DNA of 64,000 nucleotides from Candidatus Thorarchaeota archaeon. GTDB taxonomy: Archaea > Asgardarchaeota > Thorarchaeia > Thorarchaeales > Thorarchaeaceae. The notes beneath the pieces were generated by a model. That model was not told the DNA's origin. It ran no database searches and saw nothing but the letters and a program-made list of their open reading frames with translations. The translations under genes and the position numbers were made by a program. The DNA is taken from positions 38,527 through 102,526 of the forward strand of contig JBHLRP010000002.1 in NCBI GenBank assembly GCA_048882485.1. Reading direction: 5' to 3'. Within the stretch, counting starts at the first letter, position 1. Each line of letters opens with the position of its first letter. Below are positions 1-64,000 of this stretch, in pieces.

Positions 1-97
1 TTTTATAGGTCCGCTAGCGCATCTCAAAGTTATCAAATGACTCAAGAAAACCGGCTATATTGCTGGTTTCCTGAGCCCGCGCAACGGAGGTTGCCAA

Positions 98-1678
98 TTG
101 TCTGATTCAAGTAGAGCACGTTGGAAAGATAGTGGCTGGTACGTTAGCATATCTGGATTTTGGTGGGAATACCGCAAGCATAGAATGGGACTACTTGGAG
201 TCCTTGCACTAGTGATATTCTTAGTCATGGCAGTTGGCGCTCCAGTTTTTGCCACTCATGACCCCTCACCTTCGGTTAAGGTTGGCCCAAGATTCATGGC
301 ACCACAGTGGACGGAGATTTTCGATCCTACTGGGGTAGTTACTAGGAACTACCTGCCAGACCCGGATCTGGACTCTGCATCGATTGGCGAGGTCATCCTT
401 GAGGGCAGCTCAGGCGAATTCATTGGTGCACGGAATTTTGCCGCATCACCCGACGAAAAAAGCAACATAACATTCGAATGGATACATGTTGCTAACACTA
501 GTATAGAATTCCGATCACCGCCTGATTCCGATGAGAATTTGCCCGATACACTGGACTTTCTCTATTATACCCAGTCATTTGAGTGGGAATATGAGCGTCT
601 TCCAAAAGATGTTAACGTAAGTGTGAGCTACATTATAGAAACATCAGGGGACTTCCTTACTAACGAGTATGGTGGCAAGATGTTTGAGTTGATGGTCTGG
701 CTAATTGATTCGTCTGGTAATTGGACAAGAATCTTCCAATCTGTGCCCCCCTACACTGGAAACCTTGTCAATCGGCCTGTTGACCTTGGGTTCCTTGATA
801 TATTGGAGGGCTGGGAGGGCATGATAGATGAAGGCGAAGGGCAACAGGATCCAACTGACACTCTTACAGTGGCTGTAGGCCTCGCACCCACATATTCGTT
901 CGCAAGCAACGCCACTGGTCCCACACCTTGGACATTCTACAACGGGTCGGTGACGGCAACAATCACACACTTGGAATGTGTGGCTTTCGGCGATTACTTT
1001 GGCATTTTAGGCACAACAGACAAGGGCGCTGATGCATGGAGTCAGTTGGTTTATGGAACAAGAATCTCATTGTACATAGGTCTTATTGCGGCTTCTCTAT
1101 CTACTGCAGCAGGCGTTGCCGTGGGACTGATATCAGGTTACTTTGGTGGGAAGGTTGACGAAGTCGTCATGCGTGTAGTGGACTTTCTCTTGGTGATACC
1201 ACGCTTGCCGCTACTAATGGTCCTCGCGGCATTTTTGGGTCCTTCAGTAGATACAATAATCATAGTGATAGCAATTCTTGGGTGGACGGGAACTTCTCGA
1301 CTTATCCGCTCCCAAGTATTGGCGGAGAAGAACAAGAGCTATGTGGAGGCTGCACGTGCGATTGGAGCCACTGATACCTACATTATCTTCAGACACATTA
1401 TGCCTAATGTGACACCCCTTCTATTCGCAGACATTACTTTGGGCGTAGTCGCAGCCATTTTATCTGAATCGGCGCTTTCGTTCCTAGGCCTGACTGATCC
1501 TAGTGAACCAAGCTGGGGTCGGATGTTGGCTGACGCTCAAATCGGCGGTGCCTTTGGAAATGGTGCGTGGTGGGTAGTGATCTTTCCGGGACTGATGATT
1601 ACCGCAATCAGCCTAGCATTCACCTTCATTGGCCACACACTGGATCAAGTGTTAAATCCAAGATTACGTGAGAGATAA
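98..1678 (+). CDS. dppC: Peptide/nickel ABC transporter permease (DppC/OppC type) with large extracytoplasmic insertion
   Basis: LGTTDKGADAWSQLVYGTRISL, EAA motif (YVEAARAIGA), RHIMPN, ESALSFLGL, PSWGRML; about 230-aa insertion after the first TM. Confidence 0.92.
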   Translation: MSDSSRARWKDSGWYVSISGFWWEYRKHRMGLLGVLALVIFLVMAVGAPVFATHDPSPSVKVGPRFMAPQWTEIFDPTGVVTRNYLPDPDLDSASIGEVILEGSSGEFIGARNFAASPDEKSNITFEWIHVANTSIEFRSPPDSDENLPDTLDFLYYTQSFEWEYERLPKDVNVSVSYIIETSGDFLTNEYGGKMFELMVWLIDSSGNWTRIFQSVPPYTGNLVNRPVDLGFLDILEGWEGMIDEGEGQQDPTDTLTVAVGLAPTYSFASNATGPTPWTFYNGSVTATITHLECVAFGDYFGILGTTDKGADAWSQLVYGTRISLYIGLIAASLSTAAGVAVGLISGYFGGKVDEVVMRVVDFLLVIPRLPLLMVLAAFLGPSVDTIIIVIAILGWTGTSRLIRSQVLAEKNKSYVEAARAIGATDTYIIFRHIMPNVTPLLFADITLGVVAAILSESALSFLGLTDPSEPSWGRMLADAQIGGAFGNGAWWVVIFPGLMITAISLAFTFIGHTLDQVLNPRLRER

Positions 1679-1685
1679 GCAACAA

Positions 1686-1714
1686 AGAGGAAGAGGCACC
1701 AACGCCTCTTCTCT
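1686..1714 (+). terminator. Stem-loop after dppC
   Basis: gaagaggc(1690-1697)/gcctcttc(1704-1711) inverted repeat followed by a pyrimidine tract. Confidence 0.4.
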
Positions 1715-1885
1715 CTCCTACTTACCTGAAGTAGCATAGATTCATAACGCACCTGACGCGTCGCCGTACCCCAAGTGAAAATCCAATATTGCCTCTTAAG
1801 AACTCTTTGAACATCATCCTTATTAGGAAGTGAGTTCTGTACTACCAATCAGATAGGTACTTAGTGAAGCTAGGTACTAATCATC

Positions 1886-2968
1886 ATGACGACGGAGAGT
1901 CTGCAGATGGGACTGCGCGAATACGTGATTAGAAGAACTATCTACATGTTTCTTCTCATAGTAGCTGTTGTCTGCTTCAATTTCTTCATATTCAGACTTC
2001 CAACCTTTCTGCTTGGTGTTAGTCCACTGGACCTCATGATCGGCCCAGAGCAAAGGGCTACAATGCCATATGAATCACTCCAATATCTATATCAGAACTA
2101 TGGGCTGGTCCCGGATCCAGACATCTTTGATTGGATCTACATGTTCTGGCGTTATATTGTGAATATGTTCAGCGGAGATTTTGGTTTCTCATTTCAAACT
2201 CAGAGACCCGTCATGGATGAGATTATGGCTCGCCTGCCGAACACACTCCTTTTAATGGGTACTTCCTCAATAGTTGCAATTGTTCTGGGGATTTGGACTG
2301 GCGTTAAGGCAGCAGCAGATCCTGGCTCACGAAAGGATGTCGGCGCCGTCACACTTGCCTTGTTCACTTATTCACTTCCCATATTCTGGATGGGAATGAT
2401 ATTGCTGCTGTTCTTTTCCTATACGCTGCCCGCACTGACTGCGGAATTGGTCGAAGGAGGTATCGGACTACCTTCAGGAGGAACCATAAGCTATGAGGTT
2501 TGGATCGCCTTTAAGGACCAGCCGCTTGGTGCAATTGCGATTGCCGGCGATATCCTTCTCCACCTGTTGCTCCCAATGATAGCCCTGGGAATAGGTGGTT
2601 ATGGCGGATATTTCCTCTACATGAGAAATAACCTGATTGACGTAATGACTGAAGACTACATTCTGACAGCTAGGGCAAAGGGGCTCGACGAGAACCAGGT
2701 CTTATACAAGCATGGTATGAAGAACGCAATGCTTCCTATGGTGACAGCGATAGCAATTACTTTCGGATTCCTCATTAATGGAGCGACACTCACGGAAACC
2801 GTCTTCAACTGGTTTGGCCTTGGGAGGTATATCTTCGACAGTCTAATTCTATTAGACTATCCCGTCGTTCAGGCTATCTTTATGATAGTGGCAATTACAG
2901 CAGTGTTGGCGAACTTTATTGCTGACCTGTTATATGGGTACCTTGACCCGCGTATCAAGTACGGGTAG
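1886..2968 (+). CDS. dppB: Peptide ABC transporter permease (DppB/OppB type)
   Basis: GDFGFSF, RLPNTLLL, EDYILTARAKGL, TETVFNWFGLG, DYPVVQ, YGYLDPRI. Confidence 0.95.
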   Translation: MTTESLQMGLREYVIRRTIYMFLLIVAVVCFNFFIFRLPTFLLGVSPLDLMIGPEQRATMPYESLQYLYQNYGLVPDPDIFDWIYMFWRYIVNMFSGDFGFSFQTQRPVMDEIMARLPNTLLLMGTSSIVAIVLGIWTGVKAAADPGSRKDVGAVTLALFTYSLPIFWMGMILLLFFSYTLPALTAELVEGGIGLPSGGTISYEVWIAFKDQPLGAIAIAGDILLHLLLPMIALGIGGYGGYFLYMRNNLIDVMTEDYILTARAKGLDENQVLYKHGMKNAMLPMVTAIAITFGFLINGATLTETVFNWFGLGRYIFDSLILLDYPVVQAIFMIVAITAVLANFIADLLYGYLDPRIKYG

Positions 2969-3156
2969 TGGCAGTTTCTGAGAATAAGCGAATTTGATCA
3001 AGGCTGGAAGGTCTAATCCATTCCGCCTACCTTATCATCCAATTCGATTTCCCTTCGAAGTCAAAGGATGTTTCTCATCACATCATAACATTTTTATCAC
3101 CTACTAGAATGACATTGCTATCCGATTTCGACTCGGGGATAGGAGATAGAGAGAAT

Positions 3157-5049
3157 ATGCTAAGTAATCGAACAAGAGTAGCTATAGCTACCTTTCTCGT
3201 CGCTGGCTTTCTCCTCATGTCTATCTCGCCTATTTTTGCAACAGCGCAAACATTGCCATATTCTGGACTCCCAAGTGTGTCCAAGAATGGTCCGTATATC
3301 GATAAGATGGTGTTTAGGGTTCAACCAAACACTGAACAACAGATGTTAGCGCTTATCAACGGCGAAGTAGATATGATATGGGAGTCATCTATTGACACCA
3401 CGTATCTTCCTCAGCTTGCAGCTGCGGATAACGTGGAAGCATATGGCGACTGGAGAAATGGCTTTGGCTTTTATACATTCAACTGTGATAGGTATCCGCT
3501 CAACATAACTAGTGTTAGAAGGGCCTATGCCTATGCATTGGATAAGTATGAAGTTTCCGAGGTGCTTTGGGCCGGTGAGTCGCGACCATGGGATGCCATG
3601 GTTCCCCCAGGTCCTTGGACAACTGAGGAGGACTTCACATATTACTACTATGAAGAGAATCTTGCAATAGCTAACCAGCTGCTAGATGATGCGGGACTCA
3701 TCGATATCGATGCTGATGGTTGGCGTGAGAATCCTGATGGTTCGGAGATCGGTGTGATTCAAGTTGCAGCCCACGCCGACGATTTCCAGTCGAGTCAGGC
3801 TGGAATCATCGGTGCCGCTACGCTCAATTCTATCGGTCTTCAAGCAGAAGCCTTCATGACCGACTTCTATACGTACATCGATAAGCTGTACTTCCATGAA
3901 CCTGATTGGTGGATCGTCTTCTCTGGCTACAGCTTCAGGGAGGACTTCTTCAACGCTGTATACTACATGTACGGTGACTACTATGGTGGGTACTACGGTG
4001 TGGACTACTTCAACGAGCCTAATTTCCGAAATGCCACCTTCGACAGTTATATGGATGCTTTTCTAAATGCCAAGACCGAGCAGGACGTACGTGACACGAT
4101 TGGTCCAATGCTGGATATTCTACACTACGAATGTCCTAGAGTCATTGCCTACAACAACAAGGCCTTCTCAGCCATCAGAACGGACAAGTGGGAGGGTCAT
4201 GTCCCACAGCTAGGTGCAAACTTCCCCAACTTCTGGACCAGCATGAAGGTACACCTAAAGGAATCTGCAGGTGGACCTTATGGCGGCACCTTCTATGTGA
4301 GTTCCTCACTAGGCATTGACAGCTTCAACGTGATGTCGTCCATTGGCTACTATAGCTGGGCCATTCACTTTGAGATGTGGCCAGGCTTAATCGAAAAGGA
4401 TGAGAATGCCGAATACGTCGGCGTGCTGGCAGAGTCATGGGAGATTCAGACCCACGCTACTCATCCTGATATAGTACCGGAGGGCAACCACCGGTTTGTA
4501 TTCAACCTGATACAGAATGCAACCTGGAGTGATGGCCAGCCAGTGACTGCTGAAGACTTCGCATTCACATTCAACTACTTCAAGGATGGTCTGGCGTACG
4601 GCAATCCCAATGGAGCCACCGCCACTATTCAGTCTATGACAGCTGCATATGCAGCTACACCATTCCAGTTCGTAGTTGAATTGAATCGGGAGTCATTCTG
4701 GAACTTCGAGAATGTGGCATTCAGGACATTCCCATTACCAAAGCACATCATTGAACCTTATGGTCTAGAAGGATGGAATGTATGGGATCCAGTCAAGGGT
4801 GGTGATCCTCTCATCGTGCAGGGTCCGTTCGTTGTTACGGAATACATCGACAACGAGTTCACTGAGCTAACCCGTAGAAACTGGGCATATGCGATTGAGC
4901 ATCCCGAGCCAACGACGACTCCGCCAACTGGCCCGACAACACCTGAACCTCCGCCACCCTTTGATCCTACACTTGCGATCATTGGTGGTGCTGTGGGTGC
5001 TGCAGTGGTCATCCTGGTCGGTGGCTTTGTACTTCTCAGACAGAAGTAG
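3157..5049 (+). CDS. Family 5 ABC solute-binding protein, circularly permuted, with C-terminal Pro/Thr linker and TM anchor
   Basis: Signal peptide; ALINGEVD, FN..PL...VRRAYAYALDK, LAESWE, WSDGQPVTAEDF, GPF..TEY; ATG 3157 preferred over 3109. Confidence 0.9.
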   Translation: MLSNRTRVAIATFLVAGFLLMSISPIFATAQTLPYSGLPSVSKNGPYIDKMVFRVQPNTEQQMLALINGEVDMIWESSIDTTYLPQLAAADNVEAYGDWRNGFGFYTFNCDRYPLNITSVRRAYAYALDKYEVSEVLWAGESRPWDAMVPPGPWTTEEDFTYYYYEENLAIANQLLDDAGLIDIDADGWRENPDGSEIGVIQVAAHADDFQSSQAGIIGAATLNSIGLQAEAFMTDFYTYIDKLYFHEPDWWIVFSGYSFREDFFNAVYYMYGDYYGGYYGVDYFNEPNFRNATFDSYMDAFLNAKTEQDVRDTIGPMLDILHYECPRVIAYNNKAFSAIRTDKWEGHVPQLGANFPNFWTSMKVHLKESAGGPYGGTFYVSSSLGIDSFNVMSSIGYYSWAIHFEMWPGLIEKDENAEYVGVLAESWEIQTHATHPDIVPEGNHRFVFNLIQNATWSDGQPVTAEDFAFTFNYFKDGLAYGNPNGATATIQSMTAAYAATPFQFVVELNRESFWNFENVAFRTFPLPKHIIEPYGLEGWNVWDPVKGGDPLIVQGPFVVTEYIDNEFTELTRRNWAYAIEHPEPTTTPPTGPTTPEPPPPFDPTLAIIGGAVGAAVVILVGGFVLLRQK

Positions 5050-5060
5050 TTCTATCATTT

Positions 5061-5094
5061 GGGGACAACTGTCCCCGCCCCCTTCTTTTTTTTT
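5061..5094 (+). terminator. Hairpin plus T-tract terminator
   Basis: ggggac-aact-gtcccc followed by ttcttttttttt, shortly after the SBP stop. Confidence 0.7.
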
Positions 5095-5177
5095 GAAATG
5101 CTTAAGTATTCACATCTATTGCTTTGCGTGAATCCGACTCTCTTTAAAAGAGAAATCCTTGCCTGACTAGATTACTG

Positions 5178-6041
5178 ATGGAGCTAGATAGGTCTCGAAG
5201 AATCCTCATAATAGTTTCAATTCTACCTTTCTTACTCGGATCCATAATGGGCTTTGCAATACTTGGGAATCCCCTCTTCAACGAGGTTTTTTCGAGTCCC
5301 GCAAGAACCTACACATTAGCTGAACTAGCTATTCAGGCATTAATCTCAACTTGCTTAGGGTCTGTGATAGTTCTATCACTTTTTTGGATGCTAGAGAGGC
5401 GATCTGCACGTGGTCGCAGAATCATGGTTGCTTTCATTGTTTCTCCCCTTCTCTCGGTGGTGTTCTTCGTCTTAGGGCAGTCTCTACTTCTCATCCTCTT
5501 CAAGGGCACATCAAACACAATCTTTCCATCCCTCATTTCATTAGGTTCTCTTGGCGTGTTCATGTTTTCCATTGTGTTCATCATGATGGATGCAATACCC
5601 CCCCTCATGAGGAATCTCTTTGCTGCATTCTATGGAAGTGTCTTCGGAACTTTCCTTGGAGTTTCTTTCATATCCTCAAGTATGATAGTATTGATTTTGA
5701 CACTCGTGGTCGAGGACTACCTGCTCATACGGTACTCACCTGCTGCAAAGGCCGACAGGATGAGTGAGAAAGCGGGTTCAGATCCTTTCGACTACACCAG
5801 AATCCAATCTCAAAGCATAGCAGTCGGAGCAGGTGACTTTGTTGCTTTTTCTATGATATCTACTCATGCCCTGCTGTATTTCCCCGTATATGTATGGGCC
5901 GGGTCCATGGCTCTTGCCGTTATAGGGGTCATCATCAATGTCGCTTTCCTCCTAAGGGAGCAGGAGCCACTCCCTGGGATTCCCATTCCTGCACTACTTG
6001 CCATCTATCCCTGGTTGATTCAAATAATTGCATATCTCTAA
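5178..6041 (+). CDS. Presenilin/SPP-like GxGD intramembrane aspartyl protease (family A22)
   Basis: Multi-TM; VVEDY (first Asp), VGAGDF (GxGD), PLPGIPIPAL (PAL-like motif). Confidence 0.75.
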   Translation: MELDRSRRILIIVSILPFLLGSIMGFAILGNPLFNEVFSSPARTYTLAELAIQALISTCLGSVIVLSLFWMLERRSARGRRIMVAFIVSPLLSVVFFVLGQSLLLILFKGTSNTIFPSLISLGSLGVFMFSIVFIMMDAIPPLMRNLFAAFYGSVFGTFLGVSFISSSMIVLILTLVVEDYLLIRYSPAAKADRMSEKAGSDPFDYTRIQSQSIAVGAGDFVAFSMISTHALLYFPVYVWAGSMALAVIGVIINVAFLLREQEPLPGIPIPALLAIYPWLIQIIAYL

Positions 6042-6122
6042 TCTGTCTGCTAGTTCAATTTGACATGCCTGAAGCGTAAGGGAGATATTGAGCTGAACGC
6101 TCAGGAGGAACGGTGCAGCCAG

Positions 6123-6662
6123 ATGTTCGAGGGTAAAAGAATCCAAGACTTGATTATAATCATATTAATCGCTTCAGGCATCATAAGCGCGGCTCTTCTG
6201 GCTGGCAATGCAAGCTATTACAGCAATAGCGTTGCACTTGCAGAATTCGTGGAAGTAGAAGTTGATGATATCACAGTCACAAATATCGATCCGACCAATT
6301 ATAGCGTGAATCCCACCATTTCTTTTGTGCTTAATTTCAACGCCCCCGATGACATAGAGGGGGAAGCATATCTTGTGTATATTCGAATATTGGCACACTT
6401 AAACGAACAATCTATAGTATACGCTACATTTCGAAGGGATTTCAGTTTTCAACAAGAGGCCTTGCATGCAGGTTACGATGAGAATCACAATATTGGAAGT
6501 GATATCTTAGAGGATAAAGACAAGGATGTGTTATACGAAGCATACAACTCAGTAAATTGGACTTGGAGTCTTACAGTACGATATAATTATTCTGTGATGA
6601 GCTCCACTGATCTATATAGGCGCACAGTCGGATTCTTCTATGAAGGAGTCACTCTTCTCTAA
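6123..6662 (+). CDS. Membrane-anchored/secreted hypothetical protein (beta-rich)
   Basis: N-terminal hydrophobic anchor, beta-rich ectodomain with N-x-S/T sequons; ATG 6123 preferred. Confidence 0.7.
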   Translation: MFEGKRIQDLIIIILIASGIISAALLAGNASYYSNSVALAEFVEVEVDDITVTNIDPTNYSVNPTISFVLNFNAPDDIEGEAYLVYIRILAHLNEQSIVYATFRRDFSFQQEALHAGYDENHNIGSDILEDKDKDVLYEAYNSVNWTWSLTVRYNYSVMSSTDLYRRTVGFFYEGVTLL

Positions 6663-7674
6663 TCTTTAGTCTTTTCTTCAGCTGTGCGATTCTCTCAACA
6701 GACAGCGGGTCAACTCCACGGATTTCTGCTAGCCTCACTGATACAAGGTCCAAGTACATGATGACTCCGAGGATTTCCTCGATTCTGGAGCCAAACTTGA
6801 GATCCAGATGTTCTGGGCGGCAACCATTCTCCTCGAAGATGGCGGCTGCGGATTTGATTCCTATCCTAGTTTTTTCGTCTTCTTCTCGACTTCTAAGGAA
6901 GACTGGTGAAATGGGATAATCTTTGCAAGAGAGTGTGCCTTCGATTTCATTATGATACATCTCTGGAATCTGAACGCTCGAAGCAAAGACCTTTGAGTTC
7001 TCATTGAACTGGCATTTTGCCCGATAGGCAACTGGAATCAAATGCTTCCATCCTATGAGGACGGGAATCTTGTCTTTGAGTGACTTGGCAAGGCTTCCGG
7101 GTTTGAGATTGGATGAATCCCACTTGGTTGCCGCCAGTTCCAAATTCCTTGAAACTTCCTGTAGGTTGGTCAATTTCAAATTCAGCAGAATTTCAACAAG
7201 AGGAAGAATGCCGGCGAAGATGATGGGCAGAGCGGCCCTTGGCTGGAATCCTGCTGGCATCACATGCAATCGCGATTCATCAGATGCCTCAAGTAGGACC
7301 CCCCCTGTTGTGAGGACAAAAATAGAGCATCCACGAGATTCTGCATCTCTATAGCCTGCTATCGTTTCCTCAGTATTTCCAGAGTAGCTGACTGCGACCA
7401 CAATCCAACCGCTATTTACAGTCTTGGGGAGGATGTAATCTCTGATAGTTAGAATAGGTTTCTCAGCCCTATCAACCAATAGACCCTTGACAATCTCGCC
7501 TGCTATAGCACTGCCTCCCATGCCAATAAGACAAATGCCATCAATTCCCCGTTTTTGAATTCTCTCTGCTTCACTCAGAAAGCCATCACTTGGGCTGCCT
7601 GATCTTAGCATTTGAGGGAACGATGCAACCATTGCGTTCATGTCAGAAGTATCAATATTCTCAAGCTCTTTCAA
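6649..7674 (-). CDS. Bifunctional phosphoglucose/phosphomannose isomerase (double SIS)
   Basis: GMGGSAIAG, SYSGNTEET, GFQPRAA, FNENSK, PEMYHNEIEG. Confidence 0.92.
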   Translation of the reverse strand: MKELENIDTSDMNAMVASFPQMLRSGSPSDGFLSEAERIQKRGIDGICLIGMGGSAIAGEIVKGLLVDRAEKPILTIRDYILPKTVNSGWIVVAVSYSGNTEETIAGYRDAESRGCSIFVLTTGGVLLEASDESRLHVMPAGFQPRAALPIIFAGILPLVEILLNLKLTNLQEVSRNLELAATKWDSSNLKPGSLAKSLKDKIPVLIGWKHLIPVAYRAKCQFNENSKVFASSVQIPEMYHNEIEGTLSCKDYPISPVFLRSREEDEKTRIGIKSAAAIFEENGCRPEHLDLKFGSRIEEILGVIMYLDLVSVRLAEIRGVDPLSVERIAQLKKRLKIREE

Positions 7675-7796
7675 CTGGAAGCCTCATTCAGCGATTTTGC
7701 TTCTTTCCTTAAATCTGATTGCTCCATAAAGGACAATACAATAATACAGCTAACTATGTCATAGGCACTGAACAGTTCTTAAGCGGAGAAATCGGC

Positions 7797-8441
7797 ATGA
7801 ATTTTCAAAGGGTAGAATTCACTGTTGGTGATGACCAGATAGAAGGGATTTTGAGTACTCCCAATCTGCCATTCAAAGACGTTGCCCTACTCCTTCATCC
7901 TCATCCTCTATATGGGGGCAATCGAGATGATCGAGTCATCAGATTTGCTGATGATGTCCTTCTGGATTTGGGATACACAACATTTAGGTTCAATTTCAGA
8001 GGTGTTGGCTCTCAGGCAGACTACAGGGGGTTCTCAGGTGCCATTCAAGATGCAATAGGGGCGTCAAAAGCACTTCTTCATAAAACCAACAGGGATTCCC
8101 TAGCAATTGTTGGCTATTCATTTGGCGGATCTGTTGCTCTTCATCTAGCATCAAGCGCCAAGGCAGACTTCTTGGTGACATTCAGCGCGTCTCTCGATTT
8201 GGCCAAAGAAGCTACCAGTGGGCTAGAACCTCTATCTGATATTCAATGCCCAGCATTGATGTTCCATGGGACCAACGACAACATGGTTCCATTTGATGAC
8301 ATGCGGACTCTGGCCAAGATTCTCGGAAGGAGTGATGTACAGGCTGTTGCGCTCAAAGGGGAGGGGCATTTCTATCTGACACACCTTGATTCCATTGGTA
8401 CCTACCTTCGTGAGTTTCTGAAGGAAACTGCTGAGGACTAA
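7797..8441 (+). CDS. Alpha/beta hydrolase
   Basis: HPHPLYGG, RFNFRGVG, GYSFGG nucleophile elbow, HGTNDNMV, GEGHF. Confidence 0.9.
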   Translation: MNFQRVEFTVGDDQIEGILSTPNLPFKDVALLLHPHPLYGGNRDDRVIRFADDVLLDLGYTTFRFNFRGVGSQADYRGFSGAIQDAIGASKALLHKTNRDSLAIVGYSFGGSVALHLASSAKADFLVTFSASLDLAKEATSGLEPLSDIQCPALMFHGTNDNMVPFDDMRTLAKILGRSDVQAVALKGEGHFYLTHLDSIGTYLREFLKETAED

Positions 8442-8484
8442 CCTTAAGAGGCTGACGCGATGCGAGAGAGTCGGCGGTTCGATA

Positions 8485-9159
8485 ATGTTGAAGGCGGTCT
8501 TCTTTGATCTTGATGGCACTCTCACAATTCTAGCTCTGCCACTTGATGCCATGAGGAGGGATACAAAAGAGTACTATTGGGGTCAGGGTGCACCAAATGA
8601 TTTATTCGATCCAGCTGATGGAATCTCAAGCTCTAGGGTGAAGGCTAGGGATTATTTTTTCTCACAAGGTGTGTCAGAGATTGAGTGGGAGCGCATGGAG
8701 CAAGAGATTGACAAGACACTCAGTGGGCATGAAGGATGGGCCGCCACAAACGCTGCGCTTATCGATGGTTCGATGGATGTTGTACGTGAGCTTAAGGCCC
8801 TCGGACTAAGGACTGCAATCCTTACAAACAATGGAAGAACTGCTGTTGATCTCATTCTGAAACAGCTTCCATTACAAGACCTATTTGATGTGATTCAGAC
8901 CAGAAACGAATCTCCCAGTCCCAAGCCATTCCCTGAAGGTCTCCGGAAATTGATGAGTGATGTCGGAGTGCAAGCTAATGAGGTAGTATATGTTGGTGAT
9001 GCCAGAATCGACGCAGCTGCTGCAAAAAGGGCCGGAATTGAGTTTTGGGGAGTGACCACTGGCGAAACTCCAAAGGAGGATTTGATTAAGGCAGGGGCTT
9101 CTCAAGTCTTCAACTCACTACACGAGATAGTAGAAGAGGTAAAATCCAGAATCGCTTAG
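8485..9159 (+). CDS. HAD-family hydrolase (phosphoglycolate phosphatase-like)
   Basis: FDLDGTL, ILTNN, KPFP, YVGDARID. Confidence 0.9.
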   Translation: MLKAVFFDLDGTLTILALPLDAMRRDTKEYYWGQGAPNDLFDPADGISSSRVKARDYFFSQGVSEIEWERMEQEIDKTLSGHEGWAATNAALIDGSMDVVRELKALGLRTAILTNNGRTAVDLILKQLPLQDLFDVIQTRNESPSPKPFPEGLRKLMSDVGVQANEVVYVGDARIDAAAAKRAGIEFWGVTTGETPKEDLIKAGASQVFNSLHEIVEEVKSRIA

Positions 9160-9247
9160 AATGCTTCCAGAAATAGGCTCCCGGCTTCGAATTCATTTAC
9201 GAAAAAGCGCGCTTTATCTGGTAAATTTATCCTCAAACAAGATTTGC

Positions 9248-9255
9248 TTAAATAT
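9248..9255 (+). promoter_or_regulatory. TATA box upstream of putative small RNA 1
   Basis: ttaaatat, about 25 nt before the start of the end-paired element at 9277. Confidence 0.45.
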
Positions 9256-9276
9256 GTATTAATGGCTACTAATTGT

Positions 9277-9351
9277 GAAGGGTTTAGGGGCCGTTCTCTC
9301 TCATATCTCTCTCTCCTCCTTCAAGCGTTCTCCGGCCCCGCTTTTCCCTTC
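9277..9351 (+). ncRNA. Putative small RNA 1: end-paired stem with CU-rich loop
   Basis: gaaggg/cccttc and ggggccg/cggcccc stems enclose a 39-nt pyrimidine-rich loop containing ctctcctcc. Confidence 0.45.
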
Positions 9352-9440
9352 TGCTCAATTTTCTCACGGGAGAAGTCATTCATCCTTTTTGAACAGTTTA
9401 AGTCGGCCTATAGCCACTCATAGATGCTAATATATAATAT

Positions 9441-9457
9441 GATAAACACTTATATAC
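9441..9457 (+). promoter_or_regulatory. BRE/TATA upstream of putative small RNA 2
   Basis: gataaacac-ttatatac, about 25 nt before 9481. Confidence 0.5.
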
Positions 9458-9480
9458 TAGTTATACAATACTCATAGTGA

Positions 9481-9578
9481 ACAGGGAGTCCGAAACCCTC
9501 TCCTCTCCTCCCTCTCCCTCCTCTCAATCATCTGTCAACGAATACACGCGCTGACAAACTCTTTCTCGGACTCCCTGT
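9481..9578 (+). ncRNA. Putative small RNA 2: 13-bp terminal stem, CU-repeat loop and inner hairpin
   Basis: Perfect IR acagggagtccga(9481-9493)/tcggactccctgt(9566-9578); 30-nt pure C/T tract 9496-9525; inner tgtca/tgaca hairpin. Confidence 0.55.
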
Positions 9579-9660
9579 GCGAATCCCATTCTTCTTCTGT
9601 CACCGCCAATGACGGCAGGTTTTAAAGGCAAGCCCAAGTCGGCAATCCAAGGCGAGCGAA

Positions 9661-10101
9661 ATGTCGACTGCAAGGAAAGCGGTAGATAGCACACTACGGA
9701 GAATCCTGGTCTATACAGCTGAAATCATCATGTCCATTATCCTGCTAGTGGTAATTTGCATTCCCCTATCTTTTGGAATTCCAATATGGTTCCAGTCTGT
9801 TGTCCTTGGAGCCGCAGGTAATGAGCTAGTAATCAACCCTGTTGCGTGGTTTGGTACCAGTGGTGCTTTCTGGGTAACACTTGCACTATCATTGGTAAGC
9901 ATATTCATTGGCTATTTCTATGTCAACCGACTTATCCCCTCTACTGATATAGATGAGGACGAAGAGGAGGAAGAAGAGGAGGAAGAGGTTGATGAAACAG
10001 AGCCCGAGGAGGAAGAGGACGCAGACAAGGAAGAAGAAGAGGAATTTGAAGAAACCACTGATGAAGTCGCCTCTGATTCCGAAGAGGAAGAGCTTGATTA
10101 G
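9661..10101 (+). CDS. Small 2-TM membrane protein with Glu/Asp-rich C-terminal tail
   Basis: Two hydrophobic segments, then about 50 mostly acidic residues. Confidence 0.8.
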   Translation: MSTARKAVDSTLRRILVYTAEIIMSIILLVVICIPLSFGIPIWFQSVVLGAAGNELVINPVAWFGTSGAFWVTLALSLVSIFIGYFYVNRLIPSTDIDEDEEEEEEEEEVDETEPEEEEDADKEEEEEFEETTDEVASDSEEEELD

Positions 10102-10111
10102 ATTTGACCTT

Positions 10112-10927
10112 TCATAATTCGCCCCTAAAGAGTGCAAGTATCTCATTTGCTGTAGCTTCATCTGATGCTGCTACAAAGCTCATCATCTGATCTGCCACAA
10201 GGGGGAGATTGAGCCTCCTACCATCCGCTTCAGCCACATAGCCACCCGCTTCAAATACCATGTGTATACCTGATACGTGGACAATTGGGAGCATGCCTCT
10301 CAAATCCACCATCGCATCGAGAGCGCCCGATGCCAACCAACATAAATCTAGTAGATTGCTCGCAGACCGTCTTATATCATGGACTCCCCGTATCACCCTC
10401 ATGGAACTCATCAAGAATGATTCATCGCCTGATTTCTTTGTATCATAAGAAATGATGGCTCTTTCCAACGGTATTGAGTCTGCGACCTTTACGGTTTTTC
10501 CGTTTCTTCTGACTCCTTGCCCCTTCTCAGCAATGAAGGTTTCATCTGAGAAGACGGACGCAATAATGCTAATCTCAGCATCATCAGTTGTCATCTTCTC
10601 CGAAAAGCGGACTGCAGATATGCCAATGGAGCAAATGGGCAAACCTCTCTTGATGTTAGCTGAACCATCTATTGGATCAATGACTGCAACGTATTCTGGT
10701 CTATCTTGGGGTATAATGAGACCTTGCTCTTCACTAAGAATCATCATTGGAGTATCTACATGTTGAATGACTTCGAGAATTGCATCTTCAGCTTTCAAAT
10801 CCAGAAGCAGTATCTTGTCCCCGTATTGATTGGTTTCACCTGTTAGCTTAGGTGATTCTGCAAGGTTGTTCAGTATCACGTCTTTTGCAGCATCTACAGC
10901 CTTGGCAAGGTCTCTTGTTAGTGTCAT
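10112..10927 (-). CDS. Inositol monophosphatase/FBPase family protein
   Basis: DLKAE, LSEEQG, IDPIDGSAN, LCWLASGALDA. Confidence 0.9.
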   Translation of the reverse strand: MTLTRDLAKAVDAAKDVILNNLAESPKLTGETNQYGDKILLLDLKAEDAILEVIQHVDTPMMILSEEQGLIIPQDRPEYVAVIDPIDGSANIKRGLPICSIGISAVRFSEKMTTDDAEISIIASVFSDETFIAEKGQGVRRNGKTVKVADSIPLERAIISYDTKKSGDESFLMSSMRVIRGVHDIRRSASNLLDLCWLASGALDAMVDLRGMLPIVHVSGIHMVFEAGGYVAEADGRRLNLPLVADQMMSFVAASDEATANEILALFRGEL

Positions 10928-11081
10928 GAATTGAGCCTCATCTCAATTCCAAGCAAACGGCTCTAAAACCCTATTGTCTTGGAGAGACATGTATCTTGGA
11001 TGTCAGGGACTGTATTCCAATCGTTTAAATGGGCAAAGTGATGACATCACAACAGAACAAGGCCTATCCTCGGTGGACGTT

Positions 11082-11747
11082 ATGGGCTTCCTAAGTGGAA
11101 AGAAAAAGGTAGATGCCGAACGAGGCATGCTCGAAATCAAGGGTACTATGAATGCTCTGACTTTGCGAATTAGAAGATTAGATACACGAAGAGCAGAGGA
11201 GCAGAAGAAGGCCAAGGAGGCTATGTCGCAAGGAGATCGCGATACTGCCCGTTCACACCTTTCAATCGTTGTTGAATTGGAGAGTAGACGCGGACGATAC
11301 CAGCAACAGTATCTGACGCTTGAAACCGCGCTCCTTAACATAGAGGAGGCAAAGGATCAGGCTGAAGTATTGAGGGCATTCACCATTGCAAACGACGCCC
11401 TGACAGATGCCCGGGCAATGCTGAGCCCAACAGAGATACAGATGCAGCTAGATAAGCTCTCTGAGTCGTTTGAGCATATCACTATTGCTGGAGAGCTGCT
11501 TTCTGAAGATCTCTCGACAGGTGAATCGACCGTAGAGTCTGATGAGCGGATTGAACGGCAGTTAGAGGCTATGGAAGCAGAGGTCCTTCTTGAGAAGGAG
11601 GGAGTTCTTCCTTCCCTACAGACTCCCGCTGCTACAGCTGCAAAACCCGCAGAGCAAGTCAAGTCCGAAGAAAAGAGAATTGATGAACTTCTAGCTGACC
11701 TTGAGAAGGAGGCTCAGGAAGAGCGTGAGCGTGAGGCTCAACGGTGA
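11082..11747 (+). CDS. Snf7-family ESCRT-III protein (Vps20/32/60-like)
   Basis: MGFLSGKKK start, basic helical hairpin (AKEAMSQGDRDTARSHL), LE..LLNIEEA....EVLRAF..AN.AL, acidic C-terminal half, terminal IDELLADLE helix; ATG 11082 preferred. Confidence 0.85.
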   Translation: MGFLSGKKKVDAERGMLEIKGTMNALTLRIRRLDTRRAEEQKKAKEAMSQGDRDTARSHLSIVVELESRRGRYQQQYLTLETALLNIEEAKDQAEVLRAFTIANDALTDARAMLSPTEIQMQLDKLSESFEHITIAGELLSEDLSTGESTVESDERIERQLEAMEAEVLLEKEGVLPSLQTPAATAAKPAEQVKSEEKRIDELLADLEKEAQEEREREAQR

Positions 11748-11781
11748 CATTATTCATTCCCTCCACCGGAGTTATCCCTAG

Positions 11782-12414
11782 ATGGTTGTAAAACTCGTTG
11801 TCTTCGATGTTGATGGGACGCTAACAAGCCATGCATCCATTTGGTGGAGGCTTCACGAGTACTTCAATACAGAAAGGGAAGGCAAGCTCTATTATGACCA
11901 GTATTTTTCCGGTGAGATTTCTTATAATGAATGGGCCTACTTGGATGCAGGCCTTTGGAAAGGTCAATCTCTTGATGAAGTACTGAATCTGGTAAATGCC
12001 ACCAAATTGGTGCCAGGGGCGGCTGAGGTTGTGGCCAATCTCAAGGAGCACGGCATTCATGTTGCTATCCTCTCAGGAGGGTTAGATATCCTTGCCGAGA
12101 ATGTTGCCAAACGTCTTGGAATTGAGTACGTTCTCACCAATCGCTTAATTCACAAGAATGGGATTTTAACCGGGGAAGTTGAGGTTCATGTTGGCTGGGG
12201 TGAAAAAGTGCAAGAGCTGAAGCATATCTGCAATCATTTCAATGTCCCACTCTCAGAAACCGCATTTGTAGGCGACGGTAGGAACGATATCTCTGTCTTT
12301 GGTGTGGTGGGTCTCTCGATTGCGTTCAGGCCTGAGGATGAAGAGGTCGCAGACTCTGCCATGTTGACAATCAAGGAGAACGACCTGCGGTCAATTCTCC
12401 CTCATGTCATATAG
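11782..12414 (+). CDS. Phosphoserine phosphatase-like HAD-IB hydrolase
   Basis: FDVDGTL, ILSGG, FVGDGRND, IAF.P. Confidence 0.85.
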   Translation: MVVKLVVFDVDGTLTSHASIWWRLHEYFNTEREGKLYYDQYFSGEISYNEWAYLDAGLWKGQSLDEVLNLVNATKLVPGAAEVVANLKEHGIHVAILSGGLDILAENVAKRLGIEYVLTNRLIHKNGILTGEVEVHVGWGEKVQELKHICNHFNVPLSETAFVGDGRNDISVFGVVGLSIAFRPEDEEVADSAMLTIKENDLRSILPHVI

Positions 12415-13558
12415 GCGTTCCCCAAATAAGGAGTGCAAATACATACGCTTGTAGCAATATTATCATCATGCCCTCGAATGTATCTAGCTTATGATCATCA
12501 GTTATAGCCTGCTTCAGGAACCATAAGCTGCCTGCAATCACGACTATCTGAAATAGAACGTAGCGATTCATTGGTATTGGCACAAAAACTCCAATGCCCC
12601 CCATAACGAGAAGCAGAATCTGAAGAACCCCTCCCATCAGGTTTCCAACTGCGATGCCAACCTTTCCCCTCATGGCAGCAATGATTGCTATTCCGTGTTC
12701 TGGAATCGCACCTGCGGCACCAAGGATAAGGGCGGCTACTGCTATTGGATTAACCACCGCACTAATCTGAGCATCATATGTCGTAAGCAACAAATCGACA
12801 GATGAAGTGAGTAGTTCACCCGCAAAGAAGATCCCTATGAATCCCATAACGCAGAGGATTGATGCCGTTTTCATCGAGTGATCCGGCTTTGCTATATCTG
12901 CATTCTGAACTTCTTCTCCTCGCATTAAGTCAATAGAATAGAGGATATAGGAGAGGAACAGAATGAGAGACGCCTCCCATGGGAAGAGGAAATCGTCAGT
13001 GCCTCCCAAAAATGTCACATCAACAATTCCCAGCGCAAACATGCTGGCAAGGGCAACAATTGTCCAACGGATGAGAACAGAATCCTTCCTGATAGCCTCC
13101 TCAGGTACTGCCATATCGTCCTTTTTTCGAGTTGAGATTACAATAGTAATCCCGAGTAACAGCATATTGAAACCGCCTGCTATTAGAACTGAGAGTATAG
13201 CTATAGTCAGAAGTTCAGGCCTATTCTGAAAGAAACCATCAAAAGCAGTCATTCCGCTGACAACAGCCTCTGGCATATTGCTGGCAAGACTTGATAGAAG
13301 GCCTGCAATATATGTAGTATATCCTAGGTGGCCAGAAACGCTCTCAACGCCTTCTACTGCCCATTCTGAAGGTCGAAATGCAAGCCAGATTCCTCCTGTG
13401 ATTCCTAGAAAGACGATGTACAATGGATCGGCATGTGTGTATTCAGCCCAGAAGAATGCAACAACTATCAGTATTGCTATCGCAATTTCGAATTTGCCTG
13501 CATGTAAGGAATCTTTGACTCCACGAAAATGAGATTGCTCATTTTCATCTTTGCCCAT
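12407..13558 (-). CDS. Ca2+/cation antiporter (CaCA) family protein
   Basis: About 11 TMs; alpha-repeats SNMPE and GAIPEH, AVGNLMG. Confidence 0.8.
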   Translation of the reverse strand: MGKDENEQSHFRGVKDSLHAGKFEIAIAILIVVAFFWAEYTHADPLYIVFLGITGGIWLAFRPSEWAVEGVESVSGHLGYTTYIAGLLSSLASNMPEAVVSGMTAFDGFFQNRPELLTIAILSVLIAGGFNMLLLGITIVISTRKKDDMAVPEEAIRKDSVLIRWTIVALASMFALGIVDVTFLGGTDDFLFPWEASLILFLSYILYSIDLMRGEEVQNADIAKPDHSMKTASILCVMGFIGIFFAGELLTSSVDLLLTTYDAQISAVVNPIAVAALILGAAGAIPEHGIAIIAAMRGKVGIAVGNLMGGVLQILLLVMGGIGVFVPIPMNRYVLFQIVVIAGSLWFLKQAITDDHKLDTFEGMMIILLQAYVFALLIWGTPI

Positions 13559-13645
13559 TGAACTCAAATGTTATCCTCCGGAGCAAGAAGGGCTCCAATC
13601 TTGTTGGAGACTTGGATTATACCCAATAATACTATGCTATTAACG

Positions 13646-14842
13646 CTATGGCGTGCCTTTGGCTCTTTCAGTTGCTCCTTGCTTCTGTTGATCATAGTAA
13701 TATCTGGCTCCAGAGCCAGTATTCAAAAGCACAACCTCTTCATCAAAATCAATCTCTCCCATCTCTATGAGATTCCGAACGCCTGCAAGTCCTACAGCTG
13801 CTTCCGGACAAAAGTCCATTCCTTCCATTCGGGCCGCAATTCTATGGCAAGGTTCAATTTCCTGCTCGGCCACAGCTACAGCGCCACCTCCTGACTGGCG
13901 AATTGCAGCAAGAATCAGTCTTCCGGCAAAAGGACTTGGCACCCTCAGCCCTAGTGCTTCGGTTTCACTATTAAGCCATGGTTGAATTTCATCACTCCCC
14001 TGTTCAACAGCCCTAACGATTGGTGCACATCCTGCACTCTGAGCGGCATACATTCTGGGTCTACTGCTTTCTATTAGACCCAATGCCTCCAATTCATCAA
14101 AGCCCTTCCAAATGCCAATAAGAGCTGTGCCACCTCCCGTTGGGCAGATTATGGCATCAGGAACTCTCCATCCAAGCTGTTCTGCAATTTCGAAGGCAAG
14201 AGTCTTCTTGCCCTCCACTCTATAGGGCTCTTTCGTGGTTGAGAGATCTGTCCATTCTCCTCCTGTTTTCTTCATGATTTTGGCGCAATCAGTAATATTG
14301 CCCTCAACATGAACAGTTTCAGCACCGTAGGCAACACAATCTTGGAAAAAGGGCTCAGGTGTGTCTGAAGGCATGAAGATGTGGCATTCAGCTCCTCCTG
14401 CAGCACTATAGGCGCTTGCGGACACTGCTGCATTCCCCGCTGATGGCAACGCAAATGATGTAGAGCCAAGCTCCATATGCTTGGACACTGCGACACTCAG
14501 GCCACGGTCTTTGAAAGAACCAGTTGGATTCTGAGCCTCATCCTTTATGCTAAGAAACCTTAGGCCTAGATGTTTTCCGAGACGTCGCGTATTGATGAGT
14601 GGGGTCCAACCTTCTCCTAAGCTGAAAATATAGGATGGTGATTTGACAGGCAAAAGTTGAGAATATCTCCACATTGAATTGACTTTTGTTGGAAATTGCT
14701 CTCTTTGAATATCCTCGATTACACTGAATAGATCATAAACAGCAAAGAGAGGTGAACCGCACACACAGAAAGTTGCATGCGCCTCAGCCGAATGACTTCT
14801 GCTACACTGTGGACATTCCAAGTGGAGAAGGTGAGATATCAT
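13646..14842 (-). CDS. thrC: Threonine synthase (PLP)
   Basis: N-terminal CxxC/CxC, SLGEGWTPL, NPTGSFKDRG, SAGNAA, EGKKT, PTGGG, NTGSG. Confidence 0.88.
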   Translation of the reverse strand: MISHLLHLECPQCSRSHSAEAHATFCVCGSPLFAVYDLFSVIEDIQREQFPTKVNSMWRYSQLLPVKSPSYIFSLGEGWTPLINTRRLGKHLGLRFLSIKDEAQNPTGSFKDRGLSVAVSKHMELGSTSFALPSAGNAAVSASAYSAAGGAECHIFMPSDTPEPFFQDCVAYGAETVHVEGNITDCAKIMKKTGGEWTDLSTTKEPYRVEGKKTLAFEIAEQLGWRVPDAIICPTGGGTALIGIWKGFDELEALGLIESSRPRMYAAQSAGCAPIVRAVEQGSDEIQPWLNSETEALGLRVPSPFAGRLILAAIRQSGGGAVAVAEQEIEPCHRIAARMEGMDFCPEAAVGLAGVRNLIEMGEIDFDEEVVLLNTGSGARYYYDQQKQGATERAKGTP

Positions 14843-14916
14843 AATTACTCCCACACTTACATAGACGCGCACCCTTATTTGAGTGTGTTACTTTTTCTGC
14901 GTGGGATGAACCTCAC

Positions 14917-16110
14917 TTGGGCGAACTGAAACGGTCTGTGTTGCCATTCACATCAATAGTTGGACTAGCCAACCTGAAACTAGCTCTGATTCTAAATGGA
15001 GTAAATCCACAGATTGGTGGAGTTCTGATATCTGGGCCCAAAGGAACTGGAAAAACCACCGTGGTTAGGGCGCTAGCCGACCTTCTACCTGAAGTTGATG
15101 TTGTAGAAGGATGTCGATTTGGGTGCAATCCTCATCGTGAGGAGTATCTATGTCAGGATTGCATTGAACTATTAGCCAGCAATAAGACTCTGAAGAGCGT
15201 TACAAGGAAGATGCGTGTGGTAAACCTCCCACTCTCCACAACAGAAGATCGATTAATTGGGGCACTTGATATTGAGCGCGTCCTTCAGGATGGTATTCAA
15301 GCTCTGAAACCCGGAATCCTAGCTGAAGCGCATCAGAATGTGCTGTATGTCGATGAGGTGAACCTTCTCCCCGACCATCTAGTAGATGACTTGTTGGATG
15401 CGGCTGCAACCAAAATCAATGTTATAGAACGAGAAGGAATCTCCATTGCCCATCCTTCTGATTTCGTTCTGATAGGCACAATGAATCCGGAGGAAGGGGA
15501 ACTTAGACCTCAGCTTTTGGACCGATTTCCGCTCCACGTCGCAGTAGGTGCTGATCATACCGTAGAGGAACGCATGCAATTAGTTAGAAGGAACCTAGCA
15601 TTTGAGAGTAATCCTGAGCAGTTTGAGGAAGATTGGTCCCAAAGTCAGTCAGAGCTAAGAGAGAAGATAATCAATGCAAAAGCGATACTCCATGAAGTTT
15701 ACCTCTCAGACCACAGTCTTCGAGCGATTGCTATAGCTACAGATGCACTCGAAGTGGATGGTGTCCGACCGGATATTATCATCAGTAAGGCTGCTATAAC
15801 AAACGCGGCTTACGAAGGCCGCACTGAGGCTACACTGGAAGATATGAAGCTAGCCGCTCAGCTTACATTGAGTCATAGGACTCGGAGAGGCGGCCTTTTG
15901 GAGCCGCCCTCATCAAATGATATTGATATGGCAATAACAAAGGCCGCAGAGATAGCCAAGAAGAGGGACAAACAAGCTTCGCCTACCGAAGTCCCATCAT
16001 CAGAAGAAGATAAGTCTGGCAAACGTAGTAGTGGGGGTCGGTTTAGTCGAGGCGATAGGTTCGCTACTGGCGGCCGGCAGGAAGGTCAAAAAAAAAAGCT
16101 AAAGGTGTAA
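14917..16110 (+). CDS. Mg/Co chelatase subunit I-like AAA+ ATPase (0-frame product of a frameshifted chlD-like gene)
   Basis: PFTSIVG, GPKGTGKTT, TEDRLIG, LYVDEVNLL, EREGIS, GTMNPEEGELRPQLLDRF. Confidence 0.92.
   Translation: MGELKRSVLPFTSIVGLANLKLALILNGVNPQIGGVLISGPKGTGKTTVVRALADLLPEVDVVEGCRFGCNPHREEYLCQDCIELLASNKTLKSVTRKMRVVNLPLSTTEDRLIGALDIERVLQDGIQALKPGILAEAHQNVLYVDEVNLLPDHLVDDLLDAAATKINVIEREGISIAHPSDFVLIGTMNPEEGELRPQLLDRFPLHVAVGADHTVEERMQLVRRNLAFESNPEQFEEDWSQSQSELREKIINAKAILHEVYLSDHSLRAIAIATDALEVDGVRPDIIISKAAITNAAYEGRTEATLEDMKLAAQLTLSHRTRRGGLLEPPSSNDIDMAITKAAEIAKKRDKQASPTEVPSSEEDKSGKRSSGGRFSRGDRFATGGRQEGQKKKLKV
16088..16098 (+). other. A10G slippery site (A_AAA_AAG); candidate programmed -1 frameshift/transcriptional slippage site
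   Basis: CAA AAA AAA AAG lies four codons before TAA; the -1 frame is open from the A-run into ORF 16155..17585. Confidence 0.75.
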
Positions 16111-16154
16111 GAAATCCCCAGGGAGATCCAATCAAGGGTACAATCTGTGCCATA

Positions 16155-17585
16155 ATGATGATTGTTGTCTTTGCTTACTTTGCATGGATTTACTGGTCAC
16201 CCATCAATCTTCTTTTTGGTCTCTTCCCCGGTGAGTTTCCAACTTTGCCTGTGATTATAGTTGACACTATCGTGTTTGCGCCAATTATCTACAACCTCGT
16301 CAGAAAATGGCTCAGCATCATGACAAGGCGTCAGAGCGGACCAGCAGCAGGCATTGATACAGTCGATGGAGGATTGGGAGTTCCAGAACCTGGAGATGAA
16401 TGGGGAGTTGCCACAAGACCCTATAGTGCCAAGAAGGAAACCACAGTCATCGGTTCAAAGTCAGAGGTCAGAGAGCCTCTTGGTATCGATGCAGGCTTCT
16501 TCATCAAGCTCCCGGACCTGGATACTGGAGAGGTGTTATTTGATATTGAGTATCTTCAGAGCAGGACAATGAGGAAGTCGGTTGTGTCTTCCGGCGGATG
16601 GATTCAGAAACGAGTAAGCTCCCGCTCTATGGGCTCTCTAAAGACGTCGGACTCAAGTCAATACGGACGGCCCGTTAGGTCACGGAAACCTAGAGGTGAC
16701 GTGAGGAGCATCAACATTCCCGCCACAATTATGGCTTCAATTTCACGAATGGGAAAGCTTCATCACACTCAGAGAATCGAAATCTCAGAGGAAGACATCA
16801 GAGAGTCTGTATTTAGTGGGAGAACGCCTCTAACAGTGTTGCTTGTCATTGATGTGAGTATGTCAATGAAGGGATCAATGAGGGAAGTACGTGACATCCT
16901 TGAAGCAATTGAGCGCGAAACAAGAGGTTCAAAGGATCGAACTGGGATTATCGCATTCAAGGACAGCGGAGCTATTGAAGTTCAAGCCCCCACAAGCAAC
17001 TGGAACAAGATCTATAGGGCTCTTGGCAAGCTGCGCGTATCAGGCTTGACTCCTCTTGCAGAAGCCTTAATGAAAGCATTAGAAACTGTCCGTAGAGAGA
17101 GAATGAGAAATAGGGACATTGAACCATTGATTGTCTTGATATCTGACTTCGCACCCAACATACCCTTGGCACAATCCGTGGGCCCTGGTCATGCTAAATA
17201 CACTCCCATTAGAGATCTTGTCAAGGCCGCCCGTCTTATCCGAAAAGCAAAGGTCCGAATTGCAGCTGTTGATGTGAACCCAGAGCATGTAAATTGGTCC
17301 AAGTTTTTGCGGCGTCCGTATTATGAGGCCTTGGAGCTGGCAGCCAATCTTAGAATGAAAAAAGAGGGGCACAATGATCCAGTAGAAACGGTTCTTGAGG
17401 TGCCGGAATTTAGAAAGACATTTGGTGCCTTCTTAGTGGCTCGTACCGGAGGTGGTAGGGCGTTTCTGTGGAAAGAACTGCTGCAAGAGCGGTCGATTAT
17501 TGGAGAATTTTTGCGCGGTAGCACGATCAAATCACGTATCAGGTCAGAGGATCTCCGAGAGGCGGAAGCATATCTTCCAGACTAG
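16155..17585 (+). CDS. ChlD C-terminal-like VWA domain protein with N-terminal TM hairpin (probably translated as a -1 frameshift extension of 14917)
   Basis: GRPVRSR....SINIPATI, DIRE.VF, VIDVSMSM (MIDAS), IAFK, PT, GLTPLAEAL, VLISD. Confidence 0.85.
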   Translation: MMIVVFAYFAWIYWSPINLLFGLFPGEFPTLPVIIVDTIVFAPIIYNLVRKWLSIMTRRQSGPAAGIDTVDGGLGVPEPGDEWGVATRPYSAKKETTVIGSKSEVREPLGIDAGFFIKLPDLDTGEVLFDIEYLQSRTMRKSVVSSGGWIQKRVSSRSMGSLKTSDSSQYGRPVRSRKPRGDVRSINIPATIMASISRMGKLHHTQRIEISEEDIRESVFSGRTPLTVLLVIDVSMSMKGSMREVRDILEAIERETRGSKDRTGIIAFKDSGAIEVQAPTSNWNKIYRALGKLRVSGLTPLAEALMKALETVRRERMRNRDIEPLIVLISDFAPNIPLAQSVGPGHAKYTPIRDLVKAARLIRKAKVRIAAVDVNPEHVNWSKFLRRPYYEALELAANLRMKKEGHNDPVETVLEVPEFRKTFGAFLVARTGGGRAFLWKELLQERSIIGEFLRGSTIKSRIRSEDLREAEAYLPD

Positions 17586-17761
17586 CACCTCTCGATTAGT
17601 TTATACCGATACCACTCCCTTCATGTGTTGCGCATCTAGTCTGAGACAAGTCTGTTGTCATAGTGAGTTAGGAGAGCCCCGAATGGGGTTTCGATGAATT
17701 TCCTTTTCATGCAATAGGCACAGGACTGATGCGCACCTTGACTGCAGAGGAGTATTTGATA

Positions 17762-18772
17762 TTGCTACCAGGGAAAGTCCCTCCGGATGTATTGGGTCGG
17801 ATTGTCTTCTCTCATCTTGGCAAGACGGACAAGGATCTCATTCTTGGTCCCGGCATTGGTGAGGATGCTTCATTGATTCGTGTAGGCAATTCAGTTATTG
17901 TCGCAGCGACTGATCCAATCACTGGATCGGTTGAAGACATAGGATGGCTCGCAGTCCATATCAATGCAAATGATATAGCAACTTTTGGAGTTCAACCTCG
18001 TTGGTTTTTGGCATCAATAATGCTACCATCTGGATTTCAAGAGCCTGACTTAGAACGCATAATGACACAAATCCATGAGGCAGCAATGTCACTTGACATC
18101 TCCGTGGCTGGTGGGCACACCGAGATAACTGAAGGTATCGACAGGCCAATTATTGCTGGCTTTATGATGGGAATGACAACTGAAAATGGATACGTGACAT
18201 CTGCAGGTGCAAAACCTGGAAATACTATAATAATGACAAAGACAGCCGCAATCGAAGGTACAGCAATCCTTGCAGCCGAAGGCGCACCTCATCTCTCCAA
18301 GATGCTAGGTGAAAAGACAGTCGATGATGCTCTCAGTCTTCGAAGTCAGATTAGTGTTGTAGAGGATGGTATCGTCGCATTTGAAACAGGGCATATCACA
18401 TCAATGCATGATCCAACCGAGGGTGGTCTAATAGGGGGGCTGCATGAGATTTGTGATGCGAGTAATGTTGGATTTGAGATTGATTTGGATTCTATCCCGA
18501 TACATGATGCCACCAAATCTATCTGTGAACTTCTGTCAATCAATATACTTGAGCTAATCAGTAGTGGAAGCATGTTGATGACATGTATGCCCGAAGGTGC
18601 TGATTTGGTGACCGCAGCCTTGGAGGACAATGGGATCAAAGCAACCGTCCTCGGAACTGTTTCCTCAGATGCCTCCGTAAGAAAGGGTGTAAGGAACGGA
18701 GAGTCAATTCAAATTCCCCGTCCGAGCAACGATGCTATCTGGGAGGCTCTCAAGAAACTCAATCAGACATGA
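17762..18772 (+). CDS. AIR synthase-related/HypE-like protein
   Basis: GPGIGED, TDPITG, NANDIA, GGHTE, MHDPTEGG; TTG 17762 after gaggag SD. Confidence 0.85.
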   Translation: MLPGKVPPDVLGRIVFSHLGKTDKDLILGPGIGEDASLIRVGNSVIVAATDPITGSVEDIGWLAVHINANDIATFGVQPRWFLASIMLPSGFQEPDLERIMTQIHEAAMSLDISVAGGHTEITEGIDRPIIAGFMMGMTTENGYVTSAGAKPGNTIIMTKTAAIEGTAILAAEGAPHLSKMLGEKTVDDALSLRSQISVVEDGIVAFETGHITSMHDPTEGGLIGGLHEICDASNVGFEIDLDSIPIHDATKSICELLSINILELISSGSMLMTCMPEGADLVTAALEDNGIKATVLGTVSSDASVRKGVRNGESIQIPRPSNDAIWEALKKLNQT

Positions 18773-19538
18773 ATTGCTTTAGCGAATCGATATGCTGATC
18801 CGTGGCCGCCTCGATGATTATGGGTGATAGCGAGATATTTGTACTGTTCAATACTATATCTGCGTCTGTTCCTTTTGAAGGAGCATTATGAATCCCCTTC
18901 AGCCAATAGTACGGACTCTGATTAGGATCAACTCTTTTATCCAGCTCGTTGCTTATGCGTACTCGTGCAGGCTTGGTGACCACGATTTTGCTTTCTTCTG
19001 ATAGGATTGATGGGAAATTCAGGTTGATGGCATCGATTCCTTTTGGAAGCCCTTTGCCCAGCACTCTCAGAACTACATCACGAATCACTTCACAAATTTC
19101 GGTATAATCCCTCTCCTTCTCAGCGCTGTTAAACCATTCATTAGGCTCAACAATGAGTGAAGCCGCAATGGCTGGAAATCCCATCAGAGCTGCCTCCATT
19201 GCAGCACCGACGGTTCCACTCGTAAACATGCTCTGATATCCAAGATTGCCTCCAGCATTTATCCCAGATACAAAGAGGTCAATGTCATCAATGAGACATC
19301 TAGCAAGCACAACGGAGTCTGCTGGTGAACCGTCGTGTGTGATCATCTCAAACCCATTTGCGCTCTTCATCCTTTTAATGCGCAAAGGTCTATTCAAAGT
19401 CAGTGTCTTGCCAGAGGCGCTACGCTCACCATCCGGGACCACAATAGAAATGTCAACGTGCGGAGACAGGGTTTCAGCAAGCTTCAGCAGACCGCTACTG
19501 AATGGGCCATCATCATTTGTTAAACAGACTCTGTTCAA
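18759..19538 (-). CDS. surE: 5'/3'-nucleotidase SurE
   Basis: LTNDDG, GSPADSV, SGINAGGN, SGTVGAAMEA, NLNFP. Confidence 0.93.
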   Translation of the reverse strand: MNRVCLTNDDGPFSSGLLKLAETLSPHVDISIVVPDGERSASGKTLTLNRPLRIKRMKSANGFEMITHDGSPADSVVLARCLIDDIDLFVSGINAGGNLGYQSMFTSGTVGAAMEAALMGFPAIAASLIVEPNEWFNSAEKERDYTEICEVIRDVVLRVLGKGLPKGIDAINLNFPSILSEESKIVVTKPARVRISNELDKRVDPNQSPYYWLKGIHNAPSKGTDADIVLNSTNISLSPIIIEAATDQHIDSLKQFMSD

Positions 19539-19613
19539 TCCATTTCTCTCCTACAATGTCCGATTGCCGTAACTCTGTTTGAAGATAAGAATGACGGAAT
19601 AAACACGTCCTTG

Positions 19614-20699
19614 TTACTCAAACTCCTTGCTAAGGATGTCAAGAATTTTCCTTGAGGCATCGCCTCGTCCGTACGGGCAATGTCTCGCATTATCCAATCC
19701 CTCCTGAACGCTTTCAGAAACCAAACTGGGGAACTCCCTAGGATTCACGCCTACAACTTCGGCATGCCCTGACTTCACGGCTTCTGGTCTCTCTGTTGAG
19801 GTCCTTAGAACAAACACTCTTTTGTTAATTGAGGGTGCGGTTGCCTCCTCCTGAATACCTCCAGAGTCGGTCATAATGAAGGAACATTTCTTCATTAATG
19901 AAAGGAAGTCGAGATATGCCACGGGTTCTATTACTCGAATCCAGTCAGCGCTTTTGATCATAGACATGAGACCGAACTTATTCAGCTGTTTCACAGTTCT
20001 CGGATGTGCAGGGAATAGAATCGAGATTTCAAGTTCCAAAAGACCCTCTACAAGTCCTTTCAGTACCGCCTCATTATCCACGTTTTCTGATCGATGGATA
20101 GTCAGTAGTGCGAAGGAGTCGAATCCGGCGGCAATAGTTGGGTCTGCTCGCTCTAGGGCGAGTGGTAGACGATTCTCGACTGCGTCTATCACGGTGTTTC
20201 CGGTGACAAAGACCTTGCCCCATACATTCTCCTTTCTGAGTATCTCGGCTGAATTCTCTGTGGGGGCAAACAGGAAATCAGAAACATGGTCTGTAAGTCG
20301 TCTGTTGTGCTCCTCAGGCATTCGTTGGTCATAGCTCCTGAGACCTGCTTCAACATGAGCCAATGGTATCTGAAGCTTCGCACTAGCGAGAGCTGCTGAA
20401 AGAACTGCGTTAGTGTCACCTTGGACTAGAACTACATCGGGTTTCTCATGAACGAGTTCTTTCTCAATACCTACGAGAGCTTTAGCAGTTTGCTCTGACT
20501 GTGTTCCTGATCCAACATTCAGATTATTGTCGGGCGTGCGTAATCCCATATCCTCGAAAATCAAGCTGCTCATGAAATCTGAATAATGCTGCCCGGTATT
20601 GAGGAAATAATAGTCAATACCTCTATTTTCACATTCATAGATAATGGGGGCCATCTTTACAATCTCTGGTCGCGTCCCCACTATGATGAAGGGCTTCAA
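19614..20699 (-). CDS. wecB: UDP-N-acetylglucosamine 2-epimerase (non-hydrolysing)
   Basis: GTRPEIVKMAP, TGQHY, QGDTN, HVEAGLRS, PEEHNR, TDSGGIQEEA, TERPE. Confidence 0.95.
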   Translation of the reverse strand: MKPFIIVGTRPEIVKMAPIIYECENRGIDYYFLNTGQHYSDFMSSLIFEDMGLRTPDNNLNVGSGTQSEQTAKALVGIEKELVHEKPDVVLVQGDTNAVLSAALASAKLQIPLAHVEAGLRSYDQRMPEEHNRRLTDHVSDFLFAPTENSAEILRKENVWGKVFVTGNTVIDAVENRLPLALERADPTIAAGFDSFALLTIHRSENVDNEAVLKGLVEGLLELEISILFPAHPRTVKQLNKFGLMSMIKSADWIRVIEPVAYLDFLSLMKKCSFIMTDSGGIQEEATAPSINKRVFVLRTSTERPEAVKSGHAEVVGVNPREFPSLVSESVQEGLDNARHCPYGRGDASRKILDILSKEFE

Positions 20700-20847
20700 T
20701 CAAATCATCCAGCCAATGACCGCTGTCGAAAGCTCATAAGTATGGTGCTCTGAAGCCCATCATGCAAGGACATACATTCTGAAAACACCTAAAAGAATGT
20801 AGGCAATATTCTGATTCGTTCCAGCGTGTCTGAGGTGAGTTTGGAGC

Positions 20848-21687
20848 ATGCGATATGGCCAAGGTATCTTCATCGGCGCACTTCTTCCGGGCATAATATT
20901 CATTGGCAGCATATTTCCTAAAATAGCAGGCCAGGGTGTGACTGACCCACAAGTACTCGCATCGATATGGTCATTGTATATACTGTGGTTCTTTATCTCG
21001 CTTTGTATTGCGATATTTCCGGTCATTGTTGTATATGCGAACCGTAGGGATATTTTCCGCGAATTCATCATCTTCGAGGCTGGAGGATTTGCCCTATTCT
21101 CCCCGTTCTGGCTCTTCCTTGCGACTGATTTGTCCGGAGATTCTTGGACTGACATCATTTTCAATGGAATCGAGAATGGATTACTGGCACCTGGCCCAGG
21201 TGGGACATTGATTGGAATAGACATAAGTAACATCTTCATGGTCCCACTGCTAATTGCAATGGTGATTACCGGCCTCGTGATGTTGCGACCCTCCTTTATC
21301 GCAGAGCATGGAGGTGCCCCAGTCAAAAAGCCATCCAAGGCTCCTGATGAACCCGCAGCGGGTGGACCACCTGGAGCTCCAGCACCGGGCGGCCCTCCAG
21401 GAGCACCTGCCACAACTGTCACAGAAGACCCACTGGAGCAAGAGCTGCCTGGAGTCAAGCCCCCTGCTGCAGATGAAACTAGCAAAGTGGAACTTCGTAG
21501 CCTTCTCATGGAGTTGGGAATTCCAGATCCCACCATAACCGCGATATTCAATGCTGGCTATGCGAATGTGACTGACATAGTAGCTACCAGCGCTGAGCAG
21601 CTCGCACTGACCACAGGGCTAGACAAAGCCACAGCTGAGAATCTCCATATGGCAGTGCAGAAGAAAGTGTGGTTCGGTGGAATCTGA
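20848..21687 (+). CDS. Membrane protein with Gly/Pro linker and C-terminal HhH (RadA-N-like) domain
   Basis: About 4 TMs; GGPPGAPA twice; GIPDPTITAIFNAGY..V.DI......L....GLDKATAE. Confidence 0.75.
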   Translation: MRYGQGIFIGALLPGIIFIGSIFPKIAGQGVTDPQVLASIWSLYILWFFISLCIAIFPVIVVYANRRDIFREFIIFEAGGFALFSPFWLFLATDLSGDSWTDIIFNGIENGLLAPGPGGTLIGIDISNIFMVPLLIAMVITGLVMLRPSFIAEHGGAPVKKPSKAPDEPAAGGPPGAPAPGGPPGAPATTVTEDPLEQELPGVKPPAADETSKVELRSLLMELGIPDPTITAIFNAGYANVTDIVATSAEQLALTTGLDKATAENLHMAVQKKVWFGGI

Positions 21688-21712
21688 GCCATAGGTTTAC
21701 AGTTCAAATCTA

Positions 21713-22453
21713 CTACTTCAGCGCAATCATAGCATCAAGTGCAATCGTTACCAGATCATCAAGAGGTGGTTTCCCAACAATCTTTGCTTCCTTCTCGATA
21801 TTCTCACCCACGATTACGCAAATTGCTCCGACTTTGACTCCACGAAGGTGACCAATGACAAACAGCGCAGCTGATTCCATCTCTGTAGCAAGTACGTTTG
21901 CTCTTTTCATGGACTCCCAATGTTCTCTCATGGTCTTGGAATTCGTCACGAGGTCTGGATACTCACTATAGAACGCGTCTTTGCTGTGGCCGATACCAAC
22001 ATAGTGCTTTGCACCCCGCATTTCTGCAGCATGTGTAAGTGCTACTACTAATTTTGGGTCAGCAACCGCCGGAAACTCAAGCGGAACATATTGTCTAGAG
22101 GTTCCATCATCTCTAACCGCGCCGGTGAATATGATGACATCTCCTGTAATTAGGTCTGGATGTATTGCGCCAGCTGTTCCGACTCGGACGAAGACTTTAC
22201 AGCCCACCTTTACGAGTTCTTCGATTGCAATAGCCGCAGATGGGCAGCCAATTCCAGTTGAGCAGACGCCAACTGGTACGCCTTTGTAAATCCCTTTGAA
22301 GCTCCAGTATTCACGTTTTTTTGATACCTCTACCGGATTGTCAAAAAACTGCTCAGCTATAAGTCGAGCTCTATCAGGGTCTCCAGGAAGCAAGACGAGT
22401 TCAGGTATCTCTCCAGGCGCAATGTCAATGTGGTATTCCTTGTCACTTCCCAT
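21713..22453 (-). CDS. udp: Uridine/nucleoside phosphorylase
   Basis: YHI, LLPGDPDRA, REY, STGIGCPSAAIAIEEL, RVGTAG, TEMESAALF. Confidence 0.88.
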   Translation of the reverse strand: MGSDKEYHIDIAPGEIPELVLLPGDPDRARLIAEQFFDNPVEVSKKREYWSFKGIYKGVPVGVCSTGIGCPSAAIAIEELVKVGCKVFVRVGTAGAIHPDLITGDVIIFTGAVRDDGTSRQYVPLEFPAVADPKLVVALTHAAEMRGAKHYVGIGHSKDAFYSEYPDLVTNSKTMREHWESMKRANVLATEMESAALFVIGHLRGVKVGAICVIVGENIEKEAKIVGKPPLDDLVTIALDAMIALK

Positions 22454-22577
22454 TTAGTAGCCAACCCACGGGCGCCGAGTCTGGATATAAGAAAAGCGTT
22501 TCGATGGAATGATTATCCGGATTCGTTTGGAGATAGCCTTAAAAGCGCCCTGCAGAGGGCGTGGTGCAGTGTTGAAT

Positions 22578-22802
22578 ATGAGCGAAGAGATTACTGAACT
22601 GCAACGCGAAATACTTGCACTCATTCTGGAGGACAACCGCAGAGCAGGAGCTATCATGAGAACTCTTCAAAAGCGACACATAGAGTGCAATCAAAACGAG
22701 GTTATCATGGCTCTCAATGATTTAGAGAAACGCGATTTGGTTGAGCGAGCCACTGAAAAGGCTTGGGCTGCGAAATCCAAGGCGGAAGACTATCTTGACT
22801 AG
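22578..22802 (+). CDS. Small winged-helix protein
   Basis: LQREILALI...EVIMALNDLEKRDLVE....AW pattern. Confidence 0.65.
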   Translation: MSEEITELQREILALILEDNRRAGAIMRTLQKRHIECNQNEVIMALNDLEKRDLVERATEKAWAAKSKAEDYLD

Positions 22803-22822
22803 GACCGCTTGCTAAAGTCATT

Positions 22823-23815
22823 TCACAGTTCTTTCACAAGTGTGTCTACGATGTTGTAGGTCAGGTCAGGCTCATCCTCACAAAATGCATGAGTTCGAAC
22901 TGTGTTAGTTGTCACGATTCTCTCCTTGCTCTTCTCAATCAAAGCTTCCAATAGCTTCTCTCCTCGGTCTCTAATTGGTAGGACATGTGCTACAGCCATG
23001 CCCACATCAGACGCGCCGAGCGAATATAGTCGCTCAGCAGCCTTCAATAAGGTGCTGCCACTCTTAGTGAGGTCGTCAATTACTATGACTTGTCGTCCCT
23101 TAACATCAAGGTCTCCATGCAGTTCAACACAGTATGAATTTGTTCGGCTTTTTCCAAAGCCCTCAATATCATAGCGTTGCTTGGCACCTTCATCTGGAGT
23201 GACAACCAGGCAATCTGAAAAACCAAATTTCTCTCGACCGAAATCGATGAGGTCCGGGATGACATCGATTGTGTAGTATATTCCTTTCTCAGTGAGATCT
23301 TTCACCCAAGGTAGGTCATCCGCTGCATGCGGATTCACAACCCACATCTTGTCGCATGCATTGGCGATCTGATAGGTGGCCCATCTTCCGGCTGACGCCT
23401 CACCAGTCAAGAATGACTTATCTTGAAGTGCAAATGGTTGAAACGTTAGAACCACTTCTATTCTAGATGGCGATTCAATAGGAGTCTCCTTGAACTGTTT
23501 GTGTCCAATTCTTTCAACTGACACGGGATTTGCCAGGATGTCAAGAAGAAGGAGTAGCTCAAGAACTCTATCAGAGGTTGTATAGCGCTCAAATTCAGCG
23601 GGGCCTGCACCAGTGCAGCTTTGAATCACAATCACTTTCCGGCCTGACAGCTCAGGGACTCTTCCCAGCCTAGCATAAATGTCAGTGTTTGGGAAAAGAC
23701 GTCTGCTGTCATAATTGAGATTCGATGTAAATACACGAAAGCCGTGTTCTTCAAATCGCTCCCTAAGATGCTCTGCACCGCTTGCAAGGACCACGTCGTA
23801 ATCCTTCATCTTCAA
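22823..23815 (-). CDS. Divergent ribose-phosphate pyrophosphokinase-like protein (type I PRT fold)
   Basis: VIVIQS, VLELLLL, QDK...GEA, PH, TPDEGA, K.R, VIVIDDLTKSGSTL. Confidence 0.7.
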   Translation of the reverse strand: MKMKDYDVVLASGAEHLRERFEEHGFRVFTSNLNYDSRRLFPNTDIYARLGRVPELSGRKVIVIQSCTGAGPAEFERYTTSDRVLELLLLLDILANPVSVERIGHKQFKETPIESPSRIEVVLTFQPFALQDKSFLTGEASAGRWATYQIANACDKMWVVNPHAADDLPWVKDLTEKGIYYTIDVIPDLIDFGREKFGFSDCLVVTPDEGAKQRYDIEGFGKSRTNSYCVELHGDLDVKGRQVIVIDDLTKSGSTLLKAAERLYSLGASDVGMAVAHVLPIRDRGEKLLEALIEKSKERIVTTNTVRTHAFCEDEPDLTYNIVDTLVKEL

Positions 23816-23847
23816 CCACCGCCAATTTTGTGGCGGTCATCGTCCCT

Positions 23848-24411
23848 TTAAGATACTTTGCCTTTATACGCCACATCTGGGCTGTCTTGACCAACATAGT
23901 GACTTTCAGCTCGGTCATCATATCCGCGTTTCGCTGGACTACTCAGAGGTACAAACATAATCTGGACTATTGACATCCCCGGTCGGAGTAGAACTGGACT
24001 TAGATTCTCACAATAGATCTCCAATGTCAGCCTGCCAGGCATTTTCAATCCCGTTCCAGGGTTCACCAAACCAGCGGCATGTACAATGATGCCCAATCGG
24101 GCTATACTGGACTTTCCCTCCAAGAGTGCCGCATAGCTAGAGCTAATTCTGATTCGTTCAATTGTCTGGCCAAGAATGAATTGTCCTGGGAGAATCATGA
24201 AGGGCTTGCCCTCTGTATCAACGAGTTTCGTATCCTTGTCCAGCTCATCCCGATTCTCTACATCGATCGGCGTGCCAGGATTGTAGATTCGAAAAACACT
24301 ATCTAGCCTGAGGTCTATGCTACATGGACCTAATGAATCAAGAGAGAATGGATCTATGAGAATAGACCCCTCCTTTATGGCCTTCTCAATATCGACATCC
24401 GATAGCATCAT
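23848..24411 (-). CDS. dcd: dCTP deaminase
   Basis: MLSD.DI, PCSIDLRL, GKSSIARLG, LTLEI, I.QI.F, Y.GQ. Confidence 0.9.
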   Translation of the reverse strand: MMLSDVDIEKAIKEGSILIDPFSLDSLGPCSIDLRLDSVFRIYNPGTPIDVENRDELDKDTKLVDTEGKPFMILPGQFILGQTIERIRISSSYAALLEGKSSIARLGIIVHAAGLVNPGTGLKMPGRLTLEIYCENLSPVLLRPGMSIVQIMFVPLSSPAKRGYDDRAESHYVGQDSPDVAYKGKVS

Positions 24412-24492
24412 CTATATGTCACTCGCCACAGTAATGTCTTACAAAGTCACTAAAAGATTGCACGCTCGCTTATCTTTGTCATCATTAGGTAT

Positions 24493-25218
24493 GTGTGTTT
24501 ATTGAGTCTGACAGCAAGAGACCTTCTCCAAAAGATTGCCCGTGACACTGGGTTGCCTTACAAGCATGTGGCTAGGAGTATCAATGAAGCAATGAATGAG
24601 GGGAAGGGACTACTTCAGGCAGTTCAAGCGCTGGCAAAGAAACATAGTCTTGATGCTGGGAATTATCAAATCGACGCCCTCAAGACTATCAAAGAGATAG
24701 AGAAGATCTTGAAAGAAGATTACACACAAACACTAATGATATCTGCAGTTCTAGGCCAAATGGTAGAAGCAAAAGGAAAGGATCGATTCCCAGCTCCTGC
24801 TTTCTTTGCCTTCCTCGAGGTTCTCTCTGCTATTCCTCAGGCACCAAGGGACGCTAAATCAGAAACATCTACCGAGATTGAAGAACTCACAACCCAAATA
24901 ATCGAACTAACCACCACACTAGTTTCAGTGATTTGCGAGTGGTCTCAGGAAGGAGTAATTGGGGTGGCAAAGGACTGCCCACCAGATTTGAAGGAACTTG
25001 CTCGTCTTGTCTTTCGGAAGACAATGATGCTTCAGTCGGGACTATGGGCATGCATCTCCTGCGGAAGAATTGTAGATGTGAAGAGTACAAGGGCATTGAT
25101 GTGCGAGGAGTGTGACATCAAGATGACTGACGATACAGTCAATCTTGGTGACTCTTCAAGGCAAACCCGAGATCGAACGGGTTTTGGCCAGACAAGGAAG
25201 TCGGAGGAGCTTAGTTAG
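24493..25218 (+). CDS. Hypothetical protein with C-terminal CxxC...CxxC Zn ribbon
   Basis: WACISCG...MCEEC. Confidence 0.7.
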   Translation: MCLLSLTARDLLQKIARDTGLPYKHVARSINEAMNEGKGLLQAVQALAKKHSLDAGNYQIDALKTIKEIEKILKEDYTQTLMISAVLGQMVEAKGKDRFPAPAFFAFLEVLSAIPQAPRDAKSETSTEIEELTTQIIELTTTLVSVICEWSQEGVIGVAKDCPPDLKELARLVFRKTMMLQSGLWACISCGRIVDVKSTRALMCEECDIKMTDDTVNLGDSSRQTRDRTGFGQTRKSEELS

Positions 25219-25883
25219 TCGGAGCCAGATTCATACCCCGGAATCCCCGCCATATTCAGAGTGAGTCCCTTGTCAAGGAGACTGAGTCCCATTTCTACAT
25301 CGCCCTGATGAACTGTTATGTCATCTACTTGGAGGATATGATCTGTTTCAGTTGCTTTCTCAAGAAACAATACAACTGGATCCAATCCAGCAACCGGTCC
25401 AATGCTAAGGAGTGGTGCAGTCAGACCATCGTAGAAATCGGATTTGCCAAGGGGTACTTCTATCCTCTTTAGAAGGCGATTGCCTTTTGATGACATCACC
25501 TGTCCGCATGTTGCCCCATCATGAGTCATAAGGGCAATGACGAATCTTGTTGGAACTTTCCCCCGCAGGTAGAATAACATGTCCGTGACCCATTCATATT
25601 CCCTTATCAGGATGTCACCGAAAATCAGCATTAGGTCGCCTGAAATCATAGCGTGGACCGGAACAACAGGAGCTTTCATCTCTGTTGGATATCTAGTCCA
25701 AGTTGAGAACGAGGGGGAATTGAAGACAAAAACGGTTTCAAACGTATTGTGTTCATAAAGCCGTCGGCAAATTGACTGTCCTATCGGATTCAAACCGAGG
25801 ATTATACTCACTTCTTCAAACCTAGTATCTTTCTTGTAGACCTCAAGAATTGGTGATATCCATTCCTGCTCGAAATCAACCAT
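25215..25883 (-). CDS. Divergent PAC2 (proteasome assembly chaperone)-like protein
   Basis: IG..I...L, F.SP.F, PV.A...DLMLIFGD, GLTAPLL..G...GL..VVL resemble the PAC2 pattern. Confidence 0.45.
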   Translation of the reverse strand: MVDFEQEWISPILEVYKKDTRFEEVSIILGLNPIGQSICRRLYEHNTFETVFVFNSPSFSTWTRYPTEMKAPVVPVHAMISGDLMLIFGDILIREYEWVTDMLFYLRGKVPTRFVIALMTHDGATCGQVMSSKGNRLLKRIEVPLGKSDFYDGLTAPLLSIGPVAGLDPVVLFLEKATETDHILQVDDITVHQGDVEMGLSLLDKGLTLNMAGIPGYESGSD

Positions 25884-26057
25884 GTTCTTAATCCGGTAGA
25901 CTTTGGCTAATGACTGTTCTTGTCATTGCATGGAGCATGAGAATTCAATGAATCGCGCTATTAGAGCAATTTCGAATGATTGAGCCATTATCGATTCATT
26001 TATGTGTAAGTCCCGACGCGACCCGCCTCGTCAATCACTACAGGTGAGTGAGGTCTG

Positions 26058-27404
26058 TTGGATAACTACATAGAGAGTGTATACAACAAGGTCGTTGAGA
26101 AGGACCCACATCAGAAGGTCTTTCATCAGGCAGTTCTCGAGGTATTGGAATCTCTGGAACCTGCAGTAAAGAAATATCCAAAGTATAGGGAATTCTCGAT
26201 TCTTGAAAGAATAACTGAACCGGAGCGTATAGTTCAATTCAGGATTCCTTGGAAGGATCGAGATGGCAAGGTTCAGGTCAACAGAGGTTTCCGAATCCAG
26301 TTCAACAGCGCAATTGGCCCGTATAAGGGAGGCCTTCGCTTCCATCCAACTGTGACCCAAGGGATTTTGAAATTCCTGGGGTTCGAGCAGGTCTTCAAGA
26401 ATAGCCTGACAACGCTGCCTATGGGCGGTGGAAAAGGTGGCTCTGACTTCGATCCAAAGGGCAAGACTGATGCTGAGGTTGAGAATTTCTGTACTAGCTT
26501 CATGCTTGAGCTCTACAGGCATATTGGCCAGTTCATAGATGTTCCAGCTGGTGACATTGGCGTTGGAGCACGGGAGATTGGATATCTCTACGGCGCTTTT
26601 AGAAAGGCCACAAACGTTCATGGTACCTGCGTCCTTACTGGAAAAGGGCCCACTTATGGGGGGTCACTTATTCGTCCTGAGGCAACTGGCTATGGCTGTG
26701 TCTACTTTGTTGAGGAAATGTTGAAGACAAGAGGCGAAGACATGAAGGGCAAGACAGCTGTTGTTTCAGGCTCCGGCAATGTTGCCCAATATGCCACTGA
26801 GAAATGCATCGATCTAGGTGCTAAGGTCATTGCTCTGAGCGACTCAAGCGGCTGGATTCATGATCCAGATGGTATCGACAGAGAGAAGCTTGCATGGGTC
26901 AAGGAGTTAAAGAATGTTCGGAGAGGGCGAATCAAAGAGTACGGTGAACACTTCAAGGTAGACTATACTGCTGGTGGGAGTCCGTGGGAATTGAAGTGTG
27001 ATATCGCACTCCCAAGTGCTACTCAGAACGAGGTGGATGCCAAAGAGGCACAGGCACTTGTGGACAATGGCGTTTTAGCTGTCGGTGAGGGCGCAAATAT
27101 GCCATGCGTACCGGAAGCAGTCGAGATATTCCATGAGGCTAAGGTCCTCTATGGGCCTGGAAAGGCAGCTAACGCTGGTGGCGTTTCAGTATCTGGACTT
27201 GAGATGGCTCAGAACAGTCAGCGATACTTCTGGACCCGAGAGGAAGTCGACAAGAGATTGCATGGCATCATGGTTGCCATCCATGAAAATGCATACAAGA
27301 CCTCCGAGAAATTCGGCGAAAAAGGCAACTATGTCCTGGGTGCAAACATTGCAGGTTTCCTGAAAGTGGCTGATGCAATGATTGCTCAAGGATTCTATGC
27401 ATAA
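26058..27404 (+). CDS. gdhA: NAD(P)-specific glutamate dehydrogenase
   Basis: GPYKGGLRFHP, FKNSLTTLPMGGGKGGSDF, DVPAGDIGVG, RPEATGYG, SGSGNVA, EGANMP. Confidence 0.97.
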   Translation: MDNYIESVYNKVVEKDPHQKVFHQAVLEVLESLEPAVKKYPKYREFSILERITEPERIVQFRIPWKDRDGKVQVNRGFRIQFNSAIGPYKGGLRFHPTVTQGILKFLGFEQVFKNSLTTLPMGGGKGGSDFDPKGKTDAEVENFCTSFMLELYRHIGQFIDVPAGDIGVGAREIGYLYGAFRKATNVHGTCVLTGKGPTYGGSLIRPEATGYGCVYFVEEMLKTRGEDMKGKTAVVSGSGNVAQYATEKCIDLGAKVIALSDSSGWIHDPDGIDREKLAWVKELKNVRRGRIKEYGEHFKVDYTAGGSPWELKCDIALPSATQNEVDAKEAQALVDNGVLAVGEGANMPCVPEAVEIFHEAKVLYGPGKAANAGGVSVSGLEMAQNSQRYFWTREEVDKRLHGIMVAIHENAYKTSEKFGEKGNYVLGANIAGFLKVADAMIAQGFYA

Positions 27405-27415
27405 TTCTTATTTCC

Positions 27416-27439
27416 GCAGGCCCCGTCATAGGGGTCTGC
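27416..27439. terminator. Hairpin between convergent genes
   Basis: gcaggcccc-gtcata-ggggtctgc, 9-bp stem with one G-U pair. Confidence 0.55.
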
Positions 27440-27443
27440 ATTC

Positions 27444-28046
27444 TCATTTTCTTATTATCTCAAGAAGCTCGGCTAGTCTCCTCTTCACATCTGATTCAAC
27501 AGTTGACAGTTGTGCCAGCTCTTTAATTTGCTCAACACGTTGACTTCGATACTTCTGTTCTGAAATTGCACCCTGCCTTCTCTGAACCTCCAGCTTGTCC
27601 ATTTCGCCCGCAATCTTCCGCCGTTTCTGCTCCACCAACTCGAAGCCCTGTTTTAACGACATCCATTCAATCATAGCATTGCTCTTTTCCTGTTCCAAGC
27701 GTTCTCTTCGATGCTTCTCTTCTTCCAGTTGTTTCAACTGTCTATTTGCCGCGCGTATCTCTTTCTGAATCTCATAGAGGCGGCCTTCCACTTCTCTTTT
27801 GACCTGTACCATTTGTGTCGAAACACGCCATTTCTCTCTATATTCCTGAATGTGCTCTTTTTCAGATATCTCCCCTTTCTCTAACTTACTGTCAAGTTCA
27901 GAGAGTTCAGCTTTCACTTGGTCTAGTTGAGCCTTTAGTTCTTCGTAGGACTTCCGGAGAGAGACCCATTCAACACTATATTGAGCTAGTACATCTTTGG
28001 GGTCAAGGTAATAATCATCCCTTGAACTTCCCTCGTGGTGACTCAT
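27444..28046 (-). CDS. Internally duplicated coiled-coil protein (CdvA-alpha/SHOCT-like hairpins)
   Basis: Two repeats EW.SL....E......GxISE......V..RL.E. Confidence 0.75.
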   Translation of the reverse strand: MSHHEGSSRDDYYLDPKDVLAQYSVEWVSLRKSYEELKAQLDQVKAELSELDSKLEKGEISEKEHIQEYREKWRVSTQMVQVKREVEGRLYEIQKEIRAANRQLKQLEEEKHRRERLEQEKSNAMIEWMSLKQGFELVEQKRRKIAGEMDKLEVQRRQGAISEQKYRSQRVEQIKELAQLSTVESDVKRRLAELLEIIRK

Positions 28047-28130
28047 GAGCAGCTCTCCTATAATCGCATTTCACGTATCATTCATCCAGGCTTAAGGATT
28101 TTCTTAAGTACCTGCGAACGGTGCCGGGCT

Positions 28131-28535
<405 letters not shown>

Positions 28536-28638
28536 CTAGTTGGCTCATTCCGAGTTCTACTAATAAATGATTCACACATCCGGATAATACCTAGACTTTA
28601 TGAGGAGGTTGAATAGACCATTGTCTGAGGGAACAACG

Positions 28639-29706
28639 ATGGATTTGAGGATTGATCTTGTTCCGGAGGAGAATCGAAACCCTAAGCCAACAGATGTTAT
28701 GAGTGTTGCTTTTGGCACAATATTCACCGACCATATGTTCTCAATGACTCACTCAGAAGGGAAGTGGAAGAACCCTCTAATCGGACCTTTCAAATCCATA
28801 TCATTGAATCCCGCGGCTCTTGTATTACACTATGGCCAAGGAATCTTTGAAGGATTGAAAGCTTATCGACGTGGAAACCGAGTATTTCTTTTTAGACCTG
28901 ATAAGAACATAGAGCGGTTGAACGCTTCGGCAGAGAGAATGGTGATGCCCACTCTGGATAACGAATTTGCTTTGGAGTCCCTGAAGAAACTCATTCATAT
29001 TGAGCGTGACTGGGTTCCACAAGTTCCTGGTAGTTCATTGTATGTACGCCCAACCTTGATTGGCACTGAACCAAAGCTCGGTGTTAGGCCTTCCACGGAG
29101 TACCTGTATTATGTTATTCTAAGTCCTGTTGGACCCTATTTCAAAGAAGGATTCAATCCAGTTGGCATTATGATTGCTGAACGGCATGTAAGAGCCGCAG
29201 ATGGTGGCATAGGTTCAGCCAAGACTATGGGCAACTATGCTGCCGGGCTTTTGGCCGGTACGGAGGCTATTCAGGCTGGCTACTCACAAGTCTTGTGGCT
29301 TGATGCACATGAGAGGAAGTTTCTCGAGGAAGTTGGCACAATGAATATCTTTGTGGTATTTGATGATGAATTGGCGACGCCTCCACTAGCAGGCACGATT
29401 CTTCCTGGCATCACACGAGATTCGGTGTTGCAACTTGCCACTGACTGGGGCTTGAATGTCAAGGAACGAAAGATATCGATTGATGAAGTCATGAGCGGCC
29501 TCAAAGATGGAAAGGTCAAAGAGATTTTTGGATGTGGTACTGCAGCAATAATCGCTCCTGTCGGCACTCTTCACTATAAGGACACTCCTCATTCTGTTGG
29601 TGATGGAGGAATTGGCCCAACAACTCAGAAGCTCTATGATGAGATAGTAGGTATCCAATCAGGAGAGCGAGAAGACCCGCATGGATGGGTTATGGAAGTA
29701 GAATAG
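28639..29706 (+). CDS. ilvE: Branched-chain amino acid aminotransferase
   Basis: FTDHMF, LHYGQGIFEGLKAY, LYVRP, AKTMGNYA, EEVGTMN, ILPGITRDS, GCGTAA. Confidence 0.95.
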   Translation: MDLRIDLVPEENRNPKPTDVMSVAFGTIFTDHMFSMTHSEGKWKNPLIGPFKSISLNPAALVLHYGQGIFEGLKAYRRGNRVFLFRPDKNIERLNASAERMVMPTLDNEFALESLKKLIHIERDWVPQVPGSSLYVRPTLIGTEPKLGVRPSTEYLYYVILSPVGPYFKEGFNPVGIMIAERHVRAADGGIGSAKTMGNYAAGLLAGTEAIQAGYSQVLWLDAHERKFLEEVGTMNIFVVFDDELATPPLAGTILPGITRDSVLQLATDWGLNVKERKISIDEVMSGLKDGKVKEIFGCGTAAIIAPVGTLHYKDTPHSVGDGGIGPTTQKLYDEIVGIQSGEREDPHGWVMEVE

Positions 29707-29750
29707 ATGCAAACTGTCGTTCAGGAAGCTTTTTCCGCAGCTATGCCTTC

Positions 29751-30281
29751 ATGTTGACTCCTGAGGTGGCCTATCTGACATTACAATTGTCTGTTGATTT
29801 CACCAAATGTACCGGTTGTCGAATGTGTGAATTGGCCTGCTCCGCAAAACATGAAGGCAAATTCCAGCCAAGTTTGTCCCGTCTGAAGATAATAAAGTAT
29901 GACGATCTTGGCGTGGACATCCCAAATGTCTGTGGACCTTGCGAAACGGCACCCTGTATTGATATTTGCCCTGTCTATGCTATGCGACGAGACCCAATAT
30001 CAAAGATGACATTCCTTGTTGAGGAAAAATGCATCTTATGCAAGTCCTGTGTTGGTGCTTGTGTCAATGGTGTGATTCTCCTAGACAACGAGCGAATGAG
30101 AATTATCAAGTGTGACCATTGTGATGGAGACCCTGAGTGCGCCAAGGTTTGTCCCACTGGAGCCATAGTCTATGGGCCTGTATCTACAGTACGGACAGTT
30201 GACCGTCACTCCAAGATTCTAAGCTACCTCAAAGAGATACAGCGCACTGCTGATGCAACTAGTTCTAGCGGAGAGAGCTGA
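29751..30281 (+). CDS. 4Fe-4S polyferredoxin subunit (AOR-associated); start uncertain (29751-29787)
   Basis: Four Cys clusters: CTGCRMCELAC, CGPCETAPCIDICP, CILCKSCVGAC, KCDHC...CAKVCP. Confidence 0.9.
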   Translation: MLTPEVAYLTLQLSVDFTKCTGCRMCELACSAKHEGKFQPSLSRLKIIKYDDLGVDIPNVCGPCETAPCIDICPVYAMRRDPISKMTFLVEEKCILCKSCVGACVNGVILLDNERMRIIKCDHCDGDPECAKVCPTGAIVYGPVSTVRTVDRHSKILSYLKEIQRTADATSSSGES

Positions 30282-30282
30282 C

Positions 30283-32175
30283 TTGAAGTATGGCGGCTAT
30301 AGTGGCAGGATTCTCCGTGTGCTTCTAAATGAGGGTGAGTTCAAGTCGGATCCCCTTCCAACCGAATGGATTCGTGACTACATTGGAGGTGATGGCTTTG
30401 CAGCCAAACTCCTCTATCAAGAAGTGCCAGGGCGGATAGATGCACTTAGTCCCAAGAACAAATTGCTTATTGCAACAGGCCCCATCACTGGTACGCTATG
30501 GCCCATGAGCGGTAGAACTGTGTTTGTATCAAAGGCTGCTCTGACAGGAATATGGGGCGAGTCTCATGTGGGTGGTTTTCTTGGACCAGAGCTGAAGTAT
30601 GCTGGATATGATATGCTAGTTGTTGAAGGTGCAGCTGAGAAGCCTGTCTACATTCTCATAGAGGACGATGACCTCCAAATTATTGATGCAAGCGATTTCT
30701 GGGGAATGACGACAAATGATGTCACAGCTGCAATAAAGGCCAGACACAAAGACCCTGATATACAGGTTGCTGCGATTGGTCCTGCAGGGGAGAATAAAGT
30801 CCGCTTCTCTGCAGTGATAATTAATAATGCTAGAGCCGCAGGACGGACCGGGATGGGTGCAGTCCTTGGTTCAAAGAACGTGAAAGCTATTGCGATTCGT
30901 GGTCACGGGGCCGTCGAAGTGTATGACCATGAAGGCTTTGCTGCTCTAGCGAAGAAAGCTCATCGAAGAGTTAGAGATAATCCCCAAGCTCAGGAGATGG
31001 GTCGTTGGGGAACATGGATTCTAACTGCAGTGAAACAAGAGATTGGAGAGCTGCCCACATATAACCATAGAACAGGTGTATTCTCGGGCTGGGAAAAGCT
31101 GGCAGCCGATTATATTCGTCCTCGATATACTATTTCTGACCGAGCATGCTTTGGCTGTAGCCTTGGCTGCAAGAAAGTCAACTATGTACGTGAGGGCCTC
31201 TTTGCTGGGACACTTGAAGAAGGTCCTGAGTACGAGGGTCTCATGGCTTTTGGCAGCTCCCTAGGTATAGACGATTATCCAACTACGCTTAAGGCCAATC
31301 AGATATGCAATAGATATGGAATGGACATTATTTCAGCTGGCGCGACAATTGGTTTTGCCATGGAGGCATTTGAGAACGGGATAATAGATGAAAAGGACAC
31401 TGGCGGCCTTCGCCTAGAATGGGGAGATCGTGCGATGACCATTCGTCTTTTGGAGATGATGGGGAGGCGCGAAGGATTTGGTGATATTCTCGCAGAAGGG
31501 AGCGCCAAAGCCGCACAGAAGATAGGCAAAGGCGCAGAACAATACGCGCTTCATGTAAAAGGAATGGAGATATCAGGCCAAGATGGAAGAACTCATCGGA
31601 GTATTGGTCTAGGGCATGCAACTGGTGCTCGAGGAGCCGACCATCTTAGAAGCCTTGTTGTCGTTGACCAACTGGGCTATGAGGATATAGCTGCTGAGCG
31701 CTGGGGTGCCGACAAGCTCCCAGAGATCGTGGACCCGTACACAGAGAAATACAAGGCAATTGCAGTATTCGAGTCTGAAAACAGCTATTGCATCCGCGAT
31801 ACGTTGATTGTCTGCTGGTACTCGGTTTCGTGGCCGCCAATATTCTGGATGCAGGATTTCGCAGATATGTTGCCTTTGGCAACAGGCGTCAAGGAGTTTG
31901 GCAACGTAGACACGCTCATTCAGATAGCGGAGAGACAGGTCAATTTGAAGCGACTATTCAATGCAAGAGAAGGCATTTCGCGCAAGGATGATAACCTTCC
32001 CGCTCGCTTCACTGATGAACCGATGCCTGAAGGCCCGGGCAAAGGTCAAGTGGTGGATCTTGAACCGATGCTTAATGACTACTACAGGCTTAGGGGGTGG
32101 GACCTAAAAACAGGTCTTCCCACAAAGGAAACAATCAAACGACTATCATTGGGATGGACAGCCAAGTACCCCTAG
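30283..32175 (+). CDS. aor: Tungsten aldehyde:ferredoxin oxidoreductase family protein
   Basis: GGDG, ELKYAGYD, IGPAGEN, GRTGMGAVLGSKNVKA, CFGCSLGC, GPEYE, GMDIIS, RGADH, YYRLRGWD. Confidence 0.93.
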   Translation: MKYGGYSGRILRVLLNEGEFKSDPLPTEWIRDYIGGDGFAAKLLYQEVPGRIDALSPKNKLLIATGPITGTLWPMSGRTVFVSKAALTGIWGESHVGGFLGPELKYAGYDMLVVEGAAEKPVYILIEDDDLQIIDASDFWGMTTNDVTAAIKARHKDPDIQVAAIGPAGENKVRFSAVIINNARAAGRTGMGAVLGSKNVKAIAIRGHGAVEVYDHEGFAALAKKAHRRVRDNPQAQEMGRWGTWILTAVKQEIGELPTYNHRTGVFSGWEKLAADYIRPRYTISDRACFGCSLGCKKVNYVREGLFAGTLEEGPEYEGLMAFGSSLGIDDYPTTLKANQICNRYGMDIISAGATIGFAMEAFENGIIDEKDTGGLRLEWGDRAMTIRLLEMMGRREGFGDILAEGSAKAAQKIGKGAEQYALHVKGMEISGQDGRTHRSIGLGHATGARGADHLRSLVVVDQLGYEDIAAERWGADKLPEIVDPYTEKYKAIAVFESENSYCIRDTLIVCWYSVSWPPIFWMQDFADMLPLATGVKEFGNVDTLIQIAERQVNLKRLFNAREGISRKDDNLPARFTDEPMPEGPGKGQVVDLEPMLNDYYRLRGWDLKTGLPTKETIKRLSLGWTAKYP

Positions 32176-32178
32176 CCT

Positions 32179-33147
32179 TTACATTCGAACATAATCCACT
32201 CTGTGACTATTGCCGCAGCTTGGACATGCATATTGATCAGGACCGACCCAGTCTATAGATTCCCATGACATAGGAGCGTTGCAGTGGTCACAGCGATTCT
32301 TAATTACAGGCTTGACAAATACAGTTCCTGCACCAGCCTGTGCAGAGCTGACTTCCATTTCTACTTTTGTTTCCTGCGCTACTGGAGTTGCTACAGAAGC
32401 TGAATCACTATAGGTGTATTGGGAAAGCGGATGTCTGGGATTGATATAATTGAATGGTCTGATTAGCCAGTCAAGATAGTCCTTGCCAAGGTCGTCCCAT
32501 TCTCTTTGCTGCCACATCTGCAAGAGGTGGTCCTGCCGTGGAACCCTTCCTCTAACGTCAAACTCTCCAGAGGTTGCTTTAATCTTCAATCTATTCTTCC
32601 GAGCCTCAAAGGTTTCAACCATATGGAGTGGAAACATGTACATCTTCTTCTTCCTATCATCAAAGATGTAGAGGCGATAGTTAGTCAGAATAAACGCGTC
32701 AGGCCAGTAGGTGAATACAGCCTCTCCTCTTAGCCACGCAAATGTCGAATAGAAATGCCTTGAGAACCTTCGGTGGTAACCGATGGTAGTCCATCGATTA
32801 TATGGATGATCAGGGTGAACGAATGGAACACCGCAGACCTCACAGAGCTTTCTCTGGTCGCCTGCATTGAGACTTTCAAATTCACGAAGCCCCAAGGCGC
32901 CTCGTAGTTCCTCGCTTCGCGGCAAGGCTCCCATTACGTTGATTATTCCATTCACAACCTTGAACATAGCGGACCTCGGTGTGAGTTTGTACTCCTTTAT
33001 GATGTGAAGTGGAACACTGACAGTGGTGTTGGAGCCTCTATCGAACTGAGCCAGTCTGTAGTTGCTGATAACTGACTCAGCAGCTTGTGCTACAACACGT
33101 TCTCCTTCAATTGGTATATAGACCGGAGCGGACATCGGAACAATCAC
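32179..33147 (-). CDS. Hypothetical protein with two PH/GRAM-like repeats and Zn ribbons
   Basis: GERVV...ISNYRL...PLHII and GEAVF...LTNYRL...PLHMV; CEVCG; CDHC...CPSC. Confidence 0.65.
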   Translation of the reverse strand: MIVPMSAPVYIPIEGERVVAQAAESVISNYRLAQFDRGSNTTVSVPLHIIKEYKLTPRSAMFKVVNGIINVMGALPRSEELRGALGLREFESLNAGDQRKLCEVCGVPFVHPDHPYNRWTTIGYHRRFSRHFYSTFAWLRGEAVFTYWPDAFILTNYRLYIFDDRKKKMYMFPLHMVETFEARKNRLKIKATSGEFDVRGRVPRQDHLLQMWQQREWDDLGKDYLDWLIRPFNYINPRHPLSQYTYSDSASVATPVAQETKVEMEVSSAQAGAGTVFVKPVIKNRCDHCNAPMSWESIDWVGPDQYACPSCGNSHRVDYVRM

Positions 33148-33237
33148 CTATCAGACGAACTGTCTTGTCTGAACCTCTTCTTAAATGCGATGTTAAAAAG
33201 GTTCACCGTATAAGGATTCATGCACCGCCAGAACTGG

Positions 33238-33450
33238 CTAAGTTTTGGGTATCACTATATAGAGCACATCTTCGTAGGCAAGTATTCCAAACCCACTTGG
33301 ATTCTCAAGTTTGACATAGTCATCATGTACTTCAAAGACTCGAACATTCAAGATCTTCGCCAGCGTGTCTTTCTGTGTATATCGCAGATACACCGTGAAG
33401 GTCTGCTGAGTTTCATTGAGATCCGTGAATATCTCCTTCCAGTTTGGCAT
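33238..33450 (-). CDS. 70-aa small beta-barrel protein (Sm/LSm-like fold?)
   Basis: ggagaa SD; helix followed by five strands, V..V.DDYV.L.....IL....VLYI. Confidence 0.6.
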   Translation of the reverse strand: MPNWKEIFTDLNETQQTFTVYLRYTQKDTLAKILNVRVFEVHDDYVKLENPSGFGILAYEDVLYIVIPKT

Positions 33451-33516
33451 GGCAATTTCTCCAGTGGATGCAGTTCATCATGTCGGCCATTTAACACTTG
33501 CCACCTGTGCTATATT

Positions 33517-33969
33517 TCATTGCAAGGCTTCTAATGAGCGAGGCTCAAGACCAATCCCTCGAAACAGTTTCTGTATGGTTTGTTCCGTCCCACTCCCACT
33601 ATGCCTGAACAGATGAGTACCACATTTCGCCCTGCAGTCAGATGAGCCAAATCCTTTCGGTCCTGCAATGAACTTCTCATGCAGTTTTAGGATGCTGGCA
33701 ATCTCGCATTCCCTTTTCCTCTCAGATTCTGACCAAATCACCTGCTTGGGTGGGCCTGTGACCTTCAGTAGCAGGTCAATGTGCCAGTGAGGCTTTTTCT
33801 CACTGGAGATGTGCCTTCGAATACGATGTTCGAGGCTGGTTGACGCATTCCCAAATGCTGAGCCAATATAGACCCAATTGCCAGATTCAAACTTTTGTGG
33901 TCCAATCGCACCGATTGGCACCTTAATATCATCTGAAATGGAGATGATGAGTGCATAGACTCCTTTCAT
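33517..33969 (-). CDS. GIY-YIG nuclease family protein (DUF123)
   Basis: GVYALI, YIGSA, RIRRH, HWHID.L, ECEIA, GFGSSDC..C.THLF. Confidence 0.9.
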   Translation of the reverse strand: MKGVYALIISISDDIKVPIGAIGPQKFESGNWVYIGSAFGNASTSLEHRIRRHISSEKKPHWHIDLLLKVTGPPKQVIWSESERKRECEIASILKLHEKFIAGPKGFGSSDCRAKCGTHLFRHSGSGTEQTIQKLFRGIGLEPRSLEALQ

Positions 33970-34084
33970 TCAGCACCGTCCTCGACTGGTCTGTTTCGTT
34001 GTGAGAGCTTTAGCTCGGCAGCTGATAAGCATCACTGACCTACGATATCATCATAAGGATTGGTCATTTATCAAGAGCATAACA

Positions 34085-35029
34085 ATGGCAGCCTCAGAGA
34101 TTATCCCGGGAGTCTATATGATTAGAGGAAAATTCGCGGATGAGTTTGGCTTCATTTCATCCTACATAGTGGTGAGTGGGGAAAGCGTGCTGGTTATCGA
34201 TCCTGGCACTGCTGGAGACCCTGGTGATAACACTATTGACCTGATACGTAATCTTGGCCTTGGTTCCGGTGATGTTGTGGGAATTCTCTGTACACATGGG
34301 CATCCGGACCATGTAGGAGGCGTACACAGATTGAAAAAGAAAACTGGCGCTCCTGTACTAATTGGAGAGGAGGATGCTCGTATCCTTGAAGACCCTCAGC
34401 TTTTCCTAAAGGATCGAATGTTTCTTGATGTTGCAGAGCGCATGACAATGAAGGTTGACAGAGGGCCTCTTAGAGTGAACTACAAAGGAGTGGAACCATT
34501 CAGGAAGCTCCGAAACGGAGACACGGTGAATGTTGGAGATATTACATTACATGTCATTCATACGGGGGGTCATAGTGCAGGTCATTGCGTATTTCATGAT
34601 AGAGCAAACAAGATTCTTTTCACGGGGGATGAGGCTAGCAACTTCCCAAATGATCCCAGGAAGTTCTACATCGACCTGAGCGGGAGTATGGCTGCACGAA
34701 GTAGCGCCATTTCTTACATGAAGTCTCTTGGAGCTGATTATCTTTTGCCTGGGCATGATATCCCGCACCTCTTTGAGGATGTCCGATTATTACTTGAGCA
34801 AGTTGGAGATGGCATCATCCATTTCCAAGACAGCATATTGCATCATCTCGAAGCCCGAGATGAAGCAGATGTGGAACAACTTGTCTTCGACATAAGAGAG
34901 TCGCGTAGCATACCCATTCCACAGACTTACGAATTTCTGCTAGTTACAACGATAACGGTCGTGTTGCAGGGACTTCAAGGGGCCGGGTTGGTAAGAGTCG
35001 ATGAAAGAGGAGTTTGGACTCGGATTTAG
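34085..35029 (+). CDS. MBL-fold metallo-hydrolase with C-terminal winged helix
   Basis: IDPG, THGHPDHVGG, GHSAGH, FTGD, PGH. Confidence 0.9.
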   Translation: MAASEIIPGVYMIRGKFADEFGFISSYIVVSGESVLVIDPGTAGDPGDNTIDLIRNLGLGSGDVVGILCTHGHPDHVGGVHRLKKKTGAPVLIGEEDARILEDPQLFLKDRMFLDVAERMTMKVDRGPLRVNYKGVEPFRKLRNGDTVNVGDITLHVIHTGGHSAGHCVFHDRANKILFTGDEASNFPNDPRKFYIDLSGSMAARSSAISYMKSLGADYLLPGHDIPHLFEDVRLLLEQVGDGIIHFQDSILHHLEARDEADVEQLVFDIRESRSIPIPQTYEFLLVTTITVVLQGLQGAGLVRVDERGVWTRI

Positions 35030-35123
35030 ATTTGAGGCCATTCGAGCTACATTCAATAATTAGCCTTACACTATCCTCTCATTCTATCCTAGATATTTCG
35101 ATTGACTACTAGGCGGTTTTAAG

Positions 35124-37793
35124 ATGAGTCGGACGGAAAAGAAAGTCGAAACTCCAAGCACAGTGGAGGCCATTAGAATGGCATCTGCTTCAGTTCTCGG
35201 CACTACCACGAATCTAGGCTATCCTCTAGGAAGTGCCGTGGGTTCAGGGAGCATGATGGAGGAGAACTCGGATGTGGTAGCGATGAACATCGCCCCTCTT
35301 GTTTTCGCGATACGCGATGCTCTTCTGGACGCCGAGGGTCTCGAACTTCTATCACTTGAATGGGACTTGGAACGAAAACCAGGTCCTGGAGTTCTTCCTG
35401 AACAACTTGTTGTTGCCGGAGGTACTTCCGAAGGTATTGGATCTCATGTTGTCATTCTAAGTTGGGAAAAGGGCGCAGTAGATCCATTCAAGATTGACAA
35501 ACACATGCAGACGCTCTCCAAGAAGATGTCCGATATAGAGAGTGCAATTATCAGCAATGGAATGAGCTACGAAACTCATGGCCTGCCCGTGCTCAGAAGG
35601 TTCAATGACCGCCTCAATCGTGTCATTTTCGTCGAGATGCTGGACAGACGTTTTCAAGCATCTTGGGACTCTCTTCAGCTCAAATCTGAGCATGTGGACA
35701 AAGAGATTGAAGTGACCATGAACTTCCGAGAAGACTTCACGCTTCTTCCGCCTGGGGTAAAAGTTATGGACCGTACACTTCTCGAATTCTTCCTGCCCCG
35801 GGAGAGTGAAGACAAGGTTCTCAGGCATTTCAAGCATAGAATACTCACACCCCGCGGTCTCGAAGCAATCGCTATCAAGGTTCCAGAAGCCGGACGGGCA
35901 ATTCTTAGTGAGCTAAACATGTACGCCTATAGTATAGAAGAAGTCGATATTGCAAATGCTACGACTATGAAGTTCACCGAATTTCTTGGCAGAAGTGAGG
36001 TGGCACTCCGTAATCTGCACTCATTCAAGAGAGAATTGGACGAGTTTGTATCATTGGTCACTGATTCTGTTGAGTCTTTTGAGAAGATAACGGAGCAGCA
36101 TGTTACTTCAGGCAAGACTCTCTCTTTGCTTGATCACAAGACGGAGATATTAAATCAAATTGACATGCATGCTGACTTATTCGTTGGATTCAGAAAGAAC
36201 ATCGCACAGGCACTCACAGAAGAGCTGGTGAAATCTGCACAGCGCGGATTCCATGATATTCCAGAAGTACGAGCATGGCGGCTTGGCAGCACTGCATCAT
36301 ACTTTAACCTCTATGCGAAACGCACGACTCGCTATTTCTCAGATGCAATGAATCAGTTTCTAGTCGTTAATGCTGCCCGACAGGCTTTCGTGACTGCCTT
36401 GAACAGATTCCAAGATGAGATGAAAACGTTCACTGATGAAGCCATAGAAGAGGCGCTCTTCGACAAGTTCTACGTCGAATTGCATTCTCAAATGAATGCC
36501 ATTTTCGATAAGGTGTCTTACGAAGGCTCTGTTTACCGGCACCTGGATGAAATTCTGGCCATCATAAACAAGGATATGCTGGAGGCCTTCGACCGCATTG
36601 AAATATGGGATCTTGTCGGATTTAGTGATGTAGCTGAAATAACGAAATCGGAGATTACCTCCAAGTATGCCAGCGAGTCAGAGACCCAAGAAGTTTCTCA
36701 GGATGGACGGGCTATCCTGGCAATATTGGAAACCTTCGAGGACCTCGTTCTGAATATCATTCCCAATGTTGCGGATACCCTGCTATCAAAGACCCTGATA
36801 AGAAAGGTCATTGACAAAGTTCTTGGTGAAGGCGCAGATCTAACTAAGGAAATTGGCGAGTTCATAGAAAACATGACCCAAAAGCCCGATGAATGGAGAG
36901 ATGAGGCTCGGCTATGGGTCAGAGGGTATCTGGAAACGGTCGAGCCTCAGATGAAAACGCCTGAGAAATTCTTGGCACTTCTTAGATATGTGCATAACAA
37001 AGTTGGCTTGGGTTCAACTGCGCAAGCCATTGTAGACAAGGTCACTTTCGAAGCCAATCAGCAGGAAAAAGCATACCAGCTGATTGTAGAAGATTGGGAA
37101 CAGACTTGCGAACGCATTGAGTCAGAAAATCAACCCATTCGTGAGAATAACAGAAAACGTGCGGAGGCTCTTGCTCTAGCTGAGTCTCAGTATAATGAGG
37201 AGAAAGTACAATATGACATCGATATGGAGAAGTATCGCAGAGCTTTGGAGGCTGCAAAGGCATTGGCTGAAGAAGTGCCTTCTCTAGCACCTGGTGAAAT
37301 TTCTCCCGCAGTTATTGAGCCTCCTCCGTTGCCTACCGAGCCGAAGCGTCCACAATCGCTTGACATGAGAATCGTTGAAGTGAATAATCAGTTTCCTGAG
37401 ATGGAGGAGATTCCTGTTCCGGAGAAACCTGTTCCCCCTCCAGAGATGCACCACTACATTGGCCTTCGAAACCTGCTTACCAAGCAGTTAGACAGCATGG
37501 ATGTAGCTCAAGAGAAAATGAAGCAAGTCTTCGCAGAGAGTCTGAAGCAAATGCTCTCGGAGGCTTCATCAGTGTCAGCTGAATTGACGATTGAGATTGG
37601 GGAAGACTTTCTGGAATATCTGCGTAACATGGAGATTCGGAGTCTAGGCAAATTGCTTCCACGTGCGACCAGGGCATATCTAAGAGATCCCAAGAATCCG
37701 GAAATTATCTATCTTGTGACATACGAACAAAGGGGCAATGAACTCACTGTAACCGTAGGTGATACTCACCTTCGCAACATAGGAGGTGTCTGA
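35124..37793 (+). CDS. Large hypothetical protein (possible N-terminal Roadblock/longin-like domain, helical body, coiled coil, Pro-rich segment)
   Basis: 889-aa open frame with host-like codon use; no family recognised. Confidence 0.85.
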   Translation: MSRTEKKVETPSTVEAIRMASASVLGTTTNLGYPLGSAVGSGSMMEENSDVVAMNIAPLVFAIRDALLDAEGLELLSLEWDLERKPGPGVLPEQLVVAGGTSEGIGSHVVILSWEKGAVDPFKIDKHMQTLSKKMSDIESAIISNGMSYETHGLPVLRRFNDRLNRVIFVEMLDRRFQASWDSLQLKSEHVDKEIEVTMNFREDFTLLPPGVKVMDRTLLEFFLPRESEDKVLRHFKHRILTPRGLEAIAIKVPEAGRAILSELNMYAYSIEEVDIANATTMKFTEFLGRSEVALRNLHSFKRELDEFVSLVTDSVESFEKITEQHVTSGKTLSLLDHKTEILNQIDMHADLFVGFRKNIAQALTEELVKSAQRGFHDIPEVRAWRLGSTASYFNLYAKRTTRYFSDAMNQFLVVNAARQAFVTALNRFQDEMKTFTDEAIEEALFDKFYVELHSQMNAIFDKVSYEGSVYRHLDEILAIINKDMLEAFDRIEIWDLVGFSDVAEITKSEITSKYASESETQEVSQDGRAILAILETFEDLVLNIIPNVADTLLSKTLIRKVIDKVLGEGADLTKEIGEFIENMTQKPDEWRDEARLWVRGYLETVEPQMKTPEKFLALLRYVHNKVGLGSTAQAIVDKVTFEANQQEKAYQLIVEDWEQTCERIESENQPIRENNRKRAEALALAESQYNEEKVQYDIDMEKYRRALEAAKALAEEVPSLAPGEISPAVIEPPPLPTEPKRPQSLDMRIVEVNNQFPEMEEIPVPEKPVPPPEMHHYIGLRNLLTKQLDSMDVAQEKMKQVFAESLKQMLSEASSVSAELTIEIGEDFLEYLRNMEIRSLGKLLPRATRAYLRDPKNPEIIYLVTYEQRGNELTVTVGDTHLRNIGGV

Positions 37794-40245
37794 TTTGTCA
37801 AGTTCTTGGGTCATTAAGACTCGCCAGATGAGTGAGGCAGGGAAGGAACTTATCCTTCGTGAGGCTCTAGCTACTCATCTAAGAAGCACAAGAGCTCGGC
37901 AGATATTCCATGAAATGATTCCTGACCCCCGGCTTCTGGATGAAGTCTTGGCAGCCTTTGCATCGTTCTATTTGCAGAGCTATCAAGGAGTCCGTCTGCA
38001 TACTATTGAAGATGCTCAGAATCTGAGCATTGAAGAACAGGAGAAGATTGGTGCAGAAACAAGAGTTCAGCTGGAAAATGAAGTTCGCAAACTCCTTGGA
38101 TCGAAACAACGAGAAGAAGTAGCAGTCGGGAAATTACTCAGTGAATTCGTTATACGCTTCTGTGATGAACTTGGTAGCAGAGATCCTGCTGATGATGAAA
38201 CAGTCACAAGGACCGGAGATCTCCTCAGGGAGTATTTAGGAAAGATTCCAAATGAGTTCTCACAGAATCATGATGTTGACTTCCTCAATCAGTTGACGAG
38301 ATATGATTCAAATCTGAGGGAAGAACTATATGCCAAAGCATCTGGTCTCAAAGAAACCGCAATGTCTCTACGAGAGGAGGTCCTTCGAGAACACGAAGCA
38401 GAAGTAATAGAGATTACAGTTCTGAAAGAAGGCCTAAAGCGGATATGGGGCGAGCCAAGTTATGCCAGCGCACATATCGCTGAGTCCATGAATTATCCAG
38501 CAACAATGGGCGAAATCGCAAAGGATGTGGCAAATAGATACTGCAAACCAGCTGATGAACTGGCCACCATCAAGCGTGCTCATGAGATACGTCTAAACTT
38601 TCTGACGGCAGTTGAGACGCAATTCACAAGTTCAACCACACTTGACGACTACGAGAAGCAACTTGTCGATAAGGTGTCTGAGGATGTCGCATCAGCAATT
38701 GAAGCCAATCCGGCAAAGGCTTTCGATCTACTCTCCCATCTCTTACAAATACCGTCCACGGACATCGCTGCAGCATTAAGACGCAAGGGTCTGTCAGACC
38801 CATCTGACTTGGTCAAGGGCTTCAGAATTATGGAGGAAGCAAAGATTGAGAAAACTGAAACAGAGGGTCCTGCCATCAGCGAGGTAGAGATGGATTACTT
38901 GGAACGATCGCTCAAAGCAATAGACAAGCTTGAGAATATCTTGGAGCGACCTGTAAAAGGAGCGTTAAAGGCTCAGGGTCTCAGGGCATCAGAGCTTGAT
39001 AAGTTCACAATTGAAACTCTAGCAAAGGACCGGGACTCGCTCATTGGTTTTGAGGTCACAGTTTTGGAAGCTCTTAAGCAGAAAACCAGAGTCCCTTCTC
39101 CAGAAGATGTCAAGCGACTTCTTGAGGCGCGTGAGAAGGTGAAGCAGGGTGCACTCAGCTCTATTGGGGTGTCCTCCTCCTCAGATATAGTTCGACATCG
39201 TCGCCATGGCGAAACCATTGCGGCTCTGAGGTTCGACCTGGTATGGCATCTCACATCAGGTATCCTTACAAATCTCTCGCGTGTGGTTGAAACATATATC
39301 CGCTCCAAACAGGATCTCCTGCGCATCAAGGCTCTTCTCAAGAGTATCTATGAGAGTCCCGAGACTGACCTTCAGGCGCTTCGAGAGGAAATCCTCATCG
39401 ATTTGGCTTCTCAGAGAATCTATGAACTGAAGACGGTCTATCCTGGCTTAAAAGCCCCAGAGATCACTTCATGGATGCACGCTCGGCTTTCCAACAAGGA
39501 TATGACTGCTGCGAAAGCAGCACTTGATAGCACGCCAAGTCCTGTCTTTGAAGGTGTAATCGACACCGAGCTCGTGACAGATCAGTTGGACTTTGATAAC
39601 TATGCAATTGCGTATGATATCATGCATCGGTTCCTTAGAACTGAACGCAGGAAGAAGCTTGCCAAGGAGGAATTGGCACTCGAAGCCAAGCTTGAGGAAC
39701 AGAAAGTTGCAGAGAGCATGAAAGCCTCACTTGATGTCTTGACTTGGATTTATACTAAGAGTCAGACGGTGTTTAGAGCTATTGGGAGAGTAGGTGTCAA
39801 GGGTCTTGAATGGAACACAAACGATGATTCAAAATGTGCCAATCTCCTTGCATTCTATATCCGAACTAGTAGAGGTCGGAAGTTATGTTCAGTCTGCGGC
39901 GAAACGCCACCGGATAACAAGTGTCCAACACATAAAGCAACCAACATGATTCCGAGCAATGATATTGAGAACTTGGCAATATTTGTAATGAGGTCGATAA
40001 CTGACATAAAGCAAGGTCTCATTGGTTCAGCAGCCAAACCAGTGACCCTTACAGAAGCAAGGTCGATAGTGGACAGGGAGATTAGAGCTCTGCGCAGGAA
40101 CGGTAGGATAACAGGAAAGACAAATCTGAAGCAGCTGATGCCAGGTGATATCAATTACGTTATTGGCCCTGCAATAGCTAAAGTCATTGGAAAATACTTC
40201 AATGAATCGTTGCAGTATGCGGCTAGGCGGGTGAATTTGGCCTAG
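37786..40245 (+). CDS. Large alpha-helical hypothetical protein with C-terminal CxxC...CxxH Zn finger
   Basis: 819 aa; overlaps the upstream stop, ggaggtg SD; CSVCG...KCPTH. Confidence 0.85.
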   Translation: MSDLSSSWVIKTRQMSEAGKELILREALATHLRSTRARQIFHEMIPDPRLLDEVLAAFASFYLQSYQGVRLHTIEDAQNLSIEEQEKIGAETRVQLENEVRKLLGSKQREEVAVGKLLSEFVIRFCDELGSRDPADDETVTRTGDLLREYLGKIPNEFSQNHDVDFLNQLTRYDSNLREELYAKASGLKETAMSLREEVLREHEAEVIEITVLKEGLKRIWGEPSYASAHIAESMNYPATMGEIAKDVANRYCKPADELATIKRAHEIRLNFLTAVETQFTSSTTLDDYEKQLVDKVSEDVASAIEANPAKAFDLLSHLLQIPSTDIAAALRRKGLSDPSDLVKGFRIMEEAKIEKTETEGPAISEVEMDYLERSLKAIDKLENILERPVKGALKAQGLRASELDKFTIETLAKDRDSLIGFEVTVLEALKQKTRVPSPEDVKRLLEAREKVKQGALSSIGVSSSSDIVRHRRHGETIAALRFDLVWHLTSGILTNLSRVVETYIRSKQDLLRIKALLKSIYESPETDLQALREEILIDLASQRIYELKTVYPGLKAPEITSWMHARLSNKDMTAAKAALDSTPSPVFEGVIDTELVTDQLDFDNYAIAYDIMHRFLRTERRKKLAKEELALEAKLEEQKVAESMKASLDVLTWIYTKSQTVFRAIGRVGVKGLEWNTNDDSKCANLLAFYIRTSRGRKLCSVCGETPPDNKCPTHKATNMIPSNDIENLAIFVMRSITDIKQGLIGSAAKPVTLTEARSIVDREIRALRRNGRITGKTNLKQLMPGDINYVIGPAIAKVIGKYFNESLQYAARRVNLA

Positions 40246-40565
40246 AGATGACCTGTTATATTTTCGGTTATCCATTTCAAGTAGTCCTGTGAGCCTCCCT
40301 GTATTGGGATGCTAATGAACTCCGGTACATCATACGAGTGATGGGCTCTCAGCTCATTCCATAGGCTTTCCTGAAAAGTACGTTCTGTCTTGATGAACAG
40401 GATGCTTTCTTCATCATCCACGACCTTGCCCTTCCACCGGTAGATGCTCCTTATTGAAGGGACAATGTTCACACAAGCACACACCCTCGCCTCGACGAGT
40501 CGTTTTGCCAGAGCGGTAGCGTCGCTATTTGGACAAGTAGTGATCGCCAAAATGTACTCTGTCAT
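40242..40565 (-). CDS. cutA: Divalent-cation tolerance protein CutA
   Basis: ACVNI...SIYRWKG, E....IKT, HSYDVPE, YLKWI. Confidence 0.93.
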   Translation of the reverse strand: MTEYILAITTCPNSDATALAKRLVEARVCACVNIVPSIRSIYRWKGKVVDDEESILFIKTERTFQESLWNELRAHHSYDVPEFISIPIQGGSQDYLKWITENITGHL

Positions 40566-40658
40566 AGTTTTTCGTTAGCTACACCAAGCCATAAATCATA
40601 TGCAATATCCTATCGAGCTAGAAACGAATGTTATTATCCTGAGAATTCCAGTGTATGG

Positions 40659-41132
40659 ATGGTTTGGAAGATGAACATAGGATTTTCCCGAAGAATTGCT
40701 TCCCTTTTGCTTGCTACGACTCTCTTAGCACCATATTTCATTATCGAGCAGAATCTGCTTGGTGGAGCAACATTCAGGATCGCAGCACCGCTATGGTCAC
40801 TTGTATCCTACTCAGGTGCGTCATTAATATTCGAGTTTCCCCTGGGACTCACTCTGGACTACCTTCCATTTTGGGGAATGGGTCTCATAGTATCTGGCGT
40901 TACCTTCTTCTCAATAACTAGAGAAGATTTAACCAAGGTGGGATACGCTATTGTCATGGTCATACTATTGCTAATCCAACTTGCATATTTCATTGTCATT
41001 GGCTACCTCACTACTAGTGGCCCTCCTATCTTGATAACTCCAATTCCATTAGTTGCCGTAATGGCGTTATTGCTGACACCAGCGATAATCAGATCACCAC
41101 ATTCCTCTTGGGAGGCAAGGCCCCCTGTATGA
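40659..41132 (+). CDS. Hypothetical membrane protein (about 4 TMs)
   Basis: Hydrophobic segments throughout. Confidence 0.7.
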   Translation: MVWKMNIGFSRRIASLLLATTLLAPYFIIEQNLLGGATFRIAAPLWSLVSYSGASLIFEFPLGLTLDYLPFWGMGLIVSGVTFFSITREDLTKVGYAIVMVILLLIQLAYFIVIGYLTTSGPPILITPIPLVAVMALLLTPAIIRSPHSSWEARPPV

Positions 41133-41212
41133 CATATTCATGGTATGCTTCACTTTGTAACCCCTAGTTTATATGCGAGATGCCAGCCACGCATCAATTA
41201 AGGGTGAAACTG

Positions 41213-42607
41213 TTGGGCAAAAGATTCGTTCCAAAAGGAGTAATGCCTGCATTGGTCACGCCGTTTACAAAGGATGGAGACATTCTCGAAGAAGGATTCA
41301 GACAGGTGATTGATTTCACCATAGGAAAAGGAGTGACTGGAGTCGTACCAGCTGGGACAACTGGCGAGTTCTCATATCTAAGGACAGAGGAGCGTAAGAA
41401 GCTTCTCAAGCTTGCTGTAGAGTATGTAGATGGAAGAGTCCCTGTCATTGCTGGCACCGGTCAGAATAGCACCAGAGCCACTGTAGCACTTAGCCAATAT
41501 GCGGCTGATATTGGCTGTGATGCCGCACTGATTATTTCTCCATACTATCTACGACCTGCTGACAAGGGATATTATGACCACTATGCCGAAGTTGCCAGAA
41601 AAGTAGAATTGCCCGTAGTAATGTACAATATTCCTCAATGCACACTAGGTATCCTCAACTCAAATGTTGTTGAGGATTTGGCTGAACTTGATAATATTGT
41701 TGGAATCAAAGATAGCGGTGGAAACATCGGACATACGGTTGAATTGATCCAGAAATTGAAGGGGAAGATGCCTGTATTGATTGGTCATGATGAATGCTTC
41801 CTCTCTGCTATAGCAGCTGGTGCAAGTGCTGCCATTATGGCTTCTGCGAACATAATCCCACACATCTGGCTGGAAATCATGGAGTCTGTGAAATCTGGCG
41901 ATTATGCGAATGCTGCTCAACTGCAACAGAATGCACAGACTCTGGCAAGGATAGTCACAAGGAATGGTGGTGGACCACCAGTAAAAGCAGCGCTGAAGAT
42001 GATGGGTATCAAAGCTGGTAGGAGCAGAATGCCCCTTGATACGGGCGGGACATTGACACTCGAACTCAAAGAGGAAATCCGCTTGGAACTAGAAAAGTTG
42101 GGAGTGATTGAGTCATTGACTCATCCCGCTCCTGGGCTCACCGCGATTAAGGATATTCTTCAAGAAATGGATTTGGAAATAAATGAGGCAGATACCAACT
42201 ATGGTGCGGGCTCCAACGATAAGGTCACAGTGAGCATTCTAGCTGGTTCAAAGAGAGGCTCTGTTGGTAGAGCATTTGTGACATTACTAACCACCCCGCA
42301 CGTGGGCCGAGAAGCTCTCACAGTTATTCTTGAGCCGAACTTGCCAGTGAAACCATCAAGCTTGATGTTTCCCATCAGCAAGATTGAATCTATGAGACAG
42401 GCTTCTCTCTTCTATGGACCAGTTCAGGCTGGTGCTGCACGCGCGGTTGCAGAACATCTTGAGAAGAACCTAATCCCCAAAGAGGTCCTATCGAATAATG
42501 TAATTTTGATGGCTTTGGACATAGACTTGAACACGCGTGATCGCAGAGAGATTAGAGCTGCTACTGAAAATGCAGTAAGTGCCGCTCTAAGTCAGATGTG
42601 GAGTTGA
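41213..42607 (+). CDS. DapA-family class I aldolase fused to a degenerate Fae domain (copy 1)
   Basis: ALVTPF, GTTGEF, PYY, YNIP, GIKDS; C-terminal PNL.VKP, FYGPVQAGAARAV, IP; TTG 41213 preferred. Confidence 0.88.
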   Translation: MGKRFVPKGVMPALVTPFTKDGDILEEGFRQVIDFTIGKGVTGVVPAGTTGEFSYLRTEERKKLLKLAVEYVDGRVPVIAGTGQNSTRATVALSQYAADIGCDAALIISPYYLRPADKGYYDHYAEVARKVELPVVMYNIPQCTLGILNSNVVEDLAELDNIVGIKDSGGNIGHTVELIQKLKGKMPVLIGHDECFLSAIAAGASAAIMASANIIPHIWLEIMESVKSGDYANAAQLQQNAQTLARIVTRNGGGPPVKAALKMMGIKAGRSRMPLDTGGTLTLELKEEIRLELEKLGVIESLTHPAPGLTAIKDILQEMDLEINEADTNYGAGSNDKVTVSILAGSKRGSVGRAFVTLLTTPHVGREALTVILEPNLPVKPSSLMFPISKIESMRQASLFYGPVQAGAARAVAEHLEKNLIPKEVLSNNVILMALDIDLNTRDRREIRAATENAVSAALSQMWS

Positions 42608-44091
42608 TGAAAATGGCGAGTCATACCTATCGATTCAAAGGTGTCTATCCTGCTCTGGTTACTCCGTTTGATGAACATGGTGTCAATGAGAAACAGTATC
42701 GACGCCTGATTGATTATACAATTGGAAAGGGTGCTACTGGATTGGTTCCATGCGGTACAACTGGCGAGTTCACCAGCATGCGATTCGAGGAGAAGGTGAA
42801 TGCTATTCGAATAGCCTGCGAAGCTGCTGCTGGACGAGTGCCAGTAGTGGCAGGTACTGGAGCCGCATATACAAATGATGTGATTAAGTTGACAAGAAGG
42901 GCTGCAGAATTTGGAGCCTCCGCAGCTCTTGTCGTAACTCCATACTTCCTCAAACCATCTACAAAGGAGGTCTATGAGCACTTCGAGAAGATAGCGAATT
43001 CATCAGAAATACCAATCATCGTGTATAACATTCCTCAGGTAACCGGGGTCATGCTTGATTGGTGGGTGATTGACGGATTGCGAGAGATTGAGAACATAAT
43101 TGGCTTGAAAGATTCAAGTGGCAATCTCGTGCATTTGACCACAGTTCTTGTTCGCAAACCGGATGAGTTTCAGGTTATGGTTGGGCACGATGAGGTAGCT
43201 CTTCCTGCACTTGCTTCGGGATGTGATGGTGCAATTCTGGCCAGCGCAAACATCTTTCCGGATCGCTACCTAAAGATGCAAGCTGCTCTCGCCACAGGTG
43301 ACCTCAAGGAGGCTCTGATAATTCAAAGAAGCATTCAGAAGACAGTCCGGATTTTTGTCAATCGAGGTGGAGGTCTAGCCATCAAGGCGGGACTAAACAT
43401 GATGGGCATTCCTGTGGGATCGGCTCGTCGCCCTCTACAGGAAAGTGATTCTTTGAGATACGAAGACATTGATGAACTCAGGACTTGTTTGGAAGACCTT
43501 CAATTGATTGAGCGCGGACTTGTGACCTTTAAAATGGGTGAAAGAGAGCTTCTGGCTGAAAGCTATCCAAAGGCGGTGGGACTAGTACCGAATGTTGTAG
43601 AAGATTTGACATTACTACATGGCGAGGCATTGGCAGGAGAAGGGCAAGAGGTGGCACACGTCGACCTAGTTATGGGAGTTAGAGACGGACCGCTTGGTGC
43701 TGCGTTGAAGAATGCTGGAAAGATTGTCGAAGGCGTTCATTCATCAAACATCATCAAGGACCTAGAACCGCTTACTGTGTTTGCACCAACTGTGACTATA
43801 ACGAGTGAGAAGCAGAAGAAGATGGTCATGGAAGTCGCGCAGAGAGCTGTAGCCGATGCTGTTAGACGCACAGTTACAGATGGAGTAATCCCTGAGGAAC
43901 TCATTCCAGACCTTGTTATCGCAGTTAATACATTTGTGCATCCAAATGCTGTTAATCCAAAGAGAGTACACATAAACAACTTCCGAGCTGTTCGCTTTGC
44001 GATTCGAAGAGCAGTTGAGGGGCGACAAACTGTGGAGGAGATTATTCAGCGAAAGGAGTCTGCACGCCATCCATTTGCATATAATCCATGA
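42607..44091 (+). CDS. DapA-family class I aldolase fused to a Fae domain (copy 2)
   Basis: GTTGEF, PYF, YNIP, GLKDS; GEALAGEG.EVAHVDL..G..DGP, AQRAVADAV, FVHP.A, N..A...AI.RA, ARHPF; TGATG overlap with copy 1. Confidence 0.92.
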   Translation: MKMASHTYRFKGVYPALVTPFDEHGVNEKQYRRLIDYTIGKGATGLVPCGTTGEFTSMRFEEKVNAIRIACEAAAGRVPVVAGTGAAYTNDVIKLTRRAAEFGASAALVVTPYFLKPSTKEVYEHFEKIANSSEIPIIVYNIPQVTGVMLDWWVIDGLREIENIIGLKDSSGNLVHLTTVLVRKPDEFQVMVGHDEVALPALASGCDGAILASANIFPDRYLKMQAALATGDLKEALIIQRSIQKTVRIFVNRGGGLAIKAGLNMMGIPVGSARRPLQESDSLRYEDIDELRTCLEDLQLIERGLVTFKMGERELLAESYPKAVGLVPNVVEDLTLLHGEALAGEGQEVAHVDLVMGVRDGPLGAALKNAGKIVEGVHSSNIIKDLEPLTVFAPTVTITSEKQKKMVMEVAQRAVADAVRRTVTDGVIPEELIPDLVIAVNTFVHPNAVNPKRVHINNFRAVRFAIRRAVEGRQTVEEIIQRKESARHPFAYNP

Positions 44092-44194
44092 AATCTATGG
44101 ATTGGTTTTCGGCAAAGGAGTTAATAATGGGTTATCCCCTGAAGGTTGCACCGTTCCATCCCCTAGAATTCACTACACATGAAACAATGGCGGA

Positions 44195-44374
44195 ATGCAA
44201 ATGGAGAAGGATTACTCCGAAGACCTGCAGAGAATCCTGCGCGACATGGACAATCCAAACCTATACACACTGATCAAAGAGGATGAAGAGATTGTTGTTG
44301 AGGTCGAATCAAGGTTCATAGCTATTTCTCGACGCAACGGAAATCTCTACACAAAGCTTCTATCATCAGAATAG
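44195..44374 (+). CDS. Small ORF (57-59 aa, MEKDYSEDLQRILRDM...KLLSSE), below the ORF-track cutoff
   Basis: Translated by hand; protein-like composition. Confidence 0.45.
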   Translation: MQMEKDYSEDLQRILRDMDNPNLYTLIKEDEEIVVEVESRFIAISRRNGNLYTKLLSSE

Positions 44375-44638
44375 GGCCTGAAGCAAGCATGATAATCAGA
44401 TTGGCCGAATGTTAAGTTTGTGCAGTTTTGGGTATTACTTCTGTAGAAACTACTCCTATTGTCGAAGTTGCATTTCATTGCCCCTTCAAGAAATGGCTTC
44501 TAGCTTAAGTTTTGGAGGGTTCTACAGGATTAAAGATGCAAATCTCGGTTATATACTTGATTTCCTAGGATAGGAGTAAGTCTTGCATCCCTATCAGGCT
44601 GCCGCGACCACCACATCCATCCGTCGGAGTTCCAAAAA

Positions 44639-44812
44639 ATGGCTGAGACCTGCGTAATAAACATCCGCGATCTACCAGGACGGAAATTGCGAAAAAGGGT
44701 CCGTGTATTTTTGCAAGGGGAAACAGTATCGGTTGAAGATGTAGAGGGACAATCTTACGGAGTTACACTTCAGCGAAATAAGCTATTGATCAGTCCTGTG
44801 ACGGGGAATTAG
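44639..44812 (+). CDS. Small ORF (57 aa, MAETCVINIRDLPG...ISPVTGN), below the ORF-track cutoff
   Basis: Translated by hand; ggag upstream, beta-rich pattern, ttatatac at about 44550. Confidence 0.45.
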   Translation: MAETCVINIRDLPGRKLRKRVRVFLQGETVSVEDVEGQSYGVTLQRNKLLISPVTGN

Positions 44813-45217
44813 AATCAGCCGATACTTGGTCTCAGCCTACACTTCTTCACTTCTAGTGAGTGGCAGATCTCAGCATGCTCTTGGGTCGTCATCGCGATAG
44901 CTCAGACAGGGGTAACCGCCTCATTGACCTGCTAAATCTAAGTGTAGCCGCTCCTACCCTGATATGTCCTGTGCAAAAAATACGGAATTCATCCAAAGCA
45001 TAAAGATTTCAGAATATAAACGGTATCCGAATAGTCCTCATAATACTAGGGTGAACGAGCATCCTACCTCACAACTATCGCAAAAAAGAAGCCAAATCTT
45101 AAAACCTCATTTATATTGTCAAACTATTAGCGATTCCACAGGTAGGAATGGAGATAGAACAATGCAGACGTACTGCATATCTTACATTCTTCTAGACGAG
45201 TATGTAAGGTTCGATGG

Positions 45218-48200
45218 ATGATGAAAAAGGAAAGCAGCGAGAATCTACCAGGAAGAGAGCGCGTTGAAAAGATAGGCTCTAACTGGACAGAAATGATTAA
45301 GCTTCACAAACAGGCGGCAGAGTCCTATTTAGACCAGAAAAAGGTGAGGGAAGCCGCAGGAGCACACAAAAAGCTTGGATATGCTTATGCGCAGTTTGCA
45401 GAAACAGTTGATACTTCAGGTGAATATATAGACCAGACCAGAAGTGCTATTGATGCCTTCAGAAAAGCTGCGACTCTCTATAAACAGATAGGCAACAGGC
45501 AGGAGGAGTTGGAATGCATTGGAGAAGTCTTCTTCTTCAGCGGGTCTGTAGCAGGGTCCAATATGGAGCTTAAGAAGGCGTTTAGTAAATCTCGTGAGCA
45601 CTTTATTGAATCAAACGAACTCTTTACCAAGGAGAATGATCAAAAGGGTCGAGCGCGGACTTTGAGTCGTGCTGCATTGGTTTCATTCTACCTAATTCTT
45701 CAATCTAACGACAAACAAGAGGCTCAACGGATTTCTCAGGAAGGCATAGCCATTGCAGGAGAATCTTGGGAGCTTTCAAAGGATGTTGGAAATGTTCAAT
45801 CTCTTGCTGAATCATTGTATGCTGCATTTTCTCTATGTGTGGCTCATATGTTTGTTGCACCTTATAGAGGGGATGAGAATTGGAAGGAATACAACAAGAA
45901 ACTCCTATGGAAGTGTGATGAGAGTATAAAGGCTATCGAGGATTGTGACAATCCTCTTTTCATTAGTATGGTTCACCTTGCGGCCGGTACCCTATACACC
46001 TTCTTTGGATTTAATTTCATTAAGCATGATAGAGAACAGAGAGAATACACTGAGAAGGGTTTTCAGTTATTGGAGAAGGCTCTAATCTTCGCAAAGAGAG
46101 CAAATAATAAAATCTTGATATTAACTTCGCTATGGTGGTTGAACTGGAATGCTCTTAATACAGCAAGATACGAGCACATCCAGAAACGAATTTTCGAAGA
46201 CATCTGGCTTATGGAAGAGGCCGGAAGAATATTTGCAGAATCATACTCTTTTTGGTTTCATGCTGGAAAAGTCATGCCAGGTTACTGTTATGCAAACTTG
46301 CTTCGGATGAGTTATTACACTACTGCTCAGAGGAAGGCTTTTGCTGAGAAAGGAATCGAATATACAATGGAGTCCATGAAGAAGGGAACCCCCGGACCAA
46401 CAGATGTTTGGCTATATTCGTCATTAACATGGTCACATTCACTACTAGCTACTTTCGCTGATACGAAAGATAAGCGGAATCAACACGCCCAGAAAATGCT
46501 TCAATACGCTCGAAGGGCTGAAGAAATCTGTGAGGAATTTGATGGAGATTGGACTCGAGCTGCTGGGTATTCTTCCACTTACGGAGCCTACAAGACTCTC
46601 GCAGACATTGCAGAAAGTGAGAAAGAAAGAATCAAGCATCTATCAGCTGCAATAGATGCCGCTAGAAAGTATAATCAACATCCAGTGGAAAGCCGTACCG
46701 GCATCGTAGCATCCCAAATTCGGCTAGGGCTTCTCTACCAAGAGCTTGGTATTTTGGCGACAAAGATCGAACCGCTTAGAAAGGCAAAAGAAACTTTTCT
46801 AAGTGTAATCAAGGAGAGTCGTGATAGGGGATATCATTTCTATGAGGCTGCGGGTCACGAATATGCTGCACATATAGAAGATCGACTTGGCAATCATATT
46901 GCTTCCGCTGAACACTACGAAAAGGCTCAGGAGGCTCACACAGAGTCGTTGAGAACCATTGACTTCAAACCTATGAAAGAGAGGGTAGAGGAGAAAGCAA
47001 ACTATGCTTGTGCATGGAACATGATTGAGAAGGCTAAAGCCTTTCACAGGATGTCAAATTACCAAAAAGCTAAGGAAAACTATGAGAATGCATGTGAAAT
47101 TCTGAAAGAACTACCGAGCTTTGATTATGAAGCATATTACTACTCTGCTTGGGCTATGCAGGAAGACGCAGAACAACTCAGTAGGCAGGAAGAACATGAG
47201 GATGCTTTGGAAAGATATGAAGCAACCAGAAAGAGCTTCGATAGCGCGATAAAATCACTGGAAGAAACCTCCACTTCTTTGAAAAAGAGATATGAGAAAG
47301 AAAGAATCGAGAAACTCAAAAAAGTAGCCAAGGTGAGAATGAACTACTGTTCCGGTAGAGCAGATATCGAAAGAGCAAGAATCCTAGGAAAGCAGGGTGA
47401 ACACCTAGCAGCTGCAGAGAGATTTGCTTCAGCGGCTTCTGAGTTCAAGGATGTTCTAACTCGATTCAGGATTAAAACGGAACGAATGGAGTTGGAGGCT
47501 GTATACAACCTCTGCAGAGCTTGGGAAAGTATGGAGCTTGCAGAGAACTACGATGACGCAGACAGGTTCGCAGAAGCAGCAAGCCTATTCACCGAAGCCA
47601 GCAAGCTCTTCACCGATACCAAGCTGAAGTTGTTAGCCAAAGGTAACTCAGCTTTTTGTAAGGCTTTAAAAAACGGGTGTGAATTTGACGAGTCAACAGA
47701 AACAGATGTCAAAGCATCACTCTATCCAAAAATCAAGACGACGCTTAGAAAGGCAGCGTCTGCCTATCGGAAAGGTGGTTACGATGGCGGAGCCGATTGG
47801 GCTCTTGCAACATCTTCCTATTTCGACGCGACATGGCACCTAATCAAAACGGACGAAGAGTTGGATATTGACAAAAGGAAGAAACTCCTCAAAATCGCGA
47901 CTAAGTATCTGAAATCAGCAGCTGAGCTTTTCAGTAAATCAGGTCACAAACACAAGGAGAGGGAGATACTAGGACGCTTAGACATGGTCGAAAAGGAAGA
48001 GCGTATTCTAGTTTCAGCCTTAGGCACGATAACAGAGCCATCTATCTCTAGAAGCACATTAGGCATTGTCGCCCCTTCATGTCCTACAGAAACCAGCTCC
48101 TCTCCAAGAATAGGGGAAGTTCGTCAGTTCACTGAAAGAGCATCACAGGTCAGAATAGAAACGAGTCAGAGAAAATACGAACTCATTTACGAGAACCTAC

Positions 48201-49045
48201 TTGAAGAAAGCGCAAGTATTCAAAGAAAGGAATGCAGGGTTGGCATCGCCCAGATAGGAGTTTCCAAGACAAGCGATATCCTAAATGAATTCTATGAGAT
48301 GAAGACTGATGGCTTTCTAGGTCTTAGGCAGGATAAAGTCGAAGCTGTAAAATCCAGAGTCATAAGCATGATAGAATTCGCCTACAGAGAAGGTGTGAAC
48401 ATCCTACTATTCCCTGAAATGACCGTCGACCTCAATTACAACGAATTACTAGAAGACATAATCCGCCTAGCTAAGGAATACCGTATGTACATTATCCCAG
48501 GATCATATCATGACGATGATACAAAACAGAACCTCAGTACGGTTGTAGGACCAGAGGGAATCCTTTGGAAACAGGAGAAGCACATTCCAGCTACTATTCA
48601 CTATAAAGGTGAAAGGTTCACTGAGGAAATAGGATCCGGAACGCTCCCGAGGAGAACGTTCGTTTGTGACACAGAGTTTGGAAGGATTGCAATTGTTATA
48701 TGTCGAGACTTTCTGGACATGGACCTAAGGGTGGAGCTAAAGAACTTTGAACCTCCAGTGGATCTAGTGTTCAATCCAGCATTCACCCCGGTTACAGCAG
48801 ACTTCAAGGCAGCCCACTTTGATGCTCGAAGATCCATCTACGCCTATTGTTTCTTTGCAAATATTGCTGAGTTCGGAGATTCGCTCATTTACACTCCTGA
48901 AAAGGAACGTGTCGAAAGAAGTATACCACCGAGGGAGGAAGGTCTAATCTACAAGGATGTGCAGCTTTTCCAACTTCGTTCAGAACGCAAAAAGTGGGAA
49001 AAGAAGCAGGAGAAACAAAGGTCGTTTATACAAAGTACAAGATGA
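45218..49045 (+). CDS. TPR/alpha-solenoid protein with C-terminal nitrilase-family (carbon-nitrogen hydrolase) domain
   Basis: About 930 aa of TPR/SNAP-like helices; VGIAQ, LFPE, PGS, QEKHIP, GRIAIVICRDF, NPAF, FAN.AEFGDS.I..P. Confidence 0.88.
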   Translation: MMKKESSENLPGRERVEKIGSNWTEMIKLHKQAAESYLDQKKVREAAGAHKKLGYAYAQFAETVDTSGEYIDQTRSAIDAFRKAATLYKQIGNRQEELECIGEVFFFSGSVAGSNMELKKAFSKSREHFIESNELFTKENDQKGRARTLSRAALVSFYLILQSNDKQEAQRISQEGIAIAGESWELSKDVGNVQSLAESLYAAFSLCVAHMFVAPYRGDENWKEYNKKLLWKCDESIKAIEDCDNPLFISMVHLAAGTLYTFFGFNFIKHDREQREYTEKGFQLLEKALIFAKRANNKILILTSLWWLNWNALNTARYEHIQKRIFEDIWLMEEAGRIFAESYSFWFHAGKVMPGYCYANLLRMSYYTTAQRKAFAEKGIEYTMESMKKGTPGPTDVWLYSSLTWSHSLLATFADTKDKRNQHAQKMLQYARRAEEICEEFDGDWTRAAGYSSTYGAYKTLADIAESEKERIKHLSAAIDAARKYNQHPVESRTGIVASQIRLGLLYQELGILATKIEPLRKAKETFLSVIKESRDRGYHFYEAAGHEYAAHIEDRLGNHIASAEHYEKAQEAHTESLRTIDFKPMKERVEEKANYACAWNMIEKAKAFHRMSNYQKAKENYENACEILKELPSFDYEAYYYSAWAMQEDAEQLSRQEEHEDALERYEATRKSFDSAIKSLEETSTSLKKRYEKERIEKLKKVAKVRMNYCSGRADIERARILGKQGEHLAAAERFASAASEFKDVLTRFRIKTERMELEAVYNLCRAWESMELAENYDDADRFAEAASLFTEASKLFTDTKLKLLAKGNSAFCKALKNGCEFDESTETDVKASLYPKIKTTLRKAASAYRKGGYDGGADWALATSSYFDATWHLIKTDEELDIDKRKKLLKIATKYLKSAAELFSKSGHKHKEREILGRLDMVEKEERILVSALGTITEPSISRSTLGIVAPSCPTETSSSPRIGEVRQFTERASQVRIETSQRKYELIYENLLEESASIQRKECRVGIAQIGVSKTSDILNEFYEMKTDGFLGLRQDKVEAVKSRVISMIEFAYREGVNILLFPEMTVDLNYNELLEDIIRLAKEYRMYIIPGSYHDDDTKQNLSTVVGPEGILWKQEKHIPATIHYKGERFTEEIGSGTLPRRTFVCDTEFGRIAIVICRDFLDMDLRVELKNFEPPVDLVFNPAFTPVTADFKAAHFDARRSIYAYCFFANIAEFGDSLIYTPEKERVERSIPPREEGLIYKDVQLFQLRSERKKWEKKQEKQRSFIQSTR

Positions 49046-49133
49046 AGTGCCCCATTTGAAATCGTGAGAAGCTACTTTCCTATTGCTAGGAATCTTCTTA
49101 GCCTAGACAGTATTGCTCAGTGCAGGTTGTTAT

Positions 49134-50267
49134 ATGACTGACAGAAGCAGACTAGTATCATTAGCACAAGATCTAGTCGCTATCAACTCTGAAAATCCTC
49201 CTGGCAGTGAAGCAGAAGTTGCCAGTATTCTTCAAACCCATATGGAAGACCACGGCATCTCCTGTGTTTCCATCGGGCCTAGAGCGCGGCCCAATCTACT
49301 GTTCTCAACTATAGAGGATGAAATCGGTCCTCTCGTGATTCATGGGCATATGGATACGGTTCCAGTTGGTCCCAGAAACTCCTGGACGCATGACCCATTT
49401 GGAGGGGAGATAGTTGATGGCCTGCTTTTTGGAAGGGGTGCTGCAGACATGAAGGGGCCAGTGGCAGCCCTTGCTGAAACAATGATCCAATATAGTAACG
49501 AAAGGCACTTGACCCCCCTACTCATGCTTGCCACATCAGGTGAAGAGAGCGGCTTCACAGGTGCTGAAGAAGTCGCAAAGAATGGCCGCTTGAATGGAGT
49601 TCAATATGGCGTTTGCGCGGAACCAACTTCGCTTAATGTTTTAGTGGGAGAAAAGGGGATTTTTTGGTCAAGAGTTATCTCAGAAGGAAAGGCGGCCCAT
49701 GGCTCACGACCGGAGGAAGGAATCAATGCTATTGAACTATGTATTCAAGCACTCGAGGTCCTTACAGGGGCTGAGTATGACTATGAACCCGATTTTCTTC
49801 TAGGAACTCAGACGATAGGCGTTGGCCTCATAAAGGGGGGCGTCAAGGTGAATGTGGTCCCCGATACCTGTGAAGCGTTTCTAGATATGCGAATTGTCAA
49901 AGGTCAGACTCCTGAAAGCCTCCTCGATGATATGAACAGGCGACTCGTAGAGGCTGGTCTATCAGACCATGTGAGAGTAGAAACTGTCCATGGAGCATCT
50001 GCAACTATCACGCCTATTGATTCAGAGATTGTTTCAGTCAGTATCGATGCAGTCAGACATATCACTGGCATTGAGCCGAAACCAGCCGCAGCCACTTATG
50101 GAACAGACTGCTCTGTTCTTCAACCCAAAACTGGCATCACCAATGTGATATGCGGTCCCGGTTCAATTGAACAGGCCCATCAACCTGATGAATTCATAGA
50201 CATAGAGCAGCTGGTTCAGTCTGTTGGTGTCTATTTGGAAATTGCTCGACACTTTTCTGGGACATGA
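49134..50267 (+). CDS. M20-family metallopeptidase (ArgE/DapE-like)
   Basis: HGHMDTVP, GRGAADMKG, GEE, AEPT, G.AAHGS, NVVPD, GPG...QAH.PDE. Confidence 0.92.
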   Translation: MTDRSRLVSLAQDLVAINSENPPGSEAEVASILQTHMEDHGISCVSIGPRARPNLLFSTIEDEIGPLVIHGHMDTVPVGPRNSWTHDPFGGEIVDGLLFGRGAADMKGPVAALAETMIQYSNERHLTPLLMLATSGEESGFTGAEEVAKNGRLNGVQYGVCAEPTSLNVLVGEKGIFWSRVISEGKAAHGSRPEEGINAIELCIQALEVLTGAEYDYEPDFLLGTQTIGVGLIKGGVKVNVVPDTCEAFLDMRIVKGQTPESLLDDMNRRLVEAGLSDHVRVETVHGASATITPIDSEIVSVSIDAVRHITGIEPKPAAATYGTDCSVLQPKTGITNVICGPGSIEQAHQPDEFIDIEQLVQSVGVYLEIARHFSGT

Positions 50268-50358
50268 TACTGGTCATCTTGCATAGGAGAAACCTTAAAG
50301 TTGACCTTTGGCAGTGGAGCCCTTTAGAAGACCATCCGCTTAGATGGGGCGTCTATTT

Positions 50359-50886
50359 ATGCAAATTGACGTGATTCTTGACCAATTGACGGAAATCGTT
50401 ATGGATCCGATATTCCAGTTGCTTGTACTGTTCTTCATCATCCTCGCTGTAGTGATATTCGCCTTAAGAAGAAGGGGCGGGCCATCTAGGTCTCCTGTTG
50501 TAGGGAAAATACAGAAGATGATTGGGGATGTGGAGAGGGAACGCGCTATCAAGGTGCCTGAGGTTAAATCACGGAGTACTATAGTCACAGATATTTTTGA
50601 GAGCGAGATGAAATCAGTGGGGCTTCAACCCTCCACTGAATCAGGGTATATCCCTGTTTCATACACTCCACTTGCCCGATTTCTAGCTGAACGAGGTATT
50701 GCTAACGATATTGCATCGGCGATTTCTGCTGGACTCAAGGAAGAGGAAACCGAAGAGGACGTTCGAAATATAATAGACGCGGCTGCAGGCACTCCTGACA
50801 TCGATCTTACCCCTGAAGAGATCCAGAAAGCACAGGACCTTGCTGTGGAAGAATGGAATCGGGTAAGGAAGTCAACTGGGACTTGA
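50359..50886 (+). CDS. Single-TM membrane-anchored hypothetical protein
   Basis: TM followed by RRRGG, then an acidic helical domain. Confidence 0.7.
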   Translation: MQIDVILDQLTEIVMDPIFQLLVLFFIILAVVIFALRRRGGPSRSPVVGKIQKMIGDVERERAIKVPEVKSRSTIVTDIFESEMKSVGLQPSTESGYIPVSYTPLARFLAERGIANDIASAISAGLKEEETEEDVRNIIDAAAGTPDIDLTPEEIQKAQDLAVEEWNRVRKSTGT

Positions 50887-50896
50887 GGCTGTTCCA

Positions 50897-51625
50897 ATGA
50901 CTGATCTACTATACATGAGCGATAACTATCTGCGGGAATTCGATGCGATTATCCAGATGGTCGCAGAAGACTATCTTGTACTGGACCAGACTGCGTTCTA
51001 CTATTTAGGAGGAGGACAAAGCAGTGATCGTGGAAGTCTTTCCTCTGAAGGCACATCCCTAATGATACACGAAGTCAGGAAGGCTGAAGGGGAAATCCGC
51101 CATTACGTCAAGGGCTCAATTCCGTTCGATGTAGGTACTAAGGTTCACGGTGAGCTAGATTGGGACTATAGATACGAATGCATGCGCTTTCATACTGCAC
51201 AGCATCTTCTATCTCGATACTTACAACTGGAATATGGCCTCACTACTGTCGGAAATATGATTAAACCCGGGCGGAGTAGAGCTGACTTCACACCTATGCA
51301 TTCTTTTGATGATGCTATGAAGCGCGACGTAGAGGCGGGGGTCAATGCCCTTTTTGCTAAGGAAATGGATGTTGAAACCAGAATGATGCCTCGTGCTGAA
51401 GCAATCGCATTCCTCAATGAGCATGGATATCAAACTCGCTATCTTGAAATGGTTCCAGAAAGTGTTACTGAATTCAGGGTTCTTGTTATCGGAGATTATG
51501 ACGCTGCTTCATGTGCAGGTACTCATATTGCAAATACGCGAGAGATAGGCACCATCAAGATAGGAAAAAGCAAGAATGTCGGTGCGGGGAAACAGAGGAT
51601 ATATTTCTCGCTCGAACCTCCTTAA
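50897..51625 (+). CDS. alaX: Alanyl-tRNA editing protein AlaX
   Basis: LDQTAFY..GGGQ..D.G, HTAQH, CAGTH. Confidence 0.92.
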   Translation: MTDLLYMSDNYLREFDAIIQMVAEDYLVLDQTAFYYLGGGQSSDRGSLSSEGTSLMIHEVRKAEGEIRHYVKGSIPFDVGTKVHGELDWDYRYECMRFHTAQHLLSRYLQLEYGLTTVGNMIKPGRSRADFTPMHSFDDAMKRDVEAGVNALFAKEMDVETRMMPRAEAIAFLNEHGYQTRYLEMVPESVTEFRVLVIGDYDAASCAGTHIANTREIGTIKIGKSKNVGAGKQRIYFSLEPP

Positions 51626-51686
51626 GCAAAGCTACCAACCAACAGTTTTATGCAAAGTTGCATCACCAAAGGATGTGGTTGTATCC

Positions 51687-52964
51687 ATGAAAGCACTCGT
51701 TCTGACAGCTGGCCAAGGACTCAGACTGCGGCCTCTCACTTCGAGCAGGTCAAAGACAATGCTCATGATAGCAGGAAGGCCCGTTCTACAATACATCATT
51801 GACAGTTTGAAAGACAATGGTATACGTGATATTGTGATTGTAGTGGGACATGGTCGCGAGGAATTAATCGATCACTTCCAGATGGGTGGCGATCAAGGAG
51901 TCAGAATTCGATACGTCATTCAGCACGAGCAAAAAGGTGTGGAGCATGCAATTCTCCAGGCAAAAGATGAACTTGAAGGCGAAGAGGAATTTCTCCTTGT
52001 GAATGGAGACGTTCTAGTTGAATCTGAGATGGTTGAGCGCACTCTTTCGAATCATAGCTCTGCGAATTCCGACATCACCATGCTTGTGACACTCGTTTCA
52101 AATCCTGAGCAATTTGGAACCGTGAAGATGGGAAAACATGGAGTTGTGGAGAAGCTAGTTGAGAAAGGTGGGCCTGATAGATATGTGAGCAATTATGCAG
52201 TTGCTGGAGTTTCTGTTCTCAAATCTGATGTAATACCACTTCTCGAGAAACATGAAACAATGGAATATACTGTTGAGAAGCTGATTGGAAAGGGCAGGAC
52301 AGTTAATGCAGTAGTCTGGGAAAAGGAGTGGGCGGAGTTCACATGGCCTTGGGATATTCTCAATGCCAACCGGATTGTAATGGATAGAGAATTGAAAGGC
52401 AAGGGCAGTTTCATTGCAGAATCTGCTGAAATACACAAGAATGTGGTTCTAGAGGGACCAGTTTTTATTGATGAAGGTAGCATCATTAGACCTGGAGCGA
52501 CAATTCGAGGTCCAGTATACATCAGCAAGAATGTCTATGTGGGCAATAATTCGCTTGTGCGGGATTACTCCAGTCTGTGTGAAGGTGTTCATCTTGGATA
52601 TGCTGTCGAAATGAGGAACTCAATGGTCTTCGATAATGTGATGGTTGGCAGACTCACCTTCGTAGCCGATTCCATTATTGGCAGGGACTCGTGCATCGAG
52701 GCCGGAGCTCAAATGTGGAATTGGCGACCTGGCGGCAAAGCAATCAAGCTGCAATTTGGTGATGAAGAGGTTGAAGTACCAATCAAGAAGCTTGGTGCAA
52801 TCATTGGGGATCAAGTCGTCATAGGAGTCAATGCATCAGTTATGCCTGGCAAACGCATTGGGGACGCAAGCACAATTGCCCCGGGATGTGTCATCAATCA
52901 AGACATACCACCAGATAGTGATGTCACTGTGAAGCAGCAAATCACGATTAAAAAGAAGAAGTAA
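51687..52964 (+). CDS. Bifunctional sugar-1-phosphate nucleotidylyltransferase/acetyltransferase (archaeal GlmU-like)
   Basis: LTAGQGLRLRPLT..R.K, NGD, VEK, PWD.L.AN, hexapeptide repeats, KLGAIIGD. Confidence 0.9.
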   Translation: MKALVLTAGQGLRLRPLTSSRSKTMLMIAGRPVLQYIIDSLKDNGIRDIVIVVGHGREELIDHFQMGGDQGVRIRYVIQHEQKGVEHAILQAKDELEGEEEFLLVNGDVLVESEMVERTLSNHSSANSDITMLVTLVSNPEQFGTVKMGKHGVVEKLVEKGGPDRYVSNYAVAGVSVLKSDVIPLLEKHETMEYTVEKLIGKGRTVNAVVWEKEWAEFTWPWDILNANRIVMDRELKGKGSFIAESAEIHKNVVLEGPVFIDEGSIIRPGATIRGPVYISKNVYVGNNSLVRDYSSLCEGVHLGYAVEMRNSMVFDNVMVGRLTFVADSIIGRDSCIEAGAQMWNWRPGGKAIKLQFGDEEVEVPIKKLGAIIGDQVVIGVNASVMPGKRIGDASTIAPGCVINQDIPPDSDVTVKQQITIKKKK

Positions 52965-52978
52965 ACGGCATCATGCCA

Positions 52979-53653
52979 TCATTTTTCCCATGGGACCTCT
53001 GCAATGACCTCGTCATCTGCATACACATAGAGAATGTCATCACGAAGGAGCAATTTCAAATCGTAGTCGGCTCGAATTTCTCTTACTCTAATTGCTTTTC
53101 CTTCAATCATCAGGATTGAGTGCACGGTACCATCATAAATCGCAGTATCGTGCATCATCTTGAACAGCTCTCTCCTTTTAGATGGCAGAATTCTAAAGTC
53201 CTCAAGGAGCTGCTCAAGTACTCTTCCTTCATGGTCGTTGAGTAATTCCCTAATGCTTTGAAAGCCTAAGTAGCGGTCCTTCCCTTTTTCAATTACATGA
53301 TCCTTATACTTGTTGACAAATGCGCGTTCTACTGCTAGGTAGTGACCTAGACCACGGCTGATGGCATCCAAATCAGTCGCTTCTTCAGACGAATCGTGTC
53401 CTTTTGCAGGATGGCTGATTTCATGAGCCAGTAATCCGATTATCGCAGGTTCAGGCCAACCCATAACATCTTGATGGCATGTGATGTTAATTGCACCCAC
53501 ATCGCTCCATCTCACTTGTCCGTAGGATTTCAAAGCACCTGCACATGCTCTGATATTCCTGCCTGCTAGTTCGGGGTATGCATGTACTACGAGCCTGCGC
53601 ACCAACTTGCCAATGTCACTTGATTGTACTGGCACCTTAATCCCTTGATTCAA
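52979..53653 (-). CDS. Zincin-like (HExxH) hypothetical protein
   Basis: GLLAHEISH, E..TD..AI.RG.G. Confidence 0.7.
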   Translation of the reverse strand: MNQGIKVPVQSSDIGKLVRRLVVHAYPELAGRNIRACAGALKSYGQVRWSDVGAINITCHQDVMGWPEPAIIGLLAHEISHPAKGHDSSEEATDLDAISRGLGHYLAVERAFVNKYKDHVIEKGKDRYLGFQSIRELLNDHEGRVLEQLLEDFRILPSKRRELFKMMHDTAIYDGTVHSILMIEGKAIRVREIRADYDLKLLLRDDILYVYADDEVIAEVPWEK

Positions 53654-53757
53654 CTATCAGGAGCACGAATAGAGCTCTGAATAGTTGGAGCAATGAGCAC
53701 CTTTAAAAGTCGAACCCAAAACCTTCGCGTGATTCCTCAACAATTGAAAGGAGAGTA

Positions 53758-54669
53758 ATTGCTATCAGTCGGAAAAAATGGGGCAAGACAGCTGCAAAGA
53801 CAGAAAGAGTCGTCAGAGATGCCATTCTGAAGCCAGATGTAGAGGCCAATATAGACGAGTATCTTGCGAAAGTCCGCTCTGTAACCCAGTATGACCTTGC
53901 AAACCGATTTGGTGTTAGAATGAGTGTTGCGCGACAGATCCTCCGGCGGAAAGAATCAGATGGTGTTCTTGTTCCATACATTCGGGAGGGCGGCCTTGAG
54001 GTCTACACAACACCTGCTGAATTGGAGAAGCGAGAGTCAGAAGCCCCAATAATGATTGCAGATGCTCTTGAGGAGGTTGCCTCTTCTGTACCGAAAGCTG
54101 CAGTCATCACCGAGGAAATGGATGCAGAACTAATAGCAGCATCATCAGCAGGCAGTGTTGTGAAGCCCAGCAGGTTGGCGCGGCAGAGAAGAGAAGCAGG
54201 AGAGAAGAAGGAGGAGAAATCCAAAGCAAAACTTCCTGAAGTTATTGTTGAGCCACTAGTGGAGCCTGTTGAGATTCCGCCTCAGCCCGAGCCTGAAACA
54301 ACGCCCAAGCCAAAAGCCAAGCCGAAGAAGAAGGTCACAAAGAAGAAGGCTGAGGAAAAAGCCAAGCCTAAGAAGAAGGTCACAAAGAAGAAGGCCGAGG
54401 AAAAGGCCAAGCCTAAGAAGAAGGTCACGAAGAAGAAGGCCGAGGAAAAGGCCAAGCCTAAGAAGAAGGTCACGAAGAAGAAGGCCGAGGAAGAAGCTAA
54501 GCCTAAGAAGAAGGTCACGAAGAAAAAAGCCGAGGAGAAACCTAGGAAGACCACGGCTAAAAAGACTGAGGGCAAATCCACAGCTAAGAAGACTACTACA
54601 AAGAAGACCACGAAAAAAGTCGAAGAAAAGCCTAAGGCAAAGAAAACGACGAAGAAATCAGACAAGTGA
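53758..54669 (+). CDS. rps25e: Ribosomal protein eS25 with long acidic and Lys-rich repeat extension; non-canonical start (ATT 53758 or ATC 53764)
   Basis: The frame upstream of ATG 53920 reads RKKWGK...VRSVTQYDLANRFGVRMSVARQILR..ESDGVL.......VYT, the eS25 winged helix. Confidence 0.85.
   Translation: MAISRKKWGKTAAKTERVVRDAILKPDVEANIDEYLAKVRSVTQYDLANRFGVRMSVARQILRRKESDGVLVPYIREGGLEVYTTPAELEKRESEAPIMIADALEEVASSVPKAAVITEEMDAELIAASSAGSVVKPSRLARQRREAGEKKEEKSKAKLPEVIVEPLVEPVEIPPQPEPETTPKPKAKPKKKVTKKKAEEKAKPKKKVTKKKAEEKAKPKKKVTKKKAEEKAKPKKKVTKKKAEEEAKPKKKVTKKKAEEKPRKTTAKKTEGKSTAKKTTTKKTTKKVEEKPKAKKTTKKSDK
54316..54540 (+). repeat. 5 x 45-nt tandem repeat encoding AKPKKKVTKKKAEE(K/E)
   Basis: Units start at 54316, 54361, 54406, 54451 and 54496. 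Confidence 0.95.
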
Positions 54670-54826
54670 GAGTCGTTCTTCAATCATTCAGATAGCATAA
54701 TTGTCCATCCCACTTCAATCTCTTCAATTCGCGTTCCATTAGCATACATGTGAATGTGAATTTAGAAAAAGAAGCTAGGGGCTGACCAAAGTCCAAATAC
54801 AGCCTATTGGCCGCCTCGTTCCATCA

Positions 54827-55378
54827 CTACTTCAGACCTGCGATCTGACGATCAATCTCTTCAAGCTGGGTATCCAGCTCGGCTTCCTTGGATTTGTAAT
54901 CATCTTCTGGAATGTAGCCTCTCATGTAGTCAAATCGGAGATCTGTGAGTGACGCTTTTAATCGGTCCTTCTGCTGAAGCAGAAAATCTAGTTGGTCACT
55001 GCCCTCAGCAGCAACGGGTTCAGCAGCAGGTGCCGCAGCCGGTTCCGGAGCAGGCGCAGGGGCTGCTGCAGGAGTTGGCTCTGGCGTGGGCGTCGTTTCT
55101 GCTGATGGAGCTGGAGCTGGAGTGGGTTCAGCTACTGGTGCAGCTGCTGCTGGAGCAGCTGTCTTTACACTCTCCATTTCCTCCATGTTCTTTCTCAGAG
55201 TATCAATCTGATTTGCGATTTCCGTGAAGCTATCATTAATCGTTTTGTTAATTGCCGTCTTCATCTTGGCGAGGTTCTCTGCCAACTGATCGGCAAGCTT
55301 CTTGGTTTCTGCAACCTTCATAGCGTAGGTTTCGATTTCCTTCAGCTTTGTAGTTAATTCACCTATGTCAAAGGCCAT
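54827..55378 (-). CDS. Coiled coil - Ala/Pro linker - helical hairpin (CdvA-alpha/SHOCT-like) protein
   Basis: N-terminal heptads; APAAAAP linker; L.DL.FDY..G.IPEDDY...EAEL. Confidence 0.8.
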   Translation of the reverse strand: MAFDIGELTTKLKEIETYAMKVAETKKLADQLAENLAKMKTAINKTINDSFTEIANQIDTLRKNMEEMESVKTAAPAAAAPVAEPTPAPAPSAETTPTPEPTPAAAPAPAPEPAAAPAAEPVAAEGSDQLDFLLQQKDRLKASLTDLRFDYMRGYIPEDDYKSKEAELDTQLEEIDRQIAGLK

Positions 55379-55512
55379 GAAATGTCACCTTAGTATAGCC
55401 TACTATATCGATAGTGCTAGTGCATGGTTCTTAACCTTTGCCGTGGTGGATATTCCATTTAAAGCCCAAATTCAGGCAACTCTCCACCTACGGTGGCAAC
55501 TCTTGATACTCC

Positions 55513-56364
55513 TTATGCAGCCTTGGTTTCGGCTTTCCCCTCAAGAATTGCTTTGCGAATTATCTGAATCAACCGGTCTCTATATGAAATATCGATAGCG
55601 ACCAATTCGTAGGTTGGGATGCCAAGAATCTGTCCAACTCTCTCAGGTGTCAATGCGGTAGGCAGATCTTGCTTATTGGCAATGCCAATTACTTTCGCTT
55701 CAGGAACTTCGTCCTTTACCAGTGTGACCAGTTTCTTGCTTCGAAGGACATTCTCAAGAGTGCTGTCTGTGACAATCACTACGACTTGTGCATTCGCAAT
55801 CATTTTCGCCCATAAAATGCTAAATCTTGACTGACCGGCCAAATCCCAGAGCACAATGTTGGCGTTCTGAACTTCTTCCGGAAGCCGCTTAATGCTCACA
55901 CCAATCGTCGGATCGTGGACAAGAGGAAGTGTTTCGCCTCTTAGTAAATGCAGAGTTGTTGTCTTACCCACACCCGCGAAACCGAGTATCGCAACTTTGA
56001 CCATGGTTACAGCAATTTCATCCACTTTGGCATCGAATCCGTCCAAGGGCTGCTTGGCTGTGGCTAGGTTAGCAAAGTCCTTCATGAATGTTTCAACCAT
56101 TTGGGTCATCTTGTCTTCAATCTGTACTGAATCGTCTGCTTTATCAGCAACAAAGACGAAAGTGAAGAAGTCTCTCTGAGCGAAGAATATTCGAGAAATG
56201 GCTACGTTCATAAACTCAGTCTTTCCTTCAAGATCGACACTCCTAAGGAAATGGACAAGATTCACAAGAAACTCAACCAGACTTGCCTTTGAGTCACTCT
56301 TAGCATATTCTTTGGAGTAGAGAACGTTTCCTTCTTGACCCAAAATATATACACTTCGAATCAA
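55513..56364 (-). CDS. Longin-domain fused small GTPase (Arf/Rab-like)
   Basis: TTG 56364: IRSVYIL...G.VLYSKEY longin start; G1 GFAGVGKTT, G2 PTIG, G3 WDLAGQ, G4 NKQD, G5 VAI. Confidence 0.9.
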   Translation of the reverse strand: MIRSVYILGQEGNVLYSKEYAKSDSKASLVEFLVNLVHFLRSVDLEGKTEFMNVAISRIFFAQRDFFTFVFVADKADDSVQIEDKMTQMVETFMKDFANLATAKQPLDGFDAKVDEIAVTMVKVAILGFAGVGKTTTLHLLRGETLPLVHDPTIGVSIKRLPEEVQNANIVLWDLAGQSRFSILWAKMIANAQVVVIVTDSTLENVLRSKKLVTLVKDEVPEAKVIGIANKQDLPTALTPERVGQILGIPTYELVAIDISYRDRLIQIIRKAILEGKAETKAA

Positions 56365-56365
56365 C

Positions 56366-57469
56366 TTACTCACTCCAAGTCTGCACAAGAAGCTCCAAAT
56401 ATCTTCTTGCGGTATCTGAACCAAGCTTTTTCTCTTCAATCTTTGTTGCGACTATCGGAAGAATATACTCCGGCATGAAGATTTCCATCTTTGGATTGGT
56501 TATTAGTGCCCAAACTCCTTCTTCCTCGAAATTTGCAACAATTCTTTCTGCTTCCATGGCCCATAACGCCTTCTGAACAACTTCATCAGGGAATGAGATT
56601 TCACTGGCAATTTGACCAAGACGAAGTGGCCCATTTCTTAGGCAGTCTAGAACTGCGTAGTTGATACTGTTTGCCATAATTCTGGCAATCTTCTCTCTAT
56701 CTTCTAGAATTGGCGAATTGGGATCAGTGACCGGCAAAGTGGGATTATAGCCCTTCGTTGGTGGGTCCGGAGAAAAGAAATTCTTCAGATACTCTTGATA
56801 TTGGGGCATTAAATTAGGATGAGCAACACTAGTAGCATTGAATGACTTAGTAGGTGGAGATCTGTGTGGGAACACATCTTTCAACAGAAAAGCTGTTTCC
56901 AACTTACCGATGATTTCCACCGCGACGATTCCTGAATCCATCAGGGGCGTCATAGCTTCCCTCAAGTCCACATTGTCACTCTGAATTTGATTCTTCAGCC
57001 ACATGGACAGTTTGGCAGTACTCTCAACACCCTCCGAGTGGAGCCTTTCCAAAAGAAGGGCCGAGGAAGGTGTCATGTAAATAGCGGCCGCCTTTTGCTC
57101 GTCATCGACAACAGGCATGGAGCTTTTCTTAGTCAAGACTTCTTCAATATCTAATGATTCTGGATCCGCAATCATGAGTTCCAGCATGAATCTGCCCATC
57201 CCTTTGAGTTCATGCGAGATATCCGCCAGAACATCATCCTCGTTTAGTACATAGCACACTGTCCAGCCTGGAAATGTTTCCATTGCAAAGGAGGCAATTC
57301 TCATCCCTTCAATCTCAGAATCTCTGATTTCCTCTTCTTTTCCTTGCTGACGCTCAAAATAGACGAGATTGAGCATGGTTTCCGTCAATGCAAGAGAAGA
57401 GGGATGACGCTTCTTCACAAGGAAACCATGAAAATCATCTAATTGAATGATGAAGGCGGCTTCTGGCAT
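56366..57469 (-). CDS. uDENN/longin-like N-domain plus winged-helix domains (NPRL2/folliculin-like architecture)
   Basis: AFIIQLDDFHGFLVKKRHP start; wH motifs LMDSGIV and LGQIASEI.....VVQKALWAMEAERIV. Confidence 0.6.
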   Translation of the reverse strand: MPEAAFIIQLDDFHGFLVKKRHPSSLALTETMLNLVYFERQQGKEEEIRDSEIEGMRIASFAMETFPGWTVCYVLNEDDVLADISHELKGMGRFMLELMIADPESLDIEEVLTKKSSMPVVDDEQKAAAIYMTPSSALLLERLHSEGVESTAKLSMWLKNQIQSDNVDLREAMTPLMDSGIVAVEIIGKLETAFLLKDVFPHRSPPTKSFNATSVAHPNLMPQYQEYLKNFFSPDPPTKGYNPTLPVTDPNSPILEDREKIARIMANSINYAVLDCLRNGPLRLGQIASEISFPDEVVQKALWAMEAERIVANFEEEGVWALITNPKMEIFMPEYILPIVATKIEEKKLGSDTARRYLELLVQTWSE

Positions 57470-57535
57470 TTGTCGTTCCCACCTCGGACAGACAATCATT
57501 GCATAAAAGAATGACCGTTATGTATTCCTTGCGCC

Positions 57536-57922
57536 CTATTCTAAATGCTCAATGCACTGGATGTTTCCATTTTCATCCAGGATCCAGCAATTCTCGCATA
57601 CAGAAATCCCACAGATTGCGCATATTCCGATATGATGATTCAGTCCTTCGAACTTGCGGACTCTACCATTCACTGAATGGATATCGCAGTACATGCTACC
57701 GCAACGATTGCATGACAGAATAGCATCATTTCTACAGAGCACACATGAAGATTTTCCCTGGGCTTGAATGAGTTTGCCCTCTCGTGCATAGCCGGGGCAG
57801 GCTTTAACTTCACAGAATCCTATTCCTTTGTAGCTGCCGCAATGGGTGCAGTAAGGGTCAAGGACTGATTTGTTTCTCTTCATTGCCTTTTGGTGCTCCA
57901 GTTCTTGAGAAGGCGCTCTCAC
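57536..57922 (-). CDS. Multi-Zn-finger protein (B-box/AN1/LIM-like Cys-His clusters)
   Basis: CTHC..C...C; CVLC..CNRC...CDIH; CAIC...CENC...CIEH. Confidence 0.75.
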   Translation of the reverse strand: MRAPSQELEHQKAMKRNKSVLDPYCTHCGSYKGIGFCEVKACPGYAREGKLIQAQGKSSCVLCRNDAILSCNRCGSMYCDIHSVNGRVRKFEGLNHHIGICAICGISVCENCWILDENGNIQCIEHLE

Positions 57923-57989
57923 AGACTGCAGAATGAGGTGTTAGAAAGGATGAAAAGGATTTCTTTGCCAACGAAAGGAGTGGACCCCA

Positions 57990-60293
57990 ATGGACATTGA
58001 GAAGCACACTCTCATCATCCCGACAACTGCAGCCCGTAGTATCCAGTTAGCGGGAGGTCCACCAATGGAGCAGGCTATTCCGGAGGATTATGTTCTTACA
58101 TCAATGGTAATGCGCGCTCTTGAGGCTCGAAATGGCCAGGAACTGGAGTTTGTCCTTAAGACATACTATCCCATAATGGTCGTGCAGTCTTCAATACCCA
58201 ATTTCTGCTTCTTAATTGAGCTACTCGGAATTAGCTCTGGGAGTTTGCTGCCCATGACTGGGAATGATATCTCAGGCATTCAGAACTGCATTGAATCATC
58301 TGAAACCCCAAACCAACTCCAAAAGTGCATTGAAGATACACACGACTTGGTTGCCTCCCTGATGAAGAGCAATGAGATGACCATTCCAGGATTGCTCTCC
58401 GGAGAGCAGGCTGATGGGATTTCAGACCTTATGGATTGGCCAATAAGTGATGTTCTGGAGGAATTTGGTCTTCTTTTGCCAGAGGCCATAAGCAGCAAAG
58501 AAGTATCTCGCTTGTTTGACACTCTATTCGAAACCTCCCGTGTCCTTGGTTCGGTAAATGATCTTCTCTCAAAACTGCTGGATATGATTCATCAGAAAAT
58601 CATGAATATTGTTGGTGAGAGAAAATCTGAGTCATCTCACAAGACCAACAGACTGCAGCAACGAATAGAGTTCTTGAAAAGAGAAATCGAGATGCTCGAT
58701 TCTCGTTTGGAACAAAGGCGCGATGCCGCAGAATTGATGCATGAAAGAAAAGCAAGAGCTGATGCGCTAAAGAGGGATGAGGCACGGCTCGAGGAATTGC
58801 TTGGGCGCACTCGCGACACCTCAAAGAAGCTGCTGGAACAAGAAGAGCTTCTGCGCAATGAGATTAATGCAATGAGTTCCGCAGTTCGAAAGCAAAGGGA
58901 GCTGCTCGATAATTACCTTGTACCACTTAGAGGGATTGAAATTCAGGACAAATCATCACTTCTTCTAATACCCTTTGTCATGGCTGGTTTCTCTAAGAAG
59001 GGGCGCTTGAAAATCGTGGTATATCCACCTTCTCGACTAAAGGATGAGCGACAAAAAGTTGGGCGCTTGCGGGAATTTGCTGACGTCTTCGTACCTTCTT
59101 CAGATGCGATGAGTTCCTTAGCAAGCATAATCAATAGCCGTGCAAACAGAGATGTGACCCTGAGGAAACATATCAGAGAACTCTCAAAAGAGATGAGTCT
59201 TCTAGCTTCAAAACGCGCCCGCAAGTTGCTTCGTGAAGGGACTCAAGCTCTTGTAGCGGATGGCTTGATCAAGAGGTCAATGATGCAGGAGCTGGACTCA
59301 ATTCTCGATGGGATTCCTGAGCAAAGCATCAAAGCCAGGAGAGTGAAAAGGTCCAAAGTCTTTCCTGCTGGAGACGCCGCTTGTAGGGTTAGATTCCACG
59401 TATATGACGATTCAGGAAATCCAGTGCCTGGAGCTGCTCTTGAGTTGGGTGCTTTTACCGCGAGTTCTGATTCCAAGGGAGTGATAAAAGCCTCCTTTCC
59501 AAAGAGCAATTATGAGGGACGAGTTAGTGCCAGAGGCTATCGTGAGCGCCAGTTGGAGTTCACGCTCAATACGCCAGGAAACATCGTCGTTCCGATAGTA
59601 CTTAGCCCGCTTTCAAAAGAAGAGAAATTGGATAAAGAGCTGGATGTCCTCATTGATCGTGCAAACAGAATTGAACGTATTCGGGAACGGCTCGGAGAAG
59701 CATTTGAGAAACAAGGGGCTACACTTCTGAAAATTCCAGCATACAGAAGTGCGTTGGTCGAATTGCTATCTGAGCTAGGATATGATGCGGAAGCTTGGAT
59801 TGCTCAGGCAAGAAGGAAACGAGGCATGGTCAAAGGTCTGCTCAAACGAGACGATCGAATTGATGGTGTGAGAAGAGACATACTACGACTTGCTGAGGAG
59901 TCCAGGGAGTCTGGTGGTGTGATGCTCTTCTCCAAACTGCTTTTGCGTCTTGATAATATGGGTTGGGCGACTAGTTCAGATGAAGCGGAAGCCATTATCA
60001 GGCACATGTCAAAGGAAGGTCTCATTGAAGGACTTTCCACCCTCGAGAGTGGAGCTGTGATTGTGAAATTCATTCCAGTTGCTTTGACTGATGACCCTCA
60101 GCAGCTCATGAGTCTCGCAGCAGAAGGTGATGGAAGTCTGACTATTGAGGCAGCGATTGTGAAGCTTGGTTGGACTGAAGAGCGCGTCAAGAACGCATTG
60201 GATCTGCTCGTTGAAGAGGGTGTCGCCAAGATGCAAAGGAGCTATTCTAAGAGTACACAATATTGGTTCCCCGGGCTTCGGGGAAAGAAATAA
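57990..60293 (+). CDS. Multidomain protein: coiled coil, beta-sandwich (carboxypeptidase-regulatory-like) and C-terminal EAP30/Vps22-36 tandem winged helix (ESCRT-II-like)
   Basis: SGGVM...L, P..LT.D...L..LA...G.LT......LGW..ERV..AL..L..EG......YWFPGL; VYDDSGNPVPGA....SDSKG. Confidence 0.8.
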   Translation: MDIEKHTLIIPTTAARSIQLAGGPPMEQAIPEDYVLTSMVMRALEARNGQELEFVLKTYYPIMVVQSSIPNFCFLIELLGISSGSLLPMTGNDISGIQNCIESSETPNQLQKCIEDTHDLVASLMKSNEMTIPGLLSGEQADGISDLMDWPISDVLEEFGLLLPEAISSKEVSRLFDTLFETSRVLGSVNDLLSKLLDMIHQKIMNIVGERKSESSHKTNRLQQRIEFLKREIEMLDSRLEQRRDAAELMHERKARADALKRDEARLEELLGRTRDTSKKLLEQEELLRNEINAMSSAVRKQRELLDNYLVPLRGIEIQDKSSLLLIPFVMAGFSKKGRLKIVVYPPSRLKDERQKVGRLREFADVFVPSSDAMSSLASIINSRANRDVTLRKHIRELSKEMSLLASKRARKLLREGTQALVADGLIKRSMMQELDSILDGIPEQSIKARRVKRSKVFPAGDAACRVRFHVYDDSGNPVPGAALELGAFTASSDSKGVIKASFPKSNYEGRVSARGYRERQLEFTLNTPGNIVVPIVLSPLSKEEKLDKELDVLIDRANRIERIRERLGEAFEKQGATLLKIPAYRSALVELLSELGYDAEAWIAQARRKRGMVKGLLKRDDRIDGVRRDILRLAEESRESGGVMLFSKLLLRLDNMGWATSSDEAEAIIRHMSKEGLIEGLSTLESGAVIVKFIPVALTDDPQQLMSLAAEGDGSLTIEAAIVKLGWTEERVKNALDLLVEEGVAKMQRSYSKSTQYWFPGLRGKK

Positions 60294-60332
60294 GACCCTC
60301 TCAACTCAACCAGCCACATTGAGGAATTTCCA

Positions 60333-61121
60333 ATGAACCGTTTGTCGCATATGATATTTGCATTTTCTCTTTTCGTAGGAATGTACACGCTAATCTATGC
60401 CTTCAGTGTCTGGCTAGCTGGCTCTGGCCTTCTCTTTGATCTGCTGTTCTATTACATTGCAGGTGGTATTATTCTCACTATTTTTGCCGTGCCAATCCTG
60501 TTCTTCAAAGCCCCAAACAAAGACATGGCCAACCGAACGAGTAGCAACCGTGGTGCTGTGGGGGCGATGTCATTCATGACATTCTGCATTGGTTCACTTT
60601 GTGGAGCTGTTTATTATCAGTGGACTTCGGGAATTCTCTTCATTGGAGATATCTCCATTTTCATAGGTGCCGTGATAACGATGTCAGGCGCACTCATGCC
60701 AGACTGGGATATCCCATTTCTGGGAATAGCAAGACACAGAAACATCATTTTTCATTCCATAATTCTTCCGCTCCTCATTGTCTTGATGACGCTAGTTAAT
60801 GTTGCGCAAAGCATTGTTTCTTCATATTCATTGAGTATCGGGGCTCACACAGAATACTACATCACCGCCCTCTTTCTGATTGGATATGCCTCACATCTCT
60901 ACCTGGATATCTTTCCAAGTGATGCAAATCCATTGGAGATAATCTGGCGCTCTGTAGACATTACTAGCAGCGCTCCAACTGGATTGAAACCCTTTGGCCC
61001 TATTAATATCTCAAAGAAGAACGCTCGAATGTGGCTAGTAGGAAATGCAACCCTGCTAGCGCTCATTGCATTGGGATTGCTAGGACTCTACTTCTATAAT
61101 CTGACGCTTTTGGCACCGTAG
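60333..61121 (+). CDS. Membrane-bound metal-dependent hydrolase (YdjM/DUF457-like)
   Basis: SH near N-terminus, GALMPDWD, HR..FHS, GY.SHL.LD. Confidence 0.8.
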   Translation: MNRLSHMIFAFSLFVGMYTLIYAFSVWLAGSGLLFDLLFYYIAGGIILTIFAVPILFFKAPNKDMANRTSSNRGAVGAMSFMTFCIGSLCGAVYYQWTSGILFIGDISIFIGAVITMSGALMPDWDIPFLGIARHRNIIFHSIILPLLIVLMTLVNVAQSIVSSYSLSIGAHTEYYITALFLIGYASHLYLDIFPSDANPLEIIWRSVDITSSAPTGLKPFGPINISKKNARMWLVGNATLLALIALGLLGLYFYNLTLLAP

Positions 61122-61123
61122 GA

Positions 61124-61417
61124 TTAATCCCAATCGTCGTCGAGGAATTCATCCTCCTCTTCGAGTTCACGCTCAGGAGGCAAATCGCTATCCTCGTCAA
61201 AATCGTCTTCATCGTCATCCTCAAATAGAAATGTGTCAGGGTCGACTTCTTCTTCACTCTCTTCAAGTGCATCGGCTCGCTTTGCCTTCTTCTTGAGATG
61301 GCTTGCCATACATAGATTGTCCAAGGGATCGTAATGTTCGCATTCTGGGCAACACTCCCCTTTGTGATCGCAGGTATAGAATGCCCCGCATATCTTGCAA
61401 CACTTCAGTTCCGACAC
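61124..61417 (-). CDS. Small Cys-rich Zn-binding protein with acidic tail
   Basis: CCKICG..YTC....CCPEC..Y....NLC; D/E-rich C-terminus; ggtg SD. Confidence 0.7.
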   Translation of the reverse strand: MSELKCCKICGAFYTCDHKGECCPECEHYDPLDNLCMASHLKKKAKRADALEESEEEVDPDTFLFEDDDEDDFDEDSDLPPERELEEEDEFLDDDWD

Positions 61418-61552
61418 ATTTCTGCACCATGGAATTGTAGTAATACATATGAACTCTCATTTATGCCAAATAAGCGTGTCCCTGTGATACCGTTTTGCCG
61501 TCCAGTTAACGTTAAATGAGTCGAACTAGGATTTGTTTCAGAGTGGTTACAT

Positions 61553-63289
61553 TTGGACAGTCTTGAGAACGAGGTGCGCAAATTCGTCTTGGACAATGGG
61601 GTTAAGTATGATGGCAAGCCAACTGTTAAGTCGGTCATGAGTGCGATAATGGGTGCCAGAGCGGACTTGCGGTCTCGCGCTCGTGAGATAAAGGAAATCG
61701 CTCAACATCTAGTGACAGAAGTTGAGAAGATGTCAGTAGAGGAGCAGCGAGCCGAGCTGAAGATGATAGCCCCAGAAATGTTGGAGGTGCCTCCCGAGGC
61801 CATTGAAGATAAAGAACTTCCAGATCTTCCTAATGTCGACAAATGGCCCAAAGTAGTAATGCGACTTGCACCCTTTCCTTCTGGTCCATTGCATATCGGC
61901 AATGCAAGAATGGTTATTCTAAATGATTACTATGTCAAGAGATATGATGGTGAATTGATACTCGTCTTTGATGATACGATTGGTTCAGCAGATAAGGCAG
62001 TGGAGCCAGATGCCTTTGACCTGATTCCAGAAGGACTCGAATACCTCGATGTCAAGTGGCATCGTATTGTCTACAAATCTGATCGGTTGCAGATCTTCTA
62101 CAAATACGCAGTTGACCTCATCGAACGGAACGAGGCCTATGTATGCGACTGTGATGCTGATGTCTGGAGGACGGAGCATAAGGTCAAAGGAAAAGCTTGC
62201 AGTTGTAGCTTTCTGACCTCTAAGGAGAACCTCGCTAGATGGGAAAAGATGCTGGATGGAACGTATCCTGAGAGAGGTGCAGCTGTACGACTTAGGACAG
62301 GTATGACTGATCCAGATCCTGCTATGCGGGACCACGTGATTCTGCGAATCTCCGAAACGGAACATCACCGAGTGGGTACGAAATATCGGGTTTGGCCTCT
62401 CTTGGAGTATTCATGGGGCATTGACGACCATGAGCTTGGAGTCACGCATATCATTCGAGGCAAAGACTTGGTGAAAGAGGGTAAGATTGAGCAACACATC
62501 TGGAATATCTACGGATGGCAGCATCCCGAGCTTATCTACTTTGGCCGACTGAAATTCCAGGACGCCAAGCTCAGTAAGAGCAAGTCACGAAAGGAAGTGC
62601 TCGAGGGTGTCTATTCCGGATGGGATGACCCACGAACATGGAGTTTGCAGTCATTGCAGAAGCGGGGAATACATCCTGATGCTATTAGAAAAGCACTGCT
62701 TGATTTGGGTCTCAGCATCACTGACATCTCAATGTCAATGAAGGCTGTATATGCAGAGAATCGCAAGCTTCGTGATGCTGATGCACCCCGGGCATTCTTT
62801 GTGACATCGCCTATTTGGTTGGACTTGTACCAAGTTCCTGAAGGTATACAATCCGCAGAAGCTCCAGTGCATCCAGATTTTCCAAAGCGCGGTAAACGCA
62901 ATATACCGCTTTCACGTGAGAAAGCTGACTCGCTTGTGAGAGTTGGTATATCTGACGCAGACTATAGGAAATTGTCTGAAGGTGAAGTCTTTAGATTGAA
63001 GGACTTGGCAAATTTCACCCTGAAGAAAGGGAAGAAACCCCAGGGCGTTTTTCACAGTCTGGATGTTGATGAAATCCGCCAAGTTGGAGGCTCAATCATT
63101 CATTGGATTCCAAAGTCAGCCTCTGTGCCAGTTGAATTGACAATGATTGATGGAGAGCTGGTGACCGGGCTGGGCGAACCAGGAATGCGTGCTATTAGAG
63201 AAGGCACATTCCTCCAATTCGAGCGAGTGGGTTTTGCCCGAATCTATGAATCGGGTGACATTATCAAGGCTGCATTCTCACACAAATGA
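61553..63289 (+). CDS. gltX: Glutamate--tRNA ligase (archaeal type)
   Basis: RLAPFPSGPLHIGN, FDDT, YKSDR, HIIRGKD, KLSKS, GWDDPR, QFERVGF. Confidence 0.97.
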   Translation: MDSLENEVRKFVLDNGVKYDGKPTVKSVMSAIMGARADLRSRAREIKEIAQHLVTEVEKMSVEEQRAELKMIAPEMLEVPPEAIEDKELPDLPNVDKWPKVVMRLAPFPSGPLHIGNARMVILNDYYVKRYDGELILVFDDTIGSADKAVEPDAFDLIPEGLEYLDVKWHRIVYKSDRLQIFYKYAVDLIERNEAYVCDCDADVWRTEHKVKGKACSCSFLTSKENLARWEKMLDGTYPERGAAVRLRTGMTDPDPAMRDHVILRISETEHHRVGTKYRVWPLLEYSWGIDDHELGVTHIIRGKDLVKEGKIEQHIWNIYGWQHPELIYFGRLKFQDAKLSKSKSRKEVLEGVYSGWDDPRTWSLQSLQKRGIHPDAIRKALLDLGLSITDISMSMKAVYAENRKLRDADAPRAFFVTSPIWLDLYQVPEGIQSAEAPVHPDFPKRGKRNIPLSREKADSLVRVGISDADYRKLSEGEVFRLKDLANFTLKKGKKPQGVFHSLDVDEIRQVGGSIIHWIPKSASVPVELTMIDGELVTGLGEPGMRAIREGTFLQFERVGFARIYESGDIIKAAFSHK

Positions 63290-63351
63290 ATCGTACCAAG
63301 CGGCCAAAGATGACTTATAGCTGAGGCGCATTTCCTAGCATGGTGTCAATA

Positions 63352-64000
63352 TTGGCCAAGAAGAAGTCCGCAAAACCCAAGGTGTCTGCATCAATGTTCA
63401 AAATAACTGGTGCTCATGCCAAGATGAAGATTGATCAAAAGAAGGAGAAGATGTTCTACTTCAAAGAGAAGGTGAAGCCAGAGAAAGCTATGAAGAATGC
63501 CCTCAAGGATGGCGCAGATTTCCTCGAAGTATCTCCTGATGTAGCAAAGGCCTCCAAACCGGCTCTGAAGTATGAATTCTATTGCATCTATAATGCAATT
63601 CTTGAGCTCAAATTCCTTCGCCTTAGACGCCAAGAACTCGGTGTCAATGATCAGGTGTCGGGTGCATTTGTTGGTAAAGAGGTAATTCTGCCAAAGAAGG
63701 GCAAGACAATTCCAGGGAGAGCCCTTCATCTTGAGCTGATTGAACTCTTCGAGCTGAAGAGAACTGACGGAATGACTGTTGATGGAAAGACAGGTGGTCC
63801 AGCTGATGCTGTTGAGAAACTATTGAAAGGCCCAGGCAAGAAGAAGGCGACGCCGGCGTGGATTCGTAAAAACAAGATTGCCTCAGGGAAGTACAACTCG
63901 ATTGAGAAGGTTGTCAAGACCGTTGCCAAGCTTGCAGGCAGCAGGCCATCTGATGCAAAGCGAGTTACTGAACACAGTTTGACCTTCAAACGGCTTGATG
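63352..64000 (+). CDS. Lys-rich hypothetical protein, partial (runs off the window end)
   Basis: TTG 63352, MAKKKSAKPKV...; the frame is open to 64000 (checked by hand); absent from the ORF track because there is no stop. Confidence 0.8.
   Translation, partial: MAKKKSAKPKVSASMFKITGAHAKMKIDQKKEKMFYFKEKVKPEKAMKNALKDGADFLEVSPDVAKASKPALKYEFYCIYNAILELKFLRLRRQELGVNDQVSGAFVGKEVILPKKGKTIPGRALHLELIELFELKRTDGMTVDGKTGGPADAVEKLLKGPGKKKATPAWIRKNKIASGKYNSIEKVVKTVAKLAGSRPSDAKRVTEHSLTFKRLD

Follow-up and report, generated by a model that had tools for sequence, protein, structure and literature searches.

A conserved poly-A run in Thorarchaeota probably joins a ChlI-type ATPase to a VWA domain by -1 recoding

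The dnaX gene of E. coli yields gamma and tau through a ribosomal -1 frameshift on A_AAA_AAG, and in Thermus thermophilus dnaX an A9 run is the site of transcriptional slippage. Frameshifted chlD genes (fs-chlD) were reportedly also the subject of further work by Antonov in 2020 (MBE). In the Mg-chelatase cluster of frameshifted genes, -1 shifts take place on poly-A stretches of 7–11 A's (Antonov et al. 2013; PMC3711429). Shifting of fs-chlD in E. coli reporters reached 10–63%, and the cluster has archaeal members such as Methanocaldococcus and Methanococcus (PMC3711429; PMC9227772). Both subunits are believed to come from the fs-chlD genes, and 'stage 1' of Kuznetsov et al. 2022 comprises fs-chlD where a large subunit and a B12/chlorophyll pathway are both lacking (PMC9227772). 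The Thorarchaeota/Asgard clade is absent from the taxa published for fs-chlD in PMC3711429 and PMC9227772. According to a 2021 review, the sole experimentally shown cellular -1 PRF in archaea is that of Saccharolobus solfataricus fucA1 (alpha-L-fucosidase), and the chelatase frameshift in archaea is listed there as merely presumed (PMC8211752).

The locus presented here comes from the Asgard archaeon Candidatus Thorarchaeota and lies in a window of 64,000 nucleotides, the whole stretch of DNA analysed, to which all positions refer. At this single locus an A10 run is found at 16088-16097 in the sequence context GGAAGGT C A10 (GCTAAAGGTGTAA). The 0 frame at the run reads GGT CAA AAA AAA AAG CTA AAG GTG TAA, terminating the ChlI-like frame 13 nt past the A-run, and the -1 frame is uninterrupted from 16056 to 17585. 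The earliest ATG, GTG or TTG in the -1 frame is the ATG at 16155, with none upstream of it in that frame; in relatives this position usually holds an ATG (or GTG/TTG). The sequence thereby confirms the preliminary description, which had reported the A10 run, an in-frame A_AAA_AAG and a -1 frame open into the VWA ORF. The features are:

14917..16110, + strand: ORF1, 0 frame, 397 aa, the short product, a ChlI-type AAA+ ATPase
16056..16110, + strand: overlap in which the 0 and -1 frames are both open
16080..16086, + strand: SD-like GGAAGGT, present here; not conserved in the family, unsupported as stimulator
16088..16097, + strand: A10 run, the putative slip site, with in-phase heptamers A_AAA_AAA and A_AAA_AAG within CAA AAA AAA AAG
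16098..17585, + strand: -1-frame continuation, C-terminal 495 aa of the putative 889-aa long product
16108..16110, + strand: 0-frame stop TAA, overlapping the -1-frame codons GTA AGA (Val-Arg)
16140..16196, + strand: predicted membrane helix 1 (TICAIMMIVVFAYFAWIYW), model helix 12-34, pLDDT 77-87
16245..16301, + strand: predicted membrane helix 2 (LPVIIVDTIVFAPIIYNLV), model helix 51-78, followed by a basic stretch (RKW...RR)
16836..17285, + strand: VWA domain, MIDAS motif DxSxS...T...D invariant in 14 orthologues

The best explanation is a single gene that is recoded in the way published for frameshifted chlD and that very probably (we put this at about 0.82) yields an ATPase of 397 aa and, via a -1 shift on the A-run, an ATPase-VWA protein of 889 aa. 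Standard decoding would stop at the TAA and give a soluble ChlI-type AAA+ ATPase, and a fraction of the expression events would shift to -1 on the A10 run. Two routes might lead there: the ribosome could slip back by one base on A_AAA_AAA/A_AAA_AAG, or the RNA polymerase could insert one additional A in the mRNA. By both routes a protein of 889 aa would result, in which the same ATPase is followed by a linker rich in Lys, a membrane hairpin of two helices and a conserved spacer that leads to a VWA domain with the MIDAS motif. That a 397-aa ATPase and an ATPase-VWA protein of roughly 890 aa would come from one Asgard gene had been proposed at the outset, and the comparative data support it well.

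The A10 run exceeds chance expectation, since it is the longest homopolymer and the sole one of at least 10 in a genome of 3.96 Mb, since only 5 A/T runs of at least 9 are observed where about 41 are expected from composition, and since AAAAAAAAA (A9) encodes none of the 144 Lys-Lys-Lys triplets found in long ORFs. Lys codon usage in the genome is 63% AAG, and the A-run runs counter to this usage. Logan contigs from three other sequencing runs, belonging to three studies, bridge the A10 without an indel, which disfavours an assembly error; these contigs are consensus sequences and not raw reads, so that the run length first reported holds at consensus level, with which a rare A11 subpopulation would be compatible. 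The lone metatranscriptome contig (X20), which stems from a 98%-identical relative, spans 16376-16600, and the junction lies outside it.

Conservation of the A-run and of the -1 register in related MAGs had been named as a check, and both are indeed conserved. In the first 16 family genomes, ORF2 was found at -1 behind A9 or A10 in 14, and among the named Thorarchaeota loci 39–40 of 44 are at -1 (A9 in 29, A10 in 6, A11 in 3, A7 in 1). A run of at least 9 A's (A9–A11) is present in 43 of the 44 related loci. The frame was split in about 58 of 63 full-length family matches from a sample of 301 genomes of the phylum. The split state spans at least 16 genera, and the -1 register is kept in about 90% of the genomes despite varying linker length. 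The in-frame exceptions (L008 and L038 with A11, L009 with C-G-A10, L052 and L067 with A10, their sister loci having A9) carry exactly one additional base at the run and belong to four genera in which other members are split; the in-frame orthologue at L008 has 889 aa. The 19-nt overlap that remains in two relatives (L016 and L020) locates the shift to the run, because there the -1 frame opens within it. Depending on the lineage the run starts at codon position 1, 2 or 3, and A_AAA_AAG or A_AAA_AAA is in phase in all. A search of 5.8 billion protein clusters revealed as sole close fused form a 90%-identical cluster from a sister lineage; an A11 version of this species was not among them. Other Asgard families have in-frame AAA-TM-VWA fusions of 856–995 aa without a long A-run, and there the long gene occurs alone, without a separate ChlI. 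These families show that the long form can be sufficient by itself, which makes a short product less necessary. Fusions of about 800 aa from Bathyarchaeia carry Pfam PF26791.

Judged by their substitution pattern, the 48 nt that separate the stop of ORF1 from the ATG of ORF2 evolve as -1-frame coding sequence. Differences by codon position amount to 0.20/0.07/0.61 in the -1 frame, and the ratio of synonymous to non-synonymous differences in this stretch is 696:315 in that frame versus 53:870 and 39:869 in the other two. A conserved peptide, VRNPxGDPIKGTICAI, is encoded 5' of this first ATG. The position of the 0-frame stop at 16108-16110 is kept in 37 of the 44 loci through synonymous codon choice, where about 12–23% would be expected; this argues that the short product matters.

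ORF1 contains Walker A (GPKGTGKT), Walker B (VDEV) and the AAA lid, and matches TIGR02442 at positions 2-354 of 641 (E=9e-134), TIGR02030 (E=2e-113) and the PDB ChlI entry 6l8d (E=6e-93). Compared with the Mg-chelatase ChlI/BchI structures (6l8d, 8osf, 1g8p), it is 45–50% identical in domain order. There is one ChlI/ChlD locus per genome, and a second ChlI gene is absent. ORF2 matches the same TIGR02442 profile at positions 401-621. Its two hydrophobic linker helices (pLDDT 77-87) are conserved in the family, and the ATG at 16155 falls within the first of them. The MIDAS residues D253, S255, S257, T319 and D351 are invariant in the orthologue alignment, and the VWA domain is followed by a helical C-terminal extension of about 100 aa. 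A structure search with the ORF2 model, in which residues 80-204 are of low confidence, confirmed the VWA fold, with matches to generic VWA domains only. The flanking basic residues point to a cytoplasmic location of ATPase and VWA domain alike.

For the slip itself, a dnaX-type heptamer and an SD-like element just 5' of the run had been pointed out. An in-phase X_XXY_YYZ heptamer is present. For the downstream region, RNAalifold found 0 conserved pairs, and the fold of the native sequence has z=0.04. The SD-like GGAAGGT does lie beside the run, but a stimulatory role is not borne out, as it is absent in 17 of the 44 related loci (GGAAGG in 16, GGAGG in 3) and adjoins the A-run directly, whereas the dnaX stimulator is located about 10 nt upstream; an SD at dnaX spacing (about 10 nt from the heptamer) was not found. 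With no conserved structure and an SD-like element that is not conserved, no classical PRF stimulator is seen. The dnaX-type signal, for want of a conserved downstream structure, is thus unsupported, and slippage at transcription has a likelihood no lower than that of ribosomal shifting. A transcriptional slippage site calls for some 9 or more identical A/T residues in any codon phase, and such a run is present. In the 90%-complete MAG, ARAGORN detected no tRNA-Lys, with or without introns, and 16S rRNA (for the anti-SD) was not found. Between ribosomal and transcriptional slippage the odds are about even, with a slight lean to the transcriptional route.

Slippage might also be a mere rescue, in which the long protein is the sole functional product, an ancestral one-base deletion in the A-run has been tolerated owing to slippage that restores full-length protein in sufficient amount, and the 397-aa protein is a by-product. 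This would fit the other Asgard families, which have the in-frame long gene only and no separate ChlI, and the return to the in-frame state in at least four genera. We nevertheless consider it unlikely, since the split state has lasted in 16 or more genera, the run is held at 9 or more A's in spite of codon usage, and synonymous codons preserve the 0-frame stop, 4 codons past the run, in 37 of 44 loci; furthermore, both subunits are believed to derive from the one gene in the published fs-chlD cases (PMC9227772). Far less probable still is a pair of ordinary adjacent genes, with ORF2 initiating at the ATG at 16155 and the A-run being incidental or a promoter-like A-rich element. The -1-frame coding signature extends upstream of this ATG, which itself lies within membrane helix 1, the -1 register is kept in about 90% of the genomes although the linker changes in length, in-frame variants are one base apart at the run, and fused relatives exist. 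Annotators do call two genes, and the start codon usually found at this position would allow some independent initiation of a shortened ORF2.

A change in run length could also arise in the DNA. Phase variation at replication, with the long protein made only in A11 cells, would be in line with the A10/A11 and A9/A10 states that are both found among species, and poly-A is slippery for DNA polymerases as well (PMC3711429). However, about 90% of the species have an out-of-frame consensus even though ORF2 evolves under strong purifying selection and its MIDAS motif is invariant, the contigs from the three other samples are all A10, and the protein collection contained no A11 version; this explanation is therefore very improbable, marginally more so than the two separate genes. 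An error of sequencing or assembly is effectively refuted, as is a pseudogene. Errors are common in homopolymers, and a further break is seen in one related locus (L080), but the same state recurs in dozens of independent assemblies from many studies and in the independent contigs, and both halves are conserved.

If a single recoded gene is present, both products would probably be made and might cooperate at the membrane like ChlI and ChlD, with a target other than a tetrapyrrole chelatase large subunit. The large subunit ChlH/CobN (PF02514) was found in 0 of 61 family genomes, 23 of them of high quality, and the controls were detected. Of the hallmarks of class I Mg/Co chelatases, the locus has the MIDAS VWA domain and lacks the large subunit and a D subunit with a soluble acidic/Pro-rich linker. 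The term ChlD-like, used initially for the second half, has to be qualified on two counts, the membrane hairpin in the linker and the large chelatase subunit not found in the 61 genomes. Within the family, synteny extends to the neighbouring genes thrC, surE and an unnamed member of the AIRS family. This neighbourhood was not found beside the in-frame relatives of other Asgard families and therefore gives no functional lead.

We tentatively propose, at somewhat less than even odds, that the slip acts as a switch of localisation and stoichiometry in an Asgard-specific AAA+/VWA machine that is independent of a large subunit and has a non-tetrapyrrole function. Unslipped expression would give free ATPase protomers, and slipped expression a hairpin-tethered ATPase with a cytoplasmic MIDAS-VWA adaptor, a fixed slip rate setting the number of membrane-anchored protomers in a mixed ring. 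If this switch exists, it would represent clade-wide conserved cellular recoding in Asgard archaea, with a function that is not tetrapyrrole chelation. Current pipelines split the locus into one gene for a ChlI-like ATPase and another for a 'VWA domain protein', and thereby hide a predicted membrane-anchored protein of 889 aa and imply a chelatase where no large subunit exists. The slip site, kept in about 60 Thorarchaeota species and accompanied by in-frame sister 'controls', provides a clean comparative system for recoding in the archaeal lineage closest to eukaryotes and for the distinction between slipping RNA polymerase and slipping ribosome.

The device itself is already published for this gene family, and the locus extends a known principle. 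As in fs-chlD, a ChlI-type AAA+ ORF is followed by a -1 VWA ORF without its own start, a poly-A run within the A7–11 range lies in the overlap, the shift is conserved, in-frame fused homologues exist, and each genome has a single locus, with chlI not occurring separately. In contrast to fs-chlD, a two-helix membrane hairpin and a conserved spacer of about 90 aa replace the soluble acidic/Pro-rich ChlD linker, the C-terminus has an additional helical domain of about 100 aa, and no CobN/ChlH was found in the 61 family genomes. The VWA domain matches BchD (2x31) and has the full MIDAS, as in the ChlI/ChlD (BchI/BchD) and CobS/CobT motors. The locus differs from these motors in that a large subunit is lacking in genome and family and the D-like protein is predicted to be membrane-anchored; in addition, the AAA+ module of the D-like protein would be identical to the I-like protein, not a degenerate copy.

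With dnaX the locus shares two putative proteins from one gene with a common AAA+ N-terminus, and A_AAA_AAG is in phase in this genus. With 9–10 A's, the run is as long as in the slippage type of Thermus and Chlorobi (PMC3711429). An SD at dnaX spacing and a downstream stem-loop were not found here, and whereas the slip in dnaX leads to the short product, it would lead to the long one here. The fucA1 gene is likewise an archaeal gene split between the 0 and -1 frames with an A-rich heptamer (A_AAA_AAT) at the junction; however, it has the heptamer only, gives one functional product, is confined to its species and shifts with low efficiency, whereas the site described here is a run of 9–11 nt, is conserved throughout the family and probably gives two products.

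The ten adenines at 16088-16097 stand between GGAAGGTC on the 5' side and GCTAAAGGTGTAA on the 3' side, and the 0 frame crosses them as GGT CAA AAA AAA AAG CTA AAG GTG TAA. Two reading frames meet at this A-run:

14917-16110, + strand: ORF1, 0 frame, 397 aa, TTG start
16056-17585, + strand: open stretch of the -1 frame carrying ORF2, earliest ATG/GTG/TTG being the ATG at 16155

On re-reading of the sequence, the position of the A10, the 0-frame ending and the open -1 frame were as the preliminary description had given them. ORF1 encodes a ChlI-type AAA+ ATPase, matching positions 2-354 of the 641 of TIGR02442 (E=9e-134), TIGR02030 BchI-ChlI (E=2e-113) and the solved ChlI structure 6l8d (E=6e-93); ORF2, which contains a VWA domain, spans positions 401-621 of the fused model TIGR02442. 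No second ChlI/ChlD locus was found in the host genome. Just past the Walker A region ORF1 contains a four-Cys cluster (C66-x3-C70 ... C79-x2-C82, window 15112-15162), and this may represent an insertion into the ChlI-like module that binds metal.

The recoding site at the A-run is genuine and strongly conserved, and a one-base slip on the run is our preferred reading (probability about 0.8). Independently assembled contigs from three other public runs, belonging to three studies, cross the run gap-free, although as consensus contigs they could hide minor variants:

15600-16501: contig X4
15600-16366: contig X5
15987-16247: contig X7

At consensus level they bear out an A10 and not an A11 misread in assembly. 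Among 5.8 billion protein clusters no assembled A11 version of the host species was present, and the sole close fused relative of ORF1 was an 880-aa cluster, 90% identical, from a sister lineage. The run is the only length-10 homopolymer in the whole 3.96-Mb assembly, in which 5 A/T runs of at least nine were observed versus ~41 expected from base composition, and among those only the chelatase-like one sits deep within a long open frame. Lysine is encoded by AAG in 63% of cases, and none of the 144 Lys-Lys-Lys triplets in long ORFs is spelled as nine A's. Homopolymers are depleted 5-8-fold across the genome; among the few others of at least nine are an A9 at G000:C34:17095-17103, placed 29 codons after the beginning of an open frame of 316 codons, and a G9 at G000:C13:65261-65269.

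Conservation of the run and of the -1 register in relatives, proposed as a check at the outset, was confirmed. ORF2 lies at -1 in 14 of the 16 family genomes examined first, with CA10G in the host's genus and an in-phase A9 in other genera. The -1 register was found in 39-40 of the 44 named loci holding both halves, with runs of A9 (29), A10 (6), A11 (3) or an in-phase A7 followed at once by TAA (1), and among 301 genomes sampled from the phylum, ~58 of 63 full-length family matches have a split frame. The in-frame exceptions are each exactly one base longer at the run and fall in four genera, the remaining members of which are split:

G015=L008/L038: A11
G001=L009: C-G-A10
L052, L067: A10 versus A9 in sister loci
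G043, G060, G071: uninterrupted frames, 893-898 aa long

The window for the shift narrows to 19 nt in L016 and L020, where the -1 frame becomes open only within the run. In L054 (L054:3004-3010) the A9 is lost, an in-phase A_AAA_AAA heptamer remains and a 0-frame TAA follows directly; its relatives L016 and L058 have both runs. The VWA frame of L046 (JAOUFI010000013, L046:2981-2989) is +1/-2 relative to the ATPase frame owing to a single-nucleotide difference 5' of its A9; this reflects either misassembly or a situation that only a slip of another size could rescue. L080 has an additional break within ORF2; both irregularities may be errors.

Between the ORF1 stop and the earliest possible ORF2 start, the -1 frame encodes the peptide VRNPxGDPIKGTICAI. 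Among 14 frameshifted orthologues, pairwise differences in this stretch are 0.20/0.07/0.61 by codon position, and differing codons are synonymous:non-synonymous at 696:315 in the -1 frame versus 53:870 and 39:869 when the remaining frames are read. The ATG at 16155 falls within the first hydrophobic helix. As far as the sequence goes, the -1 frame is entered by translation from upstream. Comparative evidence thus supports the proposal of a 397-aa ATPase and a roughly 890-aa ATPase-VWA protein from one gene, the natural in-frame orthologue L008 reading the long form as a single frame of 889 aa, with these parts in order:

AAA+ module
Lys-rich linker
16140-16196 and 16245-16301: two hydrophobic helices, bordered by basic residues towards both the ATPase and the VWA domain
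conserved, poorly modelled spacer
VWA domain with invariant MIDAS DxSxS...T...D
helical tail of ~100 aa

The 0-frame product terminates four codons past the run. The 0-frame stop arises because Ile/Val-Arg is spelled xT[A/G]-AGR in the -1 frame in 37 of 44 loci, versus ~12-23% expected from genome codon usage, which suggests that short-form termination is itself under selection.

The slip could occur in the ribosome or in the RNA polymerase. An in-phase A_AAA_AAR heptamer is retained in every lineage, compatible with ribosomal -1 slippage, but the run is at least nine in 43 of 44 loci regardless of starting codon position, and no conserved structure lies downstream of it (RNAalifold 0 pairs; own sequence z=0.04). 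The SD-like GGAAGGT element, initially noted just 5' of the run, finds no support as a stimulator: its GGAAGG adjoins the run, and most genera lack it or carry a changed version. Long A-runs are moreover a hallmark of RNA-polymerase slippage, as in the A9 of Thermus dnaX (PMC3711429). With 7, 9 and 11 A's, chelatase poly-A cassettes shifted at 10, 40 and 63% in E. coli reporters (PMC3711429), figures that do not separate the two kinds of slip. Since the heptamer suits the ribosome, four points oppose a classical signal and the reporter data do not discriminate, we place transcriptional and ribosomal slippage at roughly even odds.

Other Asgard families have in-frame versions of 856-995 aa whose linker contains at least one membrane segment and whose junction lacks a long A-run, so splitting together with the A-run is a trait of the Thorarchaeota family. 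Shorter Asgard forms (640-750 aa) and Bathyarchaeia forms (~800 aa) are without the membrane segment. CobN/ChlH (PF02514) was absent from the host genome and from all 61 family genomes searched (23 of high quality), control genomes being positive; classical tetrapyrrole chelation is therefore an unlikely function.

The flanking genes are:

within 12407-14872, - strand: Na/Ca exchanger and threonine synthase, upstream
18759-19538, - strand: SurE, downstream

This synteny is retained across the family and gives no functional link. An AIR-synthase-family protein (PF00586/PF02769; window 17729-18772) is encoded ~145 nt further 3' in the same orientation, an arrangement seen in 48 of 50 Thorarchaeota loci; it matches HypE, ThiL and SelD models only below cut-offs. 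For the host genome ARAGORN reported a tRNA-Sec (anticodon tca) and no tRNA-Lys; 16S rRNA is absent from the assembly.

The device in this gene is one already published for 'magnesium chelatase'/chlD genes, archaeal ones and some without a large subunit included (PMC3711429; PMC9227772), and reportedly described by Antonov in MBE in 2020 as well. A 2021 review of archaeal recoding gives the chelatase case only as presumed (PMC8211752). Our literature search found no description of a Thorarchaeota or Asgard version. The principle is already known for chlD, and the Thorarchaeota gene is a variant of it, characterised by its membrane hairpin, the absence of a large subunit and the family-wide distribution in Asgard archaea.

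Follow-up and report, generated by a model that had tools for sequence, protein, structure and literature searches.

Tandem aldolase-Fae fusion genes of a Thorarchaeota archaeon as a candidate heteromeric 4-hydroxy-2-oxobutyrate aldolase linked to pterin one-carbon metabolism

Two co-directional genes, A and B, lie at positions 41213 to 44091 of the window, the 64,000-nucleotide stretch of Candidatus Thorarchaeota DNA that was analysed. PF00701 and PF08714 matched both genes, confirming the first-pass annotation of tandem paralogues that each join a class I aldolase barrel to a domain of the formaldehyde-activating enzyme (Fae) family; the mutual identity of the two products is 34%. The ilvE and thrC genes (the latter as thrC-like) were also located in the window, unlinked to the pair, as had been described. 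The features of the locus are:

41213..42607, plus strand: gene A, DapA-family class I aldolase and Fae half-domain (loop face); open reading frame and profile matches
41234..42040, plus strand: aldolase barrel of A, PF00701, residues 19-287 of the 475-aa open reading frame; profile match
41354..41368, plus strand: GTTGE of A, pyruvate-carboxylate motif (T60/T61); sequence
41624..41644, plus strand: YNIPQCT of A, with catalytic Tyr149 and no Arg138 equivalent; alignment
41708..41710, plus strand: Schiff-base Lys177 of A; alignment
42218..42592, plus strand: Fae half-domain of A, with E378, L380, E385-P386-N387, P392, R406, Y412-G413-P414 and Q416 kept; alignment
42613..44091, plus strand: gene B, DapA-family class I aldolase and Fae half-domain (His face); open reading frame and profile matches
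42634..43458, plus strand: aldolase barrel of B, PF00701, residues 10-284 counted from 42607; profile match
42754..42768, plus strand: GTTGE of B (T51/T52); sequence
43024..43044, plus strand: YNIPQVT of B, with catalytic Tyr140 and no Arg138 equivalent; alignment
43108..43110, plus strand: Schiff-base Lys168 of B; alignment
43621..43665, plus strand: Fae N-terminal motif GEAL...EVAHVD of B, with His351 and Asp353 corresponding to His22 and Asp24 of Methylobacterium extorquens Fae; alignment
44068..44076, plus strand: C-terminal Fae arm HPF of B, missing from A; alignment

Gene A could start at ATG 41180 (475 aa) or at TTG 41213 (464 aa); the TTG, with the in-frame ATG upstream of it, is likely the start, because 464 aa matches the homologue lengths of 465-467 aa. 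For gene B, the options are ATG 42607 (494 aa) and ATG 42613 (492 aa). The TGATG through which the genes had been thought to be translationally coupled is present (TGA 42605-42607, ATG 42607), but it is not conserved among other Thorarchaeia pairs, nearly all of which have B starting 2-7 nt past the stop of A; ATG 42613 is therefore the likelier start, and the overlap at 42607 is probably incidental. A promoter and terminator scan returned signals no more frequent than in shuffled sequences. Some genomes showed open frames of about 1000 aa at gene A; a reading of these as A-B fusions was rejected, since a stop divides A from B and the open stretch covers 509-554 codons.

Both barrels belong to the DHDPS/NAL class I superfamily (PF00701, E 5e-76 for A and 3.5e-74 for B), with the TIM barrel, GxxGE, Tyr and Schiff-base Lys all present. 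The pyruvate-binding machinery had been recognised in the first reading as GTTGE, the YNIP Tyr and the G[IL]KDS Lys, and these were found in both genes; GTTGE is kept in 93-100% of the single-gene fusions and of the Thorarchaeia and Chloroflexota copies. The loss of the DHDPS Arg, also noted before, was evident from YNIPQCT and YNIPQVT, where M. jannaschii DHDPS (2yxg) reads YNVPSRT: the position of Arg138, which binds aspartate semialdehyde in DHDPS (PMC3188589), is Cys or Val in single fusions, A and B, and Arg138 is absent from all fusions. The chemistry of the relatives (E. coli DapA, human HOGA1, YagE/YjhH, KDG aldolase) is likewise that of 2-oxoacids and pyruvate. Unlike them, the fusion barrels carry an attached Fae domain, a family-specific GHDE/GWDE motif and an invariant Arg253. 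They also lack the Ser77/Asn78 that HOGA has in its GxxGE motif (PMC3188589), and both fell under the cut-offs of the NanA, KdgD, HpaI-like and KDG aldolase models.

The fusion of each barrel to a Fae domain is real, but neither Fae domain is complete, and the two are complementary half-sites. PF08714 matched A with E 2.7e-27 and B with E 3.8e-34, and relative to the TIGR03126 cut-off of 118, A lies below (87 bits) and B above (127). A lacks the His22 and Asp24 equivalents and the HPF arm, while B lacks the 45-66 loop; neither chain alone holds both faces (His22/Asp24/arm; 45-66 loop with GPxQ), which come together only in a heteromer or in the single-gene fusions. In each of the 35 pairs compared, the face preserved in B was that of His22, and the face preserved in A was the one opposite to it; the pairs came from Asgard archaea, Chloroflexota, Bathyarchaeia, one soda-lake assembly and a record labelled Korarchaeota. 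Conservation across these pairs (reference numbering) was 100% for E342, H353, D355, R460, N464, N465, H495 and P496 of B and for E381, L383, E388, P389, P395, R409, Y415-G416-P417 and Q419 of A, and both sets are retained in 80 single fusions. The roles of these residues at the Fae inter-subunit site are those in 1Y60. The Fae of M. extorquens is a homopentameric ring, which A and B could not maintain with one functional face per subunit. M. extorquens Fae (1Y5Y/1Y60; PF08714, TIGR03126) shares with the pair the fold, the HPF arm and His22, Asp24 and Gln88, whose equivalents are preserved across A and B together. It differs in that here the residues are divided over two genes, Thr takes the place of Lys71 (97% of single fusions, every B copy), and many hosts are without detected H4MPT enzymes.

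Structure prediction of the A-B complex gave a score of 0.84 against 0.39 for the best control, a value that may reflect memory of the solved Fae pentamer; the mark was reached by 51 of 78 solved pairs and 2 of 108 mismatched pairs. The runs shared at least 73% of contacts, with partner pLDDT of at least 73, and the modelled interface consists of the two conserved Fae faces, which suggests that it is a composite Fae site. The complementary faces in 35 pairs, together with a model that joins these same faces, make an obligate heteromer probable. In the tree, A (87/86), B (99/95) and the singles (85/82) each fell on one side of a branch, and A and B probably derive from a single ancient duplication.

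Fusion matches occur in 56 of 59 Thorarchaeia, mostly as two copies, and the pair or fusion was also found in many other Asgard archaea, Bathyarchaeia and Chloroflexota; the intact single-gene fusions are those of other Asgard archaea and Bathyarchaeia. The first reading was limited to A and B and overlooked an obligate partner, an uncharacterised U32-like barrel gene, here U, whose copy in the host genome (G000) is unlinked to the pair (G000:C9:52506-53771). Among 80 Asgard genomes, the 39 with the fusion all carried U and the 34 lacking U all lacked the fusion, kin genomes in these counts not being independent and some entries perhaps being the same genome. Within one Lokiarchaeia-type family, nine genomes had both fusion and U and nine had neither. 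U forms a large family without assigned function (more than 6000 clusters at E<1e-20). It matched the U32 profile PF01136 below cut-off (best E 0.2, 11 bits), no Cys was invariant across 50 sequences, unlike the conserved Fe-S Cys cluster of U32 members, whereas two Lys of U are invariant, and the fold was U32/CutC-like (5d88, Z 13.9, rmsd 3.5, 185 aligned) on a model of pLDDT 58. Fold searches with two U models returned generic TIM barrels, with no solved relative prominent; ComA, to which U may still be related, was not among the listed matches. A 427-aa gene upstream of Lokiarchaeia fusions, considered as a decayed A, proved instead to be U2, a distant relative of U1. An OYE-family reductase gene follows some Lokiarchaeia operons. 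Distant U homologues had a galactonate-dehydratase-like gene at 50 of 80 loci, a 2-keto-3-deoxy-acid pathway context, and a DapA-like gene at 0 of 80; this context and a position next to dmpF/dmpG also speak for the HOB reading set out below.

Genomic context analyses revealed a module swap at U loci. Where the fusion is missing, U adjoins either an extra PanB, the second PanB copy then adjoining a PanE-like gene, or an aminotransferase with homoserine dehydrogenase (Hom) and AOR. Of 160 U loci, 85 had the full fusion, 5 PanB and 17 Hom, and no locus held the fusion alongside PanB or Hom. Hom was present in 9 of 10 U-bearing archaea without the fusion versus 7 of 30 with it. PanB splits 4-hydroxy-2-oxobutyrate (HOB) into pyruvate and methylene-H4F, while transaminases convert HOB to homoserine and back (PMC6966089; bioRxiv 2025.02.17.638773). 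All three modules could thus act on HOB, which gives independent support to the HOB chemistry of pyruvate and a C1 unit proposed in the first-pass annotation, and makes HOB = pyruvate + methylene-pterin the moderately probable reaction of the fusion. The homoserine-type assimilation route proposed along with it is unlikely, because searches of Thorarchaeia detected no Hom (0 of 9 genomes), ThrB or MetX, which also speaks against a homoserine/threonine cycle. A fumarase/TtdA-like gene at 23 Anaerolineae U loci is left unexplained by the HOB model.

The link to H4MPT that had been drawn fits the gene content of the host, whose genome carries Mch, Ftr and Mtd as well as Fhs, and H4MPT-dependent C1 enzymes were present in 26 of 26 fusion-bearing Asgard genomes tested. 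It does not extend to all pairs: among 13 pair-bearing Chloroflexota genomes (completeness not given), Mch was seen in three and not in ten, while Fhs was present in 12, and the carrier there may therefore be tetrahydrofolate. The observation named in the first reading as refuting its proposal, frequent occurrence in genomes lacking H4MPT, is thus partly borne out in Chloroflexota. We know of no described folate-using Fae. RFAP synthase was not found in the host genome at 1e-30, so that the pterin there may be H4MPT or H4F; this enzyme proved uninformative as a discriminator, being missed in Mch-positive genomes too, and visual inspection picked out no residue that sets the pairs of folate hosts clearly apart from H4MPT-only pairs. 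Nearly all single-fusion genomes also have a separate canonical Fae in a frame of about 400 aa, and Thorarchaeia have only the pair.

The explanation that we favour, with moderate confidence, is that A and B form one heteromer, probably A2B2, that would act as a two-step pterin-linked hydroxymethyltransferase serving U. The class I barrel would bind HOB through a Schiff base to its Lys, then split it reversibly into pyruvate and formaldehyde; the latter, probably channelled, would combine with tetrahydropterin to give the methylene form at the composite site made of the B face (His351/Asp353/HPF) and the A face (378-416). The carrier would be H4MPT for single-gene fusions and H4MPT or H4F for split pairs, and the C1 unit would pass into the Wood-Ljungdahl branch. 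U would be served by three interchangeable modules (aldolase-Fae; extra PanB with Fhs/FolD; aminotransferase with Hom and AOR) and would convert a 4-substituted 2-oxobutyrate to HOB; the simplest candidate is KMTB, the keto acid of methionine, which would lose methanethiol by elimination and then take up water. MetE and PF01837 profiles did not track U, so that U is no simple substitute for methionine synthesis; the host also has an MGL-family gene, a possible ordinary route of methionine degradation. The degradative direction is modestly favoured. A wider reading is possible but rather doubtful: that U belongs to an undescribed pathway, widespread among archaea and bacteria that live anaerobically in sediments, linking KMTB-type 4-substituted 2-oxobutyrates with HOB while methanethiol is released or fixed, and that HOB is removed or provided by three unrelated modules, one of them a Schiff-base aldolase with a pterin-loading site that was split into a heteromer and became a tetrahydrofolate-using Fae in Chloroflexota and perhaps Thorarchaeia.

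The reverse of this scheme, a variant of it and no independent alternative, is unlikely although every step is reversible in principle. Methylene-pterin and pyruvate would give HOB, which U would consume by adding methanethiol or sulfide (to the methionine or homocysteine keto acid) or by dehydration toward 2-oxobutyrate; PanB running forward, or AOR converting Asp to aspartate semialdehyde (ASA) followed by Hom and transaminase, would be alternative HOB supplies. The thiol addition is probably, if approximately, downhill. Archaeal Asd is missing from 24 of 25 Hom/AOR genomes, MetE-type and MetX genes were mostly not found, and an OYE gene occurs at 7 of 80 U2 loci, all of which would suit biosynthesis. 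Against it, the homocysteine-biosynthesis gene PF01837 is present in G000 and in 18 of 18 Lokiarchaeia-type genomes with or without U, and Ask and Asd are present in G000, G075 and G147. In peptide fermenters the usual role of AOR is aldehyde oxidation, and the absence of Hom, ThrB and MetX from Thorarchaeia results leaves homoserine without an obvious outlet. A different substrate (4-hydroxy-2-oxoglutarate, 4-hydroxy-2-oxovalerate or a 2-keto-3-deoxy sugar acid), with the Fae-like site as a larger-aldehyde site, scaffold or sensor, is distinctly improbable. The Thr at the Lys71 position would fit it, as would the Arg138 loss shared with HOGA (PMC3188589), the U homologues alongside pentose catabolism and, in one Mycobacterium plasmid, directly before dmpF/dmpG, and one soda-lake pair (L050) in which both copies have lost the aldolase Lys but both Fae faces are kept. 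PanB and Hom as replacements, however, indicate a C4 compound made of C1 and pyruvate, the key Fae residues persist across both subunits, and HOGA Ser77/Asn78 (PMC3188589) are replaced by GTTGE.

Two further identities were rejected. That the fusion substitutes for ketopantoate hydroxymethyltransferase in CoA synthesis (2-oxoisovalerate + methylene-pterin to ketopantoate) is very improbable: PanB does replace the fusion at five U loci and was not seen in the 13 pair-bearing Chloroflexota genomes, but PanB is present in G000 and in 7 of 8 other Thorarchaeia, the U-linked PanBs are additional to the pan-operon copy, and U and the Hom/AOR module would stay unexplained. Still less credible is an ordinary lysine-synthesis DHDPS with a passenger domain, as database names imply. 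Both barrels passed the TIGR00674 dapA cut-off of 206.15 (228.7 and 230.5), their closest PDB matches are DHDPS, and Ask and Asd occur in the host. Arg138 is gone, however, and PF05173 detected no DapB in G000 (90.5% complete), G075 (98%) or G023 (97%), in line with the first-pass view that the pair is no working DHDPS; G147 does have DapB. Asd was not found in five of six further Thorarchaeia that retain the pair, and the host Asd is explained by its position beside homocysteine and shikimate genes.

A literature search for a Fae-DHDPS fusion found no paper. The nearest analogue is the archaeal Fae-Hps (NF009833), in which a formaldehyde-releasing or -fixing aldol enzyme is fused to Fae; A and B match its Fae part alone (75 and 98 against a cut-off of 274) with no Hps domain. 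The partner of Fae there is a C-terminal hexulose-phosphate synthase; in A and B it is a Schiff-base barrel of the DapA type, placed at the N-terminus and directed at a 2-oxoacid. PanB acting on HOB (synthetic HOB pathway, Bouzon 2017; homoserine cycle, He 2020) has the same overall reaction as is proposed for the fusion (HOB + pterin = pyruvate + methylene-pterin), and a PanB paralogue stands in for the fusion at natural U loci. Those are engineered side activities, with HOB called non-natural (PMC6966089, PMC8879981), whereas for the fusion the reaction would be its own natural task, performed with different folds and with the pterin at a site apart. DmpG/DmpF (4-hydroxy-2-oxovalerate aldolase and acylating acetaldehyde dehydrogenase) also couple an aldolase physically to cofactor-based aldehyde capture, but with metal, a C2 aldehyde, CoA and NAD in place of Schiff base, C1 aldehyde and pterin. 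If the favoured explanation is true, HOB would be a natural metabolite, peptide fermenters would have an uncounted link from amino-acid carbon to the Wood-Ljungdahl C1 pool and be a possible source or sink of sediment methanethiol, and an aldolase devoted to HOB and equipped with a pterin site would be the efficient part missing from engineered homoserine-cycle methylotrophy. The database name DapA for these genes falsely implies lysine synthesis in metabolic models. In addition, the pair would offer a clean case of a homo-oligomer turned obligate heteromer by reciprocal loss, with the unsplit ancestor-type still extant for comparison.

The aldolase-Fae pair lies in a Thorarchaeia genome (G000, 90.5% complete, contamination 5.8%); the nearest loci come from Thorarchaeota/Promethearchaeota MAGs. 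The window holds the following features:

35124-40245, upstream of the pair: two large coupled ORFs of 889 and 819 aa, no Pfam hit
41213-42607, + strand: gene A, DapA-family aldolase (PF00701) then Fae domain (PF08714)
42613-44091, + strand: gene B, PF00701 then PF08714
45218-49045: 1275-aa protein with long helical repeats and a C-terminal domain in which nitrilase-like motifs (FPE..., GRIAIVICRD) can be made out by eye

The 819-aa ORF gene also precedes A in another Thorarchaeia locus (L028). Protein comparison showed 34% identity between A and B, and a genome search placed the Fae domains of G000 in these two proteins alone. Alignment bore out the first-pass annotation in that both retain the Schiff-base residues (catalytic Thr-Thr, Tyr and Lys) and lack the equivalent of Arg138, the DHDPS residue that binds aspartate semialdehyde. 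The TGATG overlap that it had described is present in the sequence but is not conserved, since in nearly all other Thorarchaeia pairs B starts a few bases past the A stop, in agreement with the ATG at 42613. Both proteins pass the DHDPS HMM, but with Arg138 missing and DapB not found in G000 this identity was rejected; neither is a member of Fae-Hps or HOGA. A third DapA-family gene in G000 (contig C27; 27%, nearest model KdgD, below cut-off) is unrelated. In one Thorarchaeia B copy (L030:7046-8524) ASLGE replaces GTTGE, and the aldolase site of B may be dispensable in some lineages. A soda-lake pair (L050:8544-11449) has lost GTTGE and the Schiff-base Lys from both aldolase sites and kept both Fae half-sites, pointing to a role there as Fae only or in binding.

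Each gene had been annotated as fused to a Fae domain; the alignment of 35 pairs corrects this, since, unlike in Fae, neither chain alone is complete and the two domains are complementary half-sites. Relative to the Fae of Methylobacterium extorquens (1y5y), B has a shortened middle but retains the HPF arm and the GEAL..EVAHxD motif, while A shows the opposite pattern. Across the 35 pairs (numbering of the L054 single fusion), E342, A352, H353, D355, T402, F450, H452, R460, N464, N465, H495 and P496 are invariant in B, and E381, L383, E388, P389, P395, R409, Y415, G416, P417 and Q419 in A; the single-gene fusions (n = 80) retain both sets. Modelled as a complex, an assembly of two Fae domains each from A and B reached a score of 0.84, compared with 0.39 for the best control, a mark attained by 51 of 78 solved pairs and 2 of 108 mismatched pairs, with contacts agreeing at least 73% between runs and partner pLDDT of at least 73. 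Confident contacts join A 358-395/409-428 with B 333-355 (His351, Asp353), 439-441 and 474-490. This pass may reflect likeness to Fae, because Fae's own oligomer is already solved; the modelled interface coincides with the conserved faces of A and B, and that conservation is drawn from independent sequence data. Fae sites sit between pentamer subunits, and splitting would leave one site per AB pair, so that an A2B2 assembly would fit a DapA-type tetramer. The pair is real, conserved and misannotated, and A and B very probably form an obligate heteromer. In the aldolase-domain tree one branch sets apart every A copy (87/86), another every B copy (99/95) and a third every single fusion (85/82). 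This is compatible with a single duplication that Thorarchaeia, Baldrarchaeia, some Bathyarchaeia, a Korarchaeota-labelled record and Chloroflexota came to share afterwards.

Across 251 Asgard genomes, nearly all Thorarchaeia carry the pair, and several other families have single fusions. Beyond Thorarchaeia the fusion is preceded by a gene for an unannotated protein, U1 (~315 aa) or U2 (~427 aa), for which no Pfam or NCBIfam family matched. The two forms have in common a TIM-barrel fold (Atlas TM 0.70, U2 against a U1-like cluster) and the invariant residues E, R, E, K, S, N, R, R and K. The U2 of G000 is unlinked to the pair:

Contig C9, 52506-53771 (L056:8483-9778): U2, 65% identical

A ThrC-like gene (L056:6167-7660) lies two genes upstream of it on the opposite strand. 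In 80 Asgard genomes, where kin are not independent of one another, all 39 with the fusion also carried U and all 34 without U lacked the fusion; one family split into nine genomes with both and nine with neither, which argues against plain inheritance.

Of 160 U loci, 85 carried the full fusion, 17 homoserine dehydrogenase (Hom; mostly with an aminotransferase and an aldehyde:ferredoxin oxidoreductase, AOR) and five PanB, two of them with Fhs; the fusion never shared a locus with Hom or PanB. Among U-positive archaea, 9 of 10 lacking the fusion had a Hom, against 7 of 30 carrying it. In two PanB-bearing cases the genome has another PanB next to a PanE-like gene, which marks the U-linked PanB as an extra copy. 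PanB cleaves 4-hydroxy-2-oxobutyrate (HOB) to pyruvate and methylene-H4F, and transaminases make HOB from homoserine (PMC6966089; bioRxiv 2025.02.17.638773). A pyruvate aldolase fused to Fae would cleave HOB likewise, with a pterin. HOB, the sole compound that all three modules can handle, is the likely metabolite, and the pair is rather likely to perform HOB/pterin hydroxymethyl transfer. The proposed net reaction is that of PanB on HOB, and aldol cleavage coupled to aldehyde capture is also found in Fae-Hps and DmpG/DmpF. A literature search found no paper on the aldolase-Fae fusion, and the pair probably sits inside a pathway not yet described. U-linked PanB paralogues (L078:8997-9878, L087, L132, L136) read GQL[ML]IVHD vs GQ[IV]LV in pan-operon copies, at positions that presumably line the 2-oxoisovalerate pocket; the former would fit a smaller donor, e.g. 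pyruvate.

The first-pass link to H4MPT fits the single fusions, whose genomes carry Mch in 19 of 19 cases and Fhs in one of 19, indicating H4MPT as carrier, but looks weaker for the pair-bearing Chloroflexota, with Mch in only 3 of 13 and Fhs in 12 of 13 (genome completeness unstated). The split enzyme may therefore use tetrahydrofolate in bacteria. Pair-bearing Thorarchaeia have H4MPT enzymes and Fhs (8/8), three other pair-bearing genomes (G007, G053, G253) H4MPT enzymes and no Fhs, and the carrier in G000 may be either pterin. G000 also encodes a RuBisCO-like protein (L304:5253-6584; nearest MtnW enolase, below cut-off), divergent from fhs/folD.

Profile searches of G000 found Ask, Asd, PF01837 homocysteine-synthesis genes and PanB; Asd with the PF01837 gene occurs twice (contigs C77 and C35), possibly from strain mixture. 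Hom, ThrB, MetX and DapB were not found in this 90.5% complete genome, and ThrB was present in 3 of 53 further genomes, all three bacterial. The homoserine-type route from pyruvate and formaldehyde envisaged earlier is thereby undercut: with Hom, ThrB and MetX not found, HOB leads neither to threonine nor, via homoserine, to methionine, and can flow only to or from U. On balance the pair seems to run in the cleavage direction; methionine's keto acid, through a presumed step, is a more doubtful suggestion as the simplest abundant HOB source. Archaeal Asd was absent from 24 of 25 Hom/AOR genome entries, which fits homoserine oxidation to aspartate; the reverse, aspartate toward homoserine, may also occur there.

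Of 80 loci with distant U homologues, most of them actinobacterial, 50 carry a galactonate-dehydratase-like gene, frequently alongside a Zn dehydrogenase and a sugar ABC transporter, and none has a DapA-like gene. Together with the modules at U loci and a dmpF/dmpG context, this guilt by association makes 4-hydroxy-2-oxoacids the most likely substrate class of U. The dmp case is a Mycobacterium plasmid (L222:8851-11407), where a partial U homologue stands immediately 5' of dmpF and dmpG, the usual place of a hydratase. Homologues from actinobacteria and Thermomicrobium (L223-L302, e.g. L255, L251, L218) lie in sugar-catabolic clusters that hold a galactonate-dehydratase-like gene, a Zn dehydrogenase, an arabinose-type ABC transporter and, in some, a lactonase, but no DapA-like gene; they are candidates for the dehydratase or aldolase of 2-keto-3-deoxy-pentonate that is missing there. 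A cluster on an Enterobacter plasmid (L221:7922-18930) resembles those for small-molecule biosynthesis. It combines a U homologue (30%) with a phosphotransferase (weak methylthioribose-kinase hit), a 2-hydroxyacid dehydrogenase, an aminotransferase, iron redox enzymes and an MFS gene. In Anaerolineae (L083, L104, L114, L131) U1 lies 3' of MetV/MetF-like, Fe-S and CooC-like genes and precedes two fumarase/TtdAB-like subunits (23 of 80 U1 loci), with the aldolase-Fae pair elsewhere in the genome. In 7 of 80 U2 loci an OYE-family flavin reductase (e.g. L173:10807-11937) comes after U2 and the fusion.
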